This document shows positions 1 to 23,121 of a stretch of 23,121 nt of DNA, piece by piece; position 1 is the stretch's first letter; the number at the start of each line of letters is the position of its first letter. This DNA is from Bacteroidia bacterium. Its GTDB lineage: Bacteria; Bacteroidota; Bacteroidia; Bacteroidales; VadinHA17. The notes beneath the pieces were generated by a model, which was not told the origin of the DNA, ran no database searches, and saw only the letters and a program-made list of their open reading frames with translations. The DNA lies in assembly GCA_026391215.1 (NCBI GenBank), contig JAPLDX010000020.1:1-23121 (forward strand), given 5' to 3'. Position numbers and translations under genes: made by a program.

Positions 1-351
1 TCCGGGGCAAGTTATATTGTTACCCAAATGTTTTTTGATAACAGCAAGTTTCTCAGGTTCAGGGATGAATGCAAAAAGATTGGGATTAATGTCCCTGTAA
101 TCGCAGGACTGAAGCCAATCTCAGCTCTTAATGATATAAGGCTTCTTCCTCAGACCTTTCACATTGACGTACCTGGCGACCTTGTTTCAGCAATAAAAAA
201 ATGCACAACGGATAAAGAAGCCCGGGAAGTCGGGATAGAATGGGCGGTAATGCAATCCAGGGAACTTATTAAAGAAGGTGTTCCCGGAATACATTATTAT
301 ACTCTCGGCCGGTCGGATAATGTTGCCAGGATTGTGAAGGCAGCTTTCTGA
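1..351 (+). CDS. metF: Methylenetetrahydrofolate reductase, 3' part (truncated by window edge)
   Basis: Frame is open from base 1 (SGASYIVTQMFFDN...). It has MetF motifs 'ITQMFFD'-like, 'PVIAGLKP' and 'GVPGIHYYTL'. TGA at 349-351. Confidence 0.93.
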   Translation, partial: SGASYIVTQMFFDNSKFLRFRDECKKIGINVPVIAGLKPISALNDIRLLPQTFHIDVPGDLVSAIKKCTTDKEAREVGIEWAVMQSRELIKEGVPGIHYYTLGRSDNVARIVKAAF

Positions 352-493
352 CCCGCGGCCAGCTAAAGCTGGTCCGCCCACTAAAGGGTGCTTGAATCCA
401 AATCTAAATTATAGTTTGGAATGGGTTTTAGCCCCCCTGCCTACCGTCAGGCAGGCCTTCAGGGGGGTGCCCCGCTTCGGCGGGGCGGGGGGT
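351..493. repeat. REP/REPIN-like composite inverted hairpin element filling the convergent metF/metK gap; may also act as a terminator
   Basis: Hairpins: CCAGC-TAAA-GCTGG (359-372), TCCAAA...TTTGGA (397-420), CCTGCCT-ACCGTC-AGGCAGG (436-455), GCCCCGC-TTCG-GCGGGGC (469-486). The left and right halves mirror each other in architecture, and the region is much more GC-rich than its flanks. Confidence 0.75.
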
Positions 494-494
494 G

Positions 495-1838
495 CTAGAT
501 ATTAAATGCCTTCTTGATTTTATCTACGTAATCCAGCTTTTCCCAGGTGAAGAATTCAACTTTTTTCTGCCAGACTTTTTTCCCGTTGCCTTTAACTGCT
601 TTTGGCTTACTGCCAGGAACCTCATAATAGACATCAACATTTTTTGTGAAAGGATCCCGGCCGAAATGTCCGTATGATGCTGTTGGTGAAAATACAGGAT
701 TTTTCAATCCCAGCCTTTTAATGATGGCATAGGGACGCATATCAAAAATCTTGCTGATCTTCAGAGCTATTTCCCCATCATGCAGTACCTTGCCTTTTTC
801 ATTTTTTACATGCGCGGTGCCGAAGGTATTTACATATAAACCAACAGGTTGTGCAACGCCGATAGCATAAGCCACCTGGATCAGTGCCTTGTCGCATACG
901 CCTGCAGCAACCAGATTCTTGGCTATATGGCGTACTGCATAGGCAGCGGACCTGTCAACTTTTGATGAATCTTTCCCTGAGAAGGCGCCTCCTCCATGAG
1001 CTCCGTGACCTCCATAGGTATCTATAATGATCTTTCGGCCGGTAAGTCCAGTATCTCCGTGCGGGCCGCCGATAACAAATTTACCTGTCGGATTGACCAG
1101 AAGTTTCATATCTGATTTAAACAGTTTCTGTATCCGCAGAGGGAGTGATTTCTTTACCCTGGGAATAAGAATTGCTTCCAGGTCCTGTTTGATTTTACTC
1201 TGCATTGCTTTCTCAGCACTTTTCTCAGCAGCATTAGACTTGTTTTTTGGAAGAACAAATTCATCATGCTGAGTGCTTACAACAATAGTATCAATCCTTA
1301 GTGGCTTGTTGTTATCGTCATATTCTATGGTAACCTGCGATTTGGAATCCGGTCTGAGGTATTTCATCTGTTTCCCTTCACGCCTGATTGCTGCAAGCTC
1401 CTGTAAAAGAATTTGGGCAAGTTCAATGCTTAGCGGCATATAATTATCCATCTCCCGGCAGGCATAGCCAAACATCATTCCCTGGTCACCAGCTCCCTGC
1501 TCTTCGGGTTTTTCACGCATGACACCCTGACGGATATCCGCTGATTGTTCATGAATTGTAGATATCACACCGCATGAGTCGCAATCAAAACGGTATTCCG
1601 CTTGTGTATAACCGATGTTGCGGATCACCCTGCGGGCTGTTTCCTGAACATCAACCCATCCTGATGTCAGAACTTCACCTCCACAGACAACCAGGCCGGT
1701 TGTAACAAAAGTTTCGCATGCCACCTTTGAGTCCGGATCCCATTTAAGGAATTCATCAAGCAGTGCATCGGAAATCTGATCGGCTACCTTGTCAGGGTGA
1801 CCCTCTGAAACTGATTCTGAAGTAAAAAAATATCCCAT
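495..1838 (-). CDS. metK: S-adenosylmethionine synthetase (methionine adenosyltransferase)
   Basis: Motifs [49 protein letters not shown] and YGHFGR. Confidence 0.98.
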
Positions 1839-1901
1839 TGTGTTATTTTTAGTTATTGTTTAACAACAGATGGGAAGAATGGTTGATTGAAATAAGGATT
1901 T

Positions 1902-1958
1902 TTCAGCATTTTAGCATTTTTTTCCTGTGGTTGCAATCAGAGCAAATCTTTCCACCAG
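1902..1958 (-). ncRNA. SAM-II class riboswitch aptamer (SAM-II / SAM-II long-loop type) in the metK leader
   Basis: Minus strand reads CUGGUGG-AAA-GAUUUG-CUCUG-AUUGC-AA-CCAC-AGG-A7-U-GCUAAAA. It shows a P1 helix (GUGG/CCAC) and the conserved SAM-II segments GAUUU, UUGC and GCUAAA, directly upstream of metK. Confidence 0.8.
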
Positions 1959-2004
1959 ATAATTAAGGCACAAAGCAAATAAAAATTTCCGTAAAATAAA
2001 AATA

Positions 2005-2919
2005 TTATCCGGCAGTAAGGTGCCGGAATACCTCTTCCAGGTTACTTTCCTCCTTCTGAAGTGAAAGAACCGTCAGATCATTGTTCACAGCGAATGCAAA
2101 CAGGGCCGGCCTTATGTCCTCTTCTCCTTCAGACTCAATAAGCCACTTTCTCTGTTCTATCTGCCGGACTTTGACAACATTCTTTAGATCTTTTAAAGCC
2201 TGTTCATCAGTTTCCCTGTCAAATTCGACATGGATTATCTGTCGCTGGTGCTTTATAATTGAATGGATATCGCTTTTTTTCTCATCTATAACAATAGTGC
2301 CCTTGTCAATAATAATGACCCTGTCACAAATTGCCTCAACCTCCTGCATGATATGTGTTGATAGCAGGATGGTCTTTTCCCTGCCGGCATCCTTTATGAG
2401 GTTCCTGATCTCAATTATCTGGTTGGGGTCAAGGCCGCTTGTTGCCTCGTCAAGTATCAGAACACAGGGATTATGTATCAGAGCCTGGGCCAGACCTACT
2501 CTTTGCCTGTAGCCTTTTGAAAGGGATCCAATCTTCTTTTTCTGCTCGGGAGCAAGGCCGGTAATTTCTATGATATTATCGATTTGTTTCTTCACTGAAC
2601 TGCCGGTTTTATACAATGAGGCCACAAATCCAAGGTATTCCCTTACATACATTTCAGGATATAATGGATTGTTTTCAGGAAGATAGCCGATATTTCTTTT
2701 AATTTCAGGATTATCTTCAGAGGACTTTATTCCGTTAACGAATACGGAACCTGATGTTGCAGGAATGAACCCCGTAATGATCCTCATCATTGTTGATTTC
2801 CCTGCTCCGTTGGGACCAAGGAAGGCAACAATCTCTCCTGTTTTTACTTCAAAGGATACATTATTGAGAGCTTTCTGCTCTCCATAGAGTTTTGTAACTT
2901 CCTGAACTACAATGGACAT
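2005..2919 (-). CDS. gldA: ABC transporter ATP-binding protein, GldA-like (ABC-2 type)
   Basis: Walker A GPNGAGKST, signature LSKGYRQR, Walker B/D-loop LILDEATSGLDPNQ, H-loop STH. Start reassigned to the ATG at 2919 (MSIVVQEVTK), immediately after the USP stop. The ABC ATPase call is firm; the gldA orthology is less so. Confidence 0.75.
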   Translation of the reverse strand: MSIVVQEVTKLYGEQKALNNVSFEVKTGEIVAFLGPNGAGKSTMMRIITGFIPATSGSVFVNGIKSSEDNPEIKRNIGYLPENNPLYPEMYVREYLGFVASLYKTGSSVKKQIDNIIEITGLAPEQKKKIGSLSKGYRQRVGLAQALIHNPCVLILDEATSGLDPNQIIEIRNLIKDAGREKTILLSTHIMQEVEAICDRVIIIDKGTIVIDEKKSDIHSIIKHQRQIIHVEFDRETDEQALKDLKNVVKVRQIEQRKWLIESEGEEDIRPALFAFAVNNDLTVLSLQKEESNLEEVFRHLTAG

Positions 2920-2921
2920 AT

Positions 2922-3773
2922 TTATGCTCCCCAGCCTCCCATAAACTGGGATGTGTTCGCAAATGAGGCTTTTGGATTTACACAACAAACAGGTATTTTG
3001 GAGCTGTTAGCAATAATATACTGCTCTGAAGCTCCTACCATATAATCAGCAAATGTAATGTTCTTGGTGGTCACAATAAGGATCAGGTCCGCATTTATCC
3101 TCTGGGCAAAATCAAGTGTCTGCTGAGGGAAATTGCCTTTGGGAATCTCATGGATCTCATATTCTATATTATTCTGAATGAGATATCTGATGGCAAAATT
3201 TAGGTTGACCTTAGTTTTCTTTAGAATACTTGGATCGGTGGAAGTGGTGACAATAATATGAATTTTTGACTCAAAGAACTTACCCATATAAATTGCCATC
3301 TTGGTTTTCTCCTTGTTCTCTTTTTTGAAATCAACAGGGAAAACAATATTATGATATCTCTCCTGGGCCAGAGGCGGATCCTGAACTACGATAAACGGTA
3401 CTTTCGATTTCACGATAACCTTCAAAGCCCAGCTGCCGGTAAGCTTCTGCATGCCTTTCATTCCGTGGGTACCCATTACCACCAGGCTGGCATCCTTTTC
3501 ATTCACAAAATCAGCGATTGCACTGAAAATGCTTCCTTTGGAAATTTCAGCACCGATCGGCATATTGTATTTCTTGCTGCTTTCTTCAGCAACGTGAGCC
3601 AGGAGCACTTTCTTTTCACCTTCTTCATTAGGCTTAATGCCTTTATCAACAATATGAAGAAGACATACTTCATTTCTTACCATGCGGCTTATCTTAGCAG
3701 CATGAGCAAGGGCATTTTCTGCAACAGGAGTAAAATCCCATGGTACAACTATTATTTTCTGGTTCTCTTCCAT
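2922..3773 (-). CDS. Universal stress protein (tandem USP domains)
   Basis: IIVVPWDFT, LLHIV and LVVMGTHG motifs, plus a second domain starting NIVFPVDF...ADLILI. Start taken at MEENQK (3773), downstream of a -7 motif. Confidence 0.9.
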   Translation of the reverse strand: MEENQKIIVVPWDFTPVAENALAHAAKISRMVRNEVCLLHIVDKGIKPNEEGEKKVLLAHVAEESSKKYNMPIGAEISKGSIFSAIADFVNEKDASLVVMGTHGMKGMQKLTGSWALKVIVKSKVPFIVVQDPPLAQERYHNIVFPVDFKKENKEKTKMAIYMGKFFESKIHIIVTTSTDPSILKKTKVNLNFAIRYLIQNNIEYEIHEIPKGNFPQQTLDFAQRINADLILIVTTKNITFADYMVGASEQYIIANSSKIPVCCVNPKASFANTSQFMGGWGA

Positions 3774-3799
3774 GATCGATTGAATTTTCAAATTATACC

Positions 3800-3807
3800 C
3801 AAAGTTA
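3800..3807 (-). promoter_or_regulatory. Bacteroidota sigma70-type -7 element for usp-gldA
   Basis: TAACTTTG on the minus strand matches TAnnTTTG and lies about 27 nt upstream of the USP ATG. Confidence 0.6.
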
Positions 3808-3913
3808 TTCAGATTTTACCATTTTTCAAACCATTTGGCAAAGTCAGGTATTCTTTTAGTGCATTCCTGATGCATTACATAACTTAAATGGAGGTTAGCG
3901 ACTAACAATTTAT

Positions 3914-3921
3914 TATTTTTG
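3914..3921 (+). promoter_or_regulatory. Bacteroidota -7 element for asnS-rpoN
   Basis: TATTTTTG matches TAnnTTTG and lies 22 nt before the asnS ATG. Confidence 0.55.
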
Positions 3922-3943
3922 GGTGGTCATATTTTTAAAAATA

Positions 3944-5332
3944 ATGAAACAAACAAAGATCAGAACTCTATTATCCTCCCACAATACAGGGGAAAATGTG
4001 CTGGTGAAAGGGTGGGTGAGAACAAAACGCGGAAATAAGAACATTGCCTTTATTGCTCTTAATGACGGATCGACCATCAAGAATATACAGGTAGTCGCCG
4101 ATGTATCGGTGTTCGGTGAAAACCTACTTAAAGAAATCACTACGGGCACCTGCCTTGCTGTTACCGGCAAGCTTGTTGAATCACAGGGACAGGGACAGAA
4201 TGTGGAAATCGCTGCAACATCAATTGATATCTACGGGAAATGTGATGCGGAAACGTATCCGCTTCAGAAAAAAGGACATTCAATGGAGTTCCTCAGGGAG
4301 ATAGCCCATTTACGTCCCCGGACAAATACATTTGGTGCTGTTCTCAGGATAAGGCATGCAATTGCATTTGCTATCCATAAATATTTCAATGACAAGGGAT
4401 TTTTTTACCTTCATACTCCAATTATCACAGGAAGTGATGCAGAAGGTGCAGGAGAAATGTTCCATGTTACGACCCTGGATATGGGGAATGTTCCGCGCAC
4501 TGAAACCGGAGCAGTTGATTTCAGCATTGATTTCTTCGGAAAGCCGACAAACCTGACTGTTTCAGGCCAGCTTGAGGGTGAGCTGGGAGCTCTGGCTCTC
4601 GGTGAAATTTATACATTCGGCCCTACTTTCAGGGCTGAGAATTCAAATACGCCCCGCCATCTTGCTGAATTCTGGATGATTGAACCGGAGATGGCTTTCT
4701 ATGAACTTAATGATAATATGGATCTGGCCGAGGATTTTGTGAAATATCTTATCAGGTATGCGCTGGACAATTGCCATGATGACCTTGAATTCCTTAACAA
4801 TATGATCGATAAGGGATTGCTTGACAGGTTAAGGTTTGTTACAGAAAATGAGTTTGTGAGGATGACATATACCGATGCTGTGAAGATACTTGTTGATTCA
4901 GCTGAAAAATGGGAATACCCTGTTGGCTGGGGAAAAGATCTTCAGGCAGAGCATGAAAGATATCTTGTTGAGAAACATTTTAAACGCCCTTTGATACTTA
5001 CTGACTACCCGAAGGAAATCAAGGCATTCTACATGAAAATGAATGATGATGGAAAAACTGTCAGGGCAATGGATGTTCTTTTCCCGGGAATAGGAGAAAT
5101 TATCGGAGGATCACAGCGTGAGGAAAATTACGACAAGTTGCTACAACGAATAAGGGAAATGAATCTTCCGGAAAGGATTTACTGGTGGTACCTGGAAACC
5201 AGAAAATTCGGGACCGCACCCCACAGTGGTTTCGGACTGGGATTTGAGAGGATGATCCAGTTCGTCACCGGGATGTCAAACATCCGCGATGTTATACCTT
5301 TCCCCAGGACACCAAAGAACGCAGAATTTTAG
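3944..5332 (+). CDS. asnS: Asparagine--tRNA ligase
   Basis: N-terminal OB fold (VKGWVRTKR), LTVSGQL, motif 2 [24 protein letters not shown], motif 3 GFGLGFER. Start at ATG 3944 (MKQTKI). Confidence 0.97.
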
Positions 5333-5337
5333 GAAGG

Positions 5338-6795
5338 ATGTTAAATCAGAGGTTACAGCAGAAGTTGCTTCAGAAGCTTTCGCCGCAGCAGATCCAGATG
5401 ATCAAGCTGCTGGAGGTACCTACTCTGCAGATAGAACAAAGGATAAAAAAGGAACTCGAAGAGAATCCTGCCCTTGAGGAAGGAACTGAGGATGAAGAAG
5501 CATCTCCCGAAGAAACTGATGATGATCTTTATGAAGAGGACGACAAGGATCAGGATGAATTCACTCTGGATGATTATATGGAGGATGATGAGATCCCCGA
5601 TTATAAACTTCAGGCAAACAACTACAGCAAAGATGATGATAAGAAGTCCGAGATACCTTTTTCGGCCGGCTCATCATTCCATGAACACCTTGAAGCACAG
5701 CTTGGACTGAGGGAACTGACGGACAAGCAAAAGATTCTCAGTGAGTATATAATCGGTAACATTGACGAGGATGGCTATCTCAGAAGAGAACCGACAAATA
5801 TTGTCGACGATATGGCATTCCTGCAAAACGTACAAACTACCGAACATGAACTTGAGGAGGTTCTTAAAATAGTGCAGGATCTAGAGCCTGCAGGTGTAGG
5901 CGCAAGAACACTCAGGGAATGCCTTATGCTTCAGCTTGAAAGGAAAGATTTGTCCGATCCGGTATTAAAGTTAGTTTATTTAATTATAGATCAGCACTTT
6001 GAAGAATTTTCCAAAAGACACTATGATAAAATCATAACAAGACTTGGCATAAGCGAGGATGACCTGAAATCAGCGATCGAAGAGGTTCTTAGACTGAATC
6101 CCAAGCCGGGAGGCCTTTTCAGTGATCCATTTACAAAAACTGCACAGCCAATAATCCCTGACTTCATCCTTGAACATTCCGAAGATGGCTTTGACCTTCA
6201 CCTTAACTCCCGTAATCTGCCGGAGCTCAGGCTCAGCACTGCATACAGCGAAATGCTGCAGGAATATACCAGGGATAAAGCAAACAAAAAGGAGATGAAG
6301 GAAGCAATCCTGTTTGTGAAACAGAAAATCGACTCTGCAAAATGGTTCATTGATGCCATAAAGCAAAGACAGAATACACTTCTTCTTACTATGAATGCCA
6401 TCCTGGAATATCAGCAGGAATATTTCATTGATGGCGATGAGACAAAGCTGAAACCCATGATCCTTAAAGATGTTGCCGAGATGACAGGTCTTGATATTTC
6501 AACAGTTTCAAGAGTCGCTAACAGCAAATACATACAGACCCATTTCGGGATCTATCCTTTGAAATTCTTCTTCTCGGAAGGGTTACAGACCGACAGCGGA
6601 GAAGAAGTTTCAACACGGGAAATAAAAAGGATCCTTCAGGATTGCATTAATAATGAACAGAAACGGCGCCCGCTTACTGATGAAAGGCTGACCGAAATCC
6701 TACAGGAGAAAGGATACCAGATAGCACGCAGGACAGTTGCCAAATACCGGGAGCAGCTTAATATCCCGGTAGCCAGATTACGAAAGGAGATCTGA
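5338..6795 (+). CDS. rpoN: RNA polymerase sigma-54 factor
   Basis: Q/L-rich region I (QKLSPQQIQMIKLL), acidic region II, HTH 'DISTVSRV', RpoN box ARRTVAKYRE. Confidence 0.98.
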   Translation: MLNQRLQQKLLQKLSPQQIQMIKLLEVPTLQIEQRIKKELEENPALEEGTEDEEASPEETDDDLYEEDDKDQDEFTLDDYMEDDEIPDYKLQANNYSKDDDKKSEIPFSAGSSFHEHLEAQLGLRELTDKQKILSEYIIGNIDEDGYLRREPTNIVDDMAFLQNVQTTEHELEEVLKIVQDLEPAGVGARTLRECLMLQLERKDLSDPVLKLVYLIIDQHFEEFSKRHYDKIITRLGISEDDLKSAIEEVLRLNPKPGGLFSDPFTKTAQPIIPDFILEHSEDGFDLHLNSRNLPELRLSTAYSEMLQEYTRDKANKKEMKEAILFVKQKIDSAKWFIDAIKQRQNTLLLTMNAILEYQQEYFIDGDETKLKPMILKDVAEMTGLDISTVSRVANSKYIQTHFGIYPLKFFFSEGLQTDSGEEVSTREIKRILQDCINNEQKRRPLTDERLTEILQEKGYQIARRTVAKYREQLNIPVARLRKEI

Positions 6796-6797
6796 AG

Positions 6798-7427
6798 ATG
6801 CCCGGAAAGACAATGCATGCCGGTAATGCACTGGCAAAAACAATTTCAACAGTTTTTCATCCTTTACTAATACCGCTCTACGGCCTTTTAATAGTATTCT
6901 CTGCCCCTACGCTTATTGGTTATCTCCCTTATGCCGTCAAAAAAATATTGTTTATGATAATACTGATCAATAATGTATTATTACCATTCTCCTTCATCCC
7001 CTACTTTAAATTCAGAAATTTAATATCCACATGGACCATTGATAACAGGCGAGAAAGAATCATACCGCTTATAACCACTTCATTCTTTTATTCCGTCACA
7101 GTTTTTATCACATTCCGCTACAATATTCCTGCCTTTATAAAATCTTATATCCTTGCTGTCGCATTCCTGGCAATTGCACTTACCATAATTAACTTCTGGT
7201 GGAAAATTTCTATCCATGCTGCAGGATCAGGAGCTTTGATAGCTCTTGTGGTTATCCTTTCAGTAAAAATGCAGGCTCCCCTTCCCTGGTTCCTGGCAGC
7301 AGTAATCCTTTCAGCAGGACTTGTTATGACAGCAAGATTATGGCTTAATACACACAATCCAAAGGAAATATGGGCTGGCTTTTTTCTTGGATTTATCTGT
7401 TCAGGCCTATTCCTGTTCCTTTACTAA
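6798..7427 (+). CDS. Conserved integral membrane protein (PAP2-superfamily-like C-terminus)
   Basis: About 7 hydrophobic segments. WKISIH and ARLWLNTHNPKEIWAG resemble PAP2-like motifs. The start could instead be ATG 6813. Confidence 0.7.
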   Translation: MPGKTMHAGNALAKTISTVFHPLLIPLYGLLIVFSAPTLIGYLPYAVKKILFMIILINNVLLPFSFIPYFKFRNLISTWTIDNRRERIIPLITTSFFYSVTVFITFRYNIPAFIKSYILAVAFLAIALTIINFWWKISIHAAGSGALIALVVILSVKMQAPLPWFLAAVILSAGLVMTARLWLNTHNPKEIWAGFFLGFICSGLFLFLY

Positions 7428-8510
7428 CAGCTCTTTAAGCGCTCTTTCGAGCAGTATTTTGCTTTGGAGGTTTAATTCATCCGGCCATAGCGGCTTCATG
7501 GAAGCCAGATCTGTTTCTTCTGTTAATTTATTCTGTGATATGGTTGTAAACCAGCCCTTTTCTGAAAGGCTGCGGGCAAGATATTCCTGCTCTGTCTGGC
7601 CTGGTGTCGGTATCAGCCGGGCGCTGCATCCAAGACTTATAAGTTCCATTATTATCGTGTATCCCGATCTGGTAACAATGGTTTCGCTGGTAATGATCAC
7701 TTCTTTCATTGCTGGGGAATGAAGGTGATCATACCATATTATATTACCGGTTCTGGACATGTCGTCTTTACCGGCAGGCATGCCGCCAAGAAAAACTGTG
7801 ACAGTTTTCTTATCCTTCAGAATGTTGGTCAGCTTTTGTTTAAGTATCCCCTTCTGTGGTTCTGGCCCTGATAAGATAACGGTATTATGAGCGACATTCA
7901 CGGGATTATCTGACGCTGTTGTATCAATTCCTGAAAACCTTGATAAAAGTCCGATATATCTGACATTCCCCGGAAGCCTTATGCCGTGCGACAATCTTCC
8001 CGAAACATTTACTTCACCCGGCAGATCGGGAATAAAACAAAAAGTATATCTTTTTATTACAGCCCTGTGAAGAAGAATGCCAATGAATTCAAGAAAGGAG
8101 AATGCCCCGGGAAAAGGTATTAGCGGCATATGGGTTATATAAACCGAGGTGATCTTTCTGTTCCACAGACCGAATCGGTTATCACTTATCACCATATCAA
8201 TATCATGCTTCCCGATTAATTTTTTCAGTTGTCTGTGTTCGCGGAAAATATGGTACAGAAGAACCGGGACGCTGAACAGGAGCTTCAGATACTGGGGCAG
8301 AAACCGTGAATAGCCAGGTTTGTAGCCAGGGAAATTAATGTATGCAAGCCCTGGCAGTTCTTTCCGGAAGAATGAAAGGTGTTCTTCACCGGCTCCGATA
8401 ATGATGTTATTCCCCGTCTCCATTAGCTTTGCTGCCAGGGGGATCATCCGGCCGGCATGCCCCAGTCCCCATTCAAGAGGACAGATCAGTATATTGCGGA
8501 TTTGTTTCAA
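7407..8510 (-). CDS. GT-B glycosyltransferase (MurG/GT28-like)
   Basis: N-terminal WGLGHAGR, ISDNRFG, and C-terminal RSGYTIIMEL...IPTPGQTEQEY. Confidence 0.85.
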   Translation of the reverse strand: MKQIRNILICPLEWGLGHAGRMIPLAAKLMETGNNIIIGAGEEHLSFFRKELPGLAYINFPGYKPGYSRFLPQYLKLLFSVPVLLYHIFREHRQLKKLIGKHDIDMVISDNRFGLWNRKITSVYITHMPLIPFPGAFSFLEFIGILLHRAVIKRYTFCFIPDLPGEVNVSGRLSHGIRLPGNVRYIGLLSRFSGIDTTASDNPVNVAHNTVILSGPEPQKGILKQKLTNILKDKKTVTVFLGGMPAGKDDMSRTGNIIWYDHLHSPAMKEVIITSETIVTRSGYTIIMELISLGCSARLIPTPGQTEQEYLARSLSEKGWFTTISQNKLTEETDLASMKPLWPDELNLQSKILLERALKELLVKEQE

Positions 8511-8512
8511 TA

Positions 8513-9295
8513 TCAGCCTGAAACCTGTGTTTTAATGCCAAGGTCATTAACAAGGGATGCGATCTGCTTAAGCTCTGCAAGAGGAATCTTTGACAGCTGC
8601 CCTCCCTCAGGAGTATCCCTCGATATTGTGTAAATCATCACTTCCGAAGGTCTGATCATTTCTACTGCCTTAAGCCATGCGGTAATCTCTTTTTTTGTCG
8701 TATTGTCAATTGTCTTGCCCTTGAATGTCCCCCGGAGAAAAAGTGTCTGCACTATCAGCTGTCCTTTAAATTCCTTCAGATCCCTGATAAGCTCGTTGAC
8801 CTTTATATTTACTCCTGGCTGATTATGTATTTTTATTGTAAGGTCGAAAGCTGAATCCAGCTTCAGGATATTCTGATCTACTTTCAATAGAGCCTTTTTT
8901 ATATGCGGCTTTGAAATTGCTGTTGAGTTTGACAGTACAGCAATTCTTGCTTCAGGGAAGTACTTGTTTCTCAGCTTTATACTATCGTCAATTATCCCGG
9001 GGAAATCGGGATGAAGTGTCGGTTCTCCGTTGCCCGCATAAGTGATCACATCTGGTTCTTCCTGTTTTTCCTTCATCGTGGACAGCTTCTTTTCAAGAGC
9101 TTCGTATACTTCTTTCCTTGAAGGAATATCCTGGCCGGAAGGATCCGAATTATGCGTCCAGCCGCATTCGCAGTAAATGCAATTAAAATTACAGATCTTC
9201 CTGTTTGCGGGAAGAAGGTTGATCCCAAGCGAAACCCCCAGCCTTCTGCTCTTAACCGGACCGAATATTATTTTATCAAAAAGAAAAGTAGCCAT
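8513..9295 (-). CDS. Radical SAM protein
   Basis: CxxxCxxC (CNFNCIYC), GPVKSRRLGVSLGINL and GNGEPTLHP motifs. Confidence 0.92.
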   Translation of the reverse strand: MATFLFDKIIFGPVKSRRLGVSLGINLLPANRKICNFNCIYCECGWTHNSDPSGQDIPSRKEVYEALEKKLSTMKEKQEEPDVITYAGNGEPTLHPDFPGIIDDSIKLRNKYFPEARIAVLSNSTAISKPHIKKALLKVDQNILKLDSAFDLTIKIHNQPGVNIKVNELIRDLKEFKGQLIVQTLFLRGTFKGKTIDNTTKKEITAWLKAVEMIRPSEVMIYTISRDTPEGGQLSKIPLAELKQIASLVNDLGIKTQVSG

Positions 9296-9299
9296 TCCT

Positions 9300-9332
9300 T
9301 AAAATATGCTGTCTCAAAATTAGCATATTTTA
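9300..9332. promoter_or_regulatory. 11-bp inverted repeat enclosing a minus-strand -7 element upstream of the radical SAM gene
   Basis: TAAAATATGCT (9300-9310) / AGCATATTTTA (9322-9332). TAATTTTG lies on the minus strand at 9315-9322. Confidence 0.45.
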
Positions 9333-10505
9333 GATCAGCCTTGTAATATAAGACTCAGGTAATAGCCTCATATTAATCAGATCGACATCCTGCAGCAGCA
9401 GCAGCCCTGGTTTCATCCCTGGTTCGATTTTTCCATACTGCTGTTCTTTCCCGAGAGCCCTGGCTCCGTTTATAGTAGCCCATCGTATCAGTTCCTCAAG
9501 GCTAAGAGACGGGAAATGTTTTTGAAGGATCTTAAGTTCAGAAAGTATACTCAGCCTGTGGTTTGATGCAAGACTGTCAGTCCCTATTACTATTTCGCAT
9601 CCTTCCGAAATAAGCATTTCAACCGGAGGGATCTTATTTTCGATGTACAGGTTTGCATTGGGGCACAGGCACCAGTATGTATCCTTTCTATTAAGGATCT
9701 CTTTAACTGTCTCCCTGTCAGCAAAAGTATTGTGGACAAGAATAAGTGTGCCGGATGATGTAACCTCATCCAGTATTGCAGAAATGATGCTTTCTGGTGT
9801 CTTAAGCTCACGTGGCAGCGTCCATGCCTTCTCTAACGATTCTTTCAGAGGACCCGAATGATCAGCAACGAAGGAATCCTCACCTTCGGTTTCCATAAAA
9901 TGAATTGATGTAACCTTGTTGTCAGTTGTTTTTGCTTTTAGCTGCCTGAAAAGAGGCAGGGAAACAGTATAAGGAGTATGAGGCACAATGAAAGAATCCA
10001 ATCCTGCTTTAGCAGCAGTCTCTGATAATCTTATGATTTCATTCATTCTGTCCGCTGCTATTTCGGGATCTGTTCCGAAAACCTCAAGCAGATTCAGATA
10101 ACGGATCCGGCTTTTCTGTTTAATGCTGAATGTTGCCGGAGTGTTGCAAATATCCGCACAGAGTTCAACCCCATCATTGAAAAGATCATTATCAGCAGAA
10201 ATTGCGGAGGATAAAATAGTATCAGGATCATTATTCCTGATGTTTTGCAGCTGTATTAAAAACTCGCCAAGACCTTTCTTCTCAGCCATTGCCCCTTTCA
10301 GATGGGATAGTTCAAGATGACAATGGCAGTTAACGAATCCGGGAATTATTATCCCGTTATGGAATTCTAAAGAGTGACTTTCCTTCAGGGAGCCATTCAT
10401 GTCTTCGACACTTATGACAGTCCCATCATCCTGTGACGTGATCACCCCTCTCCTGAGGGGCTGACCCGAATTCGTAAAAATGAACTGGGATGAAAATCGT
10501 TTCAT
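9330..10505 (-). CDS. Metal-dependent amidohydrolase (nucleoside deaminase-like; SAH/MTA/aminofutalosine deaminase-type group)
   Basis: PGFVNCHCHLE (HxH), PHTPY, IHFMET (HxxE), VHN, CPNAN and GTDS motifs. Confidence 0.88.
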   Translation of the reverse strand: MKRFSSQFIFTNSGQPLRRGVITSQDDGTVISVEDMNGSLKESHSLEFHNGIIIPGFVNCHCHLELSHLKGAMAEKKGLGEFLIQLQNIRNNDPDTILSSAISADNDLFNDGVELCADICNTPATFSIKQKSRIRYLNLLEVFGTDPEIAADRMNEIIRLSETAAKAGLDSFIVPHTPYTVSLPLFRQLKAKTTDNKVTSIHFMETEGEDSFVADHSGPLKESLEKAWTLPRELKTPESIISAILDEVTSSGTLILVHNTFADRETVKEILNRKDTYWCLCPNANLYIENKIPPVEMLISEGCEIVIGTDSLASNHRLSILSELKILQKHFPSLSLEELIRWATINGARALGKEQQYGKIEPGMKPGLLLLQDVDLINMRLLPESYITRLI

Positions 10506-11281
10506 CTTACAGTGCCGGAATAATAAAATGATATATCCTCAATCATGGCATTTTTTTCTCCGGAATCAGGATTGCTCCCGGAATCATACAGGAAACCTTT
10601 GAATACTATGCCCGTTTTACCCGGATGAAATCCTGCTATTGTATAACTATGGGGACGGCCATCCTTTATATACCAGATTGGCAGAAGATAGGTTCTTACC
10701 CCCGTTTCTGCACTGTCGATGTTACATATCCAGGCTGTAAAACAAGGATCATCTGACTGATCATCAGGATATATGGTTACAGAAAACTTTAGTGCATAAT
10801 CTCCCGCAGTTATCATAGTCAGTTCAAAGCCAGGCTTCTCAACTCCCCCCGGATCAGGAAGTAAATACGAAGGTTCGCCTTTCCACTGATCCGCCACATA
10901 CTCCGGAGATGCCCTATATTCCTTTTCCGTACGCATTTCCATTTCACTGAACCTGCCAAGCATTTCATCATAAATCTTAATCAGCTTTTTAGGCTTTTTA
11001 ATGTAGTAATACTGGATGGTGGTGTCCATAGCTCCTGTTGTATATCCATATCCTTCTATTATATCGACATATAACTGTGAGGTATCCTTAATCATATACT
11101 GTGTCCTCATGTCCGGAAGTGCAAAGAGCCCGTTTGTCAGGTTAAGATCATAAAGTATGGAGATAAAATCTTTTTCCGGGATAAGTTCCTTGTATTTGGT
11201 TTTTTCTTGCCCGTGGAAACAGGAACCTGCTACCATTAAAATTAAGATTGATATAATAAATATCTTGTTTTTACTATTCAT
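10502..11281 (-). CDS. Lipoprotein, DUF4296-like N-terminal domain
   Basis: Signal peptide with lipobox AGSC. The stretch 'LIPEKDFISILYDL...YY...IYDEM' resembles DUF4296. Overlaps both neighbouring genes. Confidence 0.65.
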   Translation of the reverse strand: MNSKNKIFIISILILMVAGSCFHGQEKTKYKELIPEKDFISILYDLNLTNGLFALPDMRTQYMIKDTSQLYVDIIEGYGYTTGAMDTTIQYYYIKKPKKLIKIYDEMLGRFSEMEMRTEKEYRASPEYVADQWKGEPSYLLPDPGGVEKPGFELTMITAGDYALKFSVTIYPDDQSDDPCFTAWICNIDSAETGVRTYLLPIWYIKDGRPHSYTIAGFHPGKTGIVFKGFLYDSGSNPDSGEKNAMIEDISFYYSGTVR

Positions 11282-12497
11282 TTTCCTTGAGGTATTTTTT
11301 CGTCAGGTACCTTACAGGATACCAGGCAGCCCAGTAACCTATAAGAAGAACCGTTCCCGGAACTATAATAAAATCTTTAAGCTTCATTACCACGGGGTAC
11401 GCTTTCATTATCAGGGATTCGCTGGGCAGTTCAATAATTCCATACGTTTGCTGCACCCAGCATACCAGAAATCCCAGGATTACTCCGGCAATTGCTCCTA
11501 TTATTGAAATCAGCCAGCCTTCAAAAATGAAGATCCTGCGGATCAGGGTGTTGTTCGCGCCAAGGCTTTTCAAAATCTCAATATCCCTCTCTTTTTCAAT
11601 AATAAGCATTGTAAGCGAACCAATGATATTAAATGATGCAATGATGAGTATAAGCGTTAGTATTAAGAAGATAGCTAATCTTTCCGAGCGCATAACCTTA
11701 TAATAAAGCTCCTGTTGCTCAAACCTGTTCTGAACAAAAAATTCTTCCCCAAAGATCTTCGTAACATTTTTCTGAACTGCAGATGCTTCAGCATTATCGG
11801 TGAATTTGATCTCGATAGAGCTTATACCCTTTTCATTTTCAATCAGCCTTCTCGCAAAATCCAGAGGAACATAAATATATTTTGAATCGTATGTTTGCTC
11901 AACCTCGAAAATACCTGAAGGAAAAATGTATTCCTTATTGTAAGCATCTTCCGGGTTTAAATTGCTTTCGGTTGACCTGCGCAGGACATAAATGAACAAT
12001 GGAGTTATAAAATTAACTCTGATACCCAAGTACTGGGCAATGCCAACTCCCGGAACAGCATGCGGCCTTCCCTTGTCGGATTTCAGCATGAATTCTCCTT
12101 CCCACATTGCACTATCAATAGAAGTCACACTGGCATAGTTGTCATCGACTCCCTTGATAGTGGCAATGAACTGCCTGTCATCATATCTTAAAAGCACATT
12201 TTCTTCAATGGTCAGTGAATAACAGGAAACACCATTGACATTTTCCAGCAGGGTTAACTTTGTGGTGTCAGGGACAAATGTTTTGCCGACAGCAGCAGTA
12301 ATTTTAAGATCGGGATCAAAGGTGTTGAAAATAGAGGTTACAAGCAGTTCCAGACCGTTAAATACCGAGAGCACTATTATTAAAGCCATTGTTCCTACAG
12401 CTACCCCTGTCACTGACACTGCAGATATGATATTGATCGCATTCCTTGATTTTTTCGCGAAGAGATATCTTTTTGCTATGTATAACGGAAGCTTCAC
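11274..12497 (-). CDS. LolC/E-like (FtsX/MacB family) ABC permease
   Basis: IAKRYLFAKK, TM1 ending SVFNG, a large periplasmic domain, IASFNIIGSLTMLIIEKERDIEILKSLGA, and three C-terminal TM segments. Confidence 0.9.
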   Translation of the reverse strand: MKLPLYIAKRYLFAKKSRNAINIISAVSVTGVAVGTMALIIVLSVFNGLELLVTSIFNTFDPDLKITAAVGKTFVPDTTKLTLLENVNGVSCYSLTIEENVLLRYDDRQFIATIKGVDDNYASVTSIDSAMWEGEFMLKSDKGRPHAVPGVGIAQYLGIRVNFITPLFIYVLRRSTESNLNPEDAYNKEYIFPSGIFEVEQTYDSKYIYVPLDFARRLIENEKGISSIEIKFTDNAEASAVQKNVTKIFGEEFFVQNRFEQQELYYKVMRSERLAIFLILTLILIIASFNIIGSLTMLIIEKERDIEILKSLGANNTLIRRIFIFEGWLISIIGAIAGVILGFLVCWVQQTYGIIELPSESLIMKAYPVVMKLKDFIIVPGTVLLIGYWAAWYPVRYLTKKYLKENE

Positions 12498-12502
12498 TTT
12501 TA

Positions 12503-13312
12503 CTATTTTCTCGCAGTCACCAGTAACCCGGTTCCTGTTTTATTGGTAAATCTCAGGTCAATAAAGTTAAGTACGATTGAAACGGGTAAAACTATTAAAT
12601 AATAGAACGGTAAAAGAACAAAGAAAATATAAGAAACATTAAGCATTTTCACCGGATATTTCATTATAAGACGCCAGGATATGTTGCCAGGCTTTCCGTA
12701 GGTATAATGTGCTTCAATACTTCTGAATCCTGCTTTTGAGAGTTTGCCAGTTATTTCCTCAATGCTGTACCCGTTTCTGACATGTTCATCAATAAAAGAT
12801 ACATCATCAGCAGCATGAGCATCAGAACCGCCCTTATCCGAAGGAGTTGAGATAAGGAGATACCCGTTTTTCTTCAACGATTCACTGAAATTGTTAAAAA
12901 CCTTTTCATCTCCCCTGATATGTTCCATTACATCAACCGAAAGGATGAGATCAAAGGCGTCATGATCTTTAAAAGTCTCAAGATCAGCTGTTTTGAAAGT
13001 TGTTCTCTCTTCCAGCCTGGTTTTTTTAAAGAACCTCTTACAATCGTCTACCTGTTCACTGTCAATATCTACTCCGTTGACCGTCCAGTTTTTATTCATC
13101 CTGCACATGCGATATGAATACTGTCCCAGTCCTGAACCGGCATCCAGGATATTTGCCGGCCTGTTCAATTCCCGGTTTATTCTTTTCAATGCTTTTTTTA
13201 CATGCCACGTACGCAAAAGAAGAAGATCCATAAGCCAATAGAGAGCTTTTCGCATAAACGAAGGTCCTGAAAGGAACCTGCCAAGCAATCTTTTTATTGG
13301 CTCGTACTGCAT
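12503..13312 (-). CDS. Class I SAM-dependent methyltransferase
   Basis: Motif I ILDAGSGLG, GVDID, FDLILSVDVMEHI and LKKNGYLLISTP. Confidence 0.9.
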   Translation of the reverse strand: MQYEPIKRLLGRFLSGPSFMRKALYWLMDLLLLRTWHVKKALKRINRELNRPANILDAGSGLGQYSYRMCRMNKNWTVNGVDIDSEQVDDCKRFFKKTRLEERTTFKTADLETFKDHDAFDLILSVDVMEHIRGDEKVFNNFSESLKKNGYLLISTPSDKGGSDAHAADDVSFIDEHVRNGYSIEEITGKLSKAGFRSIEAHYTYGKPGNISWRLIMKYPVKMLNVSYIFFVLLPFYYLIVLPVSIVLNFIDLRFTNKTGTGLLVTARK

Positions 13313-13317
13313 GAATA

Positions 13318-13665
13318 TCAGGATTTCAGCAATTTGTCTATTTTATCAATATAATCCAGGCTGTCGTCAATAAAAAATGTGATCTCAGGCACAATGCGAA
13401 GCTGTGAGCGCACCTTATGACCAAGATCAAACCTTATTTTCGCAGCATGATCCTGGATTGATTGCAGTATATCGTTCTGATTACCTGACGGATATATACT
13501 CAGATACACTTTCGCATAAGAGAGGTCGGGGCTTATTCTGACTCTGGTTACTGACAGCATTTTTCCGTGAGCAAATTCATTGCCCTTTCGGAGGAATATT
13601 TCAGCTATCTCCTTCTGAATGAGCCTTGATACTTTTTTTTGCCTTGTTGATTCTTCTGATTCCAC
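13318..13665 (-). CDS. rbfA: Ribosome-binding factor A
   Basis: ESTRQKKVSRLIQKE, VRISPDLSYAKVYLS and LRIVPEITFFIDDSL motifs. The likely start is GTG at 13665, because a -7 motif lies inside the longer ORF-track extension. Confidence 0.93.
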   Translation of the reverse strand: MESEESTRQKKVSRLIQKEIAEIFLRKGNEFAHGKMLSVTRVRISPDLSYAKVYLSIYPSGNQNDILQSIQDHAAKIRFDLGHKVRSQLRIVPEITFFIDDSLDYIDKIDKLLKS

Positions 13666-13687
13666 AGTTGCTTGGATTTTAATTGGG

Positions 13688-13695
13688 CAAAGGTA
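13688..13695 (-). promoter_or_regulatory. Bacteroidota -7 element for the rbfA operon
   Basis: TACCTTTG on the minus strand, 22 nt upstream of GTG 13665. Confidence 0.65.
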
Positions 13696-13759
13696 GTACT
13701 TTATGGGAAATATTTTCATCTTCATGTGATCTCATGTAACCATCCCTCAACGCTCTTTC

Positions 13760-13852
13760 CTGCTTTGTGATTACATGTACTCACCCCCTTCTTTTCCCCC
13801 TCTCTGCTTTATGATTACATGTACTCACCCCCTTCTTTTCCCCCTCTCTGCT
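13760..13852. repeat. Tandem direct repeat, 44-bp unit x2 plus CTGCT
   Basis: CTGCTTT(G/A)TGATTACATGTACTCACCCCCTTCTTTTCCCCCTCT at 13760-13803 and 13804-13847, with one mismatch. A degenerate third copy lies at about 13720-13759. Confidence 0.92.
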
Positions 13853-13966
13853 GAAGCAAAGAGGGGGAAGGAACTTTAAAATATTTATTGATAATCAATG
13901 AGATACAACAAATATGCTCCCCCTTCTTTGCTTTAGCAGAGAAGGGGGTTGGGGGGATGAGTACAT
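13819..13966. mobile_element. REPIN/MITE-like non-autonomous element (inverted pair of REP hairpins, 148 bp)
   Basis: Terminal IR ATGTACTCA / TGAGTACAT. Left hairpin CCCCCTCT-C-TGC-TGAA-GCA-A-AGAGGGGG (13840-13867) and right hairpin CCCCCTTCT-T-TGC-TTTA-GCA-G-AGAAGGGGG (13919-13948), separated by an AT-rich spacer. Confidence 0.7.
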
Positions 13967-13985
13967 ATGATACAAAAAAAACAAT

Positions 13986-13993
13986 TAGATTTG
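13986..13993 (+). promoter_or_regulatory. Bacteroidota -7 element for trpS
   Basis: TAGATTTG matches TAnnTTTG and lies 24 nt before the trpS ATG. Confidence 0.6.
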
Positions 13994-14017
13994 TAACTAC
14001 TTTTCAATTTTCTAAAA

Positions 14018-15007
14018 ATGGAGACTGTAGTCAGCGGCATAAGACCGACAGGGAACCTGCATCTGGGAAATTATTTCGGCGCATTAAGCAATTTCCTGAA
14101 AATGCAAAGGGAGAATAATTGCTTTTTCTTTATCGCTGATTATCATTCCCTTACAACACATCCTAAGATTGATGACATTCATGGGAATATCAGGCAGGTG
14201 CTGGCAGAATACCTTGCCTGCGGTATAGATCCTGAAATTGCAACAGTTTTCATACAGAGCGATGTGCCTGAAGTGACCGAGCTTTACCTGCTGCTTAATA
14301 TGAACGCATATATAGGCGAACTCGAAAGAACGACATCCTTCAAGGAAAAGGTCAGGAAACAACCTGACAATATAAATGCCGGATTATTGACATATCCTGT
14401 TTTGATGGCTGCTGATATTATCATTCATAAAGCAAATAAAGTGCCTGTCGGCAAGGACCAGGAGCAGCATCTGGAGATGACAAGACGTTTTGCAAGACGC
14501 TTTAATACAATGTATGATGTAGACTATTTCCCGGAGCCTGATGCATATAATTTCGGAAAGAAGCTAATCAAAATTCCGGGACTAGACGGTACCGGGAAAA
14601 TGGGAAAAAGTGAGGGCAACGGCATTTTCCTTGCCGATACACCGGATGAGATACGCAAAAAAGTTATGAGGGCAGTAACTGATACCGGGCCAAAAAGCCC
14701 CGGAGAAAAACCCTCCGAACCGGTTCAGAATCTTTTTACAATAATGAAGGTCGTTTCAGACCCTTCTACTGTTAAATATTTCACAGAAAAGCATGCATCC
14801 TGCGAGATCCGTTATGGTGATATGAAGAAACAGCTTGCTGAAGATATCATCAAGGTTACAGATCCAATTAGGATAAGGATCAACGAAATCCTTGCCGACA
14901 GGAAATACCTTGCCCGGGTTGTTAAGGACGGGGCTGAAAAAGCAAGGGCAAGCGCTTCAAAGACTATCGGGGAGGTACGTGAGATCATAGGATACAGGCC
15001 TTTCTGA
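14018..15007 (+). CDS. trpS: Tryptophan--tRNA ligase
   Basis: SGIRPTGNLHLGNY (HIGH), YPVLMAADI, VPVGKDQEQHLE and KMGKS (KMSKS) motifs. Confidence 0.97.
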   Translation: METVVSGIRPTGNLHLGNYFGALSNFLKMQRENNCFFFIADYHSLTTHPKIDDIHGNIRQVLAEYLACGIDPEIATVFIQSDVPEVTELYLLLNMNAYIGELERTTSFKEKVRKQPDNINAGLLTYPVLMAADIIIHKANKVPVGKDQEQHLEMTRRFARRFNTMYDVDYFPEPDAYNFGKKLIKIPGLDGTGKMGKSEGNGIFLADTPDEIRKKVMRAVTDTGPKSPGEKPSEPVQNLFTIMKVVSDPSTVKYFTEKHASCEIRYGDMKKQLAEDIIKVTDPIRIRINEILADRKYLARVVKDGAEKARASASKTIGEVREIIGYRPF

Positions 15008-15013
15008 TGCCTG

Positions 15014-15046
15014 AAAAATGAAAGCCAGGCTTTTTGGGGCCTGGCT
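15014..15046 (-). terminator. Rho-independent terminator (minus strand)
   Basis: AGCCAGGC-CCCAAAAA-GCCUGGCU 8-bp stem followed by UUCAUUUUU on the minus strand. There is no U-tract on the plus strand. Confidence 0.65.
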
Positions 15047-15084
15047 GAACTTGAAGGATCAAGTATATGTTGAGATTGCCTGTA
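15014..15084 (-). ncRNA. Candidate sigma54-dependent small RNA (about 70 nt)
   Basis: Bounded by a -24/-12 promoter and an intrinsic terminator on the same strand. Contains an internal hairpin ACUUGA-UCCU-UCAAGU. No credible ORF is present. Confidence 0.55.
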
Positions 15085-15094
15085 CAATCATAAT

Positions 15095-15111
15095 TTCAAA
15101 TTGCGTGCCAA
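15095..15111 (-). promoter_or_regulatory. Sigma54 (-24/-12) promoter
   Basis: Minus strand TTGGCACGCAATTTGAA versus consensus YTGGCACGNNNNTTGCW. GG at 15109-15108, exact 10-nt spacing, and one deviation (A for C at -12). Confidence 0.65.
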
Positions 15112-15124
15112 AATAGTTCCCGAT

Positions 15125-16711
15125 ATGAAAAATAAAAGTTCAAACTCCCGGAACAGCCATCAGCAGAAGGCTGTAAGAAATGTAACAAGACGCTGTTTTC
15201 TATCTTCATGCTCGGCATGTGCTGCATGCATGGCTTTTGCACCGGTCACTTTTCTCAGTTCCTGCGGCCGGTCATCGAAGGGGGCTCCGAAAATGAGAAT
15301 CAGGATCCTGTATTCGCTTCATGGACCCATACAAACACAGCCAGACTGGCCAAATGTGGGATTTGACTTTAATCCTGTTATGGAGAAGATTAATACAGCC
15401 CTGATAAACCATTTCCCTGATTTTGAATTTATCCCGACACTTGCTACCGGACCTGAAGATGCTGAAAAGATAGTCCAGAAGGATACACTGGAAAATATAG
15501 GTGGTTACCTGGTTTACCAGATGAACTGCTGGAACCAGGTTGTACAGACAATAGCTAAGACAGAGAAACCTGTTCTTTATGCTGATTTTCAGTTCGCAGG
15601 CAGCGGCGGCTTTCTTGTCTATACTGCCACATTTCTCAGCAATAATGCGGCTAATGTGGGTTTTGTCGCATCCTCGAGGATGGAGGATCTTCTTGCAGCT
15701 GTAGAATGTTTTAATATTGTGAAAAACGGAGGATCAGCTGCTGATTTCGTTAAAGCCACTGAAAAAGCACGCATTGCCTCAACTCCTTCCGCCAAAAAAT
15801 ATTCAGTAAATCCAAATGACATTAAAATACTTTCATCCGGTGAATGTGTCCGGCAGCTGGGCAACTCAAGAATAATAGCTGTAAGGGATCAAACGGCAAG
15901 CATTGCTGATCCGGTCATGGGAATTCCGGTGGAATACATTCCCTTCGCAGAAGTAAATGATGCATGGAGCAAGGCTGATAAGGAAGAGTCAGCCGGGATA
16001 GTCGGAATGTGGCAAAAATCAGCGCTGGAAATTGTTGATGTCTCTTATGAAACATTGCTGACTTCAGCTGCTATGTACCTGGGTATGAAAAAAGTGCTGA
16101 AAAATCATGGAGCCAATGCAATAACAATGAACTGTCTTGGCGGTTTTTACGGCGGTCATATTCATGCTTATCCCTGCCTTGGCTTTCATGAACTATGTAA
16201 CGAAGGGCTGGTAGGCGCCTGTGAATGTGATATAAATTCCACTGCAACAATGGTTGCATTCTCAACAATGACCGGAGGACGTCCTGGTTTTATTTCCGAT
16301 CCTGTTATTGATACCTCAAAGCGACAAATAATATATGCGCACTGTGTTGCTCCCAATAGGATATTCGGACCTGAAGGTAAAACAAATCCATTCAGGATCA
16401 TGACTCACTCGGAAGACAGGGCAGGAGCCTCCGTTCAATCGATCCTCCCTGTCAACTTCATGACGACTACTCTTGAAATCAACAATGACCGGAAAGAAAT
16501 ACTGATGCATCAGGCAGTTTCCCTGGATAATGATCCTGATGACCGGGCATGCAGGACCAAACTATGTGCCGAGCCCGTAGGAGATATTGAGAAGCTTTTC
16601 ACAATGTGGGACAAATGGGGCTGGCACAGGGTTACATTCTATGGCGACCTGAAAGATCCTGTTTATGCTTTAGCTGATGAAACAGGTTGGAAGGTGATTG
16701 AGGAGGCATGA
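15125..16711 (+). CDS. L-fucose/L-arabinose isomerase-like protein with twin-arginine (Tat) signal, possibly a lipoprotein
   Basis: VTRRCFL twin-Arg motif, followed by FLSS-C. The C-terminal half has YPCLGF, GACECD, GFISDP, YAHC and GWHRVTFYGD, matching the Glu/Asp/His metal-ligand pattern of the FucI/AraA fold. Start taken at ATG 15125. Confidence 0.72.
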   Translation: MKNKSSNSRNSHQQKAVRNVTRRCFLSSCSACAACMAFAPVTFLSSCGRSSKGAPKMRIRILYSLHGPIQTQPDWPNVGFDFNPVMEKINTALINHFPDFEFIPTLATGPEDAEKIVQKDTLENIGGYLVYQMNCWNQVVQTIAKTEKPVLYADFQFAGSGGFLVYTATFLSNNAANVGFVASSRMEDLLAAVECFNIVKNGGSAADFVKATEKARIASTPSAKKYSVNPNDIKILSSGECVRQLGNSRIIAVRDQTASIADPVMGIPVEYIPFAEVNDAWSKADKEESAGIVGMWQKSALEIVDVSYETLLTSAAMYLGMKKVLKNHGANAITMNCLGGFYGGHIHAYPCLGFHELCNEGLVGACECDINSTATMVAFSTMTGGRPGFISDPVIDTSKRQIIYAHCVAPNRIFGPEGKTNPFRIMTHSEDRAGASVQSILPVNFMTTTLEINNDRKEILMHQAVSLDNDPDDRACRTKLCAEPVGDIEKLFTMWDKWGWHRVTFYGDLKDPVYALADETGWKVIEEA

Positions 16712-19401
16712 TAGTGAGGAAGCGAGCGGCTATTATTTCTGTTATTCTACTTATTTCCGGTCTGGCAACCCTGGGATATTTCCTCTATGAAGGGCGAAAG
16801 ACTTTTTTTACCGATCCTTATAAGGCTGTTGCCCCCACAGCTTCATTTGTCATAGAAACTATTGACCTTCAAAGCTTTATTAATTCTCTTACAACAGGCA
16901 AGGGCTTGTTCGGTGAAGTCTCAAGAGTAAAGGAATTCGATATTTTCAACAAAAAAATGAAATTCCTGACCGATCAGCTGAATAATGCAGCATATAAAAA
17001 GCTGATAACCGGCGGTCCGGCAATCATTTCCTTCTATAAGCCAGAAACAGGCAAGCTTCAGCCTCTATTGACCATGGCTGTCCCGGCCGAGATCCGGATC
17101 AGACAGCTCAGGGTAATACTGCGGCAGGCAGGCGTAAAAACTATAGATGAAATGAGCGTTCAGGGCAATAGCATCCTGACGCTTCCGTTTACTATTGACA
17201 ACCAGAAGGGAACTGTTTTTATCTCAATTATATCAGGACTGCTTATCTGCAGTTCCTCTGAAGAGATTATGATAAACGCAATTGAACAAACCGGAAGGGA
17301 TAATGATATCAGAAATGTTCCTGGTTTTTCAAGAGTGCTTGAGGCATCCGGGAAAAATGAGGATAAGGTTTTTGTGGTTTTCAGCAATCTTCCGGGGTTG
17401 TTCAGGTCTGTCTTCAATGAAGAATATTCCTCAACAGCTCAGAAAATAGGATCCCTGGCAGGATGTGCTGAAGGAGACTTCTATCTTAATGACAACGGAC
17501 TGGTGCTTAGCGGGTATACTGAAAGTACAAAAACGACTGAAATACTGTATAAATATAAGGCAGGCAAGGTTGGTGTGTTCAGGACATATAAGATACTGCC
17601 GTCTTCCACGGTACTTTTTGAATCACTTTTTCTGAATGAAGAAAATTCTCCGGGAAAGAATGGTAACACTGTTTTTATAAAGGCCTCAGATCTGGCTTCC
17701 AAACTCCGTGAATATACCGGGGATGAGGTGACCAAGGCATACATCGATATTAAAGAAAGGCCTGCAAATGAGAATATTGTGATTATTTATGAGCTTAAAT
17801 ACCGTGCATATGCCGAGAAGATCTTTCTTGACGAATTTTCAAAGGAAACAGGAAAAACAAATATCCTTTATTTCCAGCCTGATGAACAGATAAAGATCCC
17901 GGTTTTTGTGACACCGTACAGAGGATTCTCAGAGGCAATGCTTCCTGGTTTCATAAAAGATTTCGATGATTCGTATTTCGCTTTTTATGATAATTTCCTG
18001 ATCACAGGCAGTTCATATATCACTGTTTCTAGGCTTTTATATGATAATCTGCTGAATAAAACCCTGGCAAACGACCTGATATACAGGGATTTTGAAAGCA
18101 CTCTTCCCACTGTTGCCGGATATTATTTCTATTGCGTCCCTGCACGCATTACAGATTACATTAAGGATTTCCTTAGTGAGGATCTGATGGAATTATTGCA
18201 GTCGAACAAAGCTTCACTTGAAAAGATCCAGGCAGCCGGATACCAGTTCACATCCAGCAACGATATGATGTACAACAGCTTATCTGTCCGTTTTAAAGAG
18301 GAAGCAAGAGAAGTATCAACAACTGAATGGGAGACATTGCTTGATACAGTCGCCGCTATTAAACCATTCTTTTTTACAAATCATACCACCGGTGCGAAGG
18401 AGATTTTCATTCAGGATCTGAAGAACAATGCATACCTTATAAACGCTGCAGGAAGAGTTCTCTGGAAAGTGCCTCTCAGGGAAAAGATAAGTGGTACGGT
18501 ATTTATAATAGATTATTTCGGGAACAGCAAATATCAGCTGCTTTTTTCCGGAACTAATTACCTTCACCTCCTTGACAGGAATGGCAATTACGTGGAAAGA
18601 TATCCAGTAAAGCTCAGGTCGCCTGCGACTAATTCCCTGGCCCTGTTTGACTATGATAACAACCTCAATTACAGGCTGCTGATAGCCGGTGAGGACAGGA
18701 TGATATATGCCTATGACAGGAGCGGCAGTGTTGTAAAAGGCTGGAATCCGTTCAGGACCAGCGGTACGGTGAATGCGGAAATCAGCTGGTGCCGGGTTTC
18801 CGGGAAAGACTACCTGGTTGTTTCCGATATTTCTTCAATTTATTTTCTAGACCGTGCAGGCAATGTCAGACTGCGTCTAAGTGAACCTGTGACTAAGGCC
18901 GGAAGATCATCATTAAGGTTATCTTCCGGGACCAGTCCTTCGCTGGTCTGCACATCCCCCGAAGGCACCATTCAGCATATATATTTTGACGGAAGCGTGA
19001 AAAAGTTCACTTTAAGGACGTTTTCGGTTGACCATGCATTTGATTTTTTTGACGTAGACGGGGATGGTTTTGGCGAATATATTTTTATTGATAAAGGTAT
19101 ATTGTATCTTTATGATCATAACAGAACCGAAATGTTCAGCAGGGAATTCGGCTCAGCGGCGCTCGGGGGTCCGATAAATTTTGTTTTTTCAGCTTCCGAC
19201 AGAAAAATCGGTGTTTTTGACATTAATAAAAACCTGATTTATCTGATTGACAAAAACGGAAAGACGATGAGCGGTTTTCCTTTAAAAGGGGCCTCGATGT
19301 TCTCAATCGGGAAGCTGTCGGAAAAAAGCGGCTGGCATCTCATTGTAGGCGGCACCGACAGGTTCCTGTACAATTACAGGTTGGATACGGAGAATAAATG
19401 A
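16708..19401 (+). CDS. Large membrane-anchored protein (DUF3352-like N-terminal part, C-terminal FG-GAP/PQQ-like beta-propeller)
   Basis: N-terminal TM anchor. Repeated motifs IDYFGNSKYQLLF, FDYDNNLNYRLLI and FDVDGDGFGEYIF, plus 'G..v.g(W/F/Y)P' blades. ATGA overlap with the upstream gene. Confidence 0.7.
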   Translation: MIVRKRAAIISVILLISGLATLGYFLYEGRKTFFTDPYKAVAPTASFVIETIDLQSFINSLTTGKGLFGEVSRVKEFDIFNKKMKFLTDQLNNAAYKKLITGGPAIISFYKPETGKLQPLLTMAVPAEIRIRQLRVILRQAGVKTIDEMSVQGNSILTLPFTIDNQKGTVFISIISGLLICSSSEEIMINAIEQTGRDNDIRNVPGFSRVLEASGKNEDKVFVVFSNLPGLFRSVFNEEYSSTAQKIGSLAGCAEGDFYLNDNGLVLSGYTESTKTTEILYKYKAGKVGVFRTYKILPSSTVLFESLFLNEENSPGKNGNTVFIKASDLASKLREYTGDEVTKAYIDIKERPANENIVIIYELKYRAYAEKIFLDEFSKETGKTNILYFQPDEQIKIPVFVTPYRGFSEAMLPGFIKDFDDSYFAFYDNFLITGSSYITVSRLLYDNLLNKTLANDLIYRDFESTLPTVAGYYFYCVPARITDYIKDFLSEDLMELLQSNKASLEKIQAAGYQFTSSNDMMYNSLSVRFKEEAREVSTTEWETLLDTVAAIKPFFFTNHTTGAKEIFIQDLKNNAYLINAAGRVLWKVPLREKISGTVFIIDYFGNSKYQLLFSGTNYLHLLDRNGNYVERYPVKLRSPATNSLALFDYDNNLNYRLLIAGEDRMIYAYDRSGSVVKGWNPFRTSGTVNAEISWCRVSGKDYLVVSDISSIYFLDRAGNVRLRLSEPVTKAGRSSLRLSSGTSPSLVCTSPEGTIQHIYFDGSVKKFTLRTFSVDHAFDFFDVDGDGFGEYIFIDKGILYLYDHNRTEMFSREFGSAALGGPINFVFSASDRKIGVFDINKNLIYLIDKNGKTMSGFPLKGASMFSIGKLSEKSGWHLIVGGTDRFLYNYRLDTENK

Positions 19402-19409
19402 TTCCGGGT

Positions 19410-21545
19410 ATGAAAAGAAAATTATCTGTTTTTATTTTAGCGGCGGCGCTTGTTGCCATAGCAGGATGTGTCAAGGAGACTTATGAGATAGATAAGTTTT
19501 CAAAACAAGCTCATCTGATGCCGGGTTTTGGCGTCTCTGTGTTACAGGGAAACATCACCCTCAGCGATTTTGTTGAACCAAACGACACAATAGTTTTTGA
19601 CTCAGATACTGTATTTATTTATGATGACAATGTTGTCAGCTTTGTCTTCAGAAAAGATTCCATTATCAATTTCAGGCTTGAAGATTATTATGACATCAAT
19701 GATATGTTATCGCACAGCGATTCCTTTGAGGTTGGTGAGTTAAGCCTTGATCCCTTCCAGAGTAAGATAAGCTATACTCTCAGACAAATTGTTGATTTCT
19801 TCTCTCCTGCAGTAAGAGCACAGTTTGTCGTTCTTGACGGGGCCACAGCAAATTTCCCATCCTTTCCTCCTACCAGTCTTGGCGAAATAACTTATACAGC
19901 ATTTAATAATTTTAAGTATGCCACCTTCTCGGAGGGCTCCCTTGAAATTTCTGTTAAAAATAATCTTCCTGCGGCACTACAGGGATTAAGCATACGACTT
20001 TTCAATTCTTCAGATCATTCACAGGTTGGCGACGAGATGATAATTTCCACTATTAATTCCGGACAAACCGGAACAGGAAGTATAAATCTGGCAAATCTGA
20101 CGGTGACAAATCAGCTTATTGCCGCCATTGTGCTTTCCGGCAGTCCGGGCACTTCATCACCCGTGAATATTGACCTTGATGATAACAATATAGAGGTCAC
20201 TGTTGCAGGAAAAGACCTGATCGTCAGATCCGGCATGGTCGTTTTGCCTGTCCAGGATATTTTATCTCTTGACGAGGATGACACAGTTTCCATTGATCCC
20301 GGCAATGATATTGAAATAAGCCTTATTAAAATACTTACAGGCGACCTTATTTACGATGTAAATGCAATGTCTCCGGTAACAGCTTCATTATCTATAACTC
20401 TGCCTGCATCTGAGCGTAACAGCGCGCCAATCTCTGAAAGCATAACTGTTTATCCGGACTCTGCTATCTCCGGGAAAATTCCACTTTCTAATTCAACCAT
20501 TGACCTTGGAACCGTGACTTCAAAGCCGTACAATATGCTTCCAATTCATTATAGCGTTGATGTAAGCTCAAATGGCGAAATGGTTGACTTCAACAGTACT
20601 GATCAGGTTATTCTTGATCTGAAGCTGATCGATCCTGAGATTGATTATGTAAAAGGCTATTTCGGGCAGTATGGCGATACAATTGATACTGATACCCTTG
20701 ACCTGGGAATAGAAGATATCCTTAAAGATGTATCGGGCAGTTTCCTGGTCTCAAGCCCGTCAGTCAGGCTTAACTATTCCAACTCATTTGCCATTCCCGT
20801 TGAAATAGACCTGAACGTTGTGGGATACAGGTCGGATGACAGTGTTGATCTTGATCTTGATCCTATAACGCTCAACTCTCCTGCTGCTCCGTCTGAACGT
20901 ATTAAAAATGGCATCCTTACTGTTGACAAAAATAATTCACAGCTTCCGGAGATCATTTCACTTCCTCCTGAAAAGATACTTTTTGGAGGTTCTGCTGTTG
21001 TGAATCCTGATGGCAATACAGGCACCAGGGATAACTATATTTTCGGCGACAGCCGTTTTCTAGGAGATCTTGAAGTAGAGGTCCCTCTCGAGTTCAGGCT
21101 TAATAACCTTCATTTTGCGGATACTCTGGACAATCCGGTACAGGATGAAGATTTCAGCGACAGCCCGATTAATCCTGAAGATATTGAAACCCTTAAAATA
21201 CTTATGGATATAGAGAACGGTTTCCCGCTTGGCATATCCCTGAGTGTGAGCCTGTATGATTCGACGACACACTCCATAAAAAGCACAGTCAATGCGGCTG
21301 ATATCCTTGCACCTGCAACTGTTGACGCCAACGGACGCGTCACAACACCTGCTCAATGCTCAACCGAAATTGCGCTGACAAAGGATTTCTGGAATTGGAT
21401 AAATGATACGGATAAGATCATTATCGGTATCACTCTTGTTACTACCGACGGAGGAACTAAAGATGTTAAGATATATTCGGATTACTACCTGGATTATAAA
21501 GCAGCTCTTTTCGTAAAACCGGATATCAAATTTAGTTTTGAATGA
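19410..21545 (+). CDS. Lipoprotein with repeated beta-sandwich-like modules, function unknown
   Basis: MKRKLSVFILAAALVAIAG-C lipobox; acidic, beta-rich sequence. Alternative start ATG 19398 overlaps the upstream stop. Confidence 0.75.
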   Translation: MKRKLSVFILAAALVAIAGCVKETYEIDKFSKQAHLMPGFGVSVLQGNITLSDFVEPNDTIVFDSDTVFIYDDNVVSFVFRKDSIINFRLEDYYDINDMLSHSDSFEVGELSLDPFQSKISYTLRQIVDFFSPAVRAQFVVLDGATANFPSFPPTSLGEITYTAFNNFKYATFSEGSLEISVKNNLPAALQGLSIRLFNSSDHSQVGDEMIISTINSGQTGTGSINLANLTVTNQLIAAIVLSGSPGTSSPVNIDLDDNNIEVTVAGKDLIVRSGMVVLPVQDILSLDEDDTVSIDPGNDIEISLIKILTGDLIYDVNAMSPVTASLSITLPASERNSAPISESITVYPDSAISGKIPLSNSTIDLGTVTSKPYNMLPIHYSVDVSSNGEMVDFNSTDQVILDLKLIDPEIDYVKGYFGQYGDTIDTDTLDLGIEDILKDVSGSFLVSSPSVRLNYSNSFAIPVEIDLNVVGYRSDDSVDLDLDPITLNSPAAPSERIKNGILTVDKNNSQLPEIISLPPEKILFGGSAVVNPDGNTGTRDNYIFGDSRFLGDLEVEVPLEFRLNNLHFADTLDNPVQDEDFSDSPINPEDIETLKILMDIENGFPLGISLSVSLYDSTTHSIKSTVNAADILAPATVDANGRVTTPAQCSTEIALTKDFWNWINDTDKIIIGITLVTTDGGTKDVKIYSDYYLDYKAALFVKPDIKFSFE

Positions 21546-21564
21546 ACTTCAATAAAATGATTAT

Positions 21565-23103
21565 ATGATCAGGAGATTCAAATATATTATGTTAATGCTG
21601 CTGGCTGCGGTGGTTTATGATTCCTCGGCCCAGAACAGCCAGGTCCTTTATTATATGAACCTGCCGCAGAGGCATTTTCTTAACCCCGCGCTCCGGCCTA
21701 CAAATTCAGTCTATATAGGTTTGCCGGTGATCTCAGGGATCAATCTCAACATCAATAATAATTTTTTCAATTTCTCTGATTTAGTTTCGAAGAGCGGCGA
21801 TTCGCTGATCACAATTCTTCATCCTGACTATGATATTAATAACTTCATTGCAAAGATCCGGGATGTAAATGCCATTGAGCCGCAGGTTCTGGTCCAGCTT
21901 TTTGGTCTTGGTTTCAATGCCGGGAAGGATCTTTATATTTTCTTTGATGTTAATGAACGGGTTGAGGCAAATTTTGCGCTGCCGGGAGATATATTAAAAC
22001 TTGCCTTTCAGGGAAATGAACAATTTATTGGAAATAAGATTGATCTGTCATCCCTGAGAACTGATGTAATGTGGTACCGTGAGGCAGGATTGGGGTTTTC
22101 AAAGAACATTACCAATAATTTCCGGATCGGGGCAAAAGCAAAATTGCTTTTTGGAATGGCAACGGTTTCAACAGATATCAGATCTCTTGGTATTACAGTT
22201 AATGATGATTACGGCCATGTTTTTGATGCCGATATGACAGTAAATTTCAGCGCCCCCCTGGATGTTGTTATGGGCACTGACAACACGATTGAAGATTTTA
22301 CATTTGATGACTCAAAATTTGATGGTACCCGCAACATAATAGATTACATCCTTAAACCCGGAAATATGGGCCTGGGCCTTGATGTCGGCGCTGAATATAC
22401 CATTTTCGACAGGCTGAGGGTATCTGCATCTGTTACCGACCTGGGCTATATTAAATGGAAAAGAGATATAACTAACCTGAAGGCAAAGAGCTATTTTGAT
22501 TTCACCGGTATCGATCTGATGGATATGTACAACAGAGAGATTTCAATTGATTCCCTGGGAGCGGAAATTCTTGATTCGCTCATGAATTCATTTTCGGCCA
22601 CCTCAGATGATACTCCTTTTACAACATACCTTCCATTTGGTGTTTCTGCGGGAGCGAGCTTTGAACTTACTAAAAGTCTTACTCTCGGAGTTTTATCATA
22701 TACAAGATTCATTGGGAAACAGATCAAAGAAGCCCTGACCTTTTCTGCCAATATAAACCTTGGTAATGCCTTGTCCACAACTCTTTCATATACTGCCGCA
22801 AACAACAGGTATGATAACCTTGGTTTCGGACTGGCAACGAGGGGAACTATTTTCCAGTTCTATTTCCTGGCTGACAGGCTCCCTGTGACATGGAACAAGA
22901 TTGTTTCTGCTGATTTTGAAACTCCCCGACCCGTGAGTAAGCTTTTTGGAGAAAATTCCATTCCTATCCCTGCCAGCTGGAATACCATACATTTCAGATT
23001 CGGAATGAATCTTGCCTTCGGAAATAAGCTGAAAAAGAAAAATGACAAACCGATGGTTGTCATTCCGGAACAGCTGAAAGAAAAACAGCTGAAAGGAAAA
23101 TGA
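21565..23103 (+). CDS. DUF5723-like outer-membrane beta-barrel protein
   Basis: Sec signal (SSA-Q). Motifs LNPA, YREAGLGFSK, IGAKAKLLFG, GLGLDVGAEY, SVTDLGYIKW, and a terminal strand FRFGMNLAFG; amphipathic beta-strands throughout. Confidence 0.75.
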   Translation: MIRRFKYIMLMLLAAVVYDSSAQNSQVLYYMNLPQRHFLNPALRPTNSVYIGLPVISGINLNINNNFFNFSDLVSKSGDSLITILHPDYDINNFIAKIRDVNAIEPQVLVQLFGLGFNAGKDLYIFFDVNERVEANFALPGDILKLAFQGNEQFIGNKIDLSSLRTDVMWYREAGLGFSKNITNNFRIGAKAKLLFGMATVSTDIRSLGITVNDDYGHVFDADMTVNFSAPLDVVMGTDNTIEDFTFDDSKFDGTRNIIDYILKPGNMGLGLDVGAEYTIFDRLRVSASVTDLGYIKWKRDITNLKAKSYFDFTGIDLMDMYNREISIDSLGAEILDSLMNSFSATSDDTPFTTYLPFGVSAGASFELTKSLTLGVLSYTRFIGKQIKEALTFSANINLGNALSTTLSYTAANNRYDNLGFGLATRGTIFQFYFLADRLPVTWNKIVSADFETPRPVSKLFGENSIPIPASWNTIHFRFGMNLAFGNKLKKKNDKPMVVIPEQLKEKQLKGK

Positions 23104-23121
23104 TCCTTTTGCTACGATTTA

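Follow-up and report, generated by a model that had tools for sequence, protein, structure and literature searches.

The minus strand at 15014-15112 of the window (the whole stretch of DNA analysed, 23,121 nt) very probably constitutes a conserved non-coding RNA gene. As predicted from its sequence, it is a small RNA (sRNA) gene with a sigma-54-type promoter, previously undescribed, and a family of uncultured Bacteroidales retains both the RNA and the promoter. The features of the window to which the text refers are listed below; R1 denotes a covariance model of the transcript, which is characterised further on.

15096..15112, minus strand: sigma-54-type promoter, TTTGGCAC-N4-TTTGA (sequence and homologue motif)
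15086..15095, minus strand: variable spacer of ten unremarkable bases from the −12 box to the start (no conserved column in the 20-genome alignment)
15014..15085, minus strand: predicted sRNA transcript of about 70 nt (R1 match of 85.3 bits; fold; no Rfam family)
15064..15085, minus strand: unpaired 5' stretch GUACAGGCAAUCUCAACAUAUA with the candidate seed ACAGGCAAUCU (folds, invariant columns, alignment of 67 hits)
15049..15064, minus strand: hairpin 1, ACUUGA/UCCU/UCAAGU (compensatory changes in all five modelled pairs)
15014..15046, minus strand: intrinsic terminator, stem and U-tract (listed for the minus strand only; 6 of 8 pairs compensatory)
14018..15007, plus strand: trpS, tryptophanyl-tRNA synthetase, convergent (PF00579, 219 bits)
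15125..16711, plus strand: divergent gene, 528 aa, twin-arginine-like N-terminus (weak AraA_central match)
5338..6795, plus strand: rpoN (sigma-54), 8.2 kb from the sRNA gene (Sigma54_AID, CBD and DBD domains)

The preliminary description had proposed a hidden unit on the minus strand consisting of promoter, hairpin and terminator. The sequence reads in this way and the predicted fold agrees. The −24 box TTTGGCAC (15112-15105; TGGCAC at 15110-15105 within it, as read from the sequence) is separated by a 4-nt spacer from the −12 box TTTGA (15100-15096), and the distance from GG at 15109-15108 to G at 15097 is exact for a −24/−12 promoter (TGGCAC-N5-TTG in the window), as had been claimed. The promoter had also been termed near-consensus. 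This holds for the match to the −24/−12 pattern but not for the C position of the −12 element, where the window has A (TTGA) and the consensus is TTGC. From the promoter spacing the start is predicted at about 15083-15085, in agreement with the proposed start site near 15084 (the spacing gives about 15084/15083). The 22 nt of GUACAGGCAAUCUCAACAUAUA (15085-15064) are unpaired in both the MFE and the centroid folds. They are followed by hairpin 1 (15064-15049, 5-6 bp), by the terminator stem AGCCAGGC/GCCUGGCU (15046-15023) and by the U-tract UUCAUUUUU (15022-15014). Folding of the 73-nt RNA gave −20.6 kcal/mol (z = −3.79), a value equalled by none of 200 shuffles. The terminator scan listed the sRNA hairpin for the minus strand only, the U-tract being present on that strand alone, and downstream of the promoter on its strand the ORF search returned a sole frame, antisense to trpS; the earlier statements on a one-sided U-tract and on the absence of a protein gene downstream are thus borne out. 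The same is true of rpoN, said to be encoded in the window and found at 5338-6795 with three sigma-54 domains.

The genome assembly (3.39 Mb, 135 contigs) was scanned for further units of this design. On both strands, 80 TGGCA[CT]-N5-TTG sites were counted, and only two of these are followed after 35-185 nt by a strong hairpin with a U-tract, namely the sRNA gene beside trpS and a unit on contig C133; in a control, the terminator test was positive after 13 of 2000 random positions. Chance is thereby excluded as the origin of the unit, and its conservation provides an even stronger argument. The genome-wide search for paralogues by promoter and subsequent terminator therefore yielded exactly one further unit, which is also conserved. 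BLAST searches with the 131-nt gap returned 19 matches from 24 congeneric genomes (E <= 2e-8), spanning query positions 15-114 and hence almost exactly the coordinates of the preliminary description, and no match from 16 genomes of other families. In a MAFFT alignment of 20 loci the sequence preceding TTTGGCA could not be aligned; GGCA and TTTG show no variation and keep a fixed spacing, the next 12-14 nt are variable, and near-invariance extends from ACACAGG to the hairpin loops. In these 20 loci, conservation of the RNA stops at the U-tract, where the reverse-complemented end of trpS starts. A conserved box, a spacer in which conservation lapses, and conservation that resumes at the start and ends at the U-tract form the signature of a promoter with its start site and transcript. 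This pattern, the motif upstream, the covariation and the strand bias of the wobble pairs (see below) substantiate the postulated stand-alone gene of about 70 nt, and both the promoter and the hairpins were found to be kept in related genomes.

Covariation was analysed across related genomes. In a model-fitted alignment of 61 distinct sequences, which leans towards its own structure, 97.7% of the cells are paired and 11 of the 13 pairs show changes on both sides. None of 500 shuffles reaches any of five covariation measures and slid registers collapse. Both stems covary: hairpin 1 carries compensatory changes in 5/5 modelled pairs, with 96% of the cells paired, and the terminator stem in 6/8, and RNAalifold returned the same two helices from the plain MAFFT alignment. 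Wobble cells comprise 47 G:U against 11 A:C (an 18-bit second copy in L054 left out). Since G:U pairs arise only in the minus-strand RNA and A:C only in the plus-strand one, the minus strand is favoured. A conserved reading frame is excluded by indels of 1-3 nt which occur among homologues in the 5' stretch and in the loops. Searched against Rfam 15, the element passes for no family, the best being Hrs12 (E = 0.24), whose 22.1 bits fall short of the threshold of 70. The only Rfam pass in the window is a SAM-II riboswitch at 1901-1961, ahead of metK.

The covariance model R1 comprises the transcript only (70 positions, 13 pairs, no promoter columns). With R1 the RNA was detected in 138 of 151 genomes of the genus, including 91 of the 95 that are at least 90% complete, as one copy in all but two genomes. 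Across a sample of the family it was present in 101 of 151 genomes and 16 of 20 genera, and one well-sampled genus of the family gave no hit in 39 genomes. Three weak hits were returned from about 148 other families of the order, represented by one genome each. A second covariance model, R2, was built from 67 hits and scored in 8 of 150 genomes at the order level (E <= 0.05). Among eight new weak places found with R2, five are RNA-like, all with the promoter, and three are bare terminators, all without it. Promoter-validated homologues exist in six other Bacteroidales families, some with two to three copies; in distant homologues the first part of the 5' stretch differs (e.g. CAGTTCTTCC), whereas AUAUAC, hairpin 1 and GCAAGCC are retained. 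When a public collection of species representatives was scanned for the pattern, at least 119 stretches were obtained, and R1 confirmed 69 of the 80 loci listed. Among the matches listed, the titles of the confirmed records name uncultured Bacteroidales, 'Rikenellaceae' or Bacteroidota MAGs, and no cultured isolate is among them. Titles of the matches listed refer to MAGs from soil, fen, sediment and digesters. The 11 unconfirmed loci among the 80 listed belong to other phyla or other Bacteroidota orders and are compatible with chance, given an estimate of about 20 chance matches for the pattern. In the order-level samples searched with R1 and R2, the sRNA was confined to a few families of largely uncultured Bacteroidales.

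As neither R1 nor R2 held promoter columns, a motif upstream of their hits represents a fair test of the promoter. The homologue set consisted of 137 hits in two alignments, 109 of them distinct. TGGCA[CT]-N4-[AT]TTG is present upstream of 108 of these 109, and the G of TTG lies 12-14 nt ahead of model position 1 in 99 homologues. The lone hit lacking the promoter (17.6 bits, on an Anaerolineaceae contig) was dismissed as a chance match. The consensus of the homologue promoters is TTTGGCAC-(G/A)(C/T/G)(A/T)(A/T)-TTTG-(A/T/C), with GGCA and TTG invariant and the spacing from GG to the −12 G constant in the 108 homologues. The C position of the −12 box is occupied by A in 59, T in 33, C in 15 and G in one. 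Promoters of chaperone genes of the same genome, unlike that of the sRNA, carry GC at −12: TGGCA[CT]-N5-TTGC sites are located 43-93 nt ahead of dnaK, htpG, lon, thioredoxin and rsfS. A canonical sigma-54 site also precedes a sufE-like gene, and TGGCAT-N5-ATGC is found ahead of groES. In Table 2A of a study of Flavobacterium psychrophilum, the motif SM4, identified with sigma-54, is placed before groES-groEL, lon, dnaK, grpE-dnaJ and htpG, and the study reports its confirmation by mutagenesis at one operon (PMC9723704). The genes with sigma-54 sites in the genome examined here form the gene set listed there for SM4 (PMC9723704), and the Bacteroidales hosts appear to use sigma-54 as a heat-shock sigma factor. 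Judging from these promoter motifs, we are fairly confident that the sRNA would be transcribed by sigma-54 RNA polymerase.

The unit recovered by the genome scan on the other contig is the following.

C133 19145-19250, plus strand: sibling orphan unit with TTTGGCAT-GAAA-TTTGA, RNA and terminator (genome scan and conservation)

It is flanked by two minus-strand ORFs, and its promoter core is almost identical to that of the sRNA. A variable spacer is followed by an invariant G/U-rich RNA, AGAGGUUUUUUUCAUAGGUUAGGUUAGUUUUAGGGUUA, and by a strongly covarying terminator. All of 24 congeners and none of 16 genomes of other families have the unit, and the promoter is kept in 14 of 15 aligned loci. A conserved TATATTTG about 10 nt upstream may serve as a further promoter, of the housekeeping type. 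That the two sibling RNAs pair with each other was considered and rejected (−5.9 kcal/mol, worse than 89% of shuffles). The occurrence of two conserved units of one design fits an RpoN-controlled layer of RNAs.

Six enhancer-binding PF00158 proteins scoring above 200 bits are encoded in the genome, all on other contigs, and a profile search of the 23-kb window found no PF00158 activator gene. Nor did the 260 nt upstream of 107 distinct loci contain a shared enhancer motif beyond what flanking genes explain. A lineage-specific group of paralogues accounts for four of the six activators, and a 100%-complete genome from another RNA-bearing genus yielded no member of this group. Two activator types are common to the genomes tested across the family. 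One, on contig C109, is a receiver-AAA+ protein that lacks the Fis-type DNA-binding domain and whose gene lies downstream of dnaJ and an ABC transporter; the other, on contig C133, is an AAA+-HTH protein encoded upstream of lptE, secG, groES and groEL. Because both are also present in the genus that lacks the RNA, co-occurrence does not single out the activator. The missing conserved upstream site would be explained by an activator devoid of a DNA-binding domain, and with the shared activator of this type an enhancer site may be unneeded.

In the genus lacking the RNA, rpoN was detected in 39 of 39 genomes, and a joint loss of rpoN and the sRNA was therefore rejected. The presence of the RNA (0/39 in this genus) hence does not track rpoN, and the RNA is dispensable for sigma-54 function as such. 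At the syntenic place trpS directly meets the neighbouring gene in both genomes inspected, and no sigma-54-like motif was found in 17 kb of the two genomes examined. By eye, the C-terminal coding sequence of that neighbour of trpS resembles the sequence upstream of the sRNA in some other loci.

Were there no RNA at all, the conserved stretch would have to act as DNA, for instance as a binding site for a protein combined with the terminator of trpS. The transcript is so far a predicted one, which leaves room for such a view; it is at odds, however, with the compensatory changes in both stems, with the excess of G:U over A:C (47 to 11), with a U-tract confined to one strand and with the layout of promoter, spacer and transcript, and we consider it extremely unlikely. 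A different objection concerns the sigma factor. The RNA gene may be real and the TTTGGCAC-N4-TTTG block serve a housekeeping sigma factor, an ECF sigma factor or a DNA-binding regulator. The consensus −12 C is indeed absent from 93 of 108 homologues, the TATATTTG element about 10 nt upstream of the −24 box of the C133 unit is a possible sigma-A promoter there, and the two TTTG motifs of the block recall the sigma-A boxes of Bacteroidota (−33 TTTG / −7 TAnnTTTG, the consensus as quoted in PMC9723704). At the sRNA locus, however, the 20-genome alignment shows no conservation upstream of the −24 box, the positions for TA of a −7 box are occupied by T in 1 and by A in 6 of the 108 homologues, and a sigma-A start would fall inside the unconserved spacer. 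Moreover, the two TTTG motifs lie 4 nt apart, whereas sigma-A TTTG boxes are spaced by about 19-21 nt, and the invariant GGCA together with an unvarying GG-to-G distance in 108 sequences is a hallmark of sigma-54 sites. Transcription of the RNA from a promoter of another kind is thus distinctly improbable, and sigma-54 is retained in what follows.

The genomic surroundings had to be considered with respect to a local function. The trpS stop codon (15005-15007) lies 6 nt from the end of the U-tract. Of the 106 loci that could be assessed, 95 have a convergent trpS, whose stop codon lies a median of 3 nt from the U-tract; the remaining 11 have no trpS within 700 nt and still keep the promoter, the 5' stretch and the hairpins. 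The upstream neighbour is variable, in most cases a divergent gene for a small membrane protein and sometimes the end of a TonB-receptor-like gene. In the window, 15 nt separate the −24 box from the ATG of the divergent gene (15125), so the previously noted overlap between the promoter and this gene's leader is correct as regards the geometry here but not as a conserved trait: the gene adjoins the sRNA in this genome and, among the loci listed, at one other, in a close relative. Since the upstream neighbour differs in nearly all other loci, interference between the two is not conserved.

The tight abutment on trpS keeps a role in cis alive as a rival. The RNA would then be real and its task local, as a sigma-54-triggered convergent unit or an antisense RNA controlling trpS or its read-through, be it by polymerase collision, by pairing with the trpS 3' UTR or by a hairpin lent to trpS as terminator. 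Owing to the convergent abutment (95 of 106 loci, median gap 3 nt), the trpS mRNA must enter the sRNA gene, to which it is fully complementary; read-through is plausible because the hairpin has no U-tract in the direction of trpS, and in the window the sRNA gene fills the whole 117-nt gap to the next plus-strand gene. We nevertheless regard a purely local role as improbable. It does not account for the 11 loci without nearby trpS, all of which keep promoter, 5' stretch and hairpins, nor for the distant homologues, which are present two to three times in a genome and are not linked to trpS. If the gene were nothing more than a roadblock, its 5' stretch would not be expected to surpass the hairpin loops so strongly in conservation. 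The strong covarying terminator speaks against long antisense transcripts, and complementarity to the trpS translation start is no better than for shuffled seeds (mean −8.7 against −9.5 kcal/mol in 88 loci). Action in trans is favoured by the copies not linked to trpS, by the strong terminator and by a 5' stretch that is replaced as a unit in distant homologues, and we lean towards an sRNA that would act by base-pairing with its 5' end as the seed.

The 5' region had already been pointed out as an unpaired seed. Its unpaired state was confirmed but its position needs correction, as conservation among the unpaired bases is highest in ACAGGCAAUCU, which is nearly invariant in 16 genera and lies at the very 5' end, slightly upstream of the stretch then named. 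Target prediction in the genome of origin, as suggested in the preliminary description, yielded no target that stood out, and neither of two scans beats its shuffled control. In a k-mer-seeded duplex scan, the best trans site had −26.1 kcal/mol, as compared to −21.1 to −26.8 kcal/mol for five shuffled seeds. Among 2429 crude translation-start regions the best value was −22.8 (−16.3 to −22.9 in 10 shuffles) and the 20th best −16.1 (−12.9 to −16.3 for shuffles). Two individual leads were discarded: a site immediately next to the start codon of a gene on C29 (243 aa) that was found in 0 of 40 congeners, and a panB-like start region, where complementarity is present in 1 of 29 orthologues. A weak candidate comes from a PadR operon, in which a membrane-protein gene might be bound at its start region (C77:38107). 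Pairing there at −15 kcal/mol or lower is predicted for 6 of 27 orthologues, and the lead is weakened by the fact that the conserved AUGCCUGA also encodes Met-Pro-Glu.

That target complementarity is nowhere better than for shuffled seeds would equally be expected of a sigma-54-driven RNA which binds or titrates a protein and does not pair with mRNA. This reading gains from the stem sequence GCAGCCAGG/CCUGGC and the AUAUAC preceding hairpin 1, both conserved beyond the needs of folding and persisting in distant homologues with a changed 5' stretch. Still, the transcript is a single RNA of 70 nt without repeated binding motifs, and its unpaired, most conserved part opens the transcript, an arrangement known from seed-type sRNAs. 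Distant homologues, moreover, have exchanged the 5' stretch in one piece (CAGTTCTTCC for CAGGCAATCT), which would be expected of a region co-evolving with targets. We therefore rate a protein-binding function as very unlikely.

In summary, the locus is probably best explained as an independent non-coding RNA gene of about 70 nt that would be driven by sigma-54, end at its own terminator and possess the anatomy of a seed-type trans-acting sRNA. According to this model, an AAA+ enhancer-binding protein would activate sigma-54 RNA polymerase at TTTGGCAC-N4-TTTGA. The predicted transcript would end at its own intrinsic terminator, a few bases short of the convergent trpS stop, and its unpaired, nearly invariant 5' end (ACAGGCAAUCU...AUAUA) would be the seed for pairing in trans. 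Membership of the sRNA in a heat-shock or envelope-stress regulon is a tentative suggestion, and on balance a doubtful one. More speculative still, and in our estimate rather improbable, is a scenario in which the sRNA and its C133 sibling form the repressing arm of a sigma-54 stress response, their −12-C-less promoters (TTTGGCAC-N4-TTTGA) constitute a separate class, and firing is enhancer-free through the activator from the dnaJ operon that has no DNA-binding domain. If true, a circuit like that of sigma-E with MicA and RybB would have been rebuilt on sigma-54 in a phylum without Hfq.

The sRNA biology of Bacteroidota is young and rests on few gut isolates. Here, an RNA regulator with a clear layout from promoter to terminator was defined by comparative genomics alone, in hundreds of species of an uncultured and environmentally widespread Bacteroidales family, and it would tie sRNAs to sigma-54 in Bacteroidota. 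Together with the C133 unit, it suggests that sigma-54, whose sites also front chaperone genes, has a non-coding output. The 108 functional-looking sigma-54 sites, most of which have A or T in place of the −12 C, moreover form a natural series that is of interest for how the fork-junction contact at −12 tunes activator dependence. The significance is bounded by the regulator being of a well-known kind and by its hosts being uncultured.

Sigma-54-dependent sRNAs are an established kind; what is new is the RNA itself, in a phylum for which no such case was found. A literature search of freely accessible papers, at the level of titles and abstracts, returned no sigma-54-dependent sRNA in Bacteroidota. 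To our knowledge, this phylum has no Hfq-dependent paradigm. The Bacteroides sRNAs GibS, MasB and the DonS family act in trans or in cis and have intrinsic terminators, unpaired seeds and sigma-A promoters. The sRNA described here resembles them as a small Bacteroidota RNA with an intrinsic terminator and an unpaired seed region, and differs in its sigma-54-type promoter and in having no Rfam match. MicA, RybB and MicL are sigma-E-dependent sRNAs of enterobacteria which provide the repressing arm of an alternative sigma factor that can only activate. The logical role would be alike if the sRNA belongs to the sigma-54 chaperone regulon, but sigma factor and promoter type are different, and the sRNA departs from the chaperone promoters in its −12 box. 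SM4 of F. psychrophilum is similar in representing −24/−12 promoters of Bacteroidota at the same chaperone genes; in the promoter section and Table 2A of that study, however, it is assigned to protein-coding genes only and no sRNA is tied to it (PMC9723704).

With GlmY/GlmZ and CrcZ/CrcY, the sRNA has in common the stand-alone gene and the combination of sigma-54 with an activator of the response-regulator type. GlmY and GlmZ are sigma-54-dependent sRNAs of Proteobacteria whose activator is GlrR. These four RNAs are longer, function largely in protein sequestration or as decoys, are unrelated in sequence and come from a different phylum. The Qrr sRNAs of Vibrio, which go with LuxO and sigma-54, are each read from a sigma-54 promoter, end at an intrinsic terminator of their own and pair through a conserved unpaired region, and the siblings share the promoter type. 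The likeness comprises the short RNA, the sigma-54-type promoter, the own terminator, the unpaired conserved region and a sibling with the same type of promoter. In contrast to Qrr, the sRNA has no Rfam match (Qrr included), no nearby activator gene and no conserved upstream site, and in most copies its −12 box is TTGA or TTGT. Two papers link LuxO, sigma-54 and sRNA (PMC4878744, PMC11407668), and CrcZ and CrcY are placed under CbrB and sigma-54 (CbrAB review, PMC8871633). The gene described here is set apart from these systems by the lack of an adjacent activator or visible enhancer, by a non-consensus −12 box in about a hundred species and by its fixed place at the trpS stop.

In two other Bacteroidales families the homologue of the predicted small RNA gene occurs in tandem, as two copies approximately 80–150 nt apart, each copy having a separate sigma-54-type promoter and the 5′ stretch being divergent:

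L054:481-701 (genome G325), tandem homologues
L291/L297 (G034:C49:15987-16221), tandem homologues

The source genome, G000, carries a second orphan unit with the same promoter type, whose predicted product is a G/U-rich RNA roughly 80 nt long:

contig C133:19134-19254 (L203:1135-1255), plus strand, sibling sigma-54-type promoter-to-terminator unit

This unit is flanked by two minus-strand ORFs, is kept in all 24 of the 24 congeners and has a terminator with strong covariation. Immediately upstream, TATATTTG is conserved and may be an additional housekeeping promoter.

Within the family, a single genus lacks the small RNA. There, trpS abuts its neighbouring gene with a gap of about 10 nt (L225:8040-8420, L226:7800-8170), which looks as if the small RNA gene had either been cleanly deleted or never been inserted. 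By eye, the C-terminal coding sequence of that trpS neighbour resembles the sequence upstream of the small RNA gene at some other loci.

The small RNA gene lies 7–9 kb from rpoN, the sigma-54 gene, in genomes of several genera (e.g. G062:C1, G135:C3, G218:C1, G271:C1 and G004:C1), and the simplest explanation for this proximity is that the synteny of housekeeping genes is conserved. Three successive large genes in the window (15125-21545, plus strand; 528, 897 and 715 aa) had no Pfam match at gathering level. The N-terminus of the first protein (528 aa) is twin-arginine-like, and the same protein gives a sub-threshold match to the L-arabinose isomerase central domain; a DUF5723 protein comes after the three. 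Elsewhere in the window, a riboswitch immediately precedes the gene for S-adenosylmethionine synthetase (495-1838, minus strand):

1901-1961, minus strand, SAM-II (long-loop) riboswitch, 54.5 bits

One sigma-54 activator, found family-wide, is without a Fis-type HTH:

G000 contig C109:16670-17845 (L204), minus strand, activator with receiver, AAA+ and lid domains only

Its gene row includes grpE-like, dnaJ and ABC transporter genes, and orthologues with 76–80% identity to it occur in five genomes drawn from three genera. Canonical sigma-54 promoters were found upstream of dnaK, htpG, lon, thioredoxin, rsfS, a sufE-like gene and groES, at the following positions (C numbers are contigs of G000):

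C36:14361, minus strand
C134:40410, plus strand
C40:11152, minus strand
C36:7602, plus strand
C40:5580, minus strand
C75:30542, plus strand
L228:7250-7266

Because such promoters front dnaK, htpG, lon, groES and the other genes, sigma-54 looks like the sigma factor for heat shock and protein quality control in the source genome, the role also described for sigma-54 of Flavobacterium psychrophilum (PMC9723704).
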